This document shows positions 1 through 64,000 of a stretch of 64,000 nt of DNA, piece after piece. This DNA is from Acinetobacter phage ZZ1. The stretch is from the sequence record NC_018087.3, one strand, 5' to 3'. The position numbers were made by a program, and so were the translations under genes. How positions within the stretch are numbered: position 1 is the stretch's first letter; every line of letters starts with the position of its first letter. Under the pieces are notes generated by a model. That model was given only the letters and a program-made list of their open reading frames with translations. It searched no databases and had not been told where the DNA came from.

Positions 1-492
1 TAATCCTCCTTTACCGTCGGGCATATTATGTAAATTAATAGTTTTAAAATCAAGTTCATATACATAAATGCTATTGGAATTCATATTATATTTTGAATTC
101 CATTTTATTGATGAGTCATTTAACAATTCATATAATTTATTAAATCGAATTACAATTGGGTCATTTTTTAAATCGACTTTCGGGGTATATGTAAATACTT
201 TTTCTGTACCAAATGGGAAAAAGTCGATAACATGTAAACTATCGGATATATTTTGCCATTTATTAGATTCTTTGCGGTTATTTGTACCAAATAAAAATTC
301 ACTAAACCAACTCATTTTAATATCCTCAAAAATTGCTGTAATTGCATGTTTTGCAGATACGATGATCTGCATGGCCAGGTTTATTGTGATCACCACACTT
401 GTCTAATGATGATTGACATTTAGGGCATTTTCTTAAAGGTGATGAAAACTTTTTAGAACTATTACGTTTAGCTCCTTTACCATCACGATTAC

Positions 493-807
493 TCATATTT
501 CCTCAACAAAAGACCAGGCTGCGTGATATACGCTAGCGCCTTTAGTATCATTCATACAAACCATATCAACAGGACATACTACGCGATAAATCTTTGGTTC
601 ACCGCCAAATTGATTACATGCACGTCCGGCATAAACTTTAGCCAAACCAAGATCAGCAGTAAAGAACACGCGATCAAGATTTTTATTACGACCTTTTTCT
701 GATAAAGTATCAGATACAATAGGAGGTAACAACATGTTTTCAATTCCACACGCACTTGAAGAGCCGTGATAAAACACTTTAACTTCAGCAGGAAATAAAT
801 TGACCAT
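493..807 (-). CDS. hypothetical protein (104 aa)
   Basis: ORF in the minus-strand early-gene array; no recognisable motif. Confidence 0.35.
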   Translation of the reverse strand: MVNLFPAEVKVFYHGSSSACGIENMLLPPIVSDTLSEKGRNKNLDRVFFTADLGLAKVYAGRACNQFGGEPKIYRVVCPVDMVCMNDTKGASVYHAAWSFVEEI

Positions 808-1044
808 GATTGTTACCTTAATTAGTTGATGAGTTTATTATACACCAGCTTGGTTAATTAAGTACACCACTTTTTACACCCTTTTGCATGATAAACAGGT
901 TCTTGAGGTACTCCATCTTTAATTATAAACCCCATTGCAGTGATTGGCGTACCATTAACATCATTTAAGAACGCACTATGCACTTGAACTTCACCTTTAC
1001 CATGAATAGTAATTGATTGATCACATTCTGGAGTTACATATTTT

Positions 1045-1374
1045 TTAATTTGCATTTTTCAATTCTCCGCATTTATATAAAGATTGTTCAATATTTGCAT
1101 AATAACTTTCTTGGCCTGTAACGTCAACACCACCATTCATAGTAAATGCCAATGAGCGACATGTTTTTGCAAGTTCATTCGTATCGTTATATGTGACATC
1201 ACGATTTGAATTACCTTTCATACACATTTTAAAGTCTTCACGAATTTGAGCCCGATTGACAATGTTGTTTTTAACTAATACGCGATTTGAATCACCAATT
1301 TCGCATAAAGGTGTTTCAACTTGTTTTAAACACCCTGTGAATAAGATGGGTAATAAAAGAAGTACGTATTTCAT
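1045..1374 (-). CDS. putative lipoprotein (signal peptide + lipobox LFTGC)
   Basis: N-terminus MKYVLLLLPILFTGC has a hydrophobic signal and a Cys lipobox. Confidence 0.45.
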   Translation of the reverse strand: MKYVLLLLPILFTGCLKQVETPLCEIGDSNRVLVKNNIVNRAQIREDFKMCMKGNSNRDVTYNDTNELAKTCRSLAFTMNGGVDVTGQESYYANIEQSLYKCGELKNAN

Positions 1375-1640
1375 TTTTATTCATCCGCAATTAATTGAAT
1401 TGTTGTTCCAGCAGGACAGATATCCCAACCCTGAACAGACGGCCAGGTTTTAGAATGATATCCAATTTGAAAAGAGGGTTCAAATGTCTTAGCATCAGCT
1501 TGTACAACCGTGCCCTCTTGGGCTGATGTAAACAAAACTGTAATACAATGACTAGAATTAGGGTGCATACGACGTCTAGCCAATAATGGGAATTTGAGTT
1601 TTGTTGGACCATTTAATTTAAGAATACATTTCATTTCTAA

Positions 1641-1916
1641 TCACCCAAAGCTAAGATTTGAACCAGTTAAAACTGCACATAAATCAGATACGGCTTCTTC
1701 AATATTGTCATTCCAATATTCATTTTCCCATGTAATAAATGTTACATCGCCTGTGCGCGTTTGAACAAGTAAAGTAATATCTTTATACTTGATTTTAACA
1801 ACGTGCTTGTCATCGGTATGTTCCAATGTAATTTGACGCATTGAACCGTCATTAATTACCCATAATGGGCCTGGGTATTGTTGTGTAACAATCGGTGAAA
1901 TTTTGTGCTTAATCAT
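1641..1916 (-). CDS. hypothetical protein (91 aa)
   Basis: ORF in co-directional array. Confidence 0.35.
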   Translation of the reverse strand: MIKHKISPIVTQQYPGPLWVINDGSMRQITLEHTDDKHVVKIKYKDITLLVQTRTGDVTFITWENEYWNDNIEEAVSDLCAVLTGSNLSFG

Positions 1917-1932
1917 TTTAATTTCCTCAATT

Positions 1933-2325
1933 TTATTTCATTACATGAATTTCAAAGTATACTTGTTTCATATTTGTATGATCATCAAAATCTACATTAT
2001 GACGCATTACACTTACTTCAAAGCTAGCTTTACCTCGTGAATTAAAAAATTCTAAGCTAGTATTATTATTTGTTTCATAGTTAACCATACCGCCCATGTT
2101 TTTAAGTTCAGTTTTGATTTCTTCTAAACGATTTGTAATAGCATTTTGAGTAATATCGTCAATTGCCATATCAGCATTATAAATTACACCAGCAGAAATC
2201 ATACGCACTAATTTACCTGCAGTATCTCTAAGGGCACAACGTTTTTGATTTGAATCAATCACATACACAGTTTCTTTAGGACATACTTTGTTTAACTGGC
2301 TTAATACTTGGCGTTGATTTAACAT
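1933..2325 (-). CDS. hypothetical protein (130 aa)
   Basis: ORF in co-directional array. Confidence 0.35.
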   Translation of the reverse strand: MLNQRQVLSQLNKVCPKETVYVIDSNQKRCALRDTAGKLVRMISAGVIYNADMAIDDITQNAITNRLEEIKTELKNMGGMVNYETNNNTSLEFFNSRGKASFEVSVMRHNVDFDDHTNMKQVYFEIHVMK

Positions 2326-2382
2326 TTTAATTTCCTCATTTAAAATGCTTTATTGCATTTGATGTAGCCATTATAGTAAAAA

Positions 2383-2406
2383 AGGTTATGCTTGTACATA
2401 ACCTTT
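2383..2406. terminator. palindromic bidirectional terminator (TATGTACATA-core family)
   Basis: AAGGTTATGCTTGTACATAACCTT flanked by A/T runs. Confidence 0.5.
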
Positions 2407-2420
2407 TGAATAATTTTTAA

Positions 2421-2894
2421 TCATTTAAACCATTTTGGTGGATTACGTTTAGACCACTTCGCAAGATGTGCTTTCTCATTTGAATATAAGCTACGATAGT
2501 GTTTAACTGCATTTTGATAATGAATTTTGCCTGGCATAACTGCTACAAATTCAGTTAATTTATTTTTACCCACAGGAATACGTTCGATTGAATCAATAAG
2601 TTCAGGAATTAAACGCGAACTTGCATGTACTTTTCCATAACGATGCGTGTATTCGGCAAATAATTCAATAACCAAATTTAATAAGTATTCAAAATTTTGG
2701 CGAGATTCCATAACCCAAAGTACGCTTGGATGATTTTTATGTGTTGCTTTATATAAAGTTTCGCTTTCAATTCCATTTAAACGACATACCGTAGAAAGAA
2801 TTTGGCAATATTCGACACACATTTTAACAACGTGTTTATCACAATGTGCTTGTGCATTGAAAGATGGATTCACATCAAAAAGAAAAATATTCAT
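2421..2894 (-). CDS. possible DenV-like pyrimidine-dimer glycosylase (weak)
   Basis: N-terminal pattern NIFLFDVNPSFNAQAHCDKHVVKMCVEY loosely resembles the RINL..ELSDQHL.AEYRELP N-terminus of T4 endonuclease V, and the size (157 aa) is similar. Weak. Confidence 0.3.
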   Translation of the reverse strand: MNIFLFDVNPSFNAQAHCDKHVVKMCVEYCQILSTVCRLNGIESETLYKATHKNHPSVLWVMESRQNFEYLLNLVIELFAEYTHRYGKVHASSRLIPELIDSIERIPVGKNKLTEFVAVMPGKIHYQNAVKHYRSLYSNEKAHLAKWSKRNPPKWFK

Positions 2895-2904
2895 ATTAAA
2901 TTAC

Positions 2905-3447
2905 TCACTTAAATTTTGTAAATGTAATCAAACGGATTATACGGTCACATTCCGAGATTAGAAAATCAACTGCGTTCCAACGAGCGTTATTAAGCCATAT
3001 TGTACCACGTCTTGATTCATGATCAAACTCTCTTTTACCTCCAATTGGATATGCAAGTTGACCATAATGACAATTCCAACCGTCAAAAGCATCGCGAGTT
3101 TGTTTGGCTAAAGCTAATCGGTGCAAAGGAACTGCACCGCAAATACCGCGAGATAACGATACGGTATTTTCTAAGCTTTTAATATAAACGCGATATGATT
3201 TTTTATCATGTCTTACAGAGCATTCCTGTAAAATATCTTTAGCTTGAACTAAAGATACTAATTGTGTTTTAAGAGCTTCCATTTCGGCAACTGTTATACA
3301 ATCAATACCATATAACTTAATTTCCGTATTTCGCATTGTTTTTGCACGATATCGTGTATATGAACCATCATATTTTTCAATGGATTGTAAAATATAAACT
3401 TCTCCGCGGTACAAAACTTTTGTACCTAATGGTATTTTGTCATACAT
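2905..3447 (-). CDS. hypothetical protein, possible His-Me/HNH-type nuclease
   Basis: C-terminal DGWNCHYG...EFDHESRRGTIWLNNARWN is His/Asn-rich like a His-Me finger. Low confidence. Confidence 0.25.
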   Translation of the reverse strand: MYDKIPLGTKVLYRGEVYILQSIEKYDGSYTRYRAKTMRNTEIKLYGIDCITVAEMEALKTQLVSLVQAKDILQECSVRHDKKSYRVYIKSLENTVSLSRGICGAVPLHRLALAKQTRDAFDGWNCHYGQLAYPIGGKREFDHESRRGTIWLNNARWNAVDFLISECDRIIRLITFTKFK

Positions 3448-3493
3448 TTCAATTTACTCATCATTAATTGATATAATCTATAATACTAAAAAA

Positions 3494-3517
3494 CCAGGGT
3501 TATGTACATAACCCTGG
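3494..3517. terminator. palindromic bidirectional terminator (TATGTACATA-core family)
   Basis: CCAGGGTTATGTACATAACCCTGG flanked by an A-run and a T-run. Confidence 0.55.
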
Positions 3518-3681
3518 TCCTTATTTTTAACCTAAAATATTGTATTTGGTTAACAATTGATCAATAATCAAATACCATCCTATAGGAGGAAATAAAACTG
3601 CACCTAATGTCCACCAAAATCCTTTGGCGATAACAATACCTGCAATATAAACAATAAATGCAAAAAGTCTAACTAATGCGC

Positions 3682-4152
3682 TCATATTTTATCCCTTTTA
3701 CGTAAAGTGTCGATTGTGCTTAAAACATTTTCCATTGACGCTTTCATATAACGTGCCAGGCTAATGCGACGAGGGTTTAACCATAAGTTTAGTTCATCTT
3801 GCGGTCGTGTACCATATTCATTTTGTCCACCCACTGGATAAACCGGACTATATTCTGGGTTATATTCGGGCCATTCCGATATTAATTTATATTTTAATGT
3901 GCCAAATGTAATATCGGCCGCATAACATAACCCATCTTCTTTAGGTTTAATTACTAAACGACTTTCACCCAATACTACAACATGTTGATTGGTGGTTTGC
4001 AATTCATCTAAATTGTCTAAGATGACATTAATTTTACGGATTGCAATTGGTAAATATTTAACAAAATAATCCAAACGAGCTGGATCGTGATGCTGAAGAT
4101 ATTCAATGTATTCTGTTGAAGTCATTTTTTGTATATATTCAGGCATAGTCAT
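3682..4152 (-). CDS. hypothetical protein (156 aa)
   Basis: ORF; no motif recognised. Confidence 0.35.
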   Translation of the reverse strand: MTMPEYIQKMTSTEYIEYLQHHDPARLDYFVKYLPIAIRKINVILDNLDELQTTNQHVVVLGESRLVIKPKEDGLCYAADITFGTLKYKLISEWPEYNPEYSPVYPVGGQNEYGTRPQDELNLWLNPRRISLARYMKASMENVLSTIDTLRKRDKI

Positions 4153-5108
4153 AACTGATCGTCCATATGCATAATAAGTTTATCTGAATCACGAGCAAGA
4201 ATAAATTTATCAACATAAATTCCGTCATACATACGTGATACCAATTCATAATTTTCCCAAGCAAATTGCCTAAACCAACCACTTGTTATTGAAGTACAAA
4301 CTTTTTCTAAAGCCATGTCAAAGGCTTGACGAGGTTTAACATTAAAATTATTTGGGATTAACACACGTTCAATCGCAAGAACATATGCTTCTTCTAATAC
4401 ACCCAATAATTGAATTTCCCGAGGTTGTGCAAAAAATTTCTCTCTTGAGCTTTTAACTTCTTGATCATATTCCATATAATACATATATGCAGGTCTATCT
4501 AAAACTTTAACTGCATTATGAATAGAATCGTGATCATACACATATGCAAAATTTGAATTAAAGAAATCCGATTTGCTCACATTTAATTTAGGATGCGAAT
4601 AATCATAAGTTTCTTTTTCACGTAACTTTAACCATTCTTCGTCATAAACTTTTGCACCAATTTTTTGCAAATTGCGAATAGTCACCATTGTCTTTCTAAA
4701 ATGAGGTGAATTTTTAAGATAACGATGAGACCATTTCAGCATAAACAATACATCTAATGGCGCAACTTTACAAATTACTCCATTAATAGTCGTGTATTCT
4801 TTCCAATAAGAAGAAAGCAATAATAAATTTGATGTACTGGTATCATCAGTATAATCAAGAGGATGAGTAATTTCAAAAATTACTCCATCACATTTAAATG
4901 CTTTAGTATGAGTATTAAACTTTTTAGAAGTTATACTAACTAAAGGGGTTGTTTCAATTGCATTTTCTTGAATTACACTACTAATACCTTTTGCATCATA
5001 TTCATCTTGTACAATAAGATCATAATCTTTAGGCACAATATTATGCGCAATTTCCATTTTATCAAGATGGTATGCGAGTGCTGCAGAACCAATTAAAAGA
5101 GGTCTCAT
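4149..5108 (-). CDS. hypothetical protein with N-terminal Pol-beta-type nucleotidyltransferase-like motif
   Basis: MRPLLIGSAALAYH...KDYDLIV matches the GS...DxD pattern of the Pol-beta NTase fold. Confidence 0.3.
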   Translation of the reverse strand: MRPLLIGSAALAYHLDKMEIAHNIVPKDYDLIVQDEYDAKGISSVIQENAIETTPLVSITSKKFNTHTKAFKCDGVIFEITHPLDYTDDTSTSNLLLLSSYWKEYTTINGVICKVAPLDVLFMLKWSHRYLKNSPHFRKTMVTIRNLQKIGAKVYDEEWLKLREKETYDYSHPKLNVSKSDFFNSNFAYVYDHDSIHNAVKVLDRPAYMYYMEYDQEVKSSREKFFAQPREIQLLGVLEEAYVLAIERVLIPNNFNVKPRQAFDMALEKVCTSITSGWFRQFAWENYELVSRMYDGIYVDKFILARDSDKLIMHMDDQL

Positions 5109-5352
5109 TTTTTACGTCCTGTATTAATATTAAGAAGACGTTTAATGTCTTTTTGAATACGGTTCAATTCATCATAATCGGCACGGTCAGTAATACATAC
5201 CGTTGCAATACTTGGCCCAGGCCGCATGGTTTTCATTACACTTTTAATATTAGTGCGAGCCGCAATAATAAGTTGTGTTTGTAAATTATTCATGATATTT
5301 TCCTCTAAGACGTGTCAAATTATTTTAAACCAAAATACCTCTTATGTACATA

Positions 5353-5892
5353 TTATCCTGCTGCTTTGTTAATCATTTCTTCAATAATTGACACAACTTT
5401 AGGATTTTTTAACATTGTTGATGCAGTACCTTGTATTGTCATGTTAGTACCATCTTTAATGTTTAACTGTTTAGGATCACCAGCCGCTTTATCCGCAGCA
5501 ATTTCTAAATCATCTTCAGAAATAAAATATGCTTTTTTCCGATCATTTGGAGAAATTGCTACATGCGCCCCATGCAAAATTTTGTTAACAATTGCAGGAT
5601 TTACTCTATGGTATCCGGTACTAAATTTGTCAAGTGTGGCATACCACCCTTTAATTTCAAAGTTTACCGCATCTTTAAGAGTTTTACCATAGCCAAATTG
5701 ATTTTTTGCTGGGGCAATAACAAGGGTAAGAGTAAAATGTTCACCTACTGCATAACCGGGACGATCTGCATAAGAGTTGATATGTACTGCAATCTCATCG
5801 CCTGATTTTTCTGTATGCATATAATCCCGGTCTTTTTTAATTACAGTTAATTGAGGTTTAGACGCTTCATATAATTTACTAAATTTTGACAT
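5353..5892 (-). CDS. hypothetical protein (179 aa)
   Basis: ORF; no motif recognised. Confidence 0.35.
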   Translation of the reverse strand: MSKFSKLYEASKPQLTVIKKDRDYMHTEKSGDEIAVHINSYADRPGYAVGEHFTLTLVIAPAKNQFGYGKTLKDAVNFEIKGWYATLDKFSTGYHRVNPAIVNKILHGAHVAISPNDRKKAYFISEDDLEIAADKAAGDPKQLNIKDGTNMTIQGTASTMLKNPKVVSIIEEMINKAAG

Positions 5893-5957
5893 ATAATGCC
5901 TTCCAATAAAAGTGTTATTAACTATTTATGAAAATATTATAACAAATATTTTAATCG

Positions 5958-6332
5958 TTAGGTATAGAATTTTTTACAATTATCAAAAAGAATTTGTTTC
6001 CATTTAGTTTCAGTCATTTGATCTTCATCATCCCACATCATACTATCAAATCCGTATTTTAAATAATCGGCGTATGCAAATAATGGAATTTCATCATGAA
6101 TAATTTCATAAATGTTGCGTACATACTCTTCAAAATACATACGTAATATACGAAGTTCAGTTTGAAATGATACACTAGTTAGTGCACCATTATATTTTTG
6201 ATAAAGTAATTTGCATGCGATGTTTGCAAAAATTGCTCGGTCATCACGGACCTGTTCGGGTTCACAAAAAGTTCTAGTCATTGCTTGCATACCATGTAAT
6301 AGTTTTACGACCGTATTCATCGGTAACTTCAA
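5958..6332 (-). CDS. hypothetical protein (124 aa)
   Basis: ORF. Confidence 0.3.
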   Translation of the reverse strand: MKLPMNTVVKLLHGMQAMTRTFCEPEQVRDDRAIFANIACKLLYQKYNGALTSVSFQTELRILRMYFEEYVRNIYEIIHDEIPLFAYADYLKYGFDSMMWDDEDQMTETKWKQILFDNCKKFYT

Positions 6333-6540
6333 AATCTAATTCTGCCAAGTCACCATTATGTGTACGAAGATGATCATCTTCATAAATCATATCTTCGATT
6401 AGTTGTGCCTGTTCTTGGATATGAGCAAGAATTTCTTTAATCAATACAACTTTACGCCGACTTGATTTAATCTTTATTTCTTCAAGCTGATTTTGTAAAT
6501 CACGCTCGAGAATAGATGCACCCACATGTTTTTTAGGCAT
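6274..6540 (-). CDS. hypothetical protein (88 aa)
   Basis: ORF overlapping its neighbour. Confidence 0.3.
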   Translation of the reverse strand: MPKKHVGASILERDLQNQLEEIKIKSSRRKVVLIKEILAHIQEQAQLIEDMIYEDDHLRTHNGDLAELDFEVTDEYGRKTITWYASND

Positions 6541-6785
6541 TAACTATTCTCCGAAGATGCGGACCATTCACCAGTTTCATGGTCATATGTACCACCCATG
6601 CCGTATGCAGGGCCCGAAATATAAAAAGTAAGCTTATGTTTATCTGCAAAAACTTCGGCTTCTAAAACGGCTGAATTAATTGCATCTTTTAAGCGTTTAA
6701 GTTCTTTTTGCTGTTCATCATATGTCATGTCATGTTCCTCAATTGGCTATTACTCATTCTAACATAAGTAATAGCCAAAGCAAAT

Positions 6786-8270
6786 TTAAAAGGTTAAAGA
6801 TTCTGCCAATGCATCCAATTCACTTCGTGAAGCTGCTGCGACACGGTGCACTTTATCCATTTCGACAGATTTGTGTAATTCAATAGATTCTTGTGTAACA
6901 GGTACTTGATCTGCTGCACCGATACATGCTTGAATAATTTCTTCTTCACTTGGAATAATTGGAGCACTTGGACCATCTTCTTCATGCCAACGCTGATTAC
7001 CTTTCTTAACACACAAGTTAAACTTATTATTAACCATCTTATCACCGTATCGGGATTTGATTTGTTTCATAAGTTGAATACCTTGTGCTGCTAAATCTTC
7101 GGTTTCAATAACAGCTAAAATAAAATCGGCTGTGTGACTCAAGCCCGCAGATTCTGCAATATCTCCCATTGTAATATCAGAGTTATCCCACCCACCACGT
7201 GTTGTTTGTGCCGCGGTCCAAATTGGCACTTCCTCTTCAACTGCTAAAGCCCGAAGCTCTTCTGCAATTGCTTTTACTAAAGTATATGAGTTTTCACTAA
7301 ACACTTTAATGCGAGAAGATGCACAAATACCTAAGTAATCGACAACAATAATATCAGGTTTAAACCCCTTCTTTAACTTCAATTCATTTAATAATGCCTT
7401 AAATGTTAAAGCGTGCGCACCACCGATTGGATATTGCTTAATATAAAGTTGGCCAAGTACATTGGATTTTCTCCAACGTTCCATTTTACCTTTATATTCT
7501 GCATAAGATACATGACCTTCATCCAGGTCATCCATTGTAACATCTAGTAAGTTGGCATCAATACGTTTTGCTACAACTTCTTCAGCCATTTCCATGGAAA
7601 TGTATAAAACATTTTTACCCATTTGTAAATAATCGGCTGCAAGAGAACACAGACCCAATGATTTACCAACGTTTACACCCGCAAGTAAAATATTCAAAGT
7701 ACCGGTTTCAACACCACCTTTTGTAATAACATTTAACTTATTAAGTTTAAATGGTACTTTACGGGTTTTATTTTGATATGAAAGCCATCGGGCTTCGTAA
7801 TCATCCATCCAAGAATGACCGATTGATGAGTCAAAACAAATAGATAAGGCTTCTTTCATAATGTCTGGAATTGCACCAACATCAGGTAAATACTTATCTC
7901 GTTTTTCTTTTGGCTTTTCCGCATTTAATTGAATTTGGACAATGCGAGTGGTTGCATTATACATTGCAACATTTTTAACATATTGCTCTGTTTCAGGTAC
8001 TAGCCAATCATTAGATTCTTTTTCAAGTTTCAAACGATTTAATAATTCCATTGCACCCTTATATTCAGTTTCGGGCAGTTGAGAATTACCTATTGCAATA
8101 TCAAGAGCTACTTTGCTTGGAACCCCATTATAAGCATCAACATGTTTTTTAATAGAATTAAAAATAGTACGAGCGGGACCTTTTTCAAAGTACTCGTCTT
8201 TCATATATGGCCATACCCGACCAAAATATTCCTGGTTGGATATCAGTTGGCCCAAAATTACATCAATCAT
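6786..8270 (-). CDS. 41: replicative DNA helicase gp41 (DnaB-like)
   Basis: Near-colinear with T4 gp41 as I recall it (MxxIILxxLIxxQxYFxxVWPYM..., GVETGTLNxLxAGVNVGKSLGLCSLAADYLQ Walker A, ...SRYGDK...). 494 aa versus T4 475 aa. Confidence 0.9.
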   Translation of the reverse strand: MIDVILGQLISNQEYFGRVWPYMKDEYFEKGPARTIFNSIKKHVDAYNGVPSKVALDIAIGNSQLPETEYKGAMELLNRLKLEKESNDWLVPETEQYVKNVAMYNATTRIVQIQLNAEKPKEKRDKYLPDVGAIPDIMKEALSICFDSSIGHSWMDDYEARWLSYQNKTRKVPFKLNKLNVITKGGVETGTLNILLAGVNVGKSLGLCSLAADYLQMGKNVLYISMEMAEEVVAKRIDANLLDVTMDDLDEGHVSYAEYKGKMERWRKSNVLGQLYIKQYPIGGAHALTFKALLNELKLKKGFKPDIIVVDYLGICASSRIKVFSENSYTLVKAIAEELRALAVEEEVPIWTAAQTTRGGWDNSDITMGDIAESAGLSHTADFILAVIETEDLAAQGIQLMKQIKSRYGDKMVNNKFNLCVKKGNQRWHEEDGPSAPIIPSEEEIIQACIGAADQVPVTQESIELHKSVEMDKVHRVAAASRSELDALAESLTF

Positions 8271-8323
8271 AATGGCACCTCAATTAATATAAAAATTATA
8301 TCATACCCTTATAAAAAGCAAAA

Positions 8324-8337
8324 AGACCCGAAGGTCT
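8324..8337. terminator. hairpin terminator downstream of gene 41
   Basis: AGACC-cgaa-GGTCT with AAAAA/TTTT flanks. Confidence 0.5.
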
Positions 8338-8339
8338 TT

Positions 8340-8666
8340 TTAAAAGAAGAATGATTTTTTAACGCGCCGTGGATTTGGTGCAGGCTCATTTAAGGCCAAC
8401 TGAGTTAAAGCAGCTTCAACATGTTTTCCTAATTCATCTTTGCGATCCGTAGAAGGCGTACTAAAGTCTAAAGAAATACGACCTGAGACATCAACATCGC
8501 ACCCATGAATATAAACGATATGATGTGTATCGTCTTCAAGGGTGATAACCATTTCATGCTTAACATCTTTCATGGCATCTTTGATGATATCAAATGATTG
8601 ATTGAATAAGTTATCACCCGGAGTATATGTATGCGTTTCTGTTACAATTTCTGAATCTGTGCTCAT
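8340..8666 (-). CDS. hypothetical protein (108 aa)
   Basis: ORF in array downstream of gene 41. Confidence 0.35.
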   Translation of the reverse strand: MSTDSEIVTETHTYTPGDNLFNQSFDIIKDAMKDVKHEMVITLEDDTHHIVYIHGCDVDVSGRISLDFSTPSTDRKDELGKHVEAALTQLALNEPAPNPRRVKKSFFF

Positions 8667-8983
8667 TTATTTGTCCTTTTAATTGAAAACTGAATATAAG
8701 CTTTTTCATATACCACTGGGTGATCAAATTCATCATGAAAAATTACATCCAGTTGTGTTTTATTTAACTTAACAAAATGTTTTTTAATTAAGTTATACAT
8801 TTCTTTTACTTCAGATTTAGGTCGGTATTTCTCCGGCCAATTTACACCCCAATATGATAGCTCAGGGTGCAACTGAATTAAATTCAATACTTGGTGTTCG
8901 GCATTATTTAAAACTTTTTCAGCACTTTCAATAGTTATAGATTTGTCTGGCAAACCCTTTAAAACATTTTTAAAATCAATCAT
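8663..8983 (-). CDS. hypothetical protein (106 aa)
   Basis: ORF. Confidence 0.35.
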   Translation of the reverse strand: MIDFKNVLKGLPDKSITIESAEKVLNNAEHQVLNLIQLHPELSYWGVNWPEKYRPKSEVKEMYNLIKKHFVKLNKTQLDVIFHDEFDHPVVYEKAYIQFSIKRTNK

Positions 8984-9315
8984 ATTAAACGGTCCTTTCG
9001 TTCAATATAAAATTTAATGCTTGGTTCCCGGCTACGTGCAAATTGTTGGTCCGTATTAACAAACTCAATTTGCATTTGGGTTTTTCCTGTTTTTACATAG
9101 TTGTCTCGAATATATGTAAAAGCGCGGCGAAGTAAATCCGGTGGTAATTCTATAGACGGAGCCTCAATTGAAACCCATTGATTTCGTGAAATATCTGCAG
9201 TAATTTTATCTTGTAAAATCTTTTCATTGGATTCAACTAAAGCTGCAGCTATTTTTTGCAAATTCTCTGTATCGGCAATAGTTAATGCCTGTATATGTGC
9301 GTGTAAGTCGATCAT
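8980..9315 (-). CDS. hypothetical protein (111 aa)
   Basis: ORF. Confidence 0.35.
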   Translation of the reverse strand: MIDLHAHIQALTIADTENLQKIAAALVESNEKILQDKITADISRNQWVSIEAPSIELPPDLLRRAFTYIRDNYVKTGKTQMQIEFVNTDQQFARSREPSIKFYIERKDRLI

Positions 9316-9548
9316 AATAAAATACTCAAAATAATTATAAATTGAATGGATAATGTTATTGTAACACCTAATGATATATAAGCGGCTTTCTTATACCAAA
9401 GCTTACGTTTATACTCTTCACCTATACCCCACATTAAATCTGTAAAAACCTTTTCATTTTCACGTGTATCTAATGCAGAAAATGAGGCATAAGAAACTAA
9501 TGATAAAATTATGCCGAGTACGAGTATATATCCGATATTAATTAACAT
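9312..9548 (-). CDS. small membrane protein (78 aa)
   Basis: Two hydrophobic segments. Confidence 0.35.
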   Translation of the reverse strand: MLINIGYILVLGIILSLVSYASFSALDTRENEKVFTDLMWGIGEEYKRKLWYKKAAYISLGVTITLSIQFIIILSILL

Positions 9549-9859
9549 TTAAGAAGACCCTTTAAAGTTTCAATACATTTATCGAGACGTTGAAATAAAC
9601 TTTTCAAATCAACTTCACTTTCAAGAAGCTCATCTGTTGCTTTCCCTGGTACTACCGTTTCAATATGATCAATAATTATATCTGGTCCAGTGCAAGCAGG
9701 TTTCCATCCATTTGAATAAATGCGTAAGTCGGCTTGCTGAATGTGCGGATAGTATTGATAAAAACAATCAACTCCTTGATGTTGTAATTTAAAACATAAA
9801 TCCAGGATTTCATGATTTTTATCTTGAATTTGCTTAGTAACAGTCGCTCGGATATCCAT
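9542..9859 (-). CDS. hypothetical protein (105 aa)
   Basis: ORF. Confidence 0.35.
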   Translation of the reverse strand: MDIRATVTKQIQDKNHEILDLCFKLQHQGVDCFYQYYPHIQQADLRIYSNGWKPACTGPDIIIDHIETVVPGKATDELLESEVDLKSLFQRLDKCIETLKGLLKC

Positions 9860-10341
9860 TAGTATAAGTTCTCACTATAAAGAGTTCCACCTTTAGATGT
9901 GTCACCACCCACACGACATACAATTTGTTTTTGTTCGACGGCAATTTTCCATGCTTCTTGTCGATCAACAAATCGATGTTTATTTGTCAAAAAGCCTTGT
10001 ACTTCAGTGCTACGATATAAAATATCTTCACCGCTATTATGACCTACAAATGAACTATGCATAACACCACAGGCATGACGAACACCAGCAATAACAATCT
10101 TTTTACCATTGTGATCTTCATATTGATTCGCAGCGCAAACAATGCGTTCGGGTGCAATATAATCACGGCCATCTGGTAAATTATTGATATTATATGTATC
10201 TCGATACCATACTTCACTTTTTGTTACATTAATATTCGGGGCGTGGTTATCAACACTCATATTATAATATCCTACATTTGGAAGACTATCAAGAGTTTCT
10301 TTAGTAATTACATCAAGTGGGTTAGTCATAAGAAATTCCAT
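9859..10341 (-). CDS. hypothetical protein (160 aa)
   Basis: ORF. Confidence 0.35.
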   Translation of the reverse strand: MEFLMTNPLDVITKETLDSLPNVGYYNMSVDNHAPNINVTKSEVWYRDTYNINNLPDGRDYIAPERIVCAANQYEDHNGKKIVIAGVRHACGVMHSSFVGHNSGEDILYRSTEVQGFLTNKHRFVDRQEAWKIAVEQKQIVCRVGGDTSKGGTLYSENLY

Positions 10342-10690
10342 TAGATTTTAAACATGCGCCATAAGATGACGTGTAAAAAGATGATTTGATATAACCAAAT
10401 CGTAATTGTGCTTCTTGAATTGAAATTTGTCTACATGCTTCTGCAATTAATTCACGAGCACCGGCTTTCGGTTGGTTTCGAATGATTTTATCAACTTCGC
10501 GTTGCTTTTCAACAGCCACATTAATTTGACTTTGCATCCACTTGCGATGACTTGCGATATCGTCATCAAGAGCTTGTTGACGTTGATATTCTTTTTCAAT
10601 GCATTTTGTATCCCAATTATAACAACCAGGCACAGCAGCATTTACTGAAGTTAATGTGCATACACTCAAAATTAAAATAAGATTTTTCAT
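10322..10690 (-). CDS. secreted protein (N-terminal signal peptide)
   Basis: N-terminus MKNLILILSVCTLTSVNAA is a signal peptide. Confidence 0.4.
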   Translation of the reverse strand: MKNLILILSVCTLTSVNAAVPGCYNWDTKCIEKEYQRQQALDDDIASHRKWMQSQINVAVEKQREVDKIIRNQPKAGARELIAEACRQISIQEAQLRFGYIKSSFYTSSYGACLKSNGISYD

Positions 10691-10983
10691 TAGATTACTC
10701 CAATCATACTTGCAATTACAGCAAGTTCACCGGCACCAATGATGAAAACTAAAAACATTAAAAATATAGCAAATGCGATTGATTTTAATGTATTAGCAAG
10801 GCCAATTGAAATTGCAGAAACAATAAATGCAATAATTGTGGTAAGACCCATTGTAACAAAGCCAAGTAAATTTAAAATAAGACTTGTTAAAATTATGCCT
10901 GTTGACCGTTTATAATACACTACCATAACAGTTGGAAAAAATGATAAAAATAACCCAACTAATGCTGCTAAAATAAGACTCAT
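10690..10983 (-). CDS. small integral membrane protein (97 aa)
   Basis: Almost entirely hydrophobic. Confidence 0.4.
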   Translation of the reverse strand: MSLILAALVGLFLSFFPTVMVVYYKRSTGIILTSLILNLLGFVTMGLTTIIAFIVSAISIGLANTLKSIAFAIFLMFLVFIIGAGELAVIASMIGVI

Positions 10984-11306
10984 AATTTTTTCTCCCGAGC
11001 ATCTACATGGATGATACGGATATTATTTGCATCGGGATATACTTCCCAACGATAGTTTTCCCAATTTTCAAGAAGTACATTATCAATTTTTGCAACGCCC
11101 ATATATCCTTGGTATGCATCCCAACAAGTTTTATCTTTAATTGGTTCATCGGAACTAAACACTGCGATTGAACCATCCTTGTCGATTGCAAGCCATTTTG
11201 CATTCTTTGGTATATAAATTGTATGATCAATGCCTTCAGGCGACCATTCAGTTTTTAATCGAAGAATAACTTGAGGCGGAGTATATAGATTTTTAAAAAT
11301 TGCCAT
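10980..11306 (-). CDS. hypothetical protein (108 aa)
   Basis: ORF. Confidence 0.35.
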   Translation of the reverse strand: MAIFKNLYTPPQVILRLKTEWSPEGIDHTIYIPKNAKWLAIDKDGSIAVFSSDEPIKDKTCWDAYQGYMGVAKIDNVLLENWENYRWEVYPDANNIRIIHVDAREKKL

Positions 11307-11351
11307 AATAAAATTCTCAAATTTGTATCTTGAATATAATATTACTAAAAA

Positions 11352-11377
11352 TCCAGGACTATGTACATAGTCCTGGA
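11352..11377. terminator. palindromic bidirectional terminator (TATGTACATA-core family)
   Basis: TCCAGGACTATGTACATAGTCCTGGA flanked by A/T runs, downstream of 43B. Confidence 0.55.
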
Positions 11378-11386
11378 TAATTTATT

Positions 11387-11698
11387 TCAACTTTTTTCTA
11401 TGAATCGTATTTTATACTCTTCACAAATTTTATCCGCCGTATTAAAAGCTTGTGTTGGAGTAGAACCATCTTTTAATCTACTTAATACGGATGTTAACCA
11501 TATCGGGCCCAAATCAGGATGTTCTCGTTTAGGCTTGTTAATAGAATCAAACTCTTTTGCTCGACGCTTTGCATCATAAACCTGAGCATCCGATACAATC
11601 ATAGTAGTTCTACATTTTCGACAACGGACTTGCGGAGGATTACTCAACAAGACCGAATTGTAGTTAAAATCATGAACACATGTTTCTTGATTTGCCAT
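11387..11698 (-). CDS. small zinc-finger protein (CxxC...CxxC)
   Basis: Contains C..H...CRKCRTTM cysteine pairs. Confidence 0.4.
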   Translation of the reverse strand: MANQETCVHDFNYNSVLLSNPPQVRCRKCRTTMIVSDAQVYDAKRRAKEFDSINKPKREHPDLGPIWLTSVLSRLKDGSTPTQAFNTADKICEEYKIRFIEKS

Positions 11699-11700
11699 AA

Positions 11701-12885
11701 TTAGAATCCAAAAATATCTTCAAGCGATGCCCGCTTTTCAAATTTAAGCCCTGCTGCGTCACTCATTGCCTCTAGAGGTTTTTTGAATGATTTCGCAAAC
11801 ATTTCTGCCGTATCAATATGACGTAAAACATCATCTCGAATTTCTTTTGGTAAATCATTACCAGACGGCCAAGCCATAACTTTTTCACCAAATGGATTAC
11901 CCTGTTTGAGTGGGATAACCATAACTTTTTCGCCTTCCATAATATCAGGAAGACCTTGGAATTTTTTAATTGCTCGTTTATATGCAAGTACACCACGAAT
12001 ATGACCAGGACATTTTAATCCAGGGAATCCTTTATCGTCATATTTTGCAATATTGTTTGCTGCTGATACTTTAGCAACCACCTTATAATCCAATTTACGG
12101 AATTCTGCATCAAATTCCTTATAATATTCTTGTAAAGATGATTCACCTTCTTGTAACATACGACGAACAGCTTCATATAATGCATCTTTAACCGCTTTTG
12201 GTGTAGATGATTTTTGTGTTTCCAGCCCCATGATTTTTAAATATGGTTCTTTAAAACGCACGCCTTCCATGTCGTATACATTTAATGCATAACGTTTCTT
12301 CGCGGTCCAGAATGCACCAATACCGTCAGAACCTAATGGTGGGCATGCAATTGCTTCGCGGTCCATAAACATTAATTGTTCATAATTGTTTAAGTATTCG
12401 CACATTTCAGCAAAGCCTGCATTAATAACAGGTTCGATCTTTTTAGATGCAACAGCATCCAAGAAATCTACAAGTTGTTCAGTTGTTGTAAATCGGTCCA
12501 ACCCAACCTTTTCAATCAATGGTGATAGTTCAAGATATAATGAATCAGTATCACCATAAATGACATATGCATGATTTGTAGTACCACACATCTCATTCAA
12601 ATATGCGTTAATCTTTCGTTCGGTCCATTGTAATACAAGTTGACCAAAAATAGTAATAGCTTCTGCATTTCGAAGATCATAAAAGCGGAACCAAATATTA
12701 CCCAATGCACCATAAAGTGAGTTAATCAATAATTTACGGTTAATCTGATTCGTGTCACATAATGTAATATAGTCTTCGCATTGGTCTTCTAACGCAATAA
12801 GTTCTTCTTGCGAAAGTGTCTGCAAATATGCAATTTCTTCTTCTGTAAAGTCCCGGCTAAAGTCAAGAACCATATCATACTCCAA
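11701..12885 (-). CDS. 43B: DNA polymerase gp43, C-terminal cistron (43B: palm/fingers/thumb)
   Basis: Colinear with T4 gp43 residues ~505-898 (NQINRKLLINSLYGALGNIWFRFYDLRNAEAITIFGQ, YGDTDS, KKRYALNV, ...LEDIFGF C-terminus). It has its own ATG. Confidence 0.9.
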   Translation of the reverse strand: MEYDMVLDFSRDFTEEEIAYLQTLSQEELIALEDQCEDYITLCDTNQINRKLLINSLYGALGNIWFRFYDLRNAEAITIFGQLVLQWTERKINAYLNEMCGTTNHAYVIYGDTDSLYLELSPLIEKVGLDRFTTTEQLVDFLDAVASKKIEPVINAGFAEMCEYLNNYEQLMFMDREAIACPPLGSDGIGAFWTAKKRYALNVYDMEGVRFKEPYLKIMGLETQKSSTPKAVKDALYEAVRRMLQEGESSLQEYYKEFDAEFRKLDYKVVAKVSAANNIAKYDDKGFPGLKCPGHIRGVLAYKRAIKKFQGLPDIMEGEKVMVIPLKQGNPFGEKVMAWPSGNDLPKEIRDDVLRHIDTAEMFAKSFKKPLEAMSDAAGLKFEKRASLEDIFGF

Positions 12886-12930
12886 TATAAGGGTTTAAAT
12901 TATTATACAATTAATATAAAAATAAGCGCT

Positions 12931-13170
12931 TTAATCATCATCTCGTGGGTTAATGGTATAAGTTAAACCAATGTAGCCTACAACTTCATCAGGTAAATCA
13001 ATGAATAAAATCTTTGCAACTTCAATTAGTTCATTGATTTTTAGTTTAGCAATATTCATGTCATCAGAATAATCACCACTTGAATAAGTATTAGAATAAT
13101 CGGCATATGTATAATCATACACGTGCTTTTCTAAACGCTTAATAAAATTATCATGTTGAGATTTAGTCAT
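12931..13170 (-). CDS. hypothetical protein (79 aa) in gene-43 insertion
   Basis: ORF between 43A and 43B. Confidence 0.3.
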   Translation of the reverse strand: MTKSQHDNFIKRLEKHVYDYTYADYSNTYSSGDYSDDMNIAKLKINELIEVAKILFIDLPDEVVGYIGLTYTINPRDDD

Positions 13171-13212
13171 ATGTACCTCAAAAATAAAAAGAAGGCTTAA
13201 AGCCTTCTTTAG

Positions 13213-13593
13213 TTAAATTGATAACATCCTATTATTCAGAACAATGCGAATTACCTTATCGACGGTTATACTGTTTCTTAGTGATGCATTGGCTGAAATT
13301 TTACTTAGGCCTTCATGTGCCAAATAAAATAAAAGTTTATTTGGGTCTGCATCATAATGAACAACATGATCTAATTTGGGTTCCCACTTTTCCTTTTTAA
13401 CAAGATGTACTGTAAAATCCGTTGAAAACGGATTTTTACGTATTTGATCCATTAAATTATTAATAACATCATTTAGAATTGCTTCAAATGTCTTCTCATA
13501 TTGAGAGATTTGTTTACGAGCTTCGTCGCATATAAATTGATCTAAAGTTGTCATTAAATATTCCATATAAAAAGTGGCCAGTAATTTGACCAC
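13213..13593 (-). CDS. hypothetical protein (126 aa) in gene-43 insertion
   Basis: ORF between 43A and 43B. Confidence 0.35.
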   Translation of the reverse strand: MVKLLATFYMEYLMTTLDQFICDEARKQISQYEKTFEAILNDVINNLMDQIRKNPFSTDFTVHLVKKEKWEPKLDHVVHYDADPNKLLFYLAHEGLSKISANASLRNSITVDKVIRIVLNNRMLSI

Positions 13594-13603
13594 TTATATA
13601 TAT

Positions 13604-13804
13604 TTAGAACATTGCGTTTACAGTTTGAGACCCCGCTTCAAATGGATTTTTAAACATTACACAACCACATAAAAACCCAGCCAGATATAATAATGGGATA
13701 CAAAACAATAATCCAAATAAAATACGCCAAGCCAGAGGTGCTTTTTCGCTAAATCCTTCAGCATCTTCCCATGCATTTTTAATTTGAAATAAAATATCAG
13801 ACAT
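13604..13804 (-). CDS. small membrane protein (66 aa) in gene-43 insertion
   Basis: Hydrophobic core LLFCIPLLYLAGFLCGCVMF. Confidence 0.3.
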   Translation of the reverse strand: MSDILFQIKNAWEDAEGFSEKAPLAWRILFGLLFCIPLLYLAGFLCGCVMFKNPFEAGSQTVNAMF

Positions 13805-14154
13805 TATATTACTCCTACCAAATAATTTAATATATGTAGTGTCGGTGTAATTCGTAAATCAGATTGATATGATTGCATTGCCATAGTATGAACATATTCA
13901 ACTGTTGAATTATGTGTACAACGAGCGTTTAATGTTGTTTCAATATTTTTACGAACTTGATCCACAGTATTAAAATATGTTTTCGGCCTTGGCAAATTTA
14001 AGGCTTTTAAAATTGCGGGTTGCCAATTAACAGAGAAGCCTTGTGGCTTCTCTTGAATAATAAACAAATGTGTTTCTAAACGCTCAAACACTTCATTTGT
14101 TTGACTAGATTTCATAACGTTTAACCACCATATCGTAACGAGGATGTTTTGCAC
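13804..14154 (-). CDS. hypothetical protein (116 aa) in gene-43 insertion
   Basis: ORF. Confidence 0.3.
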   Translation of the reverse strand: MQNILVTIWWLNVMKSSQTNEVFERLETHLFIIQEKPQGFSVNWQPAILKALNLPRPKTYFNTVDQVRKNIETTLNARCTHNSTVEYVHTMAMQSYQSDLRITPTLHILNYLVGVI

Positions 14155-14428
14155 GTAATTCTGATTGAATTTTTACAAAACCATCAAAAATTTCATGTAA
14201 CAAAGGTACTGTAATTGCTTTATGACTTAATGTTTTAGCCAATTCTAAAATTGCATCGCGAATATCTTTACGAACATCATCAGCAAACTGGTTTATAAAC
14301 ATATCATCACAATCTAATAATGCATTACCGTCACGAATTATGCATAAGTATGGATATACATTAACACTTTGAACTTGTGAGTTATGTGAAATTACGCCAG
14401 CATCAAATTCAATAAAATTGGTTTTCAT
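14105..14428 (-). CDS. hypothetical protein (107 aa) in gene-43 insertion
   Basis: ORF. Confidence 0.3.
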   Translation of the reverse strand: MKTNFIEFDAGVISHNSQVQSVNVYPYLCIIRDGNALLDCDDMFINQFADDVRKDIRDAILELAKTLSHKAITVPLLHEIFDGFVKIQSELRAKHPRYDMVVKRYEI

Positions 14429-14455
14429 AACATTTTCCTCAAATACTTTAAAAGA

Positions 14456-14728
14456 TTAAGCAATAACTAATTTAGTTGCGATTGGCTCAAGTTCATCTGC
14501 TAAGGCCGCTAAGTTTAATGTTGTTACATCAACACCAATGTAATTATGGATAATACGTTCCATTTGTTGGATTTCATTTAAATTTGATTCGCGAATATAT
14601 TCGGGTACAACAAATTTAACTGAATCATTTGCAAATAAAACAGATACTTCACCCAAAGTAATTTTACCGTCAAGCGAACGTGTTGCGCGAGCATCTACAA
14701 CTGCTTTACATTGATTTAATACTTTCAT
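14456..14728 (-). CDS. hypothetical protein (90 aa) in gene-43 insertion
   Basis: ORF. Confidence 0.3.
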   Translation of the reverse strand: MKVLNQCKAVVDARATRSLDGKITLGEVSVLFANDSVKFVVPEYIRESNLNEIQQMERIIHNYIGVDVTTLNLAALADELEPIATKLVIA

Positions 14729-14789
14729 TTCATTTACCTTGTTTGCTTGATGTGATCATTATATCACATCCCTGTGATAATGGAACCCT

Positions 14790-16298
14790 TTATTTAATTA
14801 ATTTTTTAATTATTTCTGCATTACGTTCTGCAGTCTTCATTTTCTTCTTCCATTCTTTACGTTGGAAGAAAACTTTAGCTGTTTCACGTGGAATCACACC
14901 TTGTTTGGTCTTATCATACATCATGCCACTCGGTGAACATGAATAACGATCAGAAGGTTTCTTAGCAATTCGTCCAATATAGTCTGCTAAAGGTGCCGGT
15001 GCAAATTGGCCAGCAATTGTTTCTGGACTAATATTAACTTGTCGAATAATCGATGGGTAAAGTGATGTTACGTCAAATGATACAACATACTTATATGCCC
15101 CAGGTTTTGGTTCTTTAACAAATGCACCTGCATATGGTTGTCGTACATTAGATTTGGTTTCCGGTAACACCAAATGATCAGGTTTCAATGAGTTAAAAAT
15201 AATCGCATCCCAGGTTTTTACTGGACTCATTACACCTTGAATATTCATTTTAGCATAATAACCCATCGAAATAGATAGATTAATAAATCCACGCTTCATA
15301 TCAATAGCTTGTACACAGTATACGTCTACAATGTTATATGAAATATAACGCTGATGATTTGTACTTCGTAATTTATTAATTGGACCATCATATGCCAATT
15401 TATTGATTTTTGCTTCATACTCTGCAATATAATCAAGTTTATATGTAGGCTGAGTAGTAAATGAGAACTTTTTATAAAGATCAATATAATCTAAAATTTG
15501 AACACCTGAAATACTAAAAATTTCAGCGTCACCATACATATTTGTAATTGTCTTAGATGTAATACGACCAAATGGACTCATTTTTTTCATATAAGAAACG
15601 CCGAGTACGTTCTTAATACGATTTAATAAGTACGGGATATCAAACCCTTCAATATTCCATCCTGTGAAAATAACGGGAGGTTTTTCTTCCCAAAGACGAA
15701 CATATTCTTGCAGCATTTCATGTTCAGTATCAAATGCGAAGTATACAACTTTATCTAAAATATGTTGTGGGACTTCATCACCACCTTCAGACTCAGGCAA
15801 AGCTGCTTTAATACGATCCCAGGGTTCAACACGCCCATCGCTAGAATTTAATAAATCAAATACATAATACTTATCATCTATCGAATCATAATGCGTAATA
15901 GCATCAATTTCGTATTTTGCAAATGCAGGCTCAGGGAACTCAGGTGCTGTTACCTCAATGTCACAATTGGCAACACGAATCGCTTTGCGGTCATATGTGA
16001 TATCTGAATTATATGTGTCAGAAATATAGGCTAGTTTAAAATCGTCCATGCCTAAAATTTCAACAATACCACGAGTCTTTTGGGCCCATTCTTTTGCTGC
16101 ACGAATAGATGTAAATTCTTTTGGTAAACACGGTTTACCATAAATGTCTTTATGCTTAGTTACAGTACCTTCTTTTGCATGAATAAACAATGTTGGTTCA
16201 TATGCAACTTCACGACGTTTTTCAATACCATCTTCAATATAACGTTCCTGAATTAAATCACCGGATTGTTCTACTACTAGATAAAAAGTATTACTCAT
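14790..16298 (-). CDS. 43A: DNA polymerase gp43, N-terminal cistron (43A: N-terminal + 3'-5' exonuclease domains)
   Basis: Colinear with T4 gp43 residues 1-~500 (ERYIEDGIEKRREVAYEPTLF, FKLAYISDTY, VANCDIEV, DAITHYDSIDD, GWNIEGFDIPY, LDYIDLYKKFSF, QRYISYNIVDV, LYPSIIRQVNISPETI, KVFFQRKEWKKKM). It ends with a stop where the T4 protein continues. Confidence 0.9.
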   Translation of the reverse strand: MSNTFYLVVEQSGDLIQERYIEDGIEKRREVAYEPTLFIHAKEGTVTKHKDIYGKPCLPKEFTSIRAAKEWAQKTRGIVEILGMDDFKLAYISDTYNSDITYDRKAIRVANCDIEVTAPEFPEPAFAKYEIDAITHYDSIDDKYYVFDLLNSSDGRVEPWDRIKAALPESEGGDEVPQHILDKVVYFAFDTEHEMLQEYVRLWEEKPPVIFTGWNIEGFDIPYLLNRIKNVLGVSYMKKMSPFGRITSKTITNMYGDAEIFSISGVQILDYIDLYKKFSFTTQPTYKLDYIAEYEAKINKLAYDGPINKLRSTNHQRYISYNIVDVYCVQAIDMKRGFINLSISMGYYAKMNIQGVMSPVKTWDAIIFNSLKPDHLVLPETKSNVRQPYAGAFVKEPKPGAYKYVVSFDVTSLYPSIIRQVNISPETIAGQFAPAPLADYIGRIAKKPSDRYSCSPSGMMYDKTKQGVIPRETAKVFFQRKEWKKKMKTAERNAEIIKKLIK

Positions 16299-16340
16299 AT
16301 TTTAATCCTCATCAAGATATACTAATTATAAAATAAAAAA

Positions 16341-16359
16341 GGGGAAAGCAACTTTCCCC
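16341..16359. terminator. rho-independent terminator upstream of 43A / downstream of neighbouring ORF
   Basis: GGGGAAAG-caac-TTTCCCC with a flanking A-run and T-run. Confidence 0.55.
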
Positions 16360-16364
16360 TTTTA

Positions 16365-16598
16365 TTACTTGTCGCCTTGGACAACAGCTGTTTTTGTCAT
16401 TTCTTCTTGAGGTACAAATCCATTATCTGTTTTTACAAAACACCCACTAATTAATGAATATTTTGTGGTACGGCCTGTAATAGATTCATAACTGTTACAT
16501 TTAATATAGCCACTCACTGTATTGTATGTTAAGCCTACTACAACAATAACACAGACGATAATAACAGAGAATATGAGTTCAATTAAATTATTGCTCAT
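16365..16598 (-). CDS. small membrane protein (77 aa)
   Basis: N-terminal transmembrane helix. Confidence 0.35.
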   Translation of the reverse strand: MSNNLIELIFSVIIVCVIVVVGLTYNTVSGYIKCNSYESITGRTTKYSLISGCFVKTDNGFVPQEEMTKTAVVQGDK

Positions 16599-16982
16599 TT
16601 ATGCACCTACAACATATTTTGATTTAAGAGTCCACTCGGCTTTCTGTGCAGCTTTAATAACACGAAAATTATTGGTAACTTCAATTTCAGGTGGCGCAAA
16701 TTCAACCTCAACAAGACCCCATGTTTCAAGTGTCTTAGCAATAGAAACAGTACGTTGAACATCTTCATCGCTAATATTAACTACTTTACCATCCAAGCGC
16801 ATCATATCTTTAAAGTGAACAATATAAAATTTAGGTTCACCTGTCGCAGGGTCTTGTTTTTTCAAGATATGACATGATTGATATAAAACTTTATCACGTT
16901 GATTTGCAATACCCATACGGGTTAAGGTTTCTTTTACTTTCAAAAAGTTTTCAGATTGTACAAGTTTAATAGGGATCATCAT
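16599..16982 (-). CDS. regA: translational repressor RegA
   Basis: FLKVKETLTRMGIANQRDKVLYQSCHIL is near-identical to the T4 RegA core; position between 43 and 62 as in T4. Confidence 0.8.
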   Translation of the reverse strand: MMIPIKLVQSENFLKVKETLTRMGIANQRDKVLYQSCHILKKQDPATGEPKFYIVHFKDMMRLDGKVVNISDEDVQRTVSIAKTLETWGLVEVEFAPPEIEVTNNFRVIKAAQKAEWTLKSKYVVGA

Positions 16983-17566
16983 AGTAGTTTCAACTCTTTA
17001 AGTTCTTTGGGATTTTTGGTAATTGACTTTAAAAAGTCGTCTGTCGCTAATGCTTTAGCATCGCGTAATACTTCAGTTAACTTACCTTTATGCTCAAGTA
17101 ATTTTCGATAGTCATAAGCCGTATTTGCATTAACTTTATAATATTTCATTAAAAGCTGAATAATATATTTGTCTTTAAAACTCTCATCCAGCTTTACAGT
17201 TTTGCTAAATCTACGACCTTTTGGAATCAACATTGTCAAATAATTATGATGATGTTGATCACTAAGACCTTGTAATACCATATTGGACATATACACAGCA
17301 GGCATACATTCAATGTGTCGACTTAACATGTTGTCAATCATAAACTTTGAATAGTCCATATGCATTACAGACATTTCACGTTTATTTTGATTGATATTAT
17401 TTAAGATTTTAAACAAATCGGCTTCTGGCTTTTCTTTAAATTCGTCAGCAAGTTTTTTAACTGCATCCCAATCTTTATTCATCCAAGCAACTTCATGAGG
17501 ATTAAGTTGAACTTCATCCTCATCAAATAAACAAATCATACTCATTTTATCACTCCAATTATACAC
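16979..17566 (-). CDS. 62: clamp-loader small subunit gp62
   Basis: Synteny (regA-62-44-45) and size (195 aa vs T4 187 aa). Confidence 0.65.
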   Translation of the reverse strand: MYNWSDKMSMICLFDEDEVQLNPHEVAWMNKDWDAVKKLADEFKEKPEADLFKILNNINQNKREMSVMHMDYSKFMIDNMLSRHIECMPAVYMSNMVLQGLSDQHHHNYLTMLIPKGRRFSKTVKLDESFKDKYIIQLLMKYYKVNANTAYDYRKLLEHKGKLTEVLRDAKALATDDFLKSITKNPKELKELKLL

Positions 17567-17598
17567 CGGTCATTATAACATATATGACCGGCAAAGCA

Positions 17599-18558
17599 TT
17601 AGTTAAATTGCATTTCTTTAAGTAATTGGATAAACATATACACCAGGTGAATTTCCAAATTTGCACAAAGCCCTTTCATTTGATTATTTTCACCAATGAT
17701 TTCATACATTCGTAAAATTGAAACTTTGTTGACACGAGTATATAATTCGTTTGCCAATTTTTCAATAAAATTTGAATAATCCGGTGCATATTTTGCAGCC
17801 AATGCTCTAAGTTGTGCAAAGTCTTTGTTTTGAATTGCTGTAAGAACATCATCAATAGACCCACGAGTTTCCATAACAATAGACAGGATACCCGCATCAA
17901 TTTTGCCATTGGTTGAGTAATGATCTAATGCAACAATTGTTGACCGGAAGTCAGGGAAGTTCTTTTTAACTAATGCAGCTAATACTTTAGGCTCTTCAAC
18001 AACAATACCTTCGTTTTTACAAATTTCCATTGAACGTTGAATCATTTCACGCATCATTTGAACCGAATCTTCTGCAGTCGGTTGACCAAATTTAATAACG
18101 CGCGAACGTGAACGAATGGCTTCAAGAATACCATCAAGATTATTTGCCGTAATAATCAATGAACATGATTTGCCATATGATTCCATAAATGAACGCAAGT
18201 AACGTTGTGCCTCGCCAAGTTGTGCACGGTCAAACTCATCAAGAATAATAACTTTTTGTTTACCTTCTAATGATTTTGATGTTGCAAAACGAGTTAATTC
18301 ATTTTTAATGAAATCAATACCAACACCAGATCCGTTCACAAACATATATTCAGCATCGACATCATTACATAATGCATTTGCAACTGTAGTTTTACCGGTA
18401 CCGGGAGAATTTGATTGTAATACTAAATGAGGTAAACGTTTTTTCTTAACTAGACCACGAAAAATTTCTTTATCCGCGGCTGGTAAAATACACTCTTCAA
18501 TTGAACCTGGACGATATTTAAGTTCAAACATGTGCTCGCGTTCATTAACTGTTAACAT
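17599..18558 (-). CDS. 44: clamp-loader ATPase gp44 (RFC-like AAA+)
   Basis: Walker A SPGTGKTT; exactly 319 aa as in T4 gp44; synteny. Confidence 0.85.
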   Translation of the reverse strand: MLTVNEREHMFELKYRPGSIEECILPAADKEIFRGLVKKKRLPHLVLQSNSPGTGKTTVANALCNDVDAEYMFVNGSGVGIDFIKNELTRFATSKSLEGKQKVIILDEFDRAQLGEAQRYLRSFMESYGKSCSLIITANNLDGILEAIRSRSRVIKFGQPTAEDSVQMMREMIQRSMEICKNEGIVVEEPKVLAALVKKNFPDFRSTIVALDHYSTNGKIDAGILSIVMETRGSIDDVLTAIQNKDFAQLRALAAKYAPDYSNFIEKLANELYTRVNKVSILRMYEIIGENNQMKGLCANLEIHLVYMFIQLLKEMQFN

Positions 18559-18579
18559 ACTATTTTACTCCGATCAGGT

Positions 18580-18595
18580 GAGGCCCGAAGGCCTC
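18580..18595. terminator. hairpin between genes 45 and 44
   Basis: GAGGCC-cgaa-GGCCTC (GNRA-like loop) in the short 45-44 intergenic region. Confidence 0.45.
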
Positions 18596-18600
18596 AATTA

Positions 18601-19290
18601 TTAAAAGTTGTGTGATGATTCATCTTCAACTGCGATTACATAATTTGCAGCAGTACCTTCAAAACGGGCTGCAAATAAATGATCTTTTGCCCATAATTGA
18701 ACTTTATAAGTATCAGACTGTAATTTTAAATTTGTTAAATTAATCACAAAATTAAAATCACGTGAACCATCATAGTCCGAAACTTCAAAAGTTGAAAGTG
18801 GTTTTTCAAGATTTGGATCAATTGTTTTGTTGAATGCATTAATAACGACCAATCCAGACTTATTTGTAATCGCTACTGTATCAGCGCCAAGACCACGTGC
18901 AATTTTCATAACCTGATTATATTCTTCGGCAGGCAACTCAAATTCAACTTCAGCTGGCGGGAATTGAATTGGTTTTTTAGGATACACAATTGCCGATGGG
19001 TCACACGATGGCCAAATAATTTCAGAACGTTTACCTTTAATAATAATATCTGCACCTTTAACAGACACTTCCGAATCTTCACCAGATAAAGATAAAATAC
19101 TTAAAAATGCATTTAAATCATAAATAGCAACATCAAAATCAATAGTGTCTTCAGGCTGAAGATTTACTTCACCGTATGTTGCACCATTTGCGGCACGAGT
19201 CATAATAAATGTGCCAGCTGTTAAGTTAATGCCAGTATTAATAGTTGCAAAGTTTTTAAGAGTTGCAATTAGACCTTTAGAAAATTTCAT
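18601..19290 (-). CDS. 45: sliding clamp gp45
   Basis: N-terminus MKFSKGLIATLKNFATINTGI matches T4 gp45 (MKLSKDTTALLKNFATINSGI); 229 aa. Confidence 0.85.
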   Translation of the reverse strand: MKFSKGLIATLKNFATINTGINLTAGTFIMTRAANGATYGEVNLQPEDTIDFDVAIYDLNAFLSILSLSGEDSEVSVKGADIIIKGKRSEIIWPSCDPSAIVYPKKPIQFPPAEVEFELPAEEYNQVMKIARGLGADTVAITNKSGLVVINAFNKTIDPNLEKPLSTFEVSDYDGSRDFNFVINLTNLKLQSDTYKVQLWAKDHLFAARFEGTAANYVIAVEDESSHNF

Positions 19291-19321
19291 TCATTACACC
19301 TTTCAAATCAATTAAGTTAAA

Positions 19322-19792
19322 TTATTTTACATCACGTTGTGCGAAACGCGTAATAAACATTTGGGCAGCTTGAATCAATAATTCATCCGGATTTTTACAG
19401 AATTCATCTGATAAACGTTTAAAACCGCCGACACGAATTTCTTTAGCACCAGCCGCTTCAGCTTCTTTATTTGCATTTGCTAAAAGTTCAACCCAAATTT
19501 CATTAGTCTCCTGGTCAAATGATTTATATAATTGTCGTTTTACATCACCAGGAAAATGTGCAAATTTGGCTTTTACTTCATCCGGCATTTGCAATGACCA
19601 TGCTTTTCGAATACGATTATCAGCAGATTGACCTACGGCGTCATTCGTTGTATTTGCTGCGGTACGTTTAGGTTGCAAGTCATTTACCGTAATTTCTTTA
19701 AAGATCATAATAAGATTACCTTGTTTCGTTACATCTATTTTAATATAAAATTTGTGAAGCATTTGAAGTTGTTTGGTCGTTAAAATTTTCAA
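19322..19792 (-). CDS. hypothetical protein in rpbA position
   Basis: Sits between 45 and 46 where T4 has rpbA/45.1/45.2; no sequence confirmation. Confidence 0.3.
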   Translation of the reverse strand: MKILTTKQLQMLHKFYIKIDVTKQGNLIMIFKEITVNDLQPKRTAANTTNDAVGQSADNRIRKAWSLQMPDEVKAKFAHFPGDVKRQLYKSFDQETNEIWVELLANANKEAEAAGAKEIRVGGFKRLSDEFCKNPDELLIQAAQMFITRFAQRDVK

Positions 19793-19964
19793 TCAACGAC
19801 CATGCTTTACTACGACCCGATTTAATTTTCATTAATTCGGATTCATCAGTAAAAGCTTGTTCAAGCATTGCGTCCGTAACTAAACGCTCTTCACCTGTGA
19901 ATAAGTTAATTAGTGTCCATGTTTTAAATTCAGGATATGTTTCTAAATCACTGAATACACTCAT
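19740..19964 (-). CDS. hypothetical small protein (74 aa)
   Basis: ORF between 45 and 46. Confidence 0.3.
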   Translation of the reverse strand: MSVFSDLETYPEFKTWTLINLFTGEERLVTDAMLEQAFTDESELMKIKSGRSKAWSLIENFNDQTTSNASQILY

Positions 19965-19976
19965 TATACACCTCTC

Positions 19977-20189
19977 TTACATTAAGCGAATTAAATTTAA
20001 GTCCCGAATATATTCATATGGAGATTGATCATCAGGATGACATTCTATAAAAAGTTCCCAGTGCTGACGAACTTTATGCATCCACTTATCGTAATCACCT
20101 AAATTACGATCATTAAAATCTGCAATTGCCCCATCCAGGCAGTATAACAGATCATCTAAGACTTCTTTACATTCTGGTGTTAAACTCAT
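19977..20189 (-). CDS. hypothetical small protein (70 aa)
   Basis: ORF between 45 and 46. Confidence 0.3.
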   Translation of the reverse strand: MSLTPECKEVLDDLLYCLDGAIADFNDRNLGDYDKWMHKVRQHWELFIECHPDDQSPYEYIRDLNLIRLM

Positions 20190-20190
20190 T

Positions 20191-21888
20191 TTATGACTCC
20201 ATTACAGTAAATCGACCAACTTTTTTCATTTGCAGGTGTTGGCCATAATCTTGGGGATTGTGGTCTCGATGTGAAATAATAAAAATATTTGCATCCGGCA
20301 TATTATTCAATACCGTTGTAATATTTTTTGAACCTTGTGCATCAAGGCATGAATCAAATACTTCATCCAAGAATAAACATGAAATTTTAATGCCTGAAAT
20401 CTTTTCGGCAATATCTCTCCATGTAAACATTAAAGCTAGGTCAATACGTCCTTTTTCGCCTTGTGAGAATGAAGCATACGAAAAGTCTTCTCGACCTCGT
20501 GAACGTATAGTTTCACTAAACTCTGAATTTAGCGTAAATGAATAATCGGCTTCTAACAATGAAAGATAATAGTTGATTTGTTTATTAAACAAAGGTAGGT
20601 ATTTTTCAATAATAGAACCTTTTACACCGCTATCTTTTAACATTTCAACTATTAAAGATCGACGGTGTTTTTCAACCACTAAATTGGACTTAGTTTCAAC
20701 AAATTGAGTATATTCACCTTTAAGACGATCAATACTATCTTTATTGCTAACAAATTCCTTTTTAGCTTCATCTAAAGCTGCATTAATTTTTTTAATACGA
20801 TCAACATGCTGAATGGCCAATTGTCTATTAGTCGCAATTTTATTTTCATATTGACGAATTTCTTCTTTAGCATTTAAATATGCAACTTTACGATTATGCA
20901 CTTCAGTATGAACTTTTTTAAGACGTTCAAGTTCTGCATGCAATGAATCTTTAGAGTCTTCAATTTTACTAACTAAAGAAGCATCAGAAAGTTGTTGTAA
21001 ACATGTTGGGCAAGCACCACCTTTCTGATAAAGTGATAATACACGGACCGTTTGATTAAACTCACCTTCAATCTGCACTACGGCTCGATGTGAGTTATGA
21101 CTTTCTTCTGACGGGTCTTCGCCAGCATTTACAGAAAGAATTTTATCATTTAAAGACTGATTTTCAGCTTTGATCTTTTCAATTTCTGTCATTGCATCAG
21201 ATTTCATCGTCTCTAGGCGAGTTAAGTTGTCACCAGACAGCTTTTTCTGACGATCATCTGCTTCCTGAAGAGTTTTAATTTGTGTATTGATATGACCAAG
21301 TTGAAGCTCGATTTTTGACAATTCCGCATTGATTACTTTGATAGCATCTTTGTTCATCTTATCCATATCTGCTAGAACTGATACTTCCAATAAGTCTTCA
21401 ACAAGTTTACGGCGTTCTGCAGCTTTTAATCCCATAAATGGTGTATAACCGGCTGTACCTAAAACTACAACTTGTTTATATGAGACATAATTCATGCCGA
21501 TCATTTCTTCAAATTCAGTTTGGAAATCTTTGACCGATGCTGCAGCATCAAGAGGTAAGCCATCTTTTAACACTTCAAATACAGTCGGTTTTTGACCACG
21601 GCGTACAAGATACTCATGGTTATCATATTCCATAATTAATTCTACCAACATATTCTTTTTATTAATAGAATTAATTAATTGACCTTTTTTAACATCTCGG
21701 AAAGGTCTGCCAAATAGAGCAAAGGTAATAGCTTCAAGCATAGTTGACTTGCCGCCACCATTACGACCTGTGATAAGCGTCTTATGGCAAGCATCAAGTT
21801 TAATTTCAATTGGGTCGTTTCCAACCGACATAATATTTTGATACTTGATATTTTTCAACTTAAAAATTTTCATTTCACAATATCCCAA
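20191..21888 (-). CDS. 46: recombination endonuclease subunit gp46 (Rad50/SbcC-like ATPase)
   Basis: Walker A GRNGGGKST, long coiled-coil middle, signature/D-loop near C-terminus; 565 aa (T4 560 aa); synteny. Confidence 0.85.
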   Translation of the reverse strand: MGYCEMKIFKLKNIKYQNIMSVGNDPIEIKLDACHKTLITGRNGGGKSTMLEAITFALFGRPFRDVKKGQLINSINKKNMLVELIMEYDNHEYLVRRGQKPTVFEVLKDGLPLDAAASVKDFQTEFEEMIGMNYVSYKQVVVLGTAGYTPFMGLKAAERRKLVEDLLEVSVLADMDKMNKDAIKVINAELSKIELQLGHINTQIKTLQEADDRQKKLSGDNLTRLETMKSDAMTEIEKIKAENQSLNDKILSVNAGEDPSEESHNSHRAVVQIEGEFNQTVRVLSLYQKGGACPTCLQQLSDASLVSKIEDSKDSLHAELERLKKVHTEVHNRKVAYLNAKEEIRQYENKIATNRQLAIQHVDRIKKINAALDEAKKEFVSNKDSIDRLKGEYTQFVETKSNLVVEKHRRSLIVEMLKDSGVKGSIIEKYLPLFNKQINYYLSLLEADYSFTLNSEFSETIRSRGREDFSYASFSQGEKGRIDLALMFTWRDIAEKISGIKISCLFLDEVFDSCLDAQGSKNITTVLNNMPDANIFIISHRDHNPQDYGQHLQMKKVGRFTVMES

Positions 21889-22424
21889 TCTACATTGTAA
21901 TAACCGTACTCTTGATAGTGGTACTCTCGCTTTTTCATTATCTCACGAATTTCAAAAAGCGAAATTGGTTTAAACCCAATATTTTCTAAAGATGTATTAA
22001 AGTAATTGCTATCTTTAATATTTTGGTTATGCACATGTCCGTGGATATTAAACTTTCCACGCAATTCGGCCGGATGCATCGGGGCATGAGAAAGCCAAAA
22101 CTCTTTATACTTCTTCAAAGCATATACGCTATCAAAAGTTTCGCAAAGTTCTTTCATAGACAATCTATCTGTATCATGATTGCCACAAATAAGAATTTTT
22201 TGACCAGGCCACTTAGCCACTTGACGGGCACGTTCTAGTGTAAAGACGGCATCTCCGGTAAAGTAACACACATCTCGTTTAGTTACGCGTTTATGATATT
22301 CAGATTCAACATGTTCAAAATGGTCTTGTTCATCCCGAAATTGAGTGCGATATTTTGCGATAGCATTATGACCAGCGTGCAGATCGCCTAAAAATAATAC
22401 ATTAGCCAAAGATTTTACCTCCAA
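21870..22424 (-). CDS. calcineurin-like metallophosphoesterase (184 aa)
   Basis: Motifs GDLHAGHN ... GDAVF ... GNHD ... GHVH typical of PPP/MPE phosphoesterases. It is inserted between 46 and 47, which are adjacent in T4. Confidence 0.55.
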   Translation of the reverse strand: MEVKSLANVLFLGDLHAGHNAIAKYRTQFRDEQDHFEHVESEYHKRVTKRDVCYFTGDAVFTLERARQVAKWPGQKILICGNHDTDRLSMKELCETFDSVYALKKYKEFWLSHAPMHPAELRGKFNIHGHVHNQNIKDSNYFNTSLENIGFKPISLFEIREIMKKREYHYQEYGYYNVDWDIVK

Positions 22425-22495
22425 TAAAAAAGCCCAAAGCTAAACTAGCTAACGGCAATAAAGCCGTTAGCCAAAAGTCTATAGGTGGAAACTTC

Positions 22496-22753
22496 TTACC
22501 ACTCATGAGGATGAACTTCCACATAATTATTATCTTCCATCGCAGCTTCAATAGAGGCTTCAACTTGGTGTGGTTTAAGGTATGCAATTCGGCCAGTGCT
22601 TGGGCATGTGATTTTTAAATCACCAACTTTCCCATATTTCATACGAACTGTATATTCAATAATAAATCGAGCAGGATATTCATCCGCTAATTTAAACATT
22701 ACATGTTTAGACTTAGGCTTTTCTTTGATCAAGATAATATTTTTTAAATTCAT
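22496..22753 (-). CDS. hypothetical protein (85 aa)
   Basis: ORF between 46 and 47. Confidence 0.3.
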   Translation of the reverse strand: MNLKNIILIKEKPKSKHVMFKLADEYPARFIIEYTVRMKYGKVGDLKITCPSTGRIAYLKPHQVEASIEAAMEDNNYVEVHPHEW

Positions 22754-23769
22754 CGCGTTGCTTCCAAATATAAGTTGGTGGTCATAGTTTTAACTTCATT
22801 AACATCTTCTGGTGTTAAATCGGGCAAGGCATCAATATAATCACCAATAATATCAATTAAAGGTTTAACTTCTTCTGTCGTACTAGTATCAATATCTAAA
22901 ACTGCATCGGTATCAATACGTGAAACTAGCTTAACTTCATGTGCAACAGCTTCTAAATCAGTTTCAAGTTTTGCTAAATTATCATCAACTTTAGTAATGA
23001 ATACCCGCACAGATAAATTACGATACATTTCAGGGTTAATTGAACATGGATATGTAATCTTACGATGCCACATTGTATTATTTGCAATAAAAGTATTTTC
23101 ATGTGTTTCGGTATCAAAAATCCAAAACCCTCGCACATCATTTTCATCGCCTGCTGTTAAAGTCCAAGGTGTTCCAATAAATCTAATATTTTTACCTTCA
23201 GATTGTGTATGAAAATGACCAGATTCAACAAGTTTATATTTGGCTAAAAAATCAGGTTCAATACCATGCGATTTAAGACCTTTATAAAATAAGAATCCAT
23301 TAAGTTCATAGTGACCAATATTGTATAAAGACTTTGAATTTGCAATAAACGTCATAATCTCATCTTTATTTTCATCACAAATCCAGGGTACCAGATCTAT
23401 TGCAACACCATCATATTCAACAGTTGTTGCTTTATTATACACTGTAAAGTTTGAAAATTGTGATAATAATTCATCACAGGCATTCGGCGTTAATTTGTTC
23501 TTAAAGGTTGCATCGTGGTTACCAACAATAACATCAACATGAATTCCAGCATTTCGAATTTCTTCACAAATTAAGCGGTTAAATTCCATAGTTTTATGAG
23601 TAATTGCTTTACGTACGTCAAACCAATCGCCAGCCTGGATCCACTTTTTAATATTAAATTTCTTTGAAATTTCAATTGCTTGTCGGATACCTTGCAATTG
23701 TATATTTTGCACCCAAGGGTCATCTTGTTTTACACCAATGTGTAAATCACCCAATTTCAGAATTTTCAT
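22750..23769 (-). CDS. 47: recombination nuclease subunit gp47 (Mre11/SbcD-like)
   Basis: MKILKLGDLHIG...GNHD phosphoesterase motifs; 339 aa as in T4 gp47; synteny. Confidence 0.85.
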   Translation of the reverse strand: MKILKLGDLHIGVKQDDPWVQNIQLQGIRQAIEISKKFNIKKWIQAGDWFDVRKAITHKTMEFNRLICEEIRNAGIHVDVIVGNHDATFKNKLTPNACDELLSQFSNFTVYNKATTVEYDGVAIDLVPWICDENKDEIMTFIANSKSLYNIGHYELNGFLFYKGLKSHGIEPDFLAKYKLVESGHFHTQSEGKNIRFIGTPWTLTAGDENDVRGFWIFDTETHENTFIANNTMWHRKITYPCSINPEMYRNLSVRVFITKVDDNLAKLETDLEAVAHEVKLVSRIDTDAVLDIDTSTTEEVKPLIDIIGDYIDALPDLTPEDVNEVKTMTTNLYLEATR

Positions 23770-23829
23770 GTCAAGACCTCGATTAAAGATAATACAATTA
23801 TATCACTTAAAATAAAAAGGCAAATAAAA

Positions 23830-23848
23830 AGGACCCTTAATGGGTCCT
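23830..23848. terminator. hairpin terminator between 47 and downstream ORF
   Basis: AGGACCC-ttaat-GGGTCCT with A/T-rich flanks. Confidence 0.5.
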
Positions 23849-23856
23849 TAAATTTA

Positions 23857-24231
23857 TCATTGTTGTTTTTGTGCAATTTTTACAATATTAAACAATGTTT
23901 GTCGACTATCATCATACATGACAATTAGTTCAGTTCTGCTTGCTTTTGGACGACGATAAAATTCACGCAACTTATTAATTGCATATCCATAACCTTCAAA
24001 GTTATCGGTTAATAGACATTTTTGTGCATGATTTTTTAATCGTTCAATTTCGCGCTTATTTTTACGTAAACTTTTTTCTGCTTGCTGACCCGCTTCACGT
24101 TCGATACGTCGTTGAATTTCATCGGTATCAAATTTATTTTCTAATAAGTCATCAATAGATAACGTTTCATCTTCATCAGTCTCTCGGCCTTCTGCTTCAA
24201 TTAATTGTTGCTCAATATTGATGGCTTGCAT
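23857..24231 (-). CDS. hypothetical acidic protein (124 aa)
   Basis: ORF between 47 and 55 (where T4 carries agt). Confidence 0.3.
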   Translation of the reverse strand: MQAINIEQQLIEAEGRETDEDETLSIDDLLENKFDTDEIQRRIEREAGQQAEKSLRKNKREIERLKNHAQKCLLTDNFEGYGYAINKLREFYRRPKASRTELIVMYDDSRQTLFNIVKIAQKQQ

Positions 24232-24370
24232 AATTTATTCCTTAACAGTTAAAGATAATCCTGAATCATGAACATTAAAAGAGTAGTCCCAGTCAGGATT
24301 GAATTCAAAAAGTATATTAATATCATCTTTTGCGCACGAGTCGCAATCTTCATTTAATAAATGAGTTATA

Positions 24371-24916
24371 TCAAGTGTCCGTTCTGCCATAAAGAAATTC
24401 TAGAACATTCACATCCTCATCTGCTTCCGTATCTTTAGGTTTTGCTTTTGCGGATGCTTCGTATTGTGTCATTTTATCGTAAATGTCCTGGATAAAATTT
24501 TCATCTGCAATAGATGTCATTTCAGGATCACGAGAATCATACACGTTATGGATGAAATAACTATATTTTACAGCCGTTTGTTTTCGTTCTTTTTTAATAC
24601 GTTGAACGAAGGCATTAAAACAAACCATTGTAATATATGCATGTGGATTACTAAAACGATTGGTATCAAAATTAATTAAGCCTTTAATTGCAGCTTCGAT
24701 GCCGTCACCAATCATTTCCTCCTTCCACGCAGGAGTATATCCGGAAAACTTAAAATACTTTGATAAACCGTGTGAAATTAATAGTATAGCTCGACCAATT
24801 TCATCACTCTGTTTTACAACTTCACCAGCTTCTTCGCATTTCGCTTTCCACGTACAAATAGCTTCATAAAGTTTCTTGTTGTCGACATAATCATTGCGAC
24901 CTTCTGATTTAGACAT
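24371..24916 (-). CDS. 55: late-transcription sigma factor gp55
   Basis: Synteny and size (181 aa vs T4 185 aa). Confidence 0.65.
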   Translation of the reverse strand: MSKSEGRNDYVDNKKLYEAICTWKAKCEEAGEVVKQSDEIGRAILLISHGLSKYFKFSGYTPAWKEEMIGDGIEAAIKGLINFDTNRFSNPHAYITMVCFNAFVQRIKKERKQTAVKYSYFIHNVYDSRDPEMTSIADENFIQDIYDKMTQYEASAKAKPKDTEADEDVNVLEFLYGRTDT

Positions 24917-24946
24917 AATATCAATCTCCTTAAAGTATATTATACT

Positions 24947-25420
24947 TTACATTTCAAATGAAGCATAAAAATATTTATTGGATATAATCTGTTGCACATA
25001 AAATATCTCGTAATTGTCTATACGCTTTAAGATAATCTTCTTGGTCAAGAGGCCCCCCGATGGATCTCCATCCGGCTTAGATGATACTCTCATACTTTCA
25101 ATATCGATTATATTATTACAAATATCAATGCTAGCTTGAAAAATACATTCACCAGACGGGGCATGTAACCATAAACAACGATTTCCAGGTTTACCAACTA
25201 AAGTAACTGAACCCAATTTGTATTGTTCAGTTACTGTTTTCTTAAAAATCCAAAACCCTTTTGTGGTCAAACGAGTACCGTATAGACCATATGAGCCATT
25301 TGGCTTGTGTGACAATTTATCTGTATAAACTTTCATATCATTCTCCGCATATAATTTCTTATTATACCACGAATAAATTTTATGCAAATAAAAAGGGCCA
25401 TATGGCCCTTTAATAATCAA
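24947..25420 (-). CDS. hypothetical protein (157 aa)
   Basis: ORF. Confidence 0.3.
   Translation of the reverse strand: MIIKGPYGPFYLHKIYSWYNKKLYAENDMKVYTDKLSHKPNGSYGLYGTRLTTKGFWIFKKTVTEQYKLGSVTLVGKPGNRCLWLHAPSGECIFQASIDICNNIIDIESMRVSSKPDGDPSGGLLTKKIILKRIDNYEIFYVQQIISNKYFYASFEM
25395..25408. terminator. palindromic hairpin terminator
   Basis: GGGCCATATGGCCC with an AAAAA/TTT context. Confidence 0.45.
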
Positions 25421-25673
25421 TTAAATCTTTAAATTCAGAAAATGTCACATAATTATTATCAATAAAAATATATGGCAATTTTAATATTCCAACTTCTATA
25501 CGTTGTTTTAATTCGTGAAGAATATCATCGTCTTTGGTAGGAACTCCATCTTTCATTACAATAATTCGATTAAACTTATATTTGTGACCAGATTCTTCGC
25601 ATATTTTTTTAACTTGTTCACATCCTGCACATCTATAATTCGGTTCATCAATTCCATATATTTCAATTTTCAT
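25410..25673 (-). CDS. glutaredoxin-like protein (NrdH-like)
   Basis: CAGC redox motif near N-terminus of an 87-aa thioredoxin-fold-sized ORF. Confidence 0.5.
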   Translation of the reverse strand: MKIEIYGIDEPNYRCAGCEQVKKICEESGHKYKFNRIIVMKDGVPTKDDDILHELKQRIEVGILKLPYIFIDNNYVTFSEFKDLIDY

Positions 25674-26155
25674 TTGGCCACACCTTTTAGATAATTACGT
25701 AATGCTTTTTTATATAATGTACATAATTGCGCTTTTGTCGCTTTGGCTGGAATAACTGCATTAATCGATTCAAGTTCGGCTATCATTTCTGGCTTGTTCA
25801 AATACTTAAATGCTTTGGCTTTATCATTAACATAAACTGGGTGTATATTGGCATTTGATAAATCTCTAAATTGATACGATAACCAATTTGTTATCCAGGT
25901 ATTTAAATCAGCACCTTTAGCGACTAAACCGCTTGAATTAAACTTGTGTAATAATTGACCATCCAATCCATTACATAAACAACACAGTAAGCCCCGTACT
26001 TTACCTGCATTTGGCCCCTCTAATGAATGATCATGGTCCAAATGATTAGAGGTAACGTCAGGATTTAATTCATTACCACAAATGCAACAAACGCCATTTT
26101 GTTCTTTATATAAACGATGTTTCTCTTCGATAAACTTTTTACCCACTAACAACAT
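25670..26155 (-). CDS. 49: endonuclease VII (Holliday junction resolvase) gp49
   Basis: Near-colinear with T4 endo VII (MLLVGKKFIEEKHRLYKEQNGVCCICGNELNPDV..NHLDHDH...GKVRGLLCCLCN; T4: MLLTGKLYKEEKQKFYDAQNGKCLICQRELNPDVQANHLDHDHELNGPKAGKVRGLLCNLCN). Confidence 0.85.
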   Translation of the reverse strand: MLLVGKKFIEEKHRLYKEQNGVCCICGNELNPDVTSNHLDHDHSLEGPNAGKVRGLLCCLCNGLDGQLLHKFNSSGLVAKGADLNTWITNWLSYQFRDLSNANIHPVYVNDKAKAFKYLNKPEMIAELESINAVIPAKATKAQLCTLYKKALRNYLKGVAK

Positions 26156-26195
26156 ACAAAAATACCCATATCAGTTGATATGGGTATTTATTAAT

Positions 26196-26468
26196 TTATT
26201 GCTGCGGGATTATACGATATGAATCATCGGCATCTAATAGACACCAATAATCTTTTAACGCATCTACTGTTGAAATATCAATAACTTCACCAGTTTCAGT
26301 ATTTTCTAATTTATCAATACCCCATATATCATCAATTAAAATCGCAATACTTTTAATTGTGTAAGGTACACCAGGTTTTAATTCAGGAAAATATTGTGAA
26401 ATTAAAACATTGTGTTCAAAATACTGTTTATTAATGAGAACTATATCACCAATTTTAGGTTTTGCCAT
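26196..26468 (-). CDS. hypothetical protein (90 aa)
   Basis: ORF. Confidence 0.3.
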   Translation of the reverse strand: MAKPKIGDIVLINKQYFEHNVLISQYFPELKPGVPYTIKSIAILIDDIWGIDKLENTETGEVIDISTVDALKDYWCLLDADDSYRIIPQQ

Positions 26469-26471
26469 TTA

Positions 26472-26786
26472 TTACTCCTTACGAATAATGAAATTTTCCG
26501 GCGTATGTTCAGTAAAGAAGGCCCAGAAATCAGGATCATCTGCTTCAATGCGGATAACCTCACCACTTTCAACATGTTTAATTGCAGTGCAACCTAGTGT
26601 TTCATCAAGCAGTTCAGTGTGTTCATCTTCAGCTAAACAGTCGCGAATATCTACAACTTCAAAAAGACCTAAACCAATAATAGGATTTTCTTTTTGAAGT
26701 CGACGGATTTCGGATAAACCTAATTCAGTGAATACAAAACGAGTACCGATTTCGAATTTTACATTGTTTAAGTATGAAGTAGTCAT
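26472..26786 (-). CDS. hypothetical protein (104 aa)
   Basis: ORF. Confidence 0.3.
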   Translation of the reverse strand: MTTSYLNNVKFEIGTRFVFTELGLSEIRRLQKENPIIGLGLFEVVDIRDCLAEDEHTELLDETLGCTAIKHVESGEVIRIEADDPDFWAFFTEHTPENFIIRKE

Positions 26787-26819
26787 GTCATGATCCTAAT
26801 TTATTCAATTAATTAAAAA

Positions 26820-27098
26820 TTACTTACGAGCGATATGTGCACGGAGTTCATTGAATCCACCAATATGTTCACCATCGGCAAATACAACAGGAAGACTTAA
26901 ACCTGCAGGTCCAGTACGACCTAATTTTGCTAACATACCATGAAATTGCGCATTAAAAACTGGACCATGTTCATTTACTGAATCTGCAATTGAAATAAAT
27001 TCAAATTCTTTTTTCTTTGCTGTGCAAAGACGCTTAGCGCTGTCGCAATTAATACACTTTTGAATTTCAGGTAGATACCCATAAATTTGATACATCAT
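26820..27098 (-). CDS. nrdC: thioredoxin/glutaredoxin NrdC
   Basis: MMYQIYGYLPEIQKCINCDSAKRLCTAKKKEFEFISI...LSLPVVFADGEHIGGFNELRAHI closely parallels T4 NrdC (MFKVYGYDSNIHKCVYCDNAKRLLTVKKQPFEFINI...LTMPQVFAPDGSHIGGFDQLREYF). Confidence 0.8.
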   Translation of the reverse strand: MMYQIYGYLPEIQKCINCDSAKRLCTAKKKEFEFISIADSVNEHGPVFNAQFHGMLAKLGRTGPAGLSLPVVFADGEHIGGFNELRAHIARK

Positions 27099-27158
27099 TA
27101 TGTTCCATTGTTAAGTTGATGTAAACTATATTATCATAATTTACATCAAAGCAAATAA

Positions 27159-28319
27159 TTATTTACTATTAGGACGTCGTAAAATAGACAAAGCTGATTC
27201 AAGTGCTTGAATATCACCCAAAAGAAGTGTTGCCCTTGAATTTGCTTCTTTTGCTTTTTCCACATAGTCTTTATGCGATCGCATTAAAGAATCATGTTTT
27301 GATTTCATATCTTTAATACGTTCTTCAAGTTGGTCATCCAACGACTTGAGCAAGTCAAGAGGTGATCGAGCCTCAATTGTACTAGTAGTGATACGGCCTG
27401 CACTAGGCTGTACTAATGGTTGAACAATATTTGGACTAATTCTATCGTATGGATTTTTAAAAATATCGATACCTGTACCTAATGGTGGAATAGTTACATT
27501 TGATACAATCATATCATTTACCTTGGATGACGATTTAAAAATAACATCTAAATAATTTTCACCTACTGCAGTAGCAGATAAATTTGGGCACATATTTAAA
27601 AATATTAACCAACGGCGTTGATATTCTGTCGATCGATGTTGTACAGTACGATAATCATGTGATCGAAATGCAGAACGATTTGAATCACATGAATAAACAA
27701 AACGCAATCTTACGCCACTAAGTTGTTTTTCAATATAAATTTTCATGTCATATGATGCACGAATACATCGGCCTGACGAACTTTTTGAAATATAATGTGC
27801 GCCTTCTACATCACGAGAATTTGCTCGAGACCAACGTGCTTCCATTGGTACAAGTCGCGGCATATTTTCTAAGAACAAATCATTTAAAATATCACTTGAA
27901 TTTGCATCAGTAGACCACCAATGTGTATGAGCTAAACCATTTAAAATAATAGATTTTTGCTTAGCTAAAGGTGTAACATTTTTAGCAAATGCATTTAAAC
28001 GAGCACGTACTACTTTATCTGCGAACCATCGAGAACGAATAATACGCTTGGCAATAACATTAACATTGTTTAAGTGAATATCGCGTTCTAAATTAATAAC
28101 ACTTCTAATAAGACGTTCAATTTCTGGAGCAATCGGTGCAGAAGGCTCACCAAATCGAGTTATGGCATTAGTCAAATATACAATGTACTGGCTTTTAACA
28201 GTATGTGATAACGGAGTATAACTTTTTGCATCTCGTTTGATAGGTCCATTTAATTGAGTGATAACATCTTTAATAATAGTTGTAAGTTTGTTCTCAAGCT
28301 CTTTACGTATGTGTAGCAT
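27159..28319 (-). CDS. hypothetical protein (386 aa)
   Basis: Large ORF; no recognisable motif. Confidence 0.4.
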   Translation of the reverse strand: MLHIRKELENKLTTIIKDVITQLNGPIKRDAKSYTPLSHTVKSQYIVYLTNAITRFGEPSAPIAPEIERLIRSVINLERDIHLNNVNVIAKRIIRSRWFADKVVRARLNAFAKNVTPLAKQKSIILNGLAHTHWWSTDANSSDILNDLFLENMPRLVPMEARWSRANSRDVEGAHYISKSSSGRCIRASYDMKIYIEKQLSGVRLRFVYSCDSNRSAFRSHDYRTVQHRSTEYQRRWLIFLNMCPNLSATAVGENYLDVIFKSSSKVNDMIVSNVTIPPLGTGIDIFKNPYDRISPNIVQPLVQPSAGRITTSTIEARSPLDLLKSLDDQLEERIKDMKSKHDSLMRSHKDYVEKAKEANSRATLLLGDIQALESALSILRRPNSK

Positions 28320-28481
28320 TTTTAAATCCTCAAAACAATTATTTCCGTCCTACGGACGAGGGGCGAAGCCCCTATATCTATCCCGGCTTAAAGAGACAAA
28401 CCAATGGGCCAACCTTCGGTTTTATTATACACGCTTTTTAATGGAAAGCGACTTAATATCAACTTTCCATTAATTGTTTGT

Positions 28482-29195
28482 TTACTTTTCAGTCAAATCT
28501 ATAAGAATTGACGCACCTGCAGCTACTGCAACATCAATATTAGCAAAACGTGTGTCATGCCATTCATTTTTTGCCGAGTTCCATACTAATAAAATATTTT
28601 TAATACGACACTGGCGGTATTGATAAACTGTACGTTGATGCCATGACCCTCTGGTTGGCCACTGCAACACATATTCAACTTTATTATGATTGTCTTTAAA
28701 TTTTTGCCAATCCCAATATTCTGGTTTTTTGAATAAAACAGTTTTAGATGATTTTGGTCGACTTTCAATTGATATAATTGTATGAATACCGAATTCACCG
28801 TATGGCACATTATCTGCAATACATTCATAAATCGTATCACGAATTTCTTCTAAGATATCGTCACCGTATTCTTCATACGCTTCATCACTTTCAAGATCGA
28901 TGCCATATAAAGCCAAAGCCGTCCAACGTACTGTTTTATATGCTTCATCGCGATCATCATATTCATCACGACCCCAATTGTGTAATGTATCTACTTTAGG
29001 CATTTGCAATGCAACAATAAGAGCGGCCATAAATTCTTCAAAAGTTTTATCTACAACTCCTGGTACATTAGCAAAAGAATATTCGCTGGCTTTGATAAAA
29101 ACTTCAGTATCTCCAGGAGTATAATCAATAGTTGTATTGATATAATCCGCGTCGTTTGTATCGCCTGTGATTAGATATTCATGTGTATGTTTCAT
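28482..29195 (-). CDS. hypothetical protein (237 aa), paralogue of 29986..30867
   Basis: Shares C-terminal motif W.D..FA.IDVA.AA with ORF 29986..30867. Confidence 0.4.
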   Translation of the reverse strand: MKHTHEYLITGDTNDADYINTTIDYTPGDTEVFIKASEYSFANVPGVVDKTFEEFMAALIVALQMPKVDTLHNWGRDEYDDRDEAYKTVRWTALALYGIDLESDEAYEEYGDDILEEIRDTIYECIADNVPYGEFGIHTIISIESRPKSSKTVLFKKPEYWDWQKFKDNHNKVEYVLQWPTRGSWHQRTVYQYRQCRIKNILLVWNSAKNEWHDTRFANIDVAVAAGASILIDLTEK

Positions 29196-29482
29196 TTGTA
29201 AAAGTCCTGTGCTAATGATAAAATTGCTTTTCGCATACGACGATTTTTCTTAATCATCTTTTTATGCCATTTCATATAACGCTTGTGTAATGCAAGTAAA
29301 GGTTCTGCATCTTCAGGTGCATCAAAAACCTGGAGTATAGTATGCTTCATATATCGTCTTGGCACTTTAGATGAAGTTTCTACCATCACCATTGCACCTT
29401 CATCCGCAATAACTTTAAATGTATGATCGATAATAACTTCAGTGTCATATTTGACAATTATATATTTGCCAACTAAGCTCAT
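29192..29482 (-). CDS. hypothetical basic protein (96 aa)
   Basis: ORF. Confidence 0.3.
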   Translation of the reverse strand: MSLVGKYIIVKYDTEVIIDHTFKVIADEGAMVMVETSSKVPRRYMKHTILQVFDAPEDAEPLLALHKRYMKWHKKMIKKNRRMRKAILSLAQDFYK

Positions 29483-29985
29483 TTTGGATCAACTCCATAA
29501 AATTTATTACAAAACTCCATTAAATTATCACGAGATTCAAAGGCCTCATCTGTAATAGAATCTAACATTTTACTACGAGCTTCTGGGTCCATAGTGCGTA
29601 ATGGTGATAACAATTCAGACAGTTTGCGAGCTGAACGTCGAGCAATTTGTTGCTTTGCTTCATGTTCATACCATTTTTTGATTTCATCTATTTCTGCTTC
29701 TTCAACAATAAAATCTGGTACCATTAACCCTACACTCATATGCGAGTCTTGTGTATAACGAGTTTCTCCTTTCTTTTTATAGCCAAATACGTAACGATAT
29801 TTGCCATCAAGAATACTAATTGATGCATAATCATCCATTTGGCCATCTAATTTATATCGAAGTTGAAGATCATTTATGCGACCAAAGGTAAATTCTTTGA
29901 ATACATCAGTTAAGAATGTTGTACGCTTCTTTAAAAAATTAATGTGTTCTTGAAACTGCTTGGCAGAATATTGTTGACGACTCAT
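29479..29985 (-). CDS. hypothetical protein (168 aa)
   Basis: ORF. Confidence 0.35.
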   Translation of the reverse strand: MSRQQYSAKQFQEHINFLKKRTTFLTDVFKEFTFGRINDLQLRYKLDGQMDDYASISILDGKYRYVFGYKKKGETRYTQDSHMSVGLMVPDFIVEEAEIDEIKKWYEHEAKQQIARRSARKLSELLSPLRTMDPEARSKMLDSITDEAFESRDNLMEFCNKFYGVDPK

Positions 29986-30867
29986 TTAAATTTCCTCATA
30001 CTCAATTAGAGTTTTACCATTAAATTTGCTACGATGTTCCTTGTACTTGTAGCCCACATATTTTGCAGCATCTTTACGACTATACAAAATATTATCAATA
30101 ACTACATAATCATCAAGATTGCCGAATGTGCCGAAGCCTTCTGAAGGAATCCAGTTCTCCATCGCTTCAAGGTAATTATTTGCACACGTACGGAAAGTAT
30201 TACACTTTCTATACTTGACGTTGTTTCGTATTTTACGGCAAATCTTACTAATATGTACACCGCCTTTTGAATGTTTTCTAATCAAACGAACAACATTATT
30301 TTTCGCACGACGGTACCCTTCCCAATTGCAATGACGATGAATAGGATCATACCAAGCTGCAGCCAATGCAACATCAATATGTGCAAACTCTGGGTCGAAC
30401 CAACGGTAAACCGTATTACTCTGACTAAGAGTCTTAAGCTTATGATATGAAACATGTTTTGTATCAATCCAAAGCTCAATACCTGTTTCAGGGTCTAAAT
30501 CGTCTTCAGGATCATAATCATAATTATAGTCAAAATAGTTCATCATATCGGATGAACATGCATCAAATGCAGTATCATCCCAAGATGTTCCAAATGGTGC
30601 GTAATCAATAGACCATTTATACTTAACAGCTTCATACGTAAAGTGTGAACCGCAACGACTAACTTCAGCAATCATAGAACGAGTTAAATTGAGGCTATTC
30701 TCTTCTGCGAAATACATAATTTCATCAAAATCAAGAGGATGCATCGCTTCTTCACATTTTGCATTTAGTGTTTTACACAGAGCAATAGCTTCACTTGCTT
30801 CGGGTAAAATACAAACAATATTTTTGTGATGCTCGTAATCCTTTAAAAACACAACAAAATGATTCAT
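29986..30867 (-). CDS. hypothetical protein (293 aa), paralogue of 28482..29195
   Basis: Shared motif WFDPEFAHIDVALAAAW. Confidence 0.4.
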   Translation of the reverse strand: MNHFVVFLKDYEHHKNIVCILPEASEAIALCKTLNAKCEEAMHPLDFDEIMYFAEENSLNLTRSMIAEVSRCGSHFTYEAVKYKWSIDYAPFGTSWDDTAFDACSSDMMNYFDYNYDYDPEDDLDPETGIELWIDTKHVSYHKLKTLSQSNTVYRWFDPEFAHIDVALAAAWYDPIHRHCNWEGYRRAKNNVVRLIRKHSKGGVHISKICRKIRNNVKYRKCNTFRTCANNYLEAMENWIPSEGFGTFGNLDDYVVIDNILYSRKDAAKYVGYKYKEHRSKFNGKTLIEYEEI

Positions 30868-30883
30868 TTAACTCTCCAATAGT

Positions 30884-31189
30884 TTAAGTAGAAGATTGTC
30901 TTTCTTTATAATATGATGATACAACATTTGGATGAATCTTGCCTTGTGCCAATTTCATCACATAATGAATAAAAAACTTCTCGTCCATTTCCATAATGTC
31001 AATTTTATTTTCTGTAAAATATTCATCCAAATGTGGTTTACTAAATGTAAAGTAATCATATGTTAATGCATTTTGACGAACATATTCCATTGCATTTGGG
31101 CGATGTTTATTTTCAGTGTATACTTTAGCGCTAATCATTCCCCAAGCATACATTTCTTCAAAGTTTTTAGGTTCAGTGCGTAATGACAT
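30884..31189 (-). CDS. hypothetical protein (101 aa)
   Basis: ORF. Confidence 0.3.
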   Translation of the reverse strand: MSLRTEPKNFEEMYAWGMISAKVYTENKHRPNAMEYVRQNALTYDYFTFSKPHLDEYFTENKIDIMEMDEKFFIHYVMKLAQGKIHPNVVSSYYKERQSST

Positions 31190-31430
31190 TTTGAATAGCC
31201 TCGATAATTTTTGGATAATTTGAACGAATATTAACTTTTAAACCCTTTGAGGTAATTTCAATTTTAATTCTACAAATCGATTCATAACCTCGTACGAATT
31301 CTGTACACATATAATTTTGTGTATAATGAATTTCTACATCATTTGGATACCCAAATTCTGCCAAAATTGCATTTGTTACTGCTTCTTTAATAGCATATTC
31401 GTACGCCAGTACTCGATTTATTAAACTCAT
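31173..31430 (-). CDS. hypothetical protein (85 aa)
   Basis: ORF. Confidence 0.3.
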   Translation of the reverse strand: MSLINRVLAYEYAIKEAVTNAILAEFGYPNDVEIHYTQNYMCTEFVRGYESICRIKIEITSKGLKVNIRSNYPKIIEAIQNVITH

Positions 31431-31486
31431 ATTGATTTCCTCATTTGGAATTTCATGAAATTATATCATGAAATTCCAATAATGTG

Positions 31487-32539
31487 TTAACGTAATTGTG
31501 TTACTTCTGCAATTTCTTTCCAATTATGTTCATCAGTTTTAACAAAACTTGCAAGATATAATGCTGTACGTAAACTAACATTACGTAAGCGAGAAATATT
31601 GGATTTCATCCACTCTAAAATTTCTAAAGTTTCAGATTCAAGTAATCCTGCTTTAAACATCATATCAGTATTTAAAATTACGTCTTCAACACGGACCATA
31701 ATTTCTTCGTTTGTATGAACACCTAAATCAAGATAAACTGAACGTGAAATAAGAGCATCTAAATGTGGAGCCAACTTGCTTCCACGAGACAATTCACGAT
31801 CAAAATCAACATTTGAAATAAACACAATTGTACCTTCAAATTCAAATTCAAGTGGAATTCCTTCATCTTTAAGGTAAGATGAAGCAGTAGACCAACATAC
31901 TTTACGAGTTTCAGAAGTATCCAACGCTGCTTTAAGAAGATTTAAAGCGTCTTCTGAAGAAAATACATCAACATCATCAAGAACTAATACAGAATTTGAA
32001 GAAGCGCATTCAAATAACTTGCAATATAACCCAATTGGAGACATTTTACCATTTAAAATAGTATATTCAATTTCACCCGCATCATCAGCAGCTTGTAAAT
32101 CACGATTTAATGTAAATGTTTTACCAATTCCAGGCGCACCAGAAATAATCAATGAGCGAATTGATTTATTAATAATGCCTTTAGTCATCATATCCATAAC
32201 TGAAAAACGCTTATTAATACGAGCACGCATTTCTTCAGCAGTTTCTGATGGTGCAACAGGAGTAGGTGCTGCAACTGCTTTGAAAGTATTTGTCATACGA
32301 GCAACAGGTTCAGCATTAACTGCTTGATAAATTTTGTTAAACTGAATTTGTTCGCTTAATTCAAAATTACCTAAATCAACCCAAACGCCTTGCACTTTAC
32401 CATCGATTTCAACAAAAAACTTAACATCGCCTTTTGCGTAATGTGGTTTTGTTTCAGGATACCAATTATTAACAACTTCATACGTGCCTGAAACATATTT
32501 GCCACGTAAGATGCCGTTTGTAATAGTAACTGTTGCCAT
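31487..32539 (-). CDS. P-loop NTPase / AAA-type ATPase (350 aa)
   Basis: Walker A GAPGIGKT and Walker B-like VLVLDDVD. Confidence 0.55.
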   Translation of the reverse strand: MATVTITNGILRGKYVSGTYEVVNNWYPETKPHYAKGDVKFFVEIDGKVQGVWVDLGNFELSEQIQFNKIYQAVNAEPVARMTNTFKAVAAPTPVAPSETAEEMRARINKRFSVMDMMTKGIINKSIRSLIISGAPGIGKTFTLNRDLQAADDAGEIEYTILNGKMSPIGLYCKLFECASSNSVLVLDDVDVFSSEDALNLLKAALDTSETRKVCWSTASSYLKDEGIPLEFEFEGTIVFISNVDFDRELSRGSKLAPHLDALISRSVYLDLGVHTNEEIMVRVEDVILNTDMMFKAGLLESETLEILEWMKSNISRLRNVSLRTALYLASFVKTDEHNWKEIAEVTQLR

Positions 32540-32588
32540 GATAATTTACTCAGTGTTTGTTCATTTGATGTAGTTATTATACAGAAAA

Positions 32589-32614
32589 GCCCAGGCAATG
32601 TAAACTGCCTGGGC
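32589..32614. terminator. hairpin terminator upstream of ATPase gene
   Basis: GCCCAGGCA-atgtaaac-TGCCTGGGC. Confidence 0.5.
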
Positions 32615-32649
32615 GATAAAAAGTTAAATATTTACGTATATTTTTACCA

Positions 32650-32943
32650 TTACATTGTCCCTAATCCAACAATAATTAATAATGCAGCAACTAAACCTAA
32701 CCAATTTATCATTGAACTTAATTTAGTAATTGCAGTGTATTTTGGTGGTGCATAATTTGGATATGTACGTGGCAATTGAAAATATAAATCTGTTTTCAAT
32801 CGAGTACAAGGGGCTTCGCCCTGGTGTTTACCCAAATCAATCCAAAGTGTTTGAACCGATCCATTATAACGAATCGATTTGATTTTACCGAATCGACATT
32901 TGCGCCATACGAATACGGTTTGGTTTTCTTTAAATTTACTCAT
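32650..32943 (-). CDS. small protein with C-terminal transmembrane helix (97 aa)
   Basis: C-terminal WLGLVAALLIIVGLGTM. Confidence 0.3.
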   Translation of the reverse strand: MSKFKENQTVFVWRKCRFGKIKSIRYNGSVQTLWIDLGKHQGEAPCTRLKTDLYFQLPRTYPNYAPPKYTAITKLSSMINWLGLVAALLIIVGLGTM

Positions 32944-33938
32944 TTCAATTTGTACTCCAATTTAATTTGTTCAAGATATACGTCTTCAATAAATTTATCC
33001 CAAAATTTGGTGTCAACTTCTGCGGGCATACCATTTTTAGATGCTTCAATTGCTAAACGATCAACATCTGAAATTGTATCTTCTAAAATTTCAGATACTT
33101 CTTTGAAACTCAATTTACCGAGTTTAATGTCTAAAAGTAATTTTGCATCTTTTAATGGATATTGTAAATCGCCAGTTTTGTATATTTCTTGCAACTGGAA
33201 TCCACCTCGAATCGCATGATGCATAGATTTCCAATCAACACCTTGATTTAATTCAGCTTGACGCGCACGTGCGCCATATTTTTCCCATTGCTTTTTAATT
33301 GCAGATACAAATGATGCAAGTGATACTGTTAATTGATGCTTTGCACCTAATACTTCATAAAATACTTGACCTGTATCTTCATTTGTTACTGTAAAGCAAT
33401 ATTCATTTTGTGGAAGTTTATCAATTACACGATCTAATGTAAAAGACTTCCAACCATACGGCGAAGGTCGATCATATCCAACTTCTTCTTTTGATACAAT
33501 TTCCCATACTTCTCGCAGTGCTGCCATACGAGTGCCTTTAATACCATATTTTGATGCTTGCTTTTTAACATAGCCCAAATACGCTTTCATATCAGTAGTA
33601 TAGAAACGATGACGATTATTATAAATGAAATCCCATGGTTCCATATAGTCATAATCAATAATATGTTGTGTATTAGAATGCAACATATCTAATGCAATTG
33701 TTTCACCTTTAACCGCCATTGCAATAAACTGTTTTAAAGAATACATTTCTTCGTCAACATCATTTGCAGTATTTTTAACATTATCGCCTGCGGTATTATT
33801 TAAATAATGTTCAACAGGATTACCTAAGATCAAGTCTCGAGCACCTGGAATAAAAATACCTTTGATATCTGTATCACTTTCAGGTGTTTGTGTCCCATAT
33901 AAAGCAGAACCAAACACAGTCTTCATAATTAAACGCAT
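32940..33938 (-). CDS. Pol-beta-type nucleotidyltransferase-fold protein (332 aa)
   Basis: N-terminal FGSALYGTQTPESDTDIKGIF fits the hG[GS]x(9-13)DhDh NTase signature. Confidence 0.45.
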   Translation of the reverse strand: MRLIMKTVFGSALYGTQTPESDTDIKGIFIPGARDLILGNPVEHYLNNTAGDNVKNTANDVDEEMYSLKQFIAMAVKGETIALDMLHSNTQHIIDYDYMEPWDFIYNNRHRFYTTDMKAYLGYVKKQASKYGIKGTRMAALREVWEIVSKEEVGYDRPSPYGWKSFTLDRVIDKLPQNEYCFTVTNEDTGQVFYEVLGAKHQLTVSLASFVSAIKKQWEKYGARARQAELNQGVDWKSMHHAIRGGFQLQEIYKTGDLQYPLKDAKLLLDIKLGKLSFKEVSEILEDTISDVDRLAIEASKNGMPAEVDTKFWDKFIEDVYLEQIKLEYKLK

Positions 33939-34039
33939 ATTATCTTACTCATTAAAAACACAAAAACATGATACTGTAAATTATATTAAATGTACACCCT
34001 ATAAATGAAAAAAGAGGAAAATAAATTTCCTCTTTTTAA

Positions 34040-34345
34040 TTAAATTGAAATACGAATATTAGCTCGCCAAACACCTGAAGAGTATTCAACACGGAATGGC
34101 AATTCATCACTAAACACTAATTCACCCGTAAATGGTCTAGATTTAACAGTTTTAATTGTTTTATCCGGCCAAATAAATTTCGCAACAGGTACTTTAAAAA
34201 ATGAGTCCATTTCAACTTCAGCACGAAATTGTACTCGCTCACCTTCTACCCAATAATAATTGGTGTGTTTTAGATCAATTATTGGTAATTCAGACATTTT
34301 AATCCTTAAATGTAATTTTTGGACAAATTTTAGAGTGCTTTGCAT
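34040..34345 (-). CDS. hypothetical protein (101 aa)
   Basis: ORF. Confidence 0.3.
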   Translation of the reverse strand: MQSTLKFVQKLHLRIKMSELPIIDLKHTNYYWVEGERVQFRAEVEMDSFFKVPVAKFIWPDKTIKTVKSRPFTGELVFSDELPFRVEYSSGVWRANIRISI

Positions 34346-34778
34346 GCAAATATTTAATTACAATATTATCAGATTGTTTAATTGTATCTGTAATAGAAGC
34401 ACTACCTTTATTTAGCCACCATTTATGAATAATATGTAATACTAAAAACATACCACATACAATTCCAAAAGCTGCAGCACAAGCAAATGCAATGCCTAAG
34501 GCGCCCAAAATTGCTAAAACCGGATACCAACCCCAATGATTAAGATGTTGAGATTGATCAAAAAATAAATTTAATGCATATTTTTGTTCAAGCCCTGCAG
34601 CCATACCTAAACCTACTGCTGAACATATAAACACACCAAATACAACTAATGCTATAATAACTAGCAATCGCCATGTTAATGCACGAATATATGGACATAA
34701 ATTTTCCGGAACTGGTTTAAATGAAGGCAAAAACGTTTTAATAAGTGAATAATGCCATGATGTTTTACTAATATTCAT
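34299..34778 (-). CDS. integral membrane protein (159 aa)
   Basis: Multiple hydrophobic helices. Confidence 0.4.
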   Translation of the reverse strand: MNISKTSWHYSLIKTFLPSFKPVPENLCPYIRALTWRLLVIIALVVFGVFICSAVGLGMAAGLEQKYALNLFFDQSQHLNHWGWYPVLAILGALGIAFACAAAFGIVCGMFLVLHIIHKWWLNKGSASITDTIKQSDNIVIKYLHAKHSKICPKITFKD

Positions 34779-34783
34779 AATAA

Positions 34784-35050
34784 TTACCTCAATTGCGAAT
34801 CTTTACATCCGCGTCTATTAACATATGATAACACTTGTTTATCATAAACGGCTTGACAATTTATACAATATTGTACACCTTTTACGGCGAGTCGTCTACC
34901 CAATGGAATCACCGCGTCACAATCTTCGCATAATTCATTTGATTCTCTTTTCGATGCCAACTCTAGTTCAAGACGTGCCCAATCTACTGCATCATCAATA
35001 GTGGCTTGATTAGTTTCAAAAACACCATCATTTGGGCCCCAGCCGTTCAT
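34784..35050 (-). CDS. DksA/TraR-family C4 zinc-finger protein
   Basis: CEDCDAVIP...CINCQ C4 motif with DksA/TraR-like spacing; 88 aa. Confidence 0.5.
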   Translation of the reverse strand: MNGWGPNDGVFETNQATIDDAVDWARLELELASKRESNELCEDCDAVIPLGRRLAVKGVQYCINCQAVYDKQVLSYVNRRGCKDSQLR

Positions 35051-35082
35051 AATAAATTACTCATCACTATAAAGTAAGAATA

Positions 35083-35385
35083 TTATAATGAAGTTTTAAT
35101 TATTTGTACACTCTTTTTAGGTTTAATTTCAACATTTTTCTCCTTTACGTATTGTTTACCTGTATTATACCCAGCCACCGAACAATTTTGGGTACATTCG
35201 TTAGAAGACCATTTTGCTTGCAAAAAAGAATAGAAACGTTCTGATTCTGCTTTGCTAGGTTTTTTAAATTGCGAATAAACTTCTAGGGCACCTTCGACAA
35301 AGTTATTAAACTCTTTGTCATTTGCTTGTGCCGCAGAAGACATTAGACATAGTATAAATGCACACAATAATAAAATAGATTTCAT
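35083..35385 (-). CDS. secreted small protein (signal peptide)
   Basis: N-terminus MKSILLLCAFILCLMSSAAQA. Confidence 0.4.
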   Translation of the reverse strand: MKSILLLCAFILCLMSSAAQANDKEFNNFVEGALEVYSQFKKPSKAESERFYSFLQAKWSSNECTQNCSVAGYNTGKQYVKEKNVEIKPKKSVQIIKTSL

Positions 35386-35681
35386 TGATACTCTCCTCTA
35401 TGAGGGTTCAACTGCAAGCATGTACTCATAAATCTTTGATCAAAATTATTATAAATCCATGCTAATTTTACAACATTATTGCGGTCAACAGTAGATTCAT
35501 AATCCGATCTAATGCCCCGTAAAATTTTACGATTTGGGCAAAGCTGTGAGTTGTATACCCTATAAGAAAACGCTAAAGAGTCCACTTCGCGTTCATATGT
35601 TTTTGTTTTTATTGTAGGAATGTTATAAATCCCAATTCCAATTGCTGTTATTACAACAAGTGATAATGTAATTTTTTTCAT
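35382..35681 (-). CDS. secreted/membrane-anchored small protein
   Basis: N-terminal hydrophobic segment. Confidence 0.35.
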   Translation of the reverse strand: MKKITLSLVVITAIGIGIYNIPTIKTKTYEREVDSLAFSYRVYNSQLCPNRKILRGIRSDYESTVDRNNVVKLAWIYNNFDQRFMSTCLQLNPHRGEYQ

Positions 35682-36112
35682 TATTTTTGCTCTGGCAATG
35701 GCCCTGCATTTTCAAATTTATATGTAACATGCTCATTTGCAGTGTCCCAAACTCGAAAAAACATTGGACGTTTACAATCTATGAATAGATTGTCCATCTG
35801 ATCCCTAGATGGGATGTCTATAAGTGAAGTACCTGAAATAGCCCCGGTGGTATTAATACCACATGTACGCATATTAAAAATACCGTAACGTACTACTTGT
35901 CTAACTCCCTTTGAATTGATAAATGATATACCAAAGTTATCACTATCTCTATCATATACAATTTCAGCAAAGGGCATTAATACGGCTGTTGGCTTAGACT
36001 GATCTATTTTTGTGCCATATATTGCATATAATGATGGGGTTAATTGTTCCCAGGCAAAAACGCCTGGGCTTACTAAGAAAAGTAGGCTAAGTAAAACAGC
36101 CTTTATTTTCAT
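35681..36112 (-). CDS. secreted protein (signal peptide)
   Basis: N-terminus MKIKAVLLSLLFLVSPGVFA. Confidence 0.4.
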   Translation of the reverse strand: MKIKAVLLSLLFLVSPGVFAWEQLTPSLYAIYGTKIDQSKPTAVLMPFAEIVYDRDSDNFGISFINSKGVRQVVRYGIFNMRTCGINTTGAISGTSLIDIPSRDQMDNLFIDCKRPMFFRVWDTANEHVTYKFENAGPLPEQK

Positions 36113-36438
36113 CTGTCTAAAAGTCCTGTAATGTATTTTAACATTAATTGGTTTCTATAAGTATCACAAATTTTTCTGTCTTCTGCATGTTCACAGAAAG
36201 TTTGTAATGTTTTAGCTTTCCGATTAATTAATGTTCCGATTGAAGCCGGGTCTCTTTCATTTAAACCGAGATAATACATCCCATCTAATTGAATTGAGAC
36301 CAGATCTGAACATTCTTTATCAATCGAACAAACCATACTTGCAGCTTTTGATGTTTGTTTATCCGATGCCGTATTTTGAGCATACACAGGCATTGAAATA
36401 ATCATGCAGAACACTGCAATTATGTTGATAAGTTTCAT
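36109..36438 (-). CDS. secreted protein (signal peptide)
   Basis: N-terminus MKLINIIAVFCMIISMPVYA. Confidence 0.4.
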   Translation of the reverse strand: MKLINIIAVFCMIISMPVYAQNTASDKQTSKAASMVCSIDKECSDLVSIQLDGMYYLGLNERDPASIGTLINRKAKTLQTFCEHAEDRKICDTYRNQLMLKYITGLLDR

Positions 36439-36962
36439 TATTCAACCTTTAAAATGTTGTTGTCTTTAAGATAATTTGCTTTCTTGATTACACTACGGGA
36501 ATAACCCGCACCTTTGTGCGTAGCCCAGCCTGCATTATAAGACGCTAAAGCCTTTTCTAAATTGCCATTGTGTGTTTTTAACCAATACTGCATTTCTACT
36601 CTTGCCCAATGGGCCGAGGTATTATGATTTTGGAGTTCTTTCGTGATTTGAGCCCGAGATTTATTTACTCCATCTTTAGCCATTCTAGACTTTACTGTCG
36701 TGACCAAGTTTTGATATTGACCGGCAGCATGTTTGCCTGTTCCGCAGTTGATTCCCGCGCTGGTCTCTTGCCACATAACTGCGGCCATGATGTACCCAAA
36801 ATCAACTCGTGAACCGTTAAATTTTAATGGTTTTGAATGACCATAATGATATGCCTTTTGCATATTTTTAATTTGTTGTGGGCTAAAATCTGGTTTAGCC
36901 GCATGCAACATGGGCGAAATTGCTAATGCTAACATTAGTAAAAAATACTTAAAATACTTCAT
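36438..36962 (-). CDS. secreted lytic transglycosylase (SLT domain) with signal peptide
   Basis: Signal peptide MKYFKYFLLMLALAISPMLHAA; catalytic-Glu context VMWQETSAG; ASYNAG motif typical of SLT domains. Confidence 0.55.
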   Translation of the reverse strand: MKYFKYFLLMLALAISPMLHAAKPDFSPQQIKNMQKAYHYGHSKPLKFNGSRVDFGYIMAAVMWQETSAGINCGTGKHAAGQYQNLVTTVKSRMAKDGVNKSRAQITKELQNHNTSAHWARVEMQYWLKTHNGNLEKALASYNAGWATHKGAGYSRSVIKKANYLKDNNILKVE

Positions 36963-37080
36963 AGGAATCTCCTGCTCGTTTGAGCTTGTTTCATTTACGC
37001 TATGCGCATCCTTCTTAATGATAGGTTAAATGTATTTAATACAATATAGGGTTAAATATTGTATCACACCATAATAAAAA

Positions 37081-37100
37081 AGGGAACTAATTTGTTCCCT
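37081..37100. terminator. bidirectional hairpin terminator downstream of GIY-YIG gene
   Basis: AGGGAAC-taattt-GTTCCCT with AAAAA before and TTTTTTT after. Confidence 0.55.
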
Positions 37101-37527
37101 TTTTTTCTTTTGCCTTTCGGCGTCCTTCCAACATACGAGTGTGCCAAAATTTATAAAATTCTGGGTCTTGCAATTTCTCTTGGAGGACTTGTGACGCTTT
37201 AATATTGCGTTCACGAATTAATTCAGTTGAATTGGTGGCATTTACATAATCGAACCCACCAAGGCCACCTAATTTAATGTTATATGAGTTCGGATTTGAG
37301 ACCAAATCGGCATCGACTAACTCCTTTTCGTGTTCATACATTGCGTCTTGGGTATCGTGATATTTTATAATTTCTTTTGTGAAATTATGAATACCATATT
37401 TTTTAATTGCCCGTTTAATAATTGTACCTGAGCCCATATAACCATCATCTAAATTGGATGTTTTATGAGCCCCGATATAAAAATGACCATTAACGTTGTT
37501 AGTGATCTTGTATGTGTAATAAAACAT
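37087..37527 (-). CDS. GIY-YIG homing endonuclease (Seg-like)
   Basis: N-terminus FYYTYKITNNVNGHFYIGAHKTS carries the GIY...YIG motif; size and position typical of free-standing HEGs in T4-like phages. Confidence 0.75.
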   Translation of the reverse strand: MFYYTYKITNNVNGHFYIGAHKTSNLDDGYMGSGTIIKRAIKKYGIHNFTKEIIKYHDTQDAMYEHEKELVDADLVSNPNSYNIKLGGLGGFDYVNATNSTELIRERNIKASQVLQEKLQDPEFYKFWHTRMLEGRRKAKEKKGTN

Positions 37528-37577
37528 CTTTCCACTTTACAAAACCTTAATAATAGTATTTATAAAGTGGAATGGTC

Positions 37578-37925
37578 TTATTTCATACGTTTGGTTCCAT
37601 TTTTCTTAATATAATGTATTACTTCAGTTCGATATTTAGATTTAACCCGATCTGTAACGTCTTTGCCATTACTATTAATAATACGCCACATTTCATTTTG
37701 TTTAACATACGCAAACCCAAAACGATTATGCATGGTTTCACGAGAAACAGCTAAAAATAAGCTTACCATATCAAATCCGTATTGAATTGAACTTTGAGGT
37801 GAATCCTCTTGGATTTTAAACCAATATTTTGCCAAGCGAGTTGTACTTCGATTTGAGTCAAAATACGACCAGGCGCAAAGACATAATAAAAGTACAAAAG
37901 CTGAAATTAAAATACATGCTACCAT
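37578..37925 (-). CDS. membrane protein (115 aa)
   Basis: N-terminal transmembrane helix. Confidence 0.35.
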   Translation of the reverse strand: MVACILISAFVLLLCLCAWSYFDSNRSTTRLAKYWFKIQEDSPQSSIQYGFDMVSLFLAVSRETMHNRFGFAYVKQNEMWRIINSNGKDVTDRVKSKYRTEVIHYIKKNGTKRMK

Positions 37926-37926
37926 A

Positions 37927-38187
37927 TCATTCTCCCAATGATGCCAACCATTCTTGATGGTTTATTTCTGATTGAATTGCGATTGCTTCAGATAAAAGTT
38001 CTTTTATTTCATCTACATCCGCATTATCTTCCCCTGTTACCCAAAAAGTACTCACGCAACCAAGTTCTGTGCCAAGTTCTTTTATTACATTAATTACAGT
38101 GCTTACGTTATTATCAAAATATGGAATGAGATAGTTGTAATGATCTGTTGATTCGGTAACTAAATGTATTGCTACAAATAATTTCAT
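37927..38187 (-). CDS. hypothetical protein (86 aa)
   Basis: ORF. Confidence 0.3.
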   Translation of the reverse strand: MKLFVAIHLVTESTDHYNYLIPYFDNNVSTVINVIKELGTELGCVSTFWVTGEDNADVDEIKELLSEAIAIQSEINHQEWLASLGE

Positions 38188-38648
38188 TAGGTTATCTCCA
38201 TTAATGACAGCATACGATAATCGCGCTGAATGTCAAATAAGAACATACCACTCAATGAACTAATAGTACCATGATGTTCTAAAATACCTATAGATACTTT
38301 TAGATCGCGCAAATTTATATATTTTACTAAGTATCGACCATATGCAATTGATTTCATTGATTCTTTATCAAAACTCTTAGGCATATTAAAAATAGTCTGT
38401 TCACCTAATTCAATGTTAAATTGACAGTTATATTCAGCAATAACTTCTTTAATATACCATCTATATATTTTGAACCCATCTACAACAAATTCAATATCAG
38501 TATTTTTAACTGTAACCTGGGCTGAAACAATTTCATTCGCTTGTTCATGAGTATCATCAAATACAATTTTAAAAGATACTCCTGGTACTTTTAAAAGATT
38601 TGAAATTTTCCACCAATCACTTGGTGATATTGATGTTTTAATAACCAT
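38187..38648 (-). CDS. hypothetical protein (153 aa)
   Basis: ORF. Confidence 0.3.
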   Translation of the reverse strand: MVIKTSISPSDWWKISNLLKVPGVSFKIVFDDTHEQANEIVSAQVTVKNTDIEFVVDGFKIYRWYIKEVIAEYNCQFNIELGEQTIFNMPKSFDKESMKSIAYGRYLVKYINLRDLKVSIGILEHHGTISSLSGMFLFDIQRDYRMLSLMEIT

Positions 38649-38835
38649 TCCATAATCCCGATAAGCTTAAACATAAACACGTACAACCTATAATAAATGG
38701 TATCGGTTTAAATTTATATGTCGACTGTGTACAAAAAATATACAAACCGTCAATTATTAAAGATAGGCCTACAAAACAACCTATAATATAACCTAATACA
38801 TTTACATCCATAATTACATCGCCTTTAATGCGCAA
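38638..38835 (-). CDS. small membrane protein (65 aa)
   Basis: Two hydrophobic segments. Confidence 0.3.
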   Translation of the reverse strand: MRIKGDVIMDVNVLGYIIGCFVGLSLIIDGLYIFCTQSTYKFKPIPFIIGCTCLCLSLSGLWNGY

Positions 38836-39437
38836 AAGTCTACAGCTTCAACAAACTCTTTGTCATTTTTAATTTCAATATTTGCTGCAGCACATGCTGG
38901 TAACGCTTTTTGAAATGCAGGATCATCTCTATATGATTTATCTTCGCCGGCAATAGCAGGTAATTCGTTTTCAAAATCATCGACATCATTAAACCCTGCA
39001 ATCTCAGACTCATTTAATTCGAGACCTACATTTTCACGTGGCAATTGAACTCGATCTTTTTCAGGAATAATCGGATAAGGTTTTAATGTTTCATCAACAC
39101 ATTTTTCAACTTTAACTTGATACTCTTGTAATACAGTTGCGCCGTAATCACTAGACATATCAATATTTTTCAGTAAGTTTTCAAATTTAGAATTACATAC
39201 GGCAATAGCTTTAAATGCAATTGAACCATATAATTCTGCGGCTTTATATTCGGCTTCAGTTTCAAGAGAAAAATTTGTATTAACAGTTGTATGCTCTTGA
39301 AGATTTTTTACACCATATTGCATTTCGTTAACAGTAGGAGCTACTGTAGCTTCTTTATGTGTACTACATCCAACTAAGCTTAAAGATGCGATTGAAATAG
39401 CTAAAAGTAATTTGTTCATGATTATCTCACAATACAT
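38814..39437 (-). CDS. putative lipoprotein (207 aa)
   Basis: N-terminus ...LLLAISIASLSLVGCS has a signal peptide and lipobox. Confidence 0.45.
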   Translation of the reverse strand: MYCEIIMNKLLLAISIASLSLVGCSTHKEATVAPTVNEMQYGVKNLQEHTTVNTNFSLETEAEYKAAELYGSIAFKAIAVCNSKFENLLKNIDMSSDYGATVLQEYQVKVEKCVDETLKPYPIIPEKDRVQLPRENVGLELNESEIAGFNDVDDFENELPAIAGEDKSYRDDPAFQKALPACAAANIEIKNDKEFVEAVDFCALKAM

Positions 39438-39543
39438 TTATTCATTCATTGGTGCTATTATATAAGCAAAAAATTAAAAGCGTACATATATCAAATGTAA
39501 ACTTTTGTAACTGAAAAATAATTCAATTATTTTTCAATAAAGG

Positions 39544-39574
39544 GTTTACAAGTCGGTTGAACTGAGCCATAATA
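39544..39574 (+). promoter_or_regulatory. candidate early-type promoter (GTTTAC -35, ~17 nt, cATAATa -10) for ORF 39607
   Basis: GTTTAC at 39544-39549 and CATAAT at 39568-39573, about 30 nt upstream of the ATG. Confidence 0.35.
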
Positions 39575-39606
39575 CACTCATACCAACACAACATGAGTAA
39601 ATTGAA

Positions 39607-40026
39607 ATGAAAAACTTATTTTTAGTAATGACTGCAAACTTCGAAGTTTCTTATGTATCTACTGCACCGGTTGCAGATAATGGAGCTGAAATTGTTGTAC
39701 GTCAAGATATTCTTAAACATCTTAGTGTTACACAATTGGTTCAAATCGCTAAAAGCATGAACCCTGAATTAAAAGTTAATAATAAACAAGCGCGTGAAAT
39801 CATTCTCACTGCTATTGATGAAGAAATTGTTAAAATCCCAGTTAAATCGACTGAAACTAAAACAGTATCTTCTAAATCAATTTGTTATGCGGCATTTGAT
39901 TTAATCGATATGGATAATAAAGAAGTTGCACGTTCTACTGTTGAAGCTTTGATTACAGAGCACAATATTCCAAAACGTGTTGTTCAATCTTATGCATCAA
40001 ACTATCGTAAAGCTAAACGCGCATAA
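39607..40026 (+). CDS. hypothetical protein (139 aa), opposite orientation to flanking genes
   Basis: Lone plus-strand ORF with its own promoter-like element and a strong downstream terminator. Confidence 0.45.
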   Translation: MKNLFLVMTANFEVSYVSTAPVADNGAEIVVRQDILKHLSVTQLVQIAKSMNPELKVNNKQAREIILTAIDEEIVKIPVKSTETKTVSSKSICYAAFDLIDMDNKEVARSTVEALITEHNIPKRVVQSYASNYRKAKRA

Positions 40027-40044
40027 AATTTAAGTATGAAAAAA

Positions 40045-40070
40045 CCCGCAAATTGCGGGTTTTCTTTTAT
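40045..40070. terminator. bidirectional rho-independent terminator
   Basis: Hairpin CCCGCAAATTGCGGG preceded by an A-run and followed by TTTTCTTTTATTT. Confidence 0.6.
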
Positions 40071-40161
40071 TTGGCGGAAAGCAGTGTAGTCGAAACACAA
40101 CCGATTTAACGGTCCACTCGGTTAGCAGTCGGTGCCAATGACCTCATTGATTTACTTTCCA

Positions 40162-40392
40162 TTATTGAATTACTGCAGTAGGTGTATAAAAATTAGATAA
40201 TACACTTAAAATCTTATCTAATTCAACTAATGCATGATATCGATTTTTATAAACTGATCTATGTTCGGTACATTCAACTTTGATACCAGTTGAAATATGA
40301 GTAACTCGAACACCTCTATCGGGCGTATTAACCCAATTACTATGTTTGCCTACTCTAAATGTATCAATTCTAATATCAGAAGGTAGTAGCAT
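40162..40392 (-). CDS. release-factor GGQ-domain-like protein lacking the GGQ motif (76 aa)
   Basis: DIRIDTFRVGKHSNWVNTPDRGVRVTHISTGIKVECTEHRSVYKNRYHAL aligns with the RF1/RF2 domain-3 core ([49 protein letters not shown]), but GGQ is replaced (HSN/KHS). Confidence 0.55.
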   Translation of the reverse strand: MLLPSDIRIDTFRVGKHSNWVNTPDRGVRVTHISTGIKVECTEHRSVYKNRYHALVELDKILSVLSNFYTPTAVIQ

Positions 40393-40404
40393 TTTAATTT
40401 CCTC

Positions 40405-40510
40405 ATTTAAAAATACGAGCGGGAATCGAACCCGCTAGCGCCGTATGGTCTTACGCGAACCATTCTTTCAATGGAATCGAACCATCTGCAGCCTCCGCCG
40501 GCACCTTCCA
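40405..40510 (-). other. tRNA-like remnant: two tandem T-arm/acceptor-like minihelices
   Basis: Minus strand contains GATGGTTCGATTCCATT and GCGGGTTCGATTCCCGC T-arm-like hairpins, but no canonical cloverleaf could be folded. Confidence 0.3.
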
Positions 40511-40518
40511 CCAAGGTA

Positions 40519-40968
40519 TCAGGTAATAATATAAATTGGTTTTTGTGGTAATATCGTCTCTAAATTATCAATAGTTCGACGAATTTTTGCCATCAAGTTT
40601 TTATCAACAATTGCGTCAGGTCCAACATTAATAAAAACACGTTCGATTGTTTTAAGGGCATCAAATCCACGTAAGGAATTTGCATTTCTATAACCAGTAG
40701 AAAAAATAAAACAATCTTGGCCCAAATCAGATTTAAAATTCCGTGCTGCAGGTAAAGACTGTGCAACATAAAGATCAGTATCTTTATTAAAAATTTCTAA
40801 AATATTTTTAGTACAATTAATAGGTGTGCACACATAAATCATACGATTGTAAATGGCATCTATAGGTTTATACGTTATTGGAGTTGTGGTTGCAGCTTTC
40901 TCTTTTACCTTATGGCATGTAAGATCTAAAAATCGTTGTAACTCATTCATAACATTCCATCCAAACAT
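40519..40968 (-). CDS. hypothetical protein (149 aa)
   Basis: ORF immediately downstream of the tRNA-island terminator. Confidence 0.4.
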   Translation of the reverse strand: MFGWNVMNELQRFLDLTCHKVKEKAATTTPITYKPIDAIYNRMIYVCTPINCTKNILEIFNKDTDLYVAQSLPAARNFKSDLGQDCFIFSTGYRNANSLRGFDALKTIERVFINVGPDAIVDKNLMAKIRRTIDNLETILPQKPIYIIT

Positions 40969-40980
40969 AATAAAAAATTG

Positions 40981-41005
40981 CCCAGGTTGGTAAGTTCAAC
41001 CTGGG
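40981..41005 (-). terminator. rho-independent terminator downstream of the tRNA array
   Basis: Hairpin CCCAGGTTG-gtaagtt-CAACCTGGG followed on the minus strand by a TTTTTTATT run. Confidence 0.55.
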
Positions 41006-41033
41006 TCTTACAAGTCCCTTTAGGGAACTATTT

Positions 41034-41108
41034 GGCGGCGTCGCCAAGGACTCGAACCCTGGATTGCGGATTTGGAATCCACCGTGTTTCCAACTACACT
41101 AACGACCC
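41034..41108 (-). tRNA. tRNA-Trp (anticodon CCA)
   Basis: Manual fold: D-stem GTGT/ACAC, anticodon stem GTGGA/TCCGC, loop TTCCAAA, T-arm CAGGG-TTCGAGT-CCTTG. Acceptor has one G.G mismatch and CCA is not exactly encoded. Confidence 0.55.
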
Positions 41109-41347
41109 TTAAACTGCAAATGTGCCAGCATGAAATAATCTCAAACACAATATAAAACATGTTGTCAACGCAGGAAAGCTTAATGGCATGTCACGATATA
41201 AATTGACAAGTGCATGCAAGCTGTTCTTTTTTAATTATATAGTAAGCACCAACAAATTGTGAAACGGTGGAATGAGTGAGGCAATTTGCTTTACTCAAGT
41301 ACCTATACTTACTATAGTGTATATTCGTCTTACGAGAAATATACAAA

Positions 41348-41425
41348 TTGGTCTCCGTAGAATGATTTGAACATTCGACACCTGCGTCCCAAACGCAGTG
41401 CTCTACCAGACTGAGCTATACGGAG
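41348..41425 (-). tRNA. tRNA-Pro (anticodon UGG)
   Basis: Manual fold: acceptor CTCCGTA/TACGGAG, anticodon loop TTTGGGA (G37), T-arm GAATG-TTCAAAT-CATTC, encoded CCA. Confidence 0.7.
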
Positions 41426-41431
41426 TTAAAA

Positions 41432-41518
41432 TGGTGTGCCCCCTGGGATTCGAACCCAGATAGCGTTAGCGCCGGAGTTACAGTCCGGTGAGTATGGCCA
41501 ATAACTCGAACGAGACAC
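41432..41518 (-). tRNA. tRNA-Tyr (anticodon GUA), type II with long variable arm
   Basis: Acceptor GTGTCTC/GGGGCAC (G.U wobbles), anticodon arm CCGGA-CTGTAAC-TCCGG, variable arm GCG-CTAA-CGC, T-arm CTGGG-TTCGAAT-CCCAG, CCA. Confidence 0.7.
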
Positions 41519-41638
41519 ATAAATTGCCGTGAAATGTCCTTTTATACTTTCGAGCATTTCACCACTCAATAAGTAAATCTTGAAGCTTTGTTTGTTTTAC
41601 AAGAGGAAACTTCGTCCTGCTTATCAGGCAATTAAATC

Positions 41639-41733
41639 TGGCGGAAGGTGAGGGGGTCGAACCCTCAAGGCGTGTCACCACGCTCGACTGATTTCAAGTC
41701 AGCTGCCGTCGCCAGCTTTCGGCTTGACCTTCC
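41639..41733 (-). tRNA. tRNA-Ser (anticodon UGA), type II
   Basis: Acceptor GGAAGGT/ACCTTCC, anticodon loop CTTGAAA, long variable arm GCGTG-GTGA-CACGC, T-arm GAGGG-TTCGACC-CCCTC, G73, CCA. Confidence 0.7.
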
Positions 41734-41800
41734 AATAAAATATTGACGACCTAAGAACCTTTACACCAATAATGGAGACTTAGGACCCTTTACATCAATT

Positions 41801-41879
41801 TGGCTCCCACCGTGAGATTCGAACTCACCTAACCTCGGATTAACAGTCCGGTCCATGCACCTAGCTCGGATTCGTGGGA
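41801..41879 (-). tRNA. tRNA-Asn (anticodon GUU)
   Basis: Anticodon loop CUGUUAA as in E. coli tRNA-Asn, T-arm GTGAG-TTCGAAT-CTCAC, acceptor with one mismatch, CCA. Confidence 0.65.
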
Positions 41880-41886
41880 ATAATTC

Positions 41887-41962
41887 TGGTGCCGACACGA
41901 GGATTTGAACCCCGGACCCTCTGATTACAAAACAGACGCTCTACCAACTGAGCTATGACGGC
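41887..41962 (-). tRNA. tRNA-Thr (anticodon UGU)
   Basis: D-arm GCTC-AGTTGGTA-GAGC, anticodon loop TTTGTAA, T-arm CGGGG-TTCAAAT-CCTCG, acceptor GCCGTCA/TGTCGGC (one U.U), CCA. Confidence 0.7.
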
Positions 41963-42058
41963 AAATCATTAATCAAATGAACCCGGGATACAATTTGAAT
42001 TTTGCGAGGATAAGTCGCTCATCTACCGGTATCGCCAAGATCATTTGATTAATGATCT
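41962..42058. repeat. 17-bp perfect inverted repeat flanking a 60-nt structured insert, abutting the 5' end of tRNA-Thr
   Basis: AATCATTAATCAAATGA (41962-41978) and its exact reverse complement TCATTTGATTAATGATC (42041-42058). The insert contains an anticodon-arm-like hairpin GCGA-CTTATCC-TCGC. Confidence 0.5.
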
Positions 42059-42364
42059 TATACATTTATTTATACAACCCAAAAGGGCACCAGTATGACC
42101 ACTTGCCGAGAACACAGTGAGTTAAAACTCTTTATGACAAGATTAATAAAATTTGATCGCTAAAACTTTGAACTTTACGAAATAAAAACTTTAATCTTTG
42201 AGATTTAAACTTTAAGCTTTCGCAATTTTGGGATAATGTACAGTCTTCGCGCATGGGAATCTGTATCACCATCAAAGTTCTATAACCTTAGAAGTTAGCC
42301 GATTTTAGGATGCATCGGCTAGAACCCTCTACAGTTTTTGATCATACTGATTTTATTTAAAACA

Positions 42365-42934
42365 TTAATCTAAAACAATTAATGGATTATTTTCTGTTAA
42401 AATTGCGTCGAATTCAAGCTCGAAGAAATCTATTGTCTTTTTAATTTCATCGAGTTCTTCTTGTATGTCCAGAATTGTAGGTTTTTCTCGTTTTTCCAAC
42501 AATGTCTTGAACTCGGCGTCATCTGATGGAGTTTTGAGCATCTTAGCATCAAACTCACGTTCAACTTGAACAAACAGTGAACGATTTGCAGCTAAATCTT
42601 TTTGCATTTTAGCATATAAGGCTTTAAGCTGAGGTAAAACATGAGTACGATATGTTAACGCATCATTAATACTCATTTCCATGTTGCCAATTTGAATTGT
42701 ATGTTTTGCATTGGCTCGATTAATTGCACAGCGCAATTTAAATTCTTCAGCTAAGCGATCTTTAAATGATTGAATATTACGACGACTTCCTTCAGAAAAT
42801 TCTTTAACCGGTCGTGCTGTTGAAATTTCAACTCCATTACGGAATACACCAGAAAATGCTGCATCACGAAGATCTGAAGTGAATGATACTTTATTGCGTT
42901 TTAACGTAACTAAACCACGAGCGATTGTAGTCAT
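42365..42934 (-). CDS. hypothetical protein (189 aa) embedded in the tRNA island
   Basis: ORF between the two tRNA sub-clusters. Confidence 0.4.
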   Translation of the reverse strand: MTTIARGLVTLKRNKVSFTSDLRDAAFSGVFRNGVEISTARPVKEFSEGSRRNIQSFKDRLAEEFKLRCAINRANAKHTIQIGNMEMSINDALTYRTHVLPQLKALYAKMQKDLAANRSLFVQVEREFDAKMLKTPSDDAEFKTLLEKREKPTILDIQEELDEIKKTIDFFELEFDAILTENNPLIVLD

Positions 42935-43155
42935 AATAAATTCCTCTATTCAAAATAAACTTTATGTGATCATTATATCATTAAATTATGAAAAGCAACT
43001 TAATTACTAATCATGTCCAACTTTTTTATTACATAATATACAAGTAGATTCTTTAGAATAATAACCCATATCATTTAACATTCTAGCTGTATATGAATCA
43101 TTATCTTTAGTTACTTGATAATAATGTTTGCAAAATAACTGTTTGAAGAACTTAA

Positions 43156-43398
43156 TCATTTAAGACGCACCTTGGCTTCAAAAACAAATCTGTATTCATC
43201 ATCCGTCAAAACTTTGGCTCGTTCATAAGAAGTTGCCATTCTTAAAACGGCACCAGTATATGATACAATTGCAAAAACACAATTTTTAGAATCTTTATTG
43301 GCAATTTCACCAACTTTAAATCTAAATTTTTTATACGTATATTTATTATCATACGTACATAAAAATTGTGCTAAATTTTTAGAAAATGTAAATCTCAT
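43156..43398 (-). CDS. hypothetical protein (80 aa) embedded in the tRNA island
   Basis: ORF. Confidence 0.35.
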   Translation of the reverse strand: MRFTFSKNLAQFLCTYDNKYTYKKFRFKVGEIANKDSKNCVFAIVSYTGAVLRMATSYERAKVLTDDEYRFVFEAKVRLK

Positions 43399-43599
43399 TA
43401 ATTTACCATCTTCATTTAAAATTCCATAAATTGAACGGCTTGATGTTTTATCAATGCACTTGCGACAAATCTATTTATTCATGGTAAACCTCATCAATTA
43501 AGGGTTAAAAGAAATAAAGGAGGTTTTTCATTCAAGGACCTCATACCTTTGCCAATGAGAGGGCATGCTAAGCAGTGGTCACATCTCAGGCTATGAATT

Positions 43600-43675
43600 T
43601 GGTGGATACCGGGAGTGCTTGCACCTCCAATCAACTACGTTGTCCGCTGCTTTACTATTTAAGCTAACAGTACCC
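43600..43675 (-). ncRNA. atypical tRNA-like RNA gene (acceptor stem + CCA, non-canonical arms)
   Basis: Minus strand GGGTACT...GGTATCC-A-CCA forms a 7-bp acceptor stem (with G.U) and a D-arm-like GCTT-AAATAGTA-AAGC. It lies 1 nt 3' of tRNA-Cys, but the T-loop is GTGCAAGCA and no clear anticodon arm exists. Confidence 0.3.
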
Positions 43676-43676
43676 A

Positions 43677-43753
43677 TGGAGACGCCGGATGGATTCGAAC
43701 CCTCATCGACGCGGATTTGCAATCCGCCGCATAACCAATTCTGCCACGACGTC
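43677..43753 (-). tRNA. tRNA-Cys (anticodon GCA)
   Basis: Acceptor GACGTCG/CGGCGTC, anticodon arm GCGGA-TTGCAAA-TCCGC, T-loop TTCGAAT (one mismatch in T-stem), U73, CCA. Confidence 0.6.
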
Positions 43754-43944
43754 ATAAAATTTATTAAATGCAAGCAACTTCCTCAGTTTCCCCTGGCTAC
43801 CACACCAGTGCATTAAAGTTTCATTTATCTAGCATGACAGTCCCTGCAGTGACCAACATATTCAATAAAATTATTCAAAACTACATTTTCGGGAGCGACC
43901 CTATTCACTTCGTTTTTATATGCTATACTTGCTCTAATAAATCT

Positions 43945-44021
<77 letters not shown>

Positions 44022-44026
44022 AAAAA

Positions 44027-44102
44027 TGGTCCGCCTGACAGGATTCGAACCTGTGTGAGTCGCAATAGAACTACGATGCCTAATCCATTCGGCCACAGAC
44101 GG
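44027..44102 (-). tRNA. tRNA-Arg (anticodon UCU)
   Basis: Acceptor CCGTCTG/CAGGCGG, anticodon arm TCGTA-GTTCTAT-TGCGA, T-arm ACAGG-TTCGAAT-CCTGT, CCA. T4 also carries tRNA-Arg(UCU). Confidence 0.65.
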
Positions 44103-44107
44103 ATGTT

Positions 44108-44188
44108 TGGTGGAAAAGACAAGAATTGCACTTGCATATCCAGGAGTTATTAAGTTCCCGGGCGTTCACTTTGTTTCGCCACTTTCCC
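44108..44188 (-). ncRNA. atypical tRNA-like gene with expanded (10-nt) anticodon loop ACUUAAUAAC and T-loop TGCAATT
   Basis: Acceptor GGGAAAG/CTTTTCC, A73, CCA; D-arm GGCG-loop-CGCC; anticodon stem CGGGA/TCCTG around a 10-nt loop; T-arm GCAAG-TGCAATT-CTTGT. Packed 5-7 nt from the flanking tRNAs like a real tRNA gene. Confidence 0.35.
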
Positions 44189-44195
44189 ATAAATT

Positions 44196-44269
44196 TGGTC
44201 GTTCAGGACGGATTCGAACCGTCACACAGAGTTTTAGGGACTCCTGGTCTACCGTTAACCTACTGAACG
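44196..44269 (-). tRNA. tRNA with anticodon CUA (amber/UAG-reading; suppressor-type), identity unknown
   Basis: Perfect acceptor CGTTCAG/CTGAACG, A73, CCA; D-arm GGTT-AACGGTA-GACC; anticodon stem GGAGT/ACTCT (one G.U) with loop CCCUAAA, so 34-36 = CUA; T-arm GACGG-TTCGAAT-CCGTC. C33 instead of U33 is unusual. Confidence 0.5.
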
Positions 44270-44272
44270 AAA

Positions 44273-44291
44273 CCCGCTAAAATAAAGCGGG
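44273..44291 (-). terminator. hairpin (terminator or processing signal) immediately 5' of the CUA tRNA
   Basis: CCCGCT-aaaataa-AGCGGG; on the minus strand it is followed by TTT and then tRNA nucleotide 1. Confidence 0.45.
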
Positions 44292-44440
44292 AGTTGATCA
44301 AGTTACGCATTATCAAGAGGCTATTGATCCATGAAAATAAAATTACTTGACCATCCTGGCAGATTTGTTGGAATTCCACCAACTATCTCCATCATATCTA
44401 AGATGGCATTCTAATCTTGAACTATAATCCACTAGGTCAA

Positions 44441-44576
44441 AGTAACTTTTAAATGATAACGAATATTGATGGGACTCGAACCACATATCAACCGGGTTTA
44501 ACAGGCCGGTTATGCTCCAGTATCAGGCGCAAGCTTAACCAATTAGCTACTAATTCATTATCATTTAAAAGTTACC
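44441..44576 (-). pseudogene. degenerate type-II tRNA-like element flanked by 18-bp perfect inverted repeat (23-bp stem overall)
   Basis: GTAACTTTTAAATGATAA (44441-44458) and its exact reverse complement (44559-44576). The enclosed ~95 nt has a canonical D-arm (AGCT-AATTGGTTA-AGCT), an Asn-like CTGTTAA hairpin and a TTCGAGT T-loop, but the stems do not close into a cloverleaf. Confidence 0.35.
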
Positions 44577-44601
44577 TCTTAATTGAGGTAACTGAGGTAA
44601 T

Positions 44602-44859
44602 TTAAGCAGTTGCTTCAACTAAACCTAATTTAACAGCGTTTTCATAATCTACCATTTCAATTGCATCCATGATAGTGTCAAAATCTTCATTGACAGCAGT
44701 TTGAATAATATCGCCATTACGTGCTTCAAATGTTACCGCTACTACACCGTTTTCATATTGAACTAGGCCGCGGATTTTAGCTGCATCAAGAGCAAAACGT
44801 GCAATATTAGTAGCTTGTGGTACGTCTTTACGAACAGATAAAGAAATGCGAGTTGCCAT
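44602..44859 (-). CDS. hypothetical protein (85 aa) in the ipI position, with late promoter
   Basis: ORF between 57B and the tRNA island; TATAAATA (minus strand) lies ~35 nt upstream. Confidence 0.4.
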   Translation of the reverse strand: MATRISLSVRKDVPQATNIARFALDAAKIRGLVQYENGVVAVTFEARNGDIIQTAVNEDFDTIMDAIEMVDYENAVKLGLVEATA

Positions 44860-44891
44860 GATGTTTTCCTTTAAGGTTTAATTTACAAAAA

Positions 44892-44899
44892 TATTTATA
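44892..44899 (-). promoter_or_regulatory. T4-type late promoter TATAAATA (minus strand)
   Basis: Forward TATTTATA is TATAAATA on the minus strand, upstream of ORF 44602..44859. Confidence 0.5.
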
Positions 44900-45116
44900 C
44901 AGCAGTTTTTCTATTTTGACGAAAATCAATAATAGAAGAAATAAATGCAAAAATCATTGAGATGCCAATAAATTTCAATGAAGTAAATCCCATTGTTTTA
45001 ATTTCAGCATTTGTCATAAAAATACCAAAAATAGCCGTTGCTAATGCAACTAACATACCTACAGCAAAAATGCTATAACCTACTTTGTTAAAGAACTCTA
45101 CAGATTTGGTTTTCAT
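44895..45116 (-). CDS. small membrane protein (73 aa)
   Basis: Two transmembrane helices. Confidence 0.35.
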   Translation of the reverse strand: MKTKSVEFFNKVGYSIFAVGMLVALATAIFGIFMTNAEIKTMGFTSLKFIGISMIFAFISSIIDFRQNRKTAV

Positions 45117-45204
45117 AACAATTTACTCAATGTTTGTTAACTTGATAAAATCATAATATCACACTTTTTTGAAAAGCGTTAATACTTTTTTTAAAAATTT
45201 TAAA

Positions 45205-45660
45205 TTATTTTTCAGGAGACCAATCTAAATCTAAATCCTCAACATATTCATGCGTGGCGCCGATTGAAATTTTAAACTCCAATTTAGGCTTTGCCATCGC
45301 CCCAATATCATATGCTAATGTAATATGAGGTTGATAATCCGGAAAATCATAAGTTGCACCCAATGCTTGTGCATATGCAAAACGAGAGTGCAAATAAGGT
45401 GAATCTAGTAATAACACAAGGGCTCGTTTGCCGTTATGTTCAAATATTTCAAAGTCTTTAGCATATGCAATAATACCAAGATTGTCCATTGGTTTAAATG
45501 GAACAAACACACGAGAATAGCATATTGTAGAATGTAATTTATCGCGAGGTGTTGCATCAAATAACTTTAATTTATCTTGTAAATCGCATAAAGCATCTAA
45601 TGTGTCATTACTAAATTTGACCGCAGCATATGTACCACGGTCAAGTTGACTAAATTTCAT
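45205..45660 (-). CDS. 57B: gp57B-position protein (151 aa)
   Basis: Synteny (57B-57A-1-3-2-4) and size (T4 57B is 152 aa). Confidence 0.4.
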   Translation of the reverse strand: MKFSQLDRGTYAAVKFSNDTLDALCDLQDKLKLFDATPRDKLHSTICYSRVFVPFKPMDNLGIIAYAKDFEIFEHNGKRALVLLLDSPYLHSRFAYAQALGATYDFPDYQPHITLAYDIGAMAKPKLEFKISIGATHEYVEDLDLDWSPEK

Positions 45661-45959
45661 TATTCTTGAACTAAGTTTACATCAACTTCTTCAGGAATGC
45701 CTTCTACTGCACCTTCCAAAGCAAGATTTTCGTTATCAGCTACAAGAGCTTTAACAGTTTCAACAACATCAGCTAATGTAACATGACCTTCTTCATTGCC
45801 TTGAATTTGTGCAATATTAACAATTTCTTGAATTGTACCAGAAAGTTCTTGTACTTGGCCCTGCGCTTGACGTAAAAGTTCATTTACATCAAATAATTGT
45901 GCCTTTAAAAGAATAACTTGTTGTTCTGCAGTTGGTTGTTGCTGTGCTTGTTGAGTCAT
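45660..45959 (-). CDS. 57A: tail-fibre assembly chaperone gp57A-like (99 aa)
   Basis: Synteny upstream of gene 1; Gln/Glu-rich coiled-coil-like small protein. Confidence 0.45.
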   Translation of the reverse strand: MTQQAQQQPTAEQQVILLKAQLFDVNELLRQAQGQVQELSGTIQEIVNIAQIQGNEEGHVTLADVVETVKALVADNENLALEGAVEGIPEEVDVNLVQE

Positions 45960-45973
45960 TTTATTACCTCTAA

Positions 45974-46675
45974 TTAAATGTGTGCCAAAACGGCTTTTGT
46001 TAAATCTTCAATAGTACCATTATTTTTGATAACAGGTTCATGTGGAAGTTTATTAATTCCAGCTTCAGAAACATGTTCATCTTGATCTGTATTTAGTGTA
46101 TCACGTTCAATATGAAGAATTATTGCACCTAGATTACGAACTAAATTTGCTTCATGAGGATGACGAATATCAGTAATGATAAAAACATCTTTACCTTTAA
46201 CAAGCTGATCAAAATAAGCTTGCATCATACATCTTGACCAAAATTCACGATCAATTAATGATACAACAACATCAGTACCTAATGTTTGCATTAATCTACG
46301 AATAGACCAACTTTTACGATTACCCATTATTAATGTTGCTATTTCATTATCAATACGGGATGTCTCGCGGGTTGGAATATGCAAATTATATGTCTTGACT
46401 AAAAATTCAAGAGACTTAATAATAAGATTGTGTACATCATCATTTGAAAGTAAAAGAGGACTTTCACGATCAAAATCAGTCTCACCATTAAAGTCTGCGA
46501 ATGTTAATTTTACACCACTTTTTTCGAAAAGCGCCAATTTTTCATAAGAAATATCAAGAGCTTCTTTAATAGGATAGGCTAATGCATATTTAATTGCATT
46601 GCGATGTTCACAAATAATATCGGCCGTAGTATCTTTGCCTGAACGTTTCTTTCCGGAGATAGTTACAATACGCAT
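45974..46675 (-). CDS. 1: deoxynucleoside monophosphate kinase gp1
   Basis: P-loop MRIVTISGKKRSGKDT at the N-terminus; 233 aa vs T4 241 aa; synteny. Confidence 0.7.
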   Translation of the reverse strand: MRIVTISGKKRSGKDTTADIICEHRNAIKYALAYPIKEALDISYEKLALFEKSGVKLTFADFNGETDFDRESPLLLSNDDVHNLIIKSLEFLVKTYNLHIPTRETSRIDNEIATLIMGNRKSWSIRRLMQTLGTDVVVSLIDREFWSRCMMQAYFDQLVKGKDVFIITDIRHPHEANLVRNLGAIILHIERDTLNTDQDEHVSEAGINKLPHEPVIKNNGTIEDLTKAVLAHI

Positions 46676-46700
46676 TTCATATTATCCTCACAAGTGTATA

Positions 46701-47267
46701 TTATTTCGGAGATTTCCCCTTAATTAATTTATCAGAGATGCTTTCTCTTGTCTCTATAATAACACCGTTTTTTTCAATAGCGAAATGACTATAGTGAAAA
46801 GTGACATTTAGGTTAATAGCTGGGTCGCCGTCATCAGTGAATGAATATTCAAGATCACCCATCATAGATGGCCATGCATTATAATAATGTACAGACATTA
46901 CAGTTTTTGTCTTATCATTATTAAGAATGTGTAATGTAATAAATGGCGGTAGAACACCTGGTTCCCATCCATTACTTTCTTGGGTCATATAATTATTTAA
47001 AGCCAACATCCACTTATAAATGTCGAGCCATGCATCTAAATTTTCATCTACTAATACACGACAAACTAAAGGTTCAAATTCAAATGTTGAACCGGGTCTG
47101 TTGGCTCGGCCAACGCCGCGAGGGCCTAATGATGTATTAGTTACTGGAATTGAGATACCTGGAATTAAAGCTGTTTGTACATTTAATTTAAAAGCTTCTG
47201 TAATATTTGCATCAGGAACATCCAATGCAAAGTTAGTTATATTAGTTTGATTAAAAAACGCGCTCAA
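46701..47267 (-). CDS. 3: tail completion / sheath stabiliser gp3 (by synteny)
   Basis: Position between gene 1 and gene 2; 188 aa vs T4 176 aa. Confidence 0.5.
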   Translation of the reverse strand: MSAFFNQTNITNFALDVPDANITEAFKLNVQTALIPGISIPVTNTSLGPRGVGRANRPGSTFEFEPLVCRVLVDENLDAWLDIYKWMLALNNYMTQESNGWEPGVLPPFITLHILNNDKTKTVMSVHYYNAWPSMMGDLEYSFTDDGDPAINLNVTFHYSHFAIEKNGVIIETRESISDKLIKGKSPK

Positions 47268-47436
47268 GAGGGGCTCCTGGTTAAAAAATAACCATTTGAA
47301 ACTGTATTTCTAACGCTTTACAAATTTCAAATGGTATAATGGGTTTATCCCCTATCCCCTACCCCCTATGCTTTTCGGTCGGGAGAGATATAGGAGCTTT
47401 ATCTAATGTATCTAATATATTTTAATAATTAATATA

Positions 47437-48285
47437 TTATGATCTATTCGACCATACTCTTTGAGAGCTGAATCGTTTACCTTTCGACATAAATTGTTGA
47501 AGTGGCATTAATACTACATTAGCCCAATCGGTTGTTTTAATTTCAACAAATCGACCTTTTACATGTGAAGGCAAATATGCCTTAATCATTTTATCTGCGC
47601 CATTAAAACCTTTTACTTTAGACCAGTCAATCTTTAATTTTGTACTATTGGTTAAAGTTGATGTACTTGAATACTGTTTAAGTAAATCTTCTAAAAATTG
47701 TTGTCGAGCTTTTGGTGGAATATAATGTAAGTTTAAACCATGAAATAAAGTCGTTCCAGCTACTGATGATTTTGATGTACCTAGAAAAATAATTAAAGGA
47801 TACTTATCCCAATACGGCAACGTTTCTTTATGTTTAGCATCATAAATGAAAGCATAAATTTTACCAGGTTGTGGCTTGACCACTTGGTGTCCGCGGACAC
47901 CTTTACTTAATGTTTCTTTAAACCATTTTTCAGATTTATTGTTAATGGCCGCGCCGGCATCAGCAATTCTTGTTCGTAACGATTGTCTAAAGCTATTAAT
48001 AATAACTGCTTCACGTTCTCTTTTAGTTAGTTTATTTGATGGTTTAGATTTAGCTTGCTCGGCTTCCCATGCTAACTCTATTTGATTTTTATATCTAAGC
48101 ATACTACGAGTAAATGTATTATAAGTAATACCTCGTTCTTCGGCAAACTTTTTAGCAGTTGAGCCTTTTGCTTTTGCTTTATACCAATCTACGCCAATAT
48201 TAACCCAAGCTTGTTCTTGCCTAGTTATTTTAGGCTGAAACTTACTTTTTGCTGGTGCAGCTTCTTCTATTTGAAATATTGACAT
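47437..48285 (-). CDS. 2: DNA end-protector gp2 (by synteny)
   Basis: Position and size (282 aa vs T4 274 aa). Confidence 0.5.
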
Positions 48286-48297
48286 ATCTAAACAACC

Positions 48298-48747
48298 TTA
48301 AATTTTCATGCCCATCTTACGTAGACCAACTTCAGTTAAAACTCTAAAGGTCACACCTCTTTTTTCAGCCAATTGCTGTGCGGCCTCCCATTTATTGCAG
48401 TTCACATTCCAAGTATAAATTTCTTTTTGAAATCTTTTCTTAGCTGCTGTTGTGAGTTGCGCAGGTGGAACAGGTTCCACTGTTTCCTTTTTTGGCTTAA
48501 CTTCAACAAAAAATTCTTTTCCGCCTTCAATTTTAAACCAAAAGTCCATAAAATATCGTCTTTTACGACCATCCATTTGTGAAAAATAAGGTATTACAAC
48601 CTCTTCACTACTCCATGCAATAACTTTATCATTATTGTCTAGCCAGTCCATATAGAACTTTTCCCATGTAGATCGATATTGAATTTTATCAATTTTACCT
48701 CGATATTTATTTTTATTTTTTGGTATAAATCGGCCAGAATATGCCAT
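48298..48747 (-). CDS. 4: head completion protein gp4 (by synteny)
   Basis: Position adjacent to 53 in divergent orientation; 149 aa vs T4 150 aa. Confidence 0.55.
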   Translation of the reverse strand: MAYSGRFIPKNKNKYRGKIDKIQYRSTWEKFYMDWLDNNDKVIAWSSEEVVIPYFSQMDGRKRRYFMDFWFKIEGGKEFFVEVKPKKETVEPVPPAQLTTAAKKRFQKEIYTWNVNCNKWEAAQQLAEKRGVTFRVLTEVGLRKMGMKI

Positions 48748-48764
48748 ACTTTGTACCTCATTAT

Positions 48765-48772
48765 TATAAATA
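48765..48772 (+). promoter_or_regulatory. T4-type late promoter TATAAATA for gene 53
   Basis: Exact TATAAATA ~35 nt upstream of the gene 53 ATG. Confidence 0.6.
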
Positions 48773-48784
48773 CATATATTAAAT

Positions 48785-48792
48785 TATTTATA
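48785..48792 (-). promoter_or_regulatory. T4-type late promoter TATAAATA (minus strand) for gene 4
   Basis: Forward TATTTATA; divergent from, and 13 bp away from, the gene 53 late promoter. Confidence 0.55.
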
Positions 48793-48806
48793 AATGGGAG
48801 AACACT

Positions 48807-49400
48807 ATGATTAATTCATTTTATGACCCAGTTGCATACTCGGCCAAAACGGTTAATGTGAATGCTCCTGAACGTCTAATGACAAATATATTTAAAACTT
48901 ATACTTCATATTTTAAAAAAGTTGCAGCAAATTATAATTTGATTACATACTATATTCAAGGGGCTCCTCGCCCAGAAGCATTATCGTATGAACTTTATAA
49001 TAATACCCAATTATATTGGGCTTTAACTATGGCCAATGATGTTTATGACCCATTTCACGATTGGATTAAATCTCAAGAAGCCTGTTATCAATCAGTTGCA
49101 CAAATTTATGATAATCCTGAAAGTGTTATTGTTTATCATGTTGATATAAAAGGTGAGCGATATTATAATTTAATACAATATGATGATGAACCTGGCGTTT
49201 GGTACGATAAGGGTGATAAGAATAGAAGTTATCCACAATATAAGGGTGCATTAGCTGCAGTTAATGCGTATGAAGACGCGTTATCAGAAAATGAGAAAAA
49301 ACGAGAAATTAAAATTATTGCACCAACAGATATAGATAATTTTATTTCAGATTTAATTAAAGAAATGGAGCGTAATTTGCATGAGACTACAGTCGGATGA
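48807..49400 (+). CDS. 53: baseplate wedge protein gp53
   Basis: Synteny immediately upstream of gene 5; 197 aa vs T4 196 aa. Confidence 0.65.
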   Translation: MINSFYDPVAYSAKTVNVNAPERLMTNIFKTYTSYFKKVAANYNLITYYIQGAPRPEALSYELYNNTQLYWALTMANDVYDPFHDWIKSQEACYQSVAQIYDNPESVIVYHVDIKGERYYNLIQYDDEPGVWYDKGDKNRSYPQYKGALAAVNAYEDALSENEKKREIKIIAPTDIDNFISDLIKEMERNLHETTVG

Positions 49401-51162
49401 TATTAAATGGTGGGTTGGTGTTGTTGAAGACCGAATGGATCCATTACAACAAGGTCGAGTTAGAGTTCGTGTAGTAGGTGCTCATCCATTTAGCCGTATT
49501 CAAGGCCCATTTTCAGGACTTCCTGTTGAAGACCTACCTTGGATGAGTGTTTTATTACCTGTCACAACACCAGCTGTCGCAGGGGTTTCTGGGGCTGTTA
49601 CCGGTTTATTACCAGGTTCAGGTGTATTTGGTATTTGGCTGGATAAGTATAAAACTAATGGTCTTGTATTAGGTTCATATTCTGGTAATCAAGCCAATAT
49701 TCCAAATTCCGAAGAAGGCTTTAGTGATCCGTCTGGTCAATATCCTGATTATGCCGGGCCTGATAGTTCTGCTCTTAATGCTGGTGGTGCATATGGTGAT
49801 AGTGCTGGGGCAAACGCTTCTCAAAATGCAAATACATCAAAAGGTCTTTGGCCGGGAGGCGCTGATATTTCTGGGCCGGATGATGATCCAAATTTCACTA
49901 TTGAAAAAATGTTACGCGGCGATGAAGGGGTTAAAAATACTGTTTATTGGGATCATTTGGGTTACCCTACTGTAGGTATTGGCCATTTAATTCTATATCG
50001 TAAAACCCGCGATATGAATACAATTTTAAAACAATTATCTGCAGATTTAGGTCATTCTGTTGGGGCTACTATTTCACAAGCCGATATCTCAAAACTGTTT
50101 ATTTCCGATTTAGGAAAGACTCAAGCTGAAATTAAAAAGAACCGTGTTACCGGCCCAGTCTATGCTAAATGTAACCGTTCTAGACAAATGGCTTTAGAAA
50201 ATATGGCATTCCAAATGGGAACAGGTGGATTAGCTAAGTTTAAAAATTCTTTAGCATTAATGGCGGCGGAAAAATGGGATGAAGCCGCAAAGCAGCTTAA
50301 AAATTCTTTATGGGCCAGACAAACTCCAGGCCGAGCCAACCGTGTTTGTATGGTAATTAAGAATGGCAATTTAGGTGCATATGGTGTTATACCTAAATCT
50401 AATACTCCTAATCCTAGTCCAAATGCAAAATTTAGTATGGGCTTTGTATCATCGGATAACAGTTTTGACCCATATGATCCAAATGATACTGAAATCGTAC
50501 CTGATTTTTCTGACTTAAAAGTTGGGGATGGTATTGAAGAAGATTTAAGTTTACCTTTTGTTCGTGAACCTTCTGCTACTCTTTTTGAAGAACCTGATAG
50601 TTCATATATGGGCTCATATCCATATGTACAAGCTTTAACTACAGAAGGCGGCCATTCACAAGAATTTGATAATACACCGGGTCAAGAACGATATCGATTA
50701 AGACATCCATCCGGTTCTTATGTTGAAGTTGCACCCGATGGTCGAAAAACAGACAAAGCCACAGGTGATTATTATTCATTAACTGAAGGTGATAGATGTG
50801 AATTAACATCAGGCGAACGTAAAGTTAATGTGGGTGGTACGGAAACATATATTAATTTTGCTGATGTAATTAAACAAGTTGAAGGAACTGTTAAAACTAC
50901 AATATCTGGTGATAACGAAATAACTATTGCAGGCGGTGAAACTAAGAAAATTACTGGTGATGGCACTATTGAAGTTGGTGGAAATGTTAAAATTATTGTG
51001 ACAGGTAATGCCAATATTGAAGTAAATGGTAATACAGACCTAAAAGTTGGTGGAAGTATGACTGCCAATATTTCTGGAAATTATACTATGAATGTTGGCG
51101 GTACCTATAACATAACTTCAGGTTCTGTTACTTGGAATACTCCTAAATTCGATTTGGTGTAA
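49381..51162 (+). CDS. 5: baseplate hub / cell-puncturing protein gp5 with lysozyme domain
   Basis: N-terminal OB region; T4-lysozyme-like domain (VYWDHLGYPTVGIGHL...RSRQMALENMAFQMGTGG...); C-terminal beta-helix repeats (VGGTETYI..., ITGDGTIEVGGNVKIIVTGNANIEVNGN). Confidence 0.85.
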   Translation: MRLQSDDIKWWVGVVEDRMDPLQQGRVRVRVVGAHPFSRIQGPFSGLPVEDLPWMSVLLPVTTPAVAGVSGAVTGLLPGSGVFGIWLDKYKTNGLVLGSYSGNQANIPNSEEGFSDPSGQYPDYAGPDSSALNAGGAYGDSAGANASQNANTSKGLWPGGADISGPDDDPNFTIEKMLRGDEGVKNTVYWDHLGYPTVGIGHLILYRKTRDMNTILKQLSADLGHSVGATISQADISKLFISDLGKTQAEIKKNRVTGPVYAKCNRSRQMALENMAFQMGTGGLAKFKNSLALMAAEKWDEAAKQLKNSLWARQTPGRANRVCMVIKNGNLGAYGVIPKSNTPNPSPNAKFSMGFVSSDNSFDPYDPNDTEIVPDFSDLKVGDGIEEDLSLPFVREPSATLFEEPDSSYMGSYPYVQALTTEGGHSQEFDNTPGQERYRLRHPSGSYVEVAPDGRKTDKATGDYYSLTEGDRCELTSGERKVNVGGTETYINFADVIKQVEGTVKTTISGDNEITIAGGETKKITGDGTIEVGGNVKIIVTGNANIEVNGNTDLKVGGSMTANISGNYTMNVGGTYNITSGSVTWNTPKFDLV

Positions 51163-51164
51163 TT

Positions 51165-51620
51165 ATGTCAGATATTTTACCTATCAATTCTTTATTACCT
51201 ACAATTATGGAGGGTGCAAATGCATCCTTCACTTTTACACCTTCATTAGCTGCGACAGAAAAATTAATCAGTTTAAAAATTATTCAAAATGATTTTCCAT
51301 CATATATTAATGTTTCTGGTCCAACATTTGCTGGCAGGTTCGTAGGTTTATTTAAATTACAACCCGGGGCTTTAAAATATCGGAAGGGTCTTATTTATGG
51401 TGAAACTGATTCATTTGATAAGCTTCCGCCAAAAGGTCAAGCTCAATTATATTCATATACTGCGCCAACTGTTATGAAGAAAGACTTTCACCTTAAAGTT
51501 GAATTAAAATATTCAACAGAAGGCAATACAGAACTAAATATAACTAAAGACTATATTCAGCCTATACAGGGCGATTGGAATACATTTAGAGAACAATTTA
51601 TTAACTATGTGAGGTCTTGA
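51165..51620 (+). CDS. gp5.1-position baseplate-associated protein (151 aa)
   Basis: Position between 5 and 5.4. Confidence 0.4.
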   Translation: MSDILPINSLLPTIMEGANASFTFTPSLAATEKLISLKIIQNDFPSYINVSGPTFAGRFVGLFKLQPGALKYRKGLIYGETDSFDKLPPKGQAQLYSYTAPTVMKKDFHLKVELKYSTEGNTELNITKDYIQPIQGDWNTFREQFINYVRS

Positions 51621-51621
51621 A

Positions 51622-51897
51622 ATGCCAGCAGTATCTTTTAACGGTGCAATGACTACAGGGCATGGACCGTATCCACCGACTCCAATTAGATCGACACAAA
51701 CTAAGATGTTTGTAAATGGTCAAGCCGTTTTAGTAAATGGCGATCGGGCGGATCCACATGGTCATACTGGTATAGCCACTTGTATAGCAACTACTACAAA
51801 ATTATTCATTCAAGGAAAAGCAGCAGTGCGTATTGCTGATATGCTTACCGATGGTGATACTGTCGCACAAGGCAGTCCAAAATTATTTTCAAATTAA
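51622..51897 (+). CDS. 5.4: PAAR-repeat spike-tip protein gp5.4
   Basis: MPAVSFNGAMTTGHGPYPP...DRADPHGHTG PAAR-like motifs; 91 aa. Confidence 0.65.
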   Translation: MPAVSFNGAMTTGHGPYPPTPIRSTQTKMFVNGQAVLVNGDRADPHGHTGIATCIATTTKLFIQGKAAVRIADMLTDGDTVAQGSPKLFSN

Positions 51898-51906
51898 GAG
51901 GCACAT

Positions 51907-53862
51907 ATGGCAGATAATCTACCAAAATATGCACACGGACAATTACAAAGAACAGTGAATGCTATTCCAGAGGTTTTTGTCGGTGCAACATTCCAAGAAA
52001 TAAAAACTGCATTAATTAACTGGTTGTCAGGTCAAAAAGAATTTTTGGATTATGATTTTTCAGGTTCACGTATTAATATATTGCTTGATTTATTAGCATA
52101 TAACACATTATACATTCAACAATTTTCTAATACTGCAATATATGAATCATTCTTAAGAACGGCAAATTTACGAAGTTCTGTTGTACAAGCAGCCCAAGAC
52201 AATTCATACCTACCAAGTGGTATGACAGCAGCATCAAATACCATTCAATTAAGAGTATCGAATTCAGTAAACCCGACTAATGTAAAAATTCCAAGAGGTA
52301 CAAAATTCCTGGCTTATGCTCGTGAAACTTCGGCTGACCCGTATCCATTTGTTGTTACTGAAGATGTAGTTGCGGTTCGAGACTTAGAGAATGAATATTG
52401 GCCAATTGTTAATCTAGCTCAAGGTCGAGTAGTGCGTACAGAATTGGTATTTGATCCTACTGAACCTATTATAATTAGAGATGAATATATTGATCGTAAT
52501 CATGTTCGAGTATTTGTAGATGGTGCGGAATGGACAAACTGGACGCATAATTCAATGGTGAAGGCTGGTTCAACATCAACGATTTATTATATTCGTGAAA
52601 CTGTTGATGGATTTACTGAAATTTATTTTGGTGAAGGGGAACAATCAATTTCAACAACAAATGGTGCATTATTTGCCAATTATATTGGTGGATTAAAACC
52701 TGTTAAAAATGCATCAATTGCAATCGAGTATATTCGTACCGATGGAGCAAAAGCTAATGGTGCTCGCGATTTTACATATGCAGATACTTTGCAATATATC
52801 ACTATTAATGAAGTAATTGAAAACTTTAATAATGATCCTGATTATGTTGGTGCTGATGGCGGTGGTGATCCTGAAGATAAAGAACGTATTCGAGAAATGG
52901 CTGCAATTAAACGCGAGGCCCAAATGCGATGTGTTACAGCTTCGGATTATGATGCATTTGTTTCTGAGCGATTTGGTTCAATAACACAGGCTGTACAGAC
53001 ATTTACAGATTCCGATAAACCAGGTTATGCTTTTATTGCAATTAAACCAAAATCTGGTTTATACTTAACAGCGGTTCAACGAGAAGATATTCAAAATTAT
53101 CTAAAAGAATATAATCTTGCGCCGATTACACCGTCTGTAATTTCACCAAACTATCTATTCATTAAACATAATATTCGTGTAACTTATGCTATTAATAAAT
53201 TACAAGAATCTGAGCAATGGTTAGAATCTAAAATTATTGATCAAATCGATCGATATTATATTGAAGATGTTGAACTGTTTAATAAGTCATTTGCTAAATC
53301 AAAAATGTTAACATTTATTGATAATGCAGATCATTCTATTATTGGCTCGAGCGCATCTATTGAATTAGTACGTGAAATTCAAAATTTCTTTGTAACTCCT
53401 GAATCTGGAATTAAATACTATAATACAGTTAAAGCCAGAAGTATTACATCTAATGAATTTCCATTTATCCCAGAAGATGCCGCTGCCGATGATTACATGG
53501 TAAAATTAGTATCAACAGATTCAGATTCTAATAATACGGGTAAAATTTTAATTGGGCCATTTATTCCTGGTGATATACCAGCCCATATTACACCTTATGC
53601 AGGTAATGATTTTAATAGATCACCTATTGGTGCACAAACTATGTATTATCAAGTGGGTGAAATTAATTACTTAACTGATTACATTTATTGGAATCTTGCT
53701 GCAATGGATGTAACTTCGGATAGATTCGAAGTACAACAGATTGAATTATCAGCAACACCTGAAACTGATAACATTTTTACAAAAGATGGTTCATTAATTG
53801 TATTTGAAAATGACTTACGTCCACAGTATACAAATATTATTTTAGAGGCAGTAACGCAATGA
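51907..53862 (+). CDS. 6: baseplate wedge protein gp6
   Basis: 651 aa (T4 660 aa); synteny 5-6-7-8. Confidence 0.75.
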   Translation: MADNLPKYAHGQLQRTVNAIPEVFVGATFQEIKTALINWLSGQKEFLDYDFSGSRINILLDLLAYNTLYIQQFSNTAIYESFLRTANLRSSVVQAAQDNSYLPSGMTAASNTIQLRVSNSVNPTNVKIPRGTKFLAYARETSADPYPFVVTEDVVAVRDLENEYWPIVNLAQGRVVRTELVFDPTEPIIIRDEYIDRNHVRVFVDGAEWTNWTHNSMVKAGSTSTIYYIRETVDGFTEIYFGEGEQSISTTNGALFANYIGGLKPVKNASIAIEYIRTDGAKANGARDFTYADTLQYITINEVIENFNNDPDYVGADGGGDPEDKERIREMAAIKREAQMRCVTASDYDAFVSERFGSITQAVQTFTDSDKPGYAFIAIKPKSGLYLTAVQREDIQNYLKEYNLAPITPSVISPNYLFIKHNIRVTYAINKLQESEQWLESKIIDQIDRYYIEDVELFNKSFAKSKMLTFIDNADHSIIGSSASIELVREIQNFFVTPESGIKYYNTVKARSITSNEFPFIPEDAAADDYMVKLVSTDSDSNNTGKILIGPFIPGDIPAHITPYAGNDFNRSPIGAQTMYYQVGEINYLTDYIYWNLAAMDVTSDRFEVQQIELSATPETDNIFTKDGSLIVFENDLRPQYTNIILEAVTQ

Positions 53863-56800
53863 CAGTAAAAGCACCTACAGTAACAAGTTTAACAGTTAGT
53901 AAACTATCTGCAAATAGTTTACAACTTACTTGGGACGATGTGGGTGAGAACTTTTATTATTTGGTAGAAATGACTAAAACAAGAGACCTTGGTGAAGCCA
54001 CCTGGGTCTCATTAGGATATACTGCAGATAATTTATGGTTTTCATCCGATTTAGAAGCATCAACATTTTATAAATTTAGAGTTGCGGTAACATCAGCCGG
54101 ATTTGAACAGTCTGATTGGATTGAAACCGAAGAATTTGAAACATTTGATCAAAATGCATATTCATTTGAATTAATGAATGAATTAACTTTAAATAAAAAA
54201 TTCATCGATGAAAAATTTATTAAAGGTAATAATGATTATGTAAATTTTAGTACCGATGTTGTTTGGGCTGCCCTAACAAATGAATCATTTGTATATTCTG
54301 ATGCATATTCTCATATTTCTCAAATTTCAAACTTTATTATTAAAGAAAATGAATACCATGAAATTCAAGGCGATATCACACCAATTTGTCGTGATATAGA
54401 TCGCATGTATCTAATGGAAGATGAAGGTATTTTGTACTTATTTGAACGTTGGCAAGCTCTTGTTAAGGTTTCAAATGATAGAGGACAAACTTGGAAAGCG
54501 GTTCAATTAATGAATGACCGGGTCGGCTGGCCATTATCAAAAACTGTATTTTATCAAACATCAACAACAAATTATGTATTGGGCTGGGACAAAGTGTTCT
54601 ACGGTAGAAAATCAACTGATGTACGTTGGTCTTCTGATGAAGTTAGAATGTCTTCTGATGATATCACTTTTGCAAAAATTGGTGATACATTACAATTAGG
54701 TTTTGATGTTAATATTTTTGGCACATATGCGTCATTACCGGGCGATGTGGCCAAAATTGCAGAAGCTATTACATGTAATGATGATTACATTTATGTCGTT
54801 GCTCGAGATAAAGTTCGTTTTGCAAAAGCAAAAAATGCACCGATTGATACTGACGAACAGTCTCCAACATATAAAGAAAAGTTGTTTGAAAAAGAATCAC
54901 ATTCAATCACTGGAAATCCAAAAGTTGTAACTTGGAAAATGGATTGTGTTGATGGTAAAATTTTTGCTCTTGTTGTTGGTGAAATGGCACAAGAAAAACA
55001 GGACCCTCGCAAATTCCCAATTCTAGATTCAAAAGATAAAGGCGTTTATATTTTAGAAGACCATGATACTGGTAAATGGACTCGTATTTTTGGTAACACA
55101 GAAGAAGAACGTCGCCGTATTGAAGTTGGTTATACCAACATGAGTTGTGATGACCGAGAACTTTTTATATCATCAAGCAATTGGCATGCCCTACCTGAAG
55201 ATATTGTTCCTGATACCGAATTGCCTGAAAAATATCCAAATGAAGTTGTAACTGCAGTTAAACAGTTATATCCAGATCAGTGGATTCATGATAAACATTA
55301 TTTGATGATGTCATTTAGGGCTAATGGTCATGACGGGTGGGATAAATGGGCCCCGGGGCGTATGCGTTATTATGCAGAACCGTTCTTCTCAAAATGTACC
55401 AATTCTGGCACAAGATGTTGGGTTAATAATTCAAATAAAGTTGTTATGGTGTATTCTGATGTAGAACATTCATACGCAATTGACCCATATACACAATCAT
55501 CGCCAAACCGATTTATGAAAGAAGTTTGGGACAAAGGCGATTGTACTGTAATTAGCCCGAATATTGAGTTTAAAAACTTTACACAATATGCAAATGGTAT
55601 TGTTTTTTATAGATACTCTGGTGAATTAATTGGGTATTATGAATTTAATTATCGTGTAAAAGATAATGTTAGAATCGTATGGAAACCTTCTAATATATTC
55701 TTAAAGGCCTTTTTACGTCAACAAACTAGAGAAGAGCCTTGGGCGCCTGATGATAATAATGGATATAATAATCCAGATTTACGTCCGTTTTTGACAAAGA
55801 TGATTCCCGATAGCTATTTGTTAGAAGATAGTAATTTTGAAAAATTCTGTCAATATTATCTTCAGTATCTTTCGGATGGCTATGGTACCCCATATAATAA
55901 TCTGGTTAATCTTATTAGAGACAAATACCCAAAAGAAAAACATTCTTGGGAGTATATGTGGAGCGAAATTTATAAACGCAATATTTACTTAAGTAAAGAA
56001 AAACGTGATCTTGTTGCAAGATTCTTTGAAACTCGTAAAAATGATTTTTATTCAACTAAAGGTATAGAAGCTTCATATAAATTTTTATTTAAAGTTTTAT
56101 ACAATGAAGATGTTGAGATTGATATTGAATCTGCAAACGGACTAGAATATGATATTATTGTAGAATCTGATAATATCACAGAAGACTTGGCTGGACGCAC
56201 TGTTTATACTGCAACAGGTCGGTCTAATGTTACTTATATTGAGCGTCATTATAATAAAGGCAAATTACAGTGGAAATTAACTATCCATAATTTAATGGGT
56301 AGATTTATTAATGGCCAAGAAATCTTATCAGAACGCACCAATTTTAAAGGTATGATTGTACAAGGTGTTCGAGGTAAAGATATGTCATCTAATACAATTG
56401 ACTATATTAATCGAGGTCGAGCGTATTATGTAATGAAGATTAAATCTGCATTACCTTCATCCCGATATAGAGATGATGTTTTACGTTTCGTGCATCCAGT
56501 TGGATTTGGTTTTATTGGTATTACTTTAATTACAATGTTTATTAATGCCGGATTAAGCATGAAACATGTTGAAACTGTCATAAATACATTGAAGAATTAT
56601 AGATGGGATTCTGGACTACCTTCATATTGGCCAGATCGGGTTGCTAAATTTGGCCCAGATGGCAAAATTGATCATGACGCTGTAACAGGTGAACCTTTAT
56701 ATAACCCACATCCAAATGCGGGCCAAAAATTTCCATTGCGTCCAACATATATGGCAGATAATCCGGGTTTATATTATGGTGTAAATGCCGATGACCGTCG

Positions 56801-56939
56801 TGTGCCAATGAGTCCATTATTTGATCAGTCTGCTGTAACTTTTGCGCGATATCGCGATCTTGTTAATAAACGACTAAAAGACGATATTGGTAATCCTCGT
56901 GATCCTAAAGAACCAACACAGGTAAAAGTTAATGAATGA
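53859..56939 (+). CDS. 7: baseplate wedge initiator gp7
   Basis: 1026 aa (T4 1032 aa); synteny. Confidence 0.75.
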   Translation: MTVKAPTVTSLTVSKLSANSLQLTWDDVGENFYYLVEMTKTRDLGEATWVSLGYTADNLWFSSDLEASTFYKFRVAVTSAGFEQSDWIETEEFETFDQNAYSFELMNELTLNKKFIDEKFIKGNNDYVNFSTDVVWAALTNESFVYSDAYSHISQISNFIIKENEYHEIQGDITPICRDIDRMYLMEDEGILYLFERWQALVKVSNDRGQTWKAVQLMNDRVGWPLSKTVFYQTSTTNYVLGWDKVFYGRKSTDVRWSSDEVRMSSDDITFAKIGDTLQLGFDVNIFGTYASLPGDVAKIAEAITCNDDYIYVVARDKVRFAKAKNAPIDTDEQSPTYKEKLFEKESHSITGNPKVVTWKMDCVDGKIFALVVGEMAQEKQDPRKFPILDSKDKGVYILEDHDTGKWTRIFGNTEEERRRIEVGYTNMSCDDRELFISSSNWHALPEDIVPDTELPEKYPNEVVTAVKQLYPDQWIHDKHYLMMSFRANGHDGWDKWAPGRMRYYAEPFFSKCTNSGTRCWVNNSNKVVMVYSDVEHSYAIDPYTQSSPNRFMKEVWDKGDCTVISPNIEFKNFTQYANGIVFYRYSGELIGYYEFNYRVKDNVRIVWKPSNIFLKAFLRQQTREEPWAPDDNNGYNNPDLRPFLTKMIPDSYLLEDSNFEKFCQYYLQYLSDGYGTPYNNLVNLIRDKYPKEKHSWEYMWSEIYKRNIYLSKEKRDLVARFFETRKNDFYSTKGIEASYKFLFKVLYNEDVEIDIESANGLEYDIIVESDNITEDLAGRTVYTATGRSNVTYIERHYNKGKLQWKLTIHNLMGRFINGQEILSERTNFKGMIVQGVRGKDMSSNTIDYINRGRAYYVMKIKSALPSSRYRDDVLRFVHPVGFGFIGITLITMFINAGLSMKHVETVINTLKNYRWDSGLPSYWPDRVAKFGPDGKIDHDAVTGEPLYNPHPNAGQKFPLRPTYMADNPGLYYGVNADDRRVPMSPLFDQSAVTFARYRDLVNKRLKDDIGNPRDPKEPTQVKVNE

Positions 56940-57936
56940 TAGTTCAATGATTTATCGAGCGATAATCACATCAAAGTTTCGCACAGAAAAAATGCTCAAC
57001 TTTTATAATTTGATCGGCGACAATGCCGATCAAAATACAATTTATTTGACATTTGGCCGAGATACGGCTTGGTCTGAAATGGAAAATGAACCTGGTTTTG
57101 CCCCTCCATATCCAGTTGATAGCCCACAAGGTGTTCAAGATGTTTGGACTAATATGTTAGGCGCGGTTAAAATTAAACAGTCTTATCTTGATGCCGTAAT
57201 CCCAAGAAAAGACTGGGGTGATTCACGTTACCCGAATCCTCGCACATTCCATGTTGGTGATATTGTTGTAACTAATACTATGCCAAATAATAGAGCACCT
57301 GGTGCCGAAGGTTGGCTAGTATATAAAGTAGTCGATGTTCCTTCAACAGGTACATGTTCGATCTCGACTATTACCAATAAGCCTGAATGTAATAAACTAG
57401 GAGGTAAGTGGACGCCTTCGATTGAATCATTTAATATACCTTCTGGGCGGGGCGATACGGAAGGCCTAGTTGATACTGGGGATGGATATCTTTGGGAATA
57501 TCTTTATGAGATTCCACCTGATGTGTCTATTAATAGATGTACAAATGAATATATTGTTGTGCCCTGGCCTGATGAAATAAAAGCCGACCCTGTTAGATGG
57601 GGGTATCAGCATAATTTATCTTGGCAACAAAATGATTACGGATTAGTCTTTAGAATGAAGACTGTAATTATGCGATTTAAAGCATACTTAGATTCTGTAT
57701 ATTTTCCAGAAGCATCTATTTTGGGTAACAAAGGGTTTAGACAAATTTCTATGATTATGAATCCCCTTGAAGCCAAGCCAAAACCTACGGCGCCTAATGT
57801 CAAGGCAATAAAAGATCATTATTCACAAAGCGGTTTAGACCGACATTCAGGTGAAATGATTTATATAGAAAATAGACAACCTATTATTCGGTCCATGGAC
57901 CAAACAGAGGAAGTCGCAATATTTTTCGAGTTTTAA
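56932..57936 (+). CDS. 8: baseplate wedge protein gp8
   Basis: 334 aa, identical length to T4 gp8; synteny. Confidence 0.75.
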   Translation: MNDSSMIYRAIITSKFRTEKMLNFYNLIGDNADQNTIYLTFGRDTAWSEMENEPGFAPPYPVDSPQGVQDVWTNMLGAVKIKQSYLDAVIPRKDWGDSRYPNPRTFHVGDIVVTNTMPNNRAPGAEGWLVYKVVDVPSTGTCSISTITNKPECNKLGGKWTPSIESFNIPSGRGDTEGLVDTGDGYLWEYLYEIPPDVSINRCTNEYIVVPWPDEIKADPVRWGYQHNLSWQQNDYGLVFRMKTVIMRFKAYLDSVYFPEASILGNKGFRQISMIMNPLEAKPKPTAPNVKAIKDHYSQSGLDRHSGEMIYIENRQPIIRSMDQTEEVAIFFEF

Positions 57937-57938
57937 TT

Positions 57939-57958
57939 AAGGGGCCTTTGTGCCCCTT
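57939..57958 (+). terminator. rho-independent terminator after gene 8
   Basis: AAGGGGC-ctttgt-GCCCCTT followed by A/T-rich sequence. Confidence 0.5.
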
Positions 57959-57966
57959 AAATTTTA

Positions 57967-57974
57967 TATAAATA
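57967..57974 (+). promoter_or_regulatory. T4-type late promoter TATAAATA for gene 9
   Basis: Exact TATAAATA ~24 nt upstream of the gp9 ATG at 57998. Confidence 0.6.
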
Positions 57975-57997
57975 CTAAAAATATAAGGGGACGTAAT

Positions 57998-58876
57998 ATG
58001 TTCAATCAAGAGCCAAAAACTAAAATTGACACTGGCGAGCAAGGTAACGCCTCGACTGGTGATATTCTATACGATGGTGGTAATAAAATTAATTCAAACA
58101 TGGATGCAATTTATAACATGTTTGGAGACCAACGCTTTTATAATCAAGGTGCAGCCGAAGGCAATCAAACAATTCATGCTACAGGCTATTATCAAAAAGT
58201 AGGGGCATTCGATTTTCCAACTCCTGCACCTTTAGGAACAATGTGGGATGTAGATTGTTCAAATGGATCGGTCGCTGTAACAGTTCAGCCTGGTAAAGTC
58301 GGTGAATGTATTGTAGTAGTAAACTCATTAGGTAATTGTAGCACATCTACCCCTATTGTAGTTAGATTGACCGGTGCTGGTTCATTTGTGGGCATTGGAC
58401 GAGATTTGGTAATTACAAGACCATTTTGTCGTGTTGAATGTTGGTGTATTGGTATTGATGCATCTGGAACTCCGATTTGGAATTTTTCACAATCATCAAT
58501 GTTTGGGTCTACAGAAGTACCGATTGAAAAAACAATTAAATTAGATGTAACAAAACCTAATGTTATACCAATTGCCCATGTAGATGAATATACTGCCATT
58601 AAGTTATTAATTAATGTGTCTGATACGGCTAATACTCAATTAAGACAGTCTGAAGCCTTATTATTAATTGAATCTCGTCCTGGTGTTCAAAATGTACATC
58701 ATACCGAATATGCTGTAATACGAGCAGGTCAAACGGTAACTGATCCAGACAACTTAGTAAATATTAAGTATGAAGTCGGTACGGGTTCAATAGTAAACCT
58801 AGTGGCCACAACAAGTAAAGTAAATATGCGAATTGCTGTTAAAAGTATCGCAACACAAAAAATTGGGTCAGCATAA
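57998..58876 (+). CDS. 9: baseplate wedge / long-tail-fibre socket protein gp9
   Basis: MFNQEPKTKIDTGEQGNASTGDILYDGGNKINSNMDAIYNMFGDQR parallels T4 gp9 (MFIQEPKKLIDTGEIGNASTGDILFDGGNKINSDFNAIYNAFGDQR); C-terminus ...VKSIATQKIGSA matches T4 ...VKVIATQKIGVAQ. The start is moved to the internal ATG at 57998 (ORF track gives 57950). Confidence 0.8.
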   Translation: MFNQEPKTKIDTGEQGNASTGDILYDGGNKINSNMDAIYNMFGDQRFYNQGAAEGNQTIHATGYYQKVGAFDFPTPAPLGTMWDVDCSNGSVAVTVQPGKVGECIVVVNSLGNCSTSTPIVVRLTGAGSFVGIGRDLVITRPFCRVECWCIGIDASGTPIWNFSQSSMFGSTEVPIEKTIKLDVTKPNVIPIAHVDEYTAIKLLINVSDTANTQLRQSEALLLIESRPGVQNVHHTEYAVIRAGQTVTDPDNLVNIKYEVGTGSIVNLVATTSKVNMRIAVKSIATQKIGSA

Positions 58877-60687
58877 TGAAAGAAAATTTAAAAATTGGTA
58901 ATGTTGTTGATGACGGCACTGGCGATTACCTTCGCGAAGGCGGTATTAAAATTAATAATAATTTTAATGATTTATACGGTGAATTAGGAGATGGTTCAAA
59001 TCCCCACCCTGCTGGCGCCTGGCAAACTATTAAATCATCAGCATCAAATATATTAGCTGCAAAATTTGGTAAATCATATGCTATTGATACAAATGCAGCA
59101 AGGGTTACAGTTAATTTACCGAAAGGTACAGTTAATGATTATAATAAAGTTATTCGTTTGCGGGATACTTTTGGTACTTGGCAAGCAAACAGTGTAACAG
59201 TTGTACCTGCATCAGGCGATACCTTAAAAGGATCAAGCGATTCACAAGTTTTTGCTACAAATTTAACGGATTTGGAATTGGTGTATTGTGCGCCAGGCCG
59301 TTGGGAATTCTTAGCAAATAAATTACTTAATAAAATTTCAAACGGTGATATTGCAACCGTTATGAAAAAAGAATTTTTATGCACAGAAGGCCAAACTGAT
59401 TTCATTAATATTTTTGGTGATGCGGATTTTAATTTAGTTAATACACATGTATATCATAGAGGTAACTTACTTTACTATGGCGCTAAATTTTCTGCAGATT
59501 CCGATTATGGCTCACCTGGTACAGGAAATACTATTGTGCCATTGGATGGTAAAAGTATTCGATTAAGACAGCCAGCTCGTAAGGGTGACAGCTTAATGAT
59601 CGTCACCTATGTTGATGGTATTGCACAATGGCGTTCTACATATAATCGCTTAGATATTCAGCTATTGGACCAAAAATTAACTGATTTAAAATCTGTTAAC
59701 GGCGCCCAACTTGTAACCGACCTGGCAACTTTAAATACTATTACTCCAGAACAAATGGGATATACCTTAACATCAAATAGCGGATTAATAAATCCTTCTA
59801 CTTTTGAAGTGTATTTAAATGGTGTTATTTTAAATATGGCAGGCAAGGCCGGTACACCATTATTCATTTGTGATGGCGCTAAAGCGGATAATCAATCGGA
59901 TTGTGTTGCATTAGGCGGAGTTTGGAAATTATCAAATACAGATTATGCTTATACCTTAAATGATAATGGCGCAATTGAAAGTATTGAGTTTGGTCGAACT
60001 TTTGAACATGGTGATATTTTAACAATTAAATGGTTTAATAATGATATCGGTACTACTTTAGAGATGGACGATATTATTAATGAAGCTGATAAACACTATA
60101 TTCAACATGGCACTACTTTTAATTTAAATGGTAATATCCGTATTACTGATTTTGATAAACCACAATGGCCAAATATCGAAGCTGTAGGCCAGGAAAAAAG
60201 ATTAGTTCAAACCCCTATTGATCTATTTGAATTGGTATATCCAGTCGGAACAATTTATGAAAATGCAGTGAATCCAAATAATCCTGCAACATATATGGGT
60301 TTTGGTGTTTGGAAACTTTGGGGTCAAAAACAAGTTTTATTTGGTTGGACCAATGACCAGCAAGATACTCAGTTTGGTTTAAATAATAACGACATTGATG
60401 CGAATGGTAATCCAACGGCTACTGCCGGAGGTACGGGTGGCGTACGAGCAATAACATTAGAAAATAATGATTTGCCAGCTACTGTAACCACAGAAAAAGC
60501 ATTAGTTGCGGATGATAATGGTAATATTATCATTGGTGGTTGTCAATTTGATCCTGATGATGGTGGTCCTGCATATAACAAATATAGAGAGGATGTGCTT
60601 AAAACAAATCCAACACACACTCCGCCAAACTCTATTGATATTTTACCGCCATATATTACTGTTTATCGTTGGATGAGGATTGCATAA
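58876..60687 (+). CDS. 10: baseplate wedge / short-tail-fibre attachment protein gp10
   Basis: 603 aa (T4 602 aa); synteny. Confidence 0.75.
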   Translation: MKENLKIGNVVDDGTGDYLREGGIKINNNFNDLYGELGDGSNPHPAGAWQTIKSSASNILAAKFGKSYAIDTNAARVTVNLPKGTVNDYNKVIRLRDTFGTWQANSVTVVPASGDTLKGSSDSQVFATNLTDLELVYCAPGRWEFLANKLLNKISNGDIATVMKKEFLCTEGQTDFINIFGDADFNLVNTHVYHRGNLLYYGAKFSADSDYGSPGTGNTIVPLDGKSIRLRQPARKGDSLMIVTYVDGIAQWRSTYNRLDIQLLDQKLTDLKSVNGAQLVTDLATLNTITPEQMGYTLTSNSGLINPSTFEVYLNGVILNMAGKAGTPLFICDGAKADNQSDCVALGGVWKLSNTDYAYTLNDNGAIESIEFGRTFEHGDILTIKWFNNDIGTTLEMDDIINEADKHYIQHGTTFNLNGNIRITDFDKPQWPNIEAVGQEKRLVQTPIDLFELVYPVGTIYENAVNPNNPATYMGFGVWKLWGQKQVLFGWTNDQQDTQFGLNNNDIDANGNPTATAGGTGGVRAITLENNDLPATVTTEKALVADDNGNIIIGGCQFDPDDGGPAYNKYREDVLKTNPTHTPPNSIDILPPYITVYRWMRIA

Positions 60688-61343
60688 TGAGCAAAAATTT
60701 TCAATTAGCCCAGAACTTTTCTCGTGAAGCATCACATCATGAGTTTGATGTTAAAAAGGGTAGCATTATTGTAGGCAATAATCAGCCAATCGGTTCCCCT
60801 TCAATTAGTCAAAGTCAAAAGGGAATTAAAGTGCCTAATGTAGAAGATGCGATTAATGATGTCGCATCTTTAACAATTTTACCTTTAAATACTATTATTA
60901 TTAATGATGATGGTAATAGCCCACAAGGTATTTCTCAGATTGATGAATTTAAGTTTATTGGCTCGATTAAAGACCCATCAAAACAAACGGGTGATGAAGT
61001 AAAATTTGATTTCTATGGGTTCGTAGTACCTGTAAAAATTGGAGATAACGCAGAAGAAGTTGCAGCCAAAGTTAAACTTGAATTAGATTTGGCTAAATCG
61101 GCAGGTATAGTTTTCAATAGAGTAGAAAATGGTGCCACTTTAGATATTCTTCAATTGACTTATAATGATGTTCAAAGCCATGAATTAGATGATTTAGTAC
61201 AATATACAATGCGAGTTACTCAAAATACTGTATCTCCGGCTAGAGGTGGCTACGGTATATGGAATCGAATTGGAACTCAAACTATAACTTTAGACGGTAC
61301 TACAAAACCTACAATTTTATATTATTTTAAACGAGAGGGTTAA
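60687..61343 (+). CDS. 11: baseplate wedge protein gp11
   Basis: C-terminus GGYGIWNRIGTQTITLDGTTKPTILYYFKRE parallels T4 gp11 ([31 protein letters not shown]). Start set at the ATG at 60687 (ORF track gives 60669, overlapping gp10). Confidence 0.75.
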   Translation: MSKNFQLAQNFSREASHHEFDVKKGSIIVGNNQPIGSPSISQSQKGIKVPNVEDAINDVASLTILPLNTIIINDDGNSPQGISQIDEFKFIGSIKDPSKQTGDEVKFDFYGFVVPVKIGDNAEEVAAKVKLELDLAKSAGIVFNRVENGATLDILQLTYNDVQSHELDDLVQYTMRVTQNTVSPARGGYGIWNRIGTQTITLDGTTKPTILYYFKREG

Positions 61344-61344
61344 G

Positions 61345-62877
61345 ATGGCTGAGACTCCATTAAATAATACATTTAAGCATATTTCGGATGAATCTCGATA
61401 TACATATTTTGACCCAACTGGTACTTTATTTCCGGCTACAGTCAAAACTGTTCAAGAAGCTTTAGCTTTAACATCGCCGACTACATATGCTACTACAACG
61501 CAAGCTGGTACTATTCAGCTTGCAACACAAGCTGAAGTAACTGCAGGTGTTAATAATACAAAAGCAGTTACACCGGCTACATTAGCAGAACGTTTGAAAT
61601 ATCCTGATGCTACTACAACTGTTAAAGGTATTGTATTTTTGGCAAGTAATGCGGAAGCCCAAGCCGGTACAGTAGCAACAAATAAAGTGGTTAATCCTGC
61701 TGCATTAAAATATACTCTTGATTGGTGGTGGGCAAATAAACGCGCCACAGAAACTGCCAATGGTGTGCTTAAATTATCTACGCAAGCTGCGGCACAAGCT
61801 GGAGTAGATGATACTACTGCAATGACTCCATTAAAAGTCAAACAAGCAATTAATTCGGCTACAAGTAATTTACCTGTTCCGGTTAAAGCTACAGAAAGTG
61901 TGCAAGGTTTAGTAACATTAGCAACAGTTGCACAAGTCACGCAGGGGACATTGCGTGAAGGGTATGCCATTTCACCATATACCTTGATGCAATTAAAAGG
62001 TAATTTAACTCGATATGGTATTACTCGTGGTGCAACATTAGCGGAAGCTAATGCAGGAACAGCCGATGACTTATATATTTCGGCAAAAGGATTTAAAACT
62101 TATAATGCTAATGATACAAATTTTGGTACAGTTAAGACTACTACTACTGTAAGCCCGACCGCTCAAGCAGGTACAGTTTTAGCATCTAATGCTTCAGTTT
62201 TAGGAACTAATTTAACAACACAACAAACTGTAACTGGTCCAGTTAATTTTAATGGGATAATGAAAAAAGGTAATGTTGATGTTGCTACAACAAAAAATAT
62301 TACTGATGCAACACCAATTGGTGTTATCCAAATGTGGTTAGGTGACCAAGCACCAACCGGTGGGCTATGGGCATTGTGTGATGGCGGTGCAGAGTCTAAA
62401 GCAGCTAGACCTGATTTATTTGCTGTAATTGGTTATAAATTTGGTGGTTCGGGTGATACATTCTATCGCCCAGATATGAGAGGTCTTTATGCTCGTGGTG
62501 CTGGTCGTGGTAAAGACATCATTGCAAACACCGGGTATGATGAGTTCAATAAACCTCTATTAGGTAATGGTGTAGATGGCGGTGTTGTTGGTCAAGTTCA
62601 AAAGCAACAAATTCGCGAACATAAACACATCGTTTCTTGGGGCGAGACTCGTCAAGAGACACCTAACTTCCCATTTGGTGGCACACAGTTAAGTAAATAT
62701 TGGGGGACCGCTGGTCGGGAAGATCATGATAATGGTTGGATGTTCTCTAACGATGGAACAGAATTTGAACCTGCATCAGTGCGGACCGAATATTCTACTG
62801 TCAACTCTAAAGAGTTAATTGGAACAGAGACACGCCCTTGGAGTATGTCTGTAAATTATATTATTAAGGTGGCTTAA
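61345..62877 (+). CDS. 12: short tail fibre gp12
   Basis: 510 aa (T4 527 aa); repetitive G/T/A-rich beta-rich sequence; synteny. Confidence 0.75.
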   Translation: MAETPLNNTFKHISDESRYTYFDPTGTLFPATVKTVQEALALTSPTTYATTTQAGTIQLATQAEVTAGVNNTKAVTPATLAERLKYPDATTTVKGIVFLASNAEAQAGTVATNKVVNPAALKYTLDWWWANKRATETANGVLKLSTQAAAQAGVDDTTAMTPLKVKQAINSATSNLPVPVKATESVQGLVTLATVAQVTQGTLREGYAISPYTLMQLKGNLTRYGITRGATLAEANAGTADDLYISAKGFKTYNANDTNFGTVKTTTTVSPTAQAGTVLASNASVLGTNLTTQQTVTGPVNFNGIMKKGNVDVATTKNITDATPIGVIQMWLGDQAPTGGLWALCDGGAESKAARPDLFAVIGYKFGGSGDTFYRPDMRGLYARGAGRGKDIIANTGYDEFNKPLLGNGVDGGVVGQVQKQQIREHKHIVSWGETRQETPNFPFGGTQLSKYWGTAGREDHDNGWMFSNDGTEFEPASVRTEYSTVNSKELIGTETRPWSMSVNYIIKVA

Positions 62878-64000
62878 TGACAACTAAAGTAGATTTTTTA
62901 CCATATGTAGATGGTATTCCAACAGACGGCCAACACCGTCTTAGTTGGATTCGTAATGGCGACCTTTTAAATGGTTCTGATACAAAATATGGCAATGAAG
63001 GCAATCTAAATGCCTTCGGTGTTGAATTGCAAAAAAATATCGTTTTCTTAGCGGAAAATATTGATGTTTTAGAATCAAATGCTAATATTACACAAGAAGA
63101 ACTTGAAAAAATAAAAGAAATTTTAGGTGAAGTTGGTACAGGTTCTATCGTCGAAAAGGTTAATGCAAATACAGAGAACATTGAATTAATTAATAAAACT
63201 GTTGAAACATTAACAACATCTTTTAATGAAAGTAAATTAATATTAAATCAAGCTGTAACCGATATTGGTATTAGAACTGAATTAAATGGACCTAATAATA
63301 TTTTTACAGATTTAGGTTTTATTAAATCTAGAATTGGTAATAATGAAAATGAGGATATTAGCGGATTACCGAGTGATGGCAATCCCGCCTCTGGAATTAT
63401 CTTAAAAATATTAGATCAAGGAAAACAAATTAATAAAAACTTATCGGATTTAGAAGAATTAAATACAAAGTTTAATGATTCAGATATTAGTGGGTTATCC
63501 CAAAATATTGATAAGTTACGGTTAGAACTTGGTCAATCTCCTGAGCCTAATACTCCGACAGTATATGCTAGACTGAATACATTAGAATCATCAGATAGAA
63601 GTGTTAAAGAACATTTAGATGAGATTGATAATAAAATCGGTTCTGGTAATATATCTGAAAAAGTTGAAATTAATACTGGTATTAAAAAATCAATTGAAGA
63701 TTTAAAACAAAACCAAGATACTCTTTTGACAGATTTGGCTAAAACTAATGAAAGTTTAGAAAATGTAGCAACCAAATCTAATACTAATGAAACAAATATT
63801 GGCACATTAAATGATACTGTAGGTATTAATAATGATAGCCCAAATACTTTGTTACAGAGAACCGCTAATCTTGAAACTGTGCAACAAAATCAAACCACGA
63901 CAATTCAAGATATGGAAGTAATTTTGGGTACAAGCACGACTGGTTTACAAGGTGATGTGCAAAATCTGAAAAAAGCTTTAGATGGTGACAGCTCAGCTAG
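62877..64000 (+). CDS. wac: fibritin (wac), 5' partial - continues beyond window
   Basis: N-terminus MTTKVDFLPYVDGIPTDGQHRLSWIRNG parallels T4 wac (MTDIVLNDLPFVDGPPAEGQSRISWIKNG), followed by a heptad-rich coiled coil. No stop before the window end. Confidence 0.7.
   Translation, partial: MTTKVDFLPYVDGIPTDGQHRLSWIRNGDLLNGSDTKYGNEGNLNAFGVELQKNIVFLAENIDVLESNANITQEELEKIKEILGEVGTGSIVEKVNANTENIELINKTVETLTTSFNESKLILNQAVTDIGIRTELNGPNNIFTDLGFIKSRIGNNENEDISGLPSDGNPASGIILKILDQGKQINKNLSDLEELNTKFNDSDISGLSQNIDKLRLELGQSPEPNTPTVYARLNTLESSDRSVKEHLDEIDNKIGSGNISEKVEINTGIKKSIEDLKQNQDTLLTDLAKTNESLENVATKSNTNETNIGTLNDTVGINNDSPNTLLQRTANLETVQQNQTTTIQDMEVILGTSTTGLQGDVQNLKKALDGDSSA

Follow-up and report, generated by a model that had tools for sequence, protein, structure and literature searches.

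tRNAs with the anticodon CUA, which suppress termination at the amber codon UAG, are well documented in phages, and the presence of such a gene is by itself nothing new. Amber suppressors used in the laboratory include E. coli supF and synthetic tRNA(CUA) series (Yarus, 'extended anticodon'; Normanly et al. 1990). Efficient UAG readers need an i6A37-type modification, the motif for which is A36-A37-A38. The Xanthomonas jumbo phage XacN1 carries an orphan CUA suppressor tRNA, uses the standard genetic code and has few TAG stops (PMC5852040). For phages in which TAG has been reassigned, Borges et al. (10.1101/2021.08.26.457843) proposed that a low G+C content leads to the depletion of TAG stops, which is followed by the acquisition of a suppressor tRNA and finally by recoding.

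The existence of a CUA tRNA gene in Acinetobacter phage ZZ1 is already known from the ZZ1 genome paper and from dozens of GenBank records. Jin et al. 2014 (BMC Genomics, PMC4177764) reported eight ZZ1 tRNAs, and Table 2 of that paper lists ZZ1t008, 'Sup (CTA)', at 76196-76269, with a length of 74 bp, a G+C content of 51.4% and a homolog in phage Acj9, 'Pyl (CTA)'. The gene is tabulated without discussion, and the words suppression, amber and stop codon do not occur in the text. Here, we analyzed a stretch of 64,000 nucleotides of the ZZ1 genome (NC_018087.3, genome positions 32001-96000), hereafter called the window; published coordinates, including those of the eight tRNAs, correspond to window coordinates plus 32000. 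The gene studied here is the same as ZZ1t008, with which it agrees in coordinates, length and G+C content. The ZZ1 region is 98-99% identical to that of the Acinetobacter phages vB_AbaSt_W16 (W16) and Henu6 (T4-like; Straboviridae, Twarogvirinae), and homologs of the tRNA in Acj9, AbTZA1, Berthold and others carry 'tRNA-Pyl/TERM/Sup-CTA' labels in their records. The account of Jin et al. does not contain the anomalous base C33, the two scaffolds on which the anticodon loop occurs, a check of the genetic code or the depletion of TAG stops. The value added by the present analysis lies in this context, namely in the two scaffolds, the standard code combined with TAG depletion, the natural losses of the gene and the recurrence of C33.

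Structure of the CUA tRNA

The gene and its anticodon are located as follows:

44196-44269, minus strand: tRNA gene with the anticodon CUA (ZZ1t008, 'Sup (CTA)'), 74 nt including the encoded CCA (ARAGORN, Rfam RF00005, minimum-free-energy fold)
44235-44237, minus strand: anticodon CUA, tRNA positions 34-36 (ARAGORN and Rfam alignment); the adjacent 44238 is C33, which is U33 in relatives

ARAGORN returned an exact match to 44196-44269 on the minus strand with the anticodon cta, and the Rfam model RF00005 matched 44199-44269 over model positions 1-71 of 71, with CUA at 34-36 and a score of 59.6 bits (gathering score 29, E=2e-10 for the window). The cloverleaf, with stems of 7, 4, 5 and 5 bp, is also the unconstrained minimum-free-energy fold, and all 21 stem pairs are intact. 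The acceptor stem consists of seven Watson-Crick pairs (CGUUCAG/CUGAACG) and is followed by A73 and the encoded CCA. The D-arm (GGUU-AACGGUA-GACC) has a U13.G22 wobble pair in its stem and GG in its loop, the anticodon arm (GGAGU-CCCUAAA-ACUCU) contains a G27.U43 wobble pair, the variable loop is 4 nt long and the T-arm reads GACGG-UUCGAAU-CCGUC. The tRNA retains U8, A14, G18G19, T54-Psi55-C56 (GTTCGAAT) and a purine at position 37; of the hallmarks of a canonical elongator tRNA, U33 is missing and replaced by C33 in the loop CCCUAAA. A preceding sequence-only reading had described the gene as a well-formed tRNA with CUA in register, a supF-like A37-A38 and C33 as its sole irregularity. The first part is borne out by the agreement of ARAGORN, Rfam and the free fold, which also rules out other anticodon registers such as UAA/Leu, and the second by the sequence itself and the Rfam alignment. 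The ZZ1 gene has thereby been shown to specify a structurally intact class-I tRNA with the anticodon CUA in the A36-A37-A38 context of efficient amber suppressors.

ARAGORN names the gene 'tRNA-Pyl', and this label is repeated in many GenBank records; it reflects the ARAGORN naming convention for the anticodon CUA and was rejected as an assignment. Together with the anticodon, the label is what would speak for a pyrrolysine tRNA, the probability of which we regard as close to nil. tRNA-Pyl has a 6-bp anticodon stem, a 3-nt variable loop and a small D-loop without G18G19; it lacks the T-Psi-C consensus, has a single base between the acceptor and D stems, and its gene is found alongside pylS/pylBCD. 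The ZZ1 tRNA, in contrast, possesses G18G19, the T-loop UUCGAAU, a 5-bp anticodon stem and two bases (U8-A9) between the acceptor and D stems. Furthermore, neither a synthetase nor a pyl gene is found among the annotations in the approximately 116 kb of the 167-kb W16 genome that were covered (within 1-99 kb and 124-167 kb).

The tRNA cluster and its flanking elements

[quoted passage not shown]

41037-44269, minus strand: tRNA cluster with the CUA tRNA as its most upstream member (ARAGORN and Rfam; slot syntenic in relatives)
44111-44188, minus strand: degenerate tRNA-like element adjoining the CUA tRNA downstream (Rfam, 34.4 bits; missed by ARAGORN)
44273-44291, minus strand: G+C-rich hairpin followed by UUU, abutting the 5' end of the tRNA (terminator-like scan and sequence)

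The order within the cluster is CUA, the tRNA-like element, Arg(UCU), Met(CAU), Cys(GCA), three small ORFs, Thr(UGU), Ser(UGA), Pro(UGG) and Trp(CCA). The tRNA-like element has a 10-nt anticodon loop and the T-loop UGCAAUU, does not belong to the published list of eight and is missing from W16, where a clean 87-nt indel is found. tRNA debris is also present beside the CUA tRNA in ZZ1. The cluster neighbors the gene for the anti-CBASS protein Acb1 and other genes of the counter-defense type.

The small hairpin with TTT at the 5' end of the tRNA, which had already been noticed in the letters, is present at 44291-44273 and reads CCCGC-UUUAUUUUA-GCGGG followed by UUU, with 6 bp and a 7-nt loop. 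It looks like an intrinsic terminator and is a candidate for the terminator of an upstream transcript, or for a leader or processing element. Each of the two tRNA sub-clusters has a TATAAATA late-promoter motif upstream of it, one at 44899 and one at 42074, out of only four occurrences on that strand in 64 kb. A scan for sigma-70 promoters gave no more matches than expected from shuffled sequence.

Genetic code, read-through and the release factor-like ORF

TAG had been described as a rare stop in this DNA, and this holds true: of 107 long ORFs in the window, 72 end with TAA, 32 with TGA and 3 with TAG. For a whole-genome proxy of the ZZ1 type, which is composed of the window and pieces of W16, the corresponding numbers are 172, 61 and 10. 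The sequence-only reading had further suggested that the tRNA, in combination with a neighboring ORF that resembles a release factor (RF), serves programmed read-through or recoding, or interferes with host RF1. A precedent is given by recoded phages, which pair suppressor tRNAs with release factors as 'code change modules' (10.1101/2021.08.26.457843), and a suppressor tRNA and an RF-derived ORF are indeed found in one cluster of ZZ1. However, the genome analysis largely refutes read-through and recoding. In code 11, coding sequence makes up 0.93-0.96 of the DNA, a density that is not increased when TAG is read as a sense codon. No gene of the ZZ1 type is split by an in-frame TAG, the internal TAGs being either true stops or part of spurious 5' extensions, and the same check detected no in-frame TAG genes in Acj9 and Berthold. 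Read-through of the ten TAG-terminated genes of the ZZ1 type would add 0, 2, 3, 3, 3, 3, 3, 16, 20 and 25 residues. The TAG-terminated genes include a gp15 homolog (which would gain ML), rIII (EIK), a PinA-like gene (20 aa), a QacE-like gene (25 aa) and the window ORFs 6274-6540, 14105-14428 and 37087-37527. TAG stops show a scattered, non-conserved distribution among 51 orthologs compared between five Acinetobacter phages; uvsW alone shares a TAG stop between three phages, two of which lack the CUA tRNA. Two TAG-terminated genes of Acj9 share the frame of the gene that follows, which could be taken as support for read-through, but no other phage has a fused ortholog, and two cases out of ten do not exceed chance. 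Thus, ZZ1 uses the standard code, and its CUA tRNA is neither a recoding system nor a device for programmed read-through.

An excess of back-up stops after TAG was considered and rejected. An in-frame stop within three codons follows seven of the ten TAGs of the ZZ1 type, compared with 33% for TAA and TGA (Fisher p=0.024 with a threshold chosen post hoc; Mann-Whitney p=0.26), and one of seven TAGs in Acj9, which points to chance.

The ORF resembling a release factor is located at the opposite end of the tRNA cluster, 3.8 kb from the CUA tRNA:

40162-40392, minus strand: 76-aa ORF with a stand-alone RF-1 domain that lacks the GGQ motif (Pfam PF00472, E=3e-10; translation)

In place of SGAGGQH, the protein contains VGKHSNW, and GGQ is missing in all six aligned orthologs. 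The best match of its profile to a solved structure is domain 3 of RF1 (E. coli RF1 residues ~217-276, E=1e-17); the codon-recognition domains 2 and 4 (PxT/SPF) are absent from the 76-aa protein. A homolog search with the ORF returned the identical ZZ1 protein only (100%). In every lineage examined, the ORF is found in or beside the tRNA cluster, and this includes phages 133 and Acj61, where the CUA tRNA is missing. The existence of a GGQ-less RF-like ORF in the neighborhood of the tRNA is thus confirmed by the Pfam match, whereas its proposed functional link to the tRNA is not supported: the ORF and the tRNA are uncoupled, as the former also exists where the latter is absent, and co-occurrence lends no support to a specific partnership. 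Interference with host RF1 would be speculative. The ORF is interesting in its own right. That specific phage proteins require read-through of UAG, or that the RF-like protein blocks host RF1 and thereby turns UAG into a sense codon, is therefore very improbable, given that the ORF consists of domain 3 alone and persists without the tRNA, that in-frame TAG genes and a gain in coding density are lacking, and that extensions of 0-25 codons follow TAG stops that are not conserved between orthologs.

Depletion of TAG stops

The share of TAG among stop codons was determined with one ORF caller after removal of ORFs overlapping tRNA genes, and a sample of TAG stops was spot-checked by eye against annotated CDS ends. 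The following values were obtained:

ZZ1/W16, CUA tRNA present: 10 of 240 ORFs end with TAG (4.2%)
Acj9, CUA tRNA present: 10 of 223 ORFs (4.5%)
Berthold (family B, see below), CUA tRNA present: 6 of 148 ORFs (4.1%)
133, CUA tRNA absent: 24 of 217 ORFs (11.1%)
Acj61, CUA tRNA absent: 12 of 157 ORFs (7.6%)
T4 (first 50 kb), CUA tRNA absent: 8 of 86 ORFs (9.3%)

When pooled, 26/611 ORFs (4.3%) end with TAG in phages with the CUA tRNA and 44/460 (9.6%) in phages without it (Fisher p=6.6e-4), a contrast whose effective sample is three versus three lineages, as genes and genomes are not phylogenetically independent. With a minimum ORF length of 150 aa, TAG accounts for 3.0% and 9.8% of the stops, respectively (p=0.0013), and among the 51 orthologs common to five Acinetobacter phages, TAG is used in 4/153 cases with and in 11/102 cases without the tRNA (p=0.012). 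The G+C contents of the two groups overlap (34-40%), and Acj9, 133 and Acj61 share the host A. johnsonii. The TAG share of 133 and Acj61 is similar to that of T4. Two predictions had been made in advance: a share of at most 6% was found for Berthold as predicted, and a share of at least 8% for Acj61 was borderline (7.6-9.1%).

TAG stops are hence about two-fold rarer in phages that carry the CUA tRNA, an association that is compatible with either causal direction. Suppression might purge TAG stops, or the rarity of TAG might permit a suppressor; either direction would imply that UAG is read by the CUA tRNA, for which the depletion and the conservation of the anticodon on two scaffolds are indirect evidence. 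The picture seen in ZZ1 matches the intermediate stage in the model of Borges et al., in which the suppressor is present before recoding takes place.

One anticodon loop on two scaffolds

A CUA tRNA occupies the same slot in ~59 related phage records, where it is built on one of two unrelated scaffolds that never co-occur. The slot is that of the first tRNA past the gp57B/Acb1 gene and two small ORFs, as seen in AbTZA1, PhT2, Morttis, Acj9, Berthold and AB1I1M-1; the AbTZA1 homolog is annotated as tRNA-Sup-CTA. The scaffold of ZZ1 (family A) was retrieved by BLAST in 15 records, which comprise W16 and Henu6 (three genomes together with ZZ1), 11 records of the AbTZA1 type and 2 of Acj9, and the other scaffold (family B; Berthold/PhT2 type) in 44 records, none of which is on the list of family A. 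Both families are present within the genus Hadassahvirus. A BLAST search of E. coli genomes with the CUA tRNA gave no match, and a pattern scan of IMG/VR for family A returned contigs of Acj9 and AbTZA1 only.

The loop CUCUAAA (C-U-CUA-A-A) occurs in both families, C33 being restricted to the clade of ZZ1, W16 and Henu6, and the sequence of the tRNA is identical in these three independent isolates. In a comparison of six representatives, compensatory double changes were found at 12 of the 16 predicted stem pairs, whereas CUA was retained throughout; differences in the anticodon stems among relatives are likewise compensated. By alignment, the ZZ1 copy is only 65-81% identical to those of AbTZA1 and Acj9, yet it has no stem mismatch. 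This pattern of substitution shows purifying selection, by which the CUA tRNA is kept across most T4-like Acinetobacter phages. As the loop remains constant on two scaffolds whose stems change, selection would act on the UAG-reading anticodon loop itself, and the constancy would be hard to explain otherwise.

Phages 133 and Acj61 have no CUA tRNA and manage without it, so that the tRNA is dispensable. In phage 133, a search for a remnant yielded only an 11-mer and a T-arm-like motif without an Rfam match, and no remnant is claimed. The corresponding slot of Acj61 contains a decayed tRNA-like sequence, whose 26.6 bits lie below the gathering score and are suggestive only.

The unusual base C33

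U33 is nearly invariant in elongator tRNAs; exceptions are the eukaryotic initiator tRNAs with C33 and the CUG-reassigning tRNA-Ser of Candida with G33 (PMC5041475, PMC11122139). Against this background, decoding by the ZZ1 copy may be poor or even absent. Of 109 tRNAs from ten loci of these phages, five have a base other than U33, namely the CUA tRNAs of ZZ1 and W16 and the tRNA-Ile(GAU) of Acj9, 133 and Acj61. In the latter three, the loop reads CCGAUAA and C33 is conserved throughout. These Ile(GAU) tRNAs share the unusual acceptor stem CGUCGA.../...UCGACG-A-CCA with family A, chiefly with the AbTZA1 type, and are as similar to members of family A as these members are to each other.

It is conceivable that the change from U33 to C33 crippled the copy of ZZ1, W16 and Henu6, which would then be the relic of a suppressor that is functional in relatives. 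This would be in line with the near-invariance of U33 (PMC5041475, PMC11122139), with the confinement of C33 among CUA tRNAs to this one clade, with the tRNA debris and the degenerate tRNA-like unit adjoining the gene in ZZ1, and with losses elsewhere, i.e. the absence of the tRNA from 133 and Acj61 and the decayed 26.6-bit sequence in the slot of the latter. However, all 21 stem pairs of the ZZ1 copy are intact and its differences from relatives are compensated, its sequence is the same in three independent isolates, and the TAG share of the ZZ1 type matches the low values of phages whose CUA tRNA has U33. In addition, C33 is stably kept in the related tRNA-Ile(GAU) of three divergent phages, from which it follows that C33 is tolerated in this tRNA lineage. 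A relic is therefore unlikely. To judge from these sequence comparisons, C33 is probably an efficiency modifier that lowers decoding rather than the mark of a dead gene.

A probable host-charged amber suppressor

On balance, we consider it probable, if by no means certain, that the CUA tRNA is an amber suppressor that is charged by the host, is active during infection of a standard-code phage and selects against TAG stops. The tRNA would be co-transcribed with the rest of the cluster, in keeping with the late-promoter motifs upstream of the sub-clusters, and host enzymes would process it. Charging would fall to a host aminoacyl-tRNA synthetase; no phage synthetase is annotated in the ~116 kb of W16 that were covered. 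Once charged, the tRNA would rival host RF1 for UAG codons in the A site of the ribosome during infection. Given the standard code and the lack of in-frame TAG genes, the visible outcome would be selection against TAG as a stop codon and not recoding. Several benefits can be envisaged, the most economical of which are that CAG-, AAG- or TGG-to-TAG nonsense mutations are buffered in a genome rich in AT and that the phage is at the stage before recoding that Borges et al. proposed.

The inserted amino acid would most plausibly be lysine or glutamine, since U35 is a main identity element for both enzymes and A73 favors lysine. These expectations follow the identity rules of E. coli, in which U35 favors GlnRS and LysRS, and A73 favors Lys. 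By the same rules, the Ala, His, Ser, Leu and Tyr routes are excluded, since the tRNA lacks a G3.U70 pair, a G-1 and a long variable arm. In a comparison with 81 phage tRNAs (pairwise and by MAFFT), the nearest relative of family A is tRNA-Ile(GAU) with an identity of 0.71, and that of family B is tRNA-Met/Ile(CAU), also with 0.71; assignment of the isotype by similarity was rejected, as none of the 81 stood out as a decisive parent. The scaffold of the ZZ1 tRNA looks Ile-derived, and the acceptor stem that it shares with tRNA-Ile is a lead but not an identity call; IleRS depends on the anticodon. A homolog of T4 cef, a 'modifier of suppressor tRNAs', is present in Berthold, Acj61 and Acj9 and was not seen in the ZZ1/W16 sequence examined, a distribution that is uninformative.

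A different type of role, in which the tRNA does not decode, would be that of a decoy, substitute or sensor directed against host defenses that target tRNAs, such as anticodon nucleases, retron or PARIS-type effectors and RelE-like A-site toxins, or that of a source of regulatory fragments. It has been proposed and shown that phage tRNAs with altered anticodon loops evade tRNA-targeting defenses (PMC10264068, PMC11555353), and the proximity of the cluster to Acb1 and other counter-defense-type genes as well as the recurrence of C33 in this tRNA lineage would be consistent with such a role. On the other hand, cellular tRNAs with the anticodon CUA do not exist, so that there is no host tRNA to replace, and what is invariant across the two scaffolds is a loop optimal for UAG reading. 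Moreover, the depletion of TAG stops is a prediction of a decoding tRNA. A non-decoding role is thus distinctly improbable.

Proceeding from the host-charged suppressor, a more far-reaching interpretation can be put forward only tentatively, and we hold it to be doubtful: the T4-like Acinetobacter phages would represent a lineage that can be cultivated, still uses the standard code and stands midway through TAG reassignment. In this lineage, an active suppressor, replaceable by a second scaffold, would have driven an approximately two-fold purge of TAG stops and would have been tuned down in the ZZ1 clade by C33, which is also a mark of the related tRNA-Ile(GAU). If this were true, the model of Borges et al. 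could be put to a direct genetic test in ZZ1 and A. baumannii. If the association survives phylogenetic control and UAG suppression holds, these candidates for therapeutic phages would provide a tractable model of the stage before reassignment. As a practical consequence under the same condition, attempts to engineer or contain these phages and their hosts by means of amber codons would be leaky.

Comparison with known systems

With the TAG-recoded crAss-like and Lak phages (10.1101/2021.08.26.457843), ZZ1 shares a phage-encoded CUA tRNA, a low G+C content and rare TAG stops. The recoded phages, however, carry in-frame TAG codons in late and lysis genes, which are lacking in ZZ1 and its relatives, and sometimes encode a full RF2, whereas the RF-like ORF of ZZ1 is a GGQ-less fragment of 76 aa. 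The E. coli suppressor supF, a tRNA-Tyr with the anticodon CUA, has the same loop, CUCUAAA, as the relatives of ZZ1. It is a class-II tRNA with U33, while the ZZ1 tRNA is a class-I tRNA with a 4-nt variable loop, C1-G72, A73 and C33.

A codon-reassigning tRNA that, like the one of ZZ1, deviates from the invariant U33 is the tRNA-Ser(CAG) of Candida, whose G33 reportedly damps decoding, thereby making an ambiguous codon tolerable. The Candida tRNA (cited in PMC5041475) belongs to another domain of life, has G33 instead of C33 and reads another codon, so that damping by C33 in ZZ1 is suggested by analogy only. XacN1 resembles ZZ1 in that its CUA tRNA lies inside a tRNA cluster and in that in silico read-through reveals no target genes in either phage. 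However, XacN1, a jumbo phage unrelated to ZZ1, encodes a nearly complete set of tRNAs, whereas the CUA tRNA of ZZ1 is one of only eight. Unlike that of XacN1, the ZZ1-type tRNA is conserved across a subfamily and occurs on two scaffolds, with lineages that lost it naturally available for comparison.

Anticodon loops and acceptor stems

Among 109 surveyed phage tRNAs, U33 is absent in only five, namely the CUA tRNAs of ZZ1 and its close relative W16 and the tRNA-Ile(GAU) of phages Acj9, 133 and Acj61, all three of which have the loop CCGAUAA and hence C33 (L-numbers denote sequences from related T4-like Acinetobacter phages):

L003:8116-8191 (+), tRNA-Ile(GAU) with C33, Acj9
L016:3501-3576 (-), tRNA-Ile(GAU) with C33, 133
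L021:3661-3736 (-), tRNA-Ile(GAU) with C33, Acj61

These tRNA-Ile(GAU) genes also have the acceptor stem CGUCGA.../...UCGACG-A-CCA with C1-G72 in common with the family A CUA tRNAs, the scaffold to which the ZZ1 gene belongs. C33 and the shared acceptor stem may reflect a common origin or a selected change of the anticodon loop, for instance for nuclease evasion. Two CUA tRNAs of the second, unrelated scaffold (family B) have an irregular acceptor stem:

L004:5581-5656 (-), family B CUA tRNA, PhT2
L007:4501-4575 (+), family B CUA tRNA, AB1I1M-1

Neither stem closes unless one additional U of its 3' strand is left unpaired (GCACCUG ... CAGGU-U-GC-A-CC); the stem of the Berthold-type family B tRNA is perfect.

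Possible turnover of the tRNA cluster

Several tRNA-like sequences are found in and around the ZZ1 cluster:

44111-44188 (-), degenerate, unannotated tRNA-like gene
40418-40436 and about 40467-40487 (-), isolated T-arm-like hairpins (AGCGGGTTCGATTCCCGCT; ATGGTTCGATTCCAT)
about 44300-44560 (-), further tRNA-like debris, e.g. GTGGTTCGAGTCCCAT

The degenerate gene, which is located between the CUA tRNA and tRNA-Arg and is missing from the published list of eight ZZ1 tRNAs, matches Rfam with 34.4 bits and is not called by ARAGORN. It encodes CCA, has a 10-nt anticodon loop (ACUUAAUAAC) and the T-loop UGCAAUU, and lacks G18G19; W16 is without this gene, the difference being a clean 87-nt indel. The hairpins are flanked by ORF 40519-40968 and the release factor (RF)-like ORF, and the debris is in the gap of 330 nt that precedes the CUA tRNA. 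Hairpins and debris look like remnants of decayed tRNA genes, which suggests fast turnover of the cluster. The CUA-tRNA slot was also inspected in two phages lacking this tRNA:

L021:5082-5151 (-), sub-threshold tRNA-like sequence (26.6 bits), Acj61
L016:about 6540-6590 (-), 11-mer (GTGTAGCTCAA) and a T-arm-like motif, nothing more, 133

The 3' part of the Acj61 sequence is similar to the family B CUA tRNA, and both slots may retain traces of CUA-tRNA loss.

Upstream sequences

44899 and 42074 (-), T4-type late-promoter motif TATAAATA
45205-45660 (-), gp57B homologue, the anti-CBASS phosphodiesterase Acb1 (Pfam PF23474, E=1e-49)

One motif precedes each tRNA sub-cluster, that at 44899 being located 40 nt ahead of the ATG of ORF 44602-44859. 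[quoted passage not shown] The gp57B homologue, labelled 'RNA ligase' in several records, lies immediately upstream of the cluster.

TAG stop codons and the release factor-like ORF

Two TAG-terminated Acj9 genes share their reading frame with the gene that follows, and the TAG is the only stop separating them:

L014:44273-46423 (-), Acj9p084, nucleotidyltransferase-like
L020:34477-35430 (-), gp30.2

UAG read-through in Acj9 would fuse Acj9p084 to Acj9p083 and gp30.2 to Acj9p206; no fused orthologues were seen in the other phages, so that this arrangement may be due to chance. TAG is also the stop codon of the RF-like gene in Acj9 and Acj61.

40162-40392 (-), stand-alone copy of RF domain 3, 76 aa, without GGQ motif
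Orthologues: L006:5257-5493, L004:4115-4351, L003:9016-9246, L002:3716-3952, L007:5434-5667, L016:368-532, L021:1816-1971

This ORF is kept in each of the six lineages of T4-like Acinetobacter phages that were examined, always in or adjoining the tRNA cluster, with or without a CUA tRNA, and its best match among solved structures is RF1, residues about 217-276.

Follow-up and report, generated by a model that had tools for sequence, protein, structure and literature searches.

A covarying predicted helix and its tRNA-like cargo at the mRNA/tRNA-array junction of Acinetobacter T4-like phages

Every Acinetobacter T4-like phage compared here has a long predicted helix, termed the clamp, at the junction between an mRNA and the tRNA array. 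In two genera, alignment shows that the clamp encloses a tRNA-like core held almost invariant. The element was found in a 64,000-nucleotide stretch of Acinetobacter phage ZZ1 DNA (NC_018087.3), referred to below as the window. Comparison among relatives indicates a real, selected RNA element, whose architecture is well supported and whose mechanism we infer. The reading that we favour, although tentatively, is that the clamp acts as an RNase III-type processing stem at the mRNA/tRNA-array junction and would release a non-decoding, tRNA-like small RNA that acts in trans.

Genomic setting

The window belongs to a T4-like phage of Acinetobacter baumannii in the genus Zedzedvirus, with ~98% identity to Henu6 and W16. 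On its minus strand ARAGORN calls eight tRNA genes, and Rfam adds one more (Table 1). The element is immediately upstream of these genes on the same strand, and it is by position the 5'-most RNA element of the tRNA region, as an earlier note on this DNA had placed it. Upstream, the genes run in the order dNMP kinase, gp57A, gp57B (Acb1-like), a small membrane protein, and an 85-aa protein, after which the element follows. Between the clamp 3' arm and the first tRNA there are 170 nt in the window and 4-7 nt in relatives, with 6-7 nt in Hadassahvirus, Lazarusvirus, and Acj9. A second degenerate tRNA-like sequence occupies the 170-nt spacer and is homologous to the cargo inside the clamp of phage Acj61.

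Two further features of the region vary among close relatives. The apical content of a second long hairpin, located between a late-promoter motif and tRNA-Thr, differs between the window and the 98% relative Henu6. Additionally, Henu6 has a GIY-YIG Seg-like gene between tRNA-Met and tRNA-Arg that is absent from the window, and in Morttis a SegB-like gene adjoins tRNA-Thr.

The 85-aa late gene carries the late-promoter motif TATAAATA. Its product has no Pfam match and no PDB relative by sequence, and it falls in a PHROG family without known function. A role as a double-stranded RNA-binding partner of the element was considered and rejected. The AlphaFold model was left unused because of its low confidence (pLDDT 55). 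Remote homologues of the protein include 1048-aa and 1834-aa proteins with 8-9 domain repeats, which suggests a structural late protein.

A coding role for the element itself was also rejected. Its two candidates, a 50-aa open reading frame on the plus strand and the mini-ORF AUGAUAAUGAAUUAG after a Shine-Dalgarno-like GAGG, are not conserved. The reading frame changes with the 2-nt and 3-nt indels at the junctions, and Hadassahvirus lacks the AUG. No conserved sigma-70, MotA-box, or TATAAATA promoter motif was found within the element or just before it.

Table 1. Features of the element and its surroundings in the window, listed 5' to 3' on the minus strand
Feature	Position	Strand	Sequence and remarks
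Second UUACCUC copy	44594-44600		Beside T1
T1 terminator-like hairpin	44571..44592	-	GUUACCUC-AAUUAA-GAGGUAAC, then UUUU; directly after the 85-aa late gene
Clamp 5' arm	44553..44575	-	GUAACUUUUAAAUGAUAAUGAAU; first 5 nt and U-run common to the T1 3' half and U-tract
5' junction	44550-44552	-	UAG
U8-A9 and D-arm	44533..44549	-	UA GCUA AUUGGUU AAGC; D-arm sequence UAGCUAAUUGGUUAAGCU; tRNA consensus except U21 and an A13.A22 mismatch
Hairpin A (anticodon-arm position)	44513..44531	-	6-bp stem UGCGCC/GGAGCA with a G.A mismatch; loop UGAUACU
Hairpin B (long-variable-arm position)	44490..44511	-	AACCGG/CCGGUU; 10-nt loop CCUGUUAAAC, containing Asn-like CUGUUAA
T-arm	44469..44486	-	AUG(U)GG UUCGAGU CCCAU; 5-bp stem, bulged U; contains GGTTCGAGTCC
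3' junction	44465..44468	-	CAAU
Clamp 3' arm	44442..44464	-	AUUCGUUAUCAUUUAAAAGUUAC, then UUU
Exact 18-mer GTAACTTTTAAATGATAA	44442-44459; 44558-44575	+; -	Perfect part of the clamp arms
Second degenerate tRNA-like sequence	44345..44441	-	In the 170-nt spacer; closed by UUGACC/GGUCAA
First canonical tRNA downstream	44196..44269	-	Anticodon CUA
tRNA genes	41037-44269	-	Eight (ARAGORN) and one more (Rfam)
Second long hairpin	41965-42056		Between a TATAAATA motif and tRNA-Thr

The clamp helix

The arms of the clamp are 23 nt each, 96% complementary, and separated by 88 nt. An 18-bp perfect inverted repeat within a 23-bp perfect stem had been claimed for this site. The 18-bp repeat is real, and it ranks top among all inverted repeats of the window. 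The full 23-nt arms also pair, but not perfectly, since position 19 is a C.A mismatch on the plus strand and a U.G wobble in minus-strand RNA. The element is therefore read on the minus strand. With a spacer of at most 150 nt, the longest perfect inverted repeat was 18 nt here vs 11-14 nt in 60 composition-preserving random sequences, and the fold of the element has a z of -5.5 against shuffles. The UUU after the 3' arm can pair with GAG, extending the helix to 26 bp. At 23 bp with a single U.G wobble, the clamp has the ~20 bp or more of near-perfect double-stranded RNA expected of an RNase III processing stem.

The clamp overlaps another structure. T1, a GC-containing hairpin with a U-run directly 3' of the 85-aa gene, has the form of an intrinsic terminator and lies 10-17 nt past the stop codon. 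Its counterpart is annotated as a terminator in Morttis and Minot; a simple terminator scan omitted T1 because the scan requires five U and T1 has four. The outer 9 bp of the clamp belong to T1. The two structures have five nucleotides and the U-tract in common, which makes them mutually exclusive. Alone, T1 has a free energy of -12.7 kcal/mol and the clamp of -26.5 kcal/mol, and the predicted fold of the full-length RNA is the clamp, not T1. The T1 loop is inverted in Henu6 relative to the window.

With the 85-aa gene as anchor, the same slot was compared across 11 distinct variants from seven groups of Acinetobacter T4-like phages (Table 2). All seven groups have one layout, in which T1 (GUUACCUC-loop-GAGGUAAC-UUUU) is followed by a second helix. 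The 5' arm of this second helix starts within the T1 3' half (GUAACUUUU...), and its 3' arm ends in ...AAAAGUUAC.

Table 2. Clamp and enclosed sequence in seven groups of Acinetobacter T4-like phages
Group	Clamp	Enclosed sequence
Zedzedvirus (window, Henu6, W16)	23 bp	88-nt tRNA-like core
Hadassahvirus (Morttis, Minot, PhT2, Porter, AbTZA1, AB-Navy71)	20-21 bp	~86-87-nt core homologous to the window core
Acj9	16 bp	93-nt class II "tRNA-Tyr(GUA)", ARAGORN call
Acj61	20 bp	84-nt tRNA-like sequence of another type
Phage 133	16 bp	54-nt remnant; acceptor stem and UU/UU flanks as in Acj9
Lazarusvirus	17-20 bp	12-nt loop, nothing else
AB1I1M-1	17 bp	11-nt loop, nothing else

Pairing in the clamp is maintained by compensatory change. 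At clamp positions 1-16, 175 of 176 cells pair among the 11 variants, the exception being a single non-pair. Positions 3, 4, 10, and 12-18 each show two to four Watson-Crick pair types, and at least 10 compensatory pair changes are seen across the seven groups. For example, GUAAC is replaced by GUGGC in phage 133, compensated in the clamp 3' arm (GUUAC to GCCAC). The T1 5' arm of the same phage accommodates GUGGC by GUUAC to GCUAC, which amounts to one compensating change and one U.G wobble. The clamps of Lazarusvirus and AB1I1M-1 likewise differ by compensatory changes. When the eight variants with cargo are aligned by the model, pairing holds in 96.5% of cells vs 30-45% with the partners slid. 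Thirteen pairs are changed on both sides in this alignment, a number reached by none of 500 shuffles. The G.U wobbles fall on the tRNA-sense strand, and the covariance-model scores are 147 bits for the sense and 36 bits for the antisense strand. By these comparisons, the clamp is an RNA helix under selection.

The clamp is also independent of its cargo, because it is retained around differing content, namely a Tyr-like sequence, another tRNA-like sequence, a remnant, or a loop only. The absence of cargo in Lazarusvirus and AB1I1M-1 means that the tRNA-like RNA is dispensable in some lineages. These two groups also bear on a proposal that the element is a tRNA-derived, MITE-like insertion whose 18-23-bp terminal inverted repeats are what we call the clamp. 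Filled and empty versions of the site do exist among relatives, as a mobile element would leave them, and the window and Henu6 differ in what the second hairpin carries at its apex. However, the inverted repeat stays at the empty sites, its arms co-vary, and its outer 9 bp belong to the upstream terminator. Target-site duplications are absent. The 18-mer has no copy in the window outside the two arms, and no further copy of the element was found elsewhere in the phage, metagenome, or genome collections searched. We regard an insertion as barely credible.

A distinct reading, the main rival to cleavage, takes the clamp to be functional but uncut. As a structural or regulatory part of the transcript, the clamp would then be a second, fail-safe terminator, a hairpin protecting either the upstream mRNA end or the tRNA-precursor leader, or one state of a T1/clamp switch, with the core merely tolerated in its loop. 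Conservation of the clamp with an 11-12-nt loop alone in Lazarusvirus and AB1I1M-1 speaks for such a role, as does its overlap with T1 followed by 2-4 U. Furthermore, the second long hairpin of the window and the tRNA-Thr clamp of Hadassahvirus start a few nt after a TATAAATA motif, where a 5'-end hairpin would protect the primary transcript. Yet termination at T1 itself would be unaffected, since the alternative pairing partner is located downstream of it. The short U-run and AU-rich stem base would make the clamp a poor terminator, and the terminator scan made no call on it. Nor does an uncut clamp explain the conservation of the core at 86 of 86 positions, and the 13-bp acceptor extension of a real tRNA, described below, needs removal by a nuclease. 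On balance, we judge the uncut clamp unlikely.

Clamped tRNAs in the same clusters

The tRNA-Thr of Hadassahvirus is bona fide (53.2 bits), and its acceptor stem is extended by a 13-bp leader/trailer helix that begins a few nt after a TATAAATA late-promoter motif. Maturation of this tRNA requires removal of the 13-bp helix, which makes the clamp a precursor feature in this case. Such leader/trailer extensions are missing from the majority of the other tRNAs in these clusters and from all T4 tRNAs. In T4, no comparable clamp was found upstream of tRNA-Gln or around any T4 tRNA.

The tRNA-like core

Modelled as RNA, the core is a class II cloverleaf in shape, with its acceptor position running into the long stem. 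The earlier note had listed a D-arm, an Asn-like CUGUUAA hairpin, and a UUCGAGU T-loop, all of which are present on the minus strand. It had also held that the enclosed sequence cannot close into a cloverleaf. A class II cloverleaf does close if one U is bulged from the T-stem and a G.A mismatch is allowed in the stem at the anticodon position. The Morttis homologue has this cloverleaf as its minimum-free-energy fold, and covariation supports it.

Some tRNA features are intact in the core and others are missing. The elbow is in place, with GG in the D-loop AUUGGUU and the T-loop UUCGAGU conforming to UUCRANY, and its elements are invariant among all homologues except for an A14-to-U change in AB-Navy71. 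By contrast with a tRNA, which has a 7-bp acceptor stem and a free 3' end, the window core merges into the 23-bp clamp. The UAG and CAAU junctions form an imperfect, acceptor-like link between core and clamp, consisting of G7-C66, a conserved A6.A67 mismatch, and a bulge; in Hadassahvirus the link has U.U/A.A tandem mismatches. The loop of hairpin A has G33, 'AUA', and C37 in place of the U33 and purine 37 of a 7-nt anticodon loop. Judged by these positions, the core has lost the features that a decoding tRNA needs.

ARAGORN called no tRNA at 44442-44575, and the Rfam tRNA model (RF00005) had no match on the core in a 5-kb scan with E up to 10. A narrow scan of the core, the covariance-model scoring that had been suggested for it, gave 16.5 bits, under the 29-bit gathering cut-off, and did so through an alternative alignment. 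That alignment, with GAUACUG/CAAUAUU as acceptor and hairpin B as an Asn anticodon arm, was rejected since its pairing is absent in Hadassahvirus. The Acj9 homologue scores 20.3 bits against the same model.

The Acj9 sequence, called tRNA-Tyr(GUA) by ARAGORN, corresponds helix by helix to the window core. The D-arms are nearly identical. The counterpart of hairpin A in Acj9 has the stem AUGAUG/CAUCAU and the loop AUGUACA (GUA, Tyr), so that all six pairs differ between the two phages, yet pairing is kept. In the variable arm, one pair changes from C-G to G.U, and in the T-stem three pairs are changed and all remain pairs. U35, A36, and C37 are common to Acj9 and the window. Alignment thus shows the core to be related to the Acj9 'tRNA-Tyr'.

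This kinship raises the question of a genuine but unusual decoding tRNA, a Tyr isoacceptor whose precursor is matured by removal of the clamp. In Acj9, a UU/UU internal loop separates the clamp from the 7-bp acceptor stem of the ARAGORN tRNA-Tyr(GUA), and the shared U35, A36, and C37 and the clamped real tRNA-Thr of relatives fit such a precursor. However, the window has no 7-bp acceptor stem, given its A.A mismatch and bulge and the tandem mismatches in Hadassahvirus, and it has G33, C37, and a bulged T-stem. The Rfam score falls short of its cut-off and comes from an alignment not conserved in relatives, and even Acj9 scores low. A decoding role in the window is very improbable.

Conservation of the core

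Between the window (Zedzedvirus) and Morttis and Minot (Hadassahvirus), all 86 aligned positions of the core are identical. For the same pair, identity is 87% for tRNA-Met, 74% for tRNA(CUA), 87% for tRNA-Ser, and 67% for the 85-aa protein. The probability of zero changes in 86 nt at 13% divergence is ~6e-6. On both sides the identity block stops exactly at the core/clamp junction, and past it the sequences show compensated differences and short indels. In PhT2, a member of Hadassahvirus, a T-stem U-A pair has become C-G by compensated change and a variable-arm C-G pair has become U.G. A single core change is seen in each of Porter and AB-Navy71, and it preserves neither a pair nor a conserved tRNA position. 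Since even the two hairpin loops are invariant, the core may touch a macromolecule across a large part of its surface. These cargo comparisons draw on only ~8 distinct sequences from closely related isolates.

Such conservation has to be weighed against decay, in which the core is a tRNA-Tyr pseudogene without a function of its own, left in a conserved hairpin. The earlier note had reasoned that an intact canonical tRNA at this site in relatives would imply simple decay. Acj9 indeed has an ARAGORN-callable tRNA in the same clamp, and this more canonical tRNA-Tyr, the truncated sequence of phage 133, and the two lineages with none count in favour of decay. Other degenerate tRNA-like sequences lie nearby in the window, and no tRNA finder calls the core. 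The step from an intact relative to decay fails, however, on the identity of the core. Zero substitutions in 86 nt, where true tRNAs of the same genera differ by 13-26%, argue against simple decay. The few changes in PhT2 are compensatory or wobble-preserving, and the tRNA-elbow motifs (D-loop GG and T-loop UUCGAGU) are intact. In our view a pseudogene is unlikely, and the locus probably encodes a processed small RNA instead.

Another account looks to the DNA itself. The core identity and the palindromic flanks would then stem from gene conversion, driven by Seg-type enzymes recognising T-arm sequences of tRNAs, or from a cruciform or protein-binding palindrome. The recognition consensus of SegB contains GGTTCRANTCC (PMC2330249), and this Seg-type motif is present in the core as GGTTCGAGTCC. 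Seg-type genes are polymorphic in this tRNA cluster, as the gene present in Henu6 and absent from the window and the one beside tRNA-Thr in Morttis illustrate, and the window and Henu6 have the T1 loop in opposite orientations. Seg-type homing endonucleases could, through gene conversion, account in part for the identity of the core across genera. However, the true tRNAs of the cluster carry the same motif yet are not homogenised, at only 74-87% identity. The identity block stops at a structural boundary on both sides, while differences in the neighbouring stem are compensated. An element acting as RNA is also what the G.U pattern and the strand-asymmetric model score indicate. As an explanation of the whole, we find a DNA-level origin quite improbable.

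Distribution

No further relatives were recovered outside the known isolates. A pattern scan and a protein-anchored scan of IMG/VR returned known isolates only, and a protein-anchored metagenome scan gave no match. A metagenome scan for the clamp pattern gave 38 matches, all by chance and mostly in gut-bacterial coding sequence, none with T1 or a helix of more than 15 bp. Searching GTDB genomes for an 18-mer of the D-arm yielded nine chance matches, none of them in a tRNA. Phage records gave no other homologue of the Acj9 tRNA-Tyr-like sequence. The distribution of the element is, so far, restricted to Acinetobacter T4-like phages. A paper on the element, or on transcript mapping in these phages, was not found in the literature.

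Comparison with known RNAs

Phage tRNA-like stable RNAs and processing stems are both already known, and by analogy the element is a variant of both. Its nearest analogues in kind appear to be T4 rnaC and rnaD, small non-tRNA RNAs inside a T4-like tRNA cluster and on the tRNA strand, a location that the element shares. RNAC and RNAD (species 1 and 2) are stable RNAs of the T4 tRNA cluster with unknown function (PMC9697503). T4 rnaC also folds with a canonical T-arm, a terminal acceptor-like stem, and long hairpins. However, rnaC and rnaD lie at the 3' end of the cluster and the element at the 5' end, and the long duplex of rnaC is internal, whereas that of the element closes both ends. Tests for homology to rnaC/rnaD with blastn and nhmmer gave T-loop-sized matches only, and model R1 scored 13.5 bits with an E of 0.3 on rnaC.

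The clamp resembles RNase III stems, such as those flanking 16S/23S rRNA, in the T7 early region, and in T4 tRNA precursors. In each case, a leader/trailer helix of ~20-26 bp encloses a structured RNA, is kept by compensatory change, and sits at a boundary within a polycistronic transcript. Clamps of 16-17 bp, as in Acj9, 133, and Lazarus, are at the short end for RNase III unless stacked on neighbouring helices. Unlike those stems, the putative processing helix of the element reuses the 3' half and U-tract of an upstream terminator-like hairpin. Its cargo is also different, being an 88-nt tRNA-like domain here and a tRNA or nothing in relatives. According to a review (PMC4810235, citing McClain 1979; Gurevitz & Apirion 1983), E. 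coli RNase III has been reported to take part in T4 tRNA maturation.

Paddock et al. reportedly found in the 1970s that T4 species 1 RNA is an RNase III substrate, and Pragai & Apirion in 1981 reportedly found that an RNase III cut precedes maturation of T4 tRNA-Gln.

Two other RNAs are close in shape. The Acj9 tRNA-Tyr(GUA) is a class II RNA in the same slot and clamp, with a 6-bp stem at the anticodon position, a long variable arm, and a T-arm. It differs in that the window core has no closed acceptor stem or free 3' end and has G33, C37, and a bulged T-stem, and in that the variable-arm loop is 4 nt in Acj9 and 10 nt in the window. The YrlA Y RNAs are reportedly, from work by Chen et al. 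in 2014 and Wang et al. in 2018, a tRNA-like module on a long end-to-end helix without a free CCA end. They thus share with the element a tRNA-like module on a terminal helix, but in the element the helix replaces the acceptor end. The YrlA model (RF02553) had no match on the element with E up to 10; its matches in the scan were true tRNAs only, at 24-26 bits vs a threshold of 69.

Proposed mechanism

In the clamp, the U-tract side of T1 pairs with a complementary A-rich segment that closely precedes the first tRNAs. In the processing reading, read-through transcripts may refold from T1 to the more stable clamp, which an RNase III-type, double-strand-specific endonuclease would then cut. Cleavage would separate the mRNA from the tRNA precursor, and T1 could re-form as a protective mRNA 3' end. 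The downstream tRNA would be left with a short leader for RNase P, and the tRNA-like domain would be freed on a helix stub as a small stable RNA. The released RNA presumably could not be aminoacylated or read codons. Its tRNA shape may let it act in trans, for instance by tying up an enzyme that binds tRNAs or a nuclease that targets them.

The proposal of clamp processing draws on the mutual exclusivity of T1 and the clamp, the 13-bp helix of tRNA-Thr, and the role reported for RNase III in T4. Three readings had been offered at the outset, namely an RNase III-type substrate, a mobile insertion, and a regulatory tRNA mimic. The first appears to be the best supported of these as a mechanism, in light of the 23-26-bp helix at the RNA level, its compensatory changes, the clamped tRNA-Thr, and the T4 precedent. 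The regulatory mimic is compatible with the extreme conservation of the core.

A bolder form of the proposal, which we think improbable as it stands, makes the clamp a conserved 'cargo slot' for excising interchangeable tRNA-shaped RNAs, with the invariant cargo as a trans-acting tRNA mimic. The slot would hold a Tyr-like RNA in Acj9, Zedzedvirus, and Hadassahvirus, another in Acj61, and a truncated one in 133, and would be empty in Lazarusvirus. As a decoy or sponge, the mimic could draw off a host immune nuclease that targets tRNAs, or a tRNA-binding enzyme, a function of mimicry and not of tRNA replacement. By analogy, a decoy role of the core is an attractive idea. Phage tRNA-Tyr rescues infection from the retron-Eco7 PtuAB system, whose effector degrades tRNA-Tyr (PMC11555353).

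Implications

The tRNA clusters of phages are usually read as helpers for codon usage and, more recently, as spares against defences that cleave tRNAs. The element adds a tRNA-derived RNA that lacks all decoding features, is nevertheless better conserved than the real tRNAs of the phage, and sits on a helix kept by covariation. If excised and stable, it would be a second, independently evolved case of the T4-type stable RNAs represented by RNAC and RNAD, whose function has been unknown for ~50 years. Natural 'filled', 'swapped', and 'empty' variants already exist for comparison. Leader-trailer clamps around bona fide tRNAs further imply a double-strand-specific step in phage tRNA maturation. 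This step would be testable in A. baumannii, the host of phages that are under development for therapy.

Clamped and unclamped tRNA-like sequences

The clamp, a 23-bp RNA helix around a tRNA-like core in the window, holds different RNAs in different phages. A separate helix of the same kind occurs in Morttis (L002) and Minot (L003), both Hadassahvirus, on a genuine tRNA-Thr that scores 53.2 bits with Rfam: a 13-bp leader/trailer helix prolongs the acceptor stem into a 20-bp continuous stem. The motif TATAAATA lies immediately 5' of this extended tRNA-Thr. The clamp cargo of Acj61 (L016 748-831) is homologous to a second degenerate tRNA-like sequence of the window, which sits in the spacer following the clamp and is closed by UUGACC/GGUCAA; T-stem changes between the two are compensatory. 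Additionally, a terminator-like hairpin, CCCGC-UUUAUUUUA-GCGGG-UUU, abuts the tRNA(CUA) 5' end and is found only in the Zedzedvirus spacer.

A further tRNA-like gene of the window is not called by ARAGORN and scores 34.4 bits with Rfam. Its anticodon loop is 10 nt long (ACUUAAUAAC), its T-loop is atypical, and its CCA end is encoded. This gene is absent from Henu6 (L001) and 74-77% conserved in Hadassahvirus, where small annotated ORFs overlap its counterpart.

Features of the window and its relatives
Feature	Location	Strand	Remark
Second long hairpin	window 41965-42056	minus	besides the clamp
T4-type late-promoter motif TATAAATA	window 42067-42074		
tRNA-like gene	window 44111-44188	minus	
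tRNA, anticodon CUA (amber-reading)	window 44196-44269	minus	window and relatives
Terminator-like hairpin	window 44273-44291	minus	
Spacer tRNA-like sequence	window 44345-44441	minus	
gp57B homologue	window 45205-45660	minus	Pfam Acb1 (anti-CBASS) match, E 1e-49
Perfect 28-bp palindrome ATCCAGGACTATGTACATAGTCCTGGAT	window 11351-11378		
tRNA-Thr with extended acceptor stem	Morttis 688-788; Minot 581-681		
GIY-YIG Seg-like homing endonuclease gene	Henu6 2827-3489		between tRNA-Met and tRNA-Arg

The amber-reading tRNA

The tRNA(CUA) adjoining the clamp, which records list as tRNA-Pyl or TERM, is kept in nearly all these phages, and TAG is the stop of one of the 53 long ORFs in the window. The tRNA cluster of relatives also encodes a small RF-1-domain protein (L002 1725-1961); no homologue of it was found in the single window ORF compared. 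The gp57B homologue is encoded three genes upstream of the clamp-and-core element.

Variation within the tRNA array

The second long hairpin begins a few nucleotides downstream of the late-promoter motif, and tRNA-Thr begins 2 nt past its end. Its perfect 16-nt arms enclose 60 nt with further inner pairing (z = -6.3). The apical part is the same in W16 as in the window, and is different and ~35 nt shorter in Henu6, a 98% relative. The window also lacks the GIY-YIG Seg-like gene of Henu6; at the corresponding site in the window (44021-44027), 5 nt separate tRNA-Met from tRNA-Arg. T1, a terminator-like hairpin overlapping the clamp 5' arm, has a 6-nt loop (window 44579-44584) that reads AAUUAA in the window but UUAAUU, its inverse, in Henu6, W16, and other genera, as if the hairpin had mediated a small inversion. 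Mosaicism of the tRNA array extends even to 98%-identical relatives.
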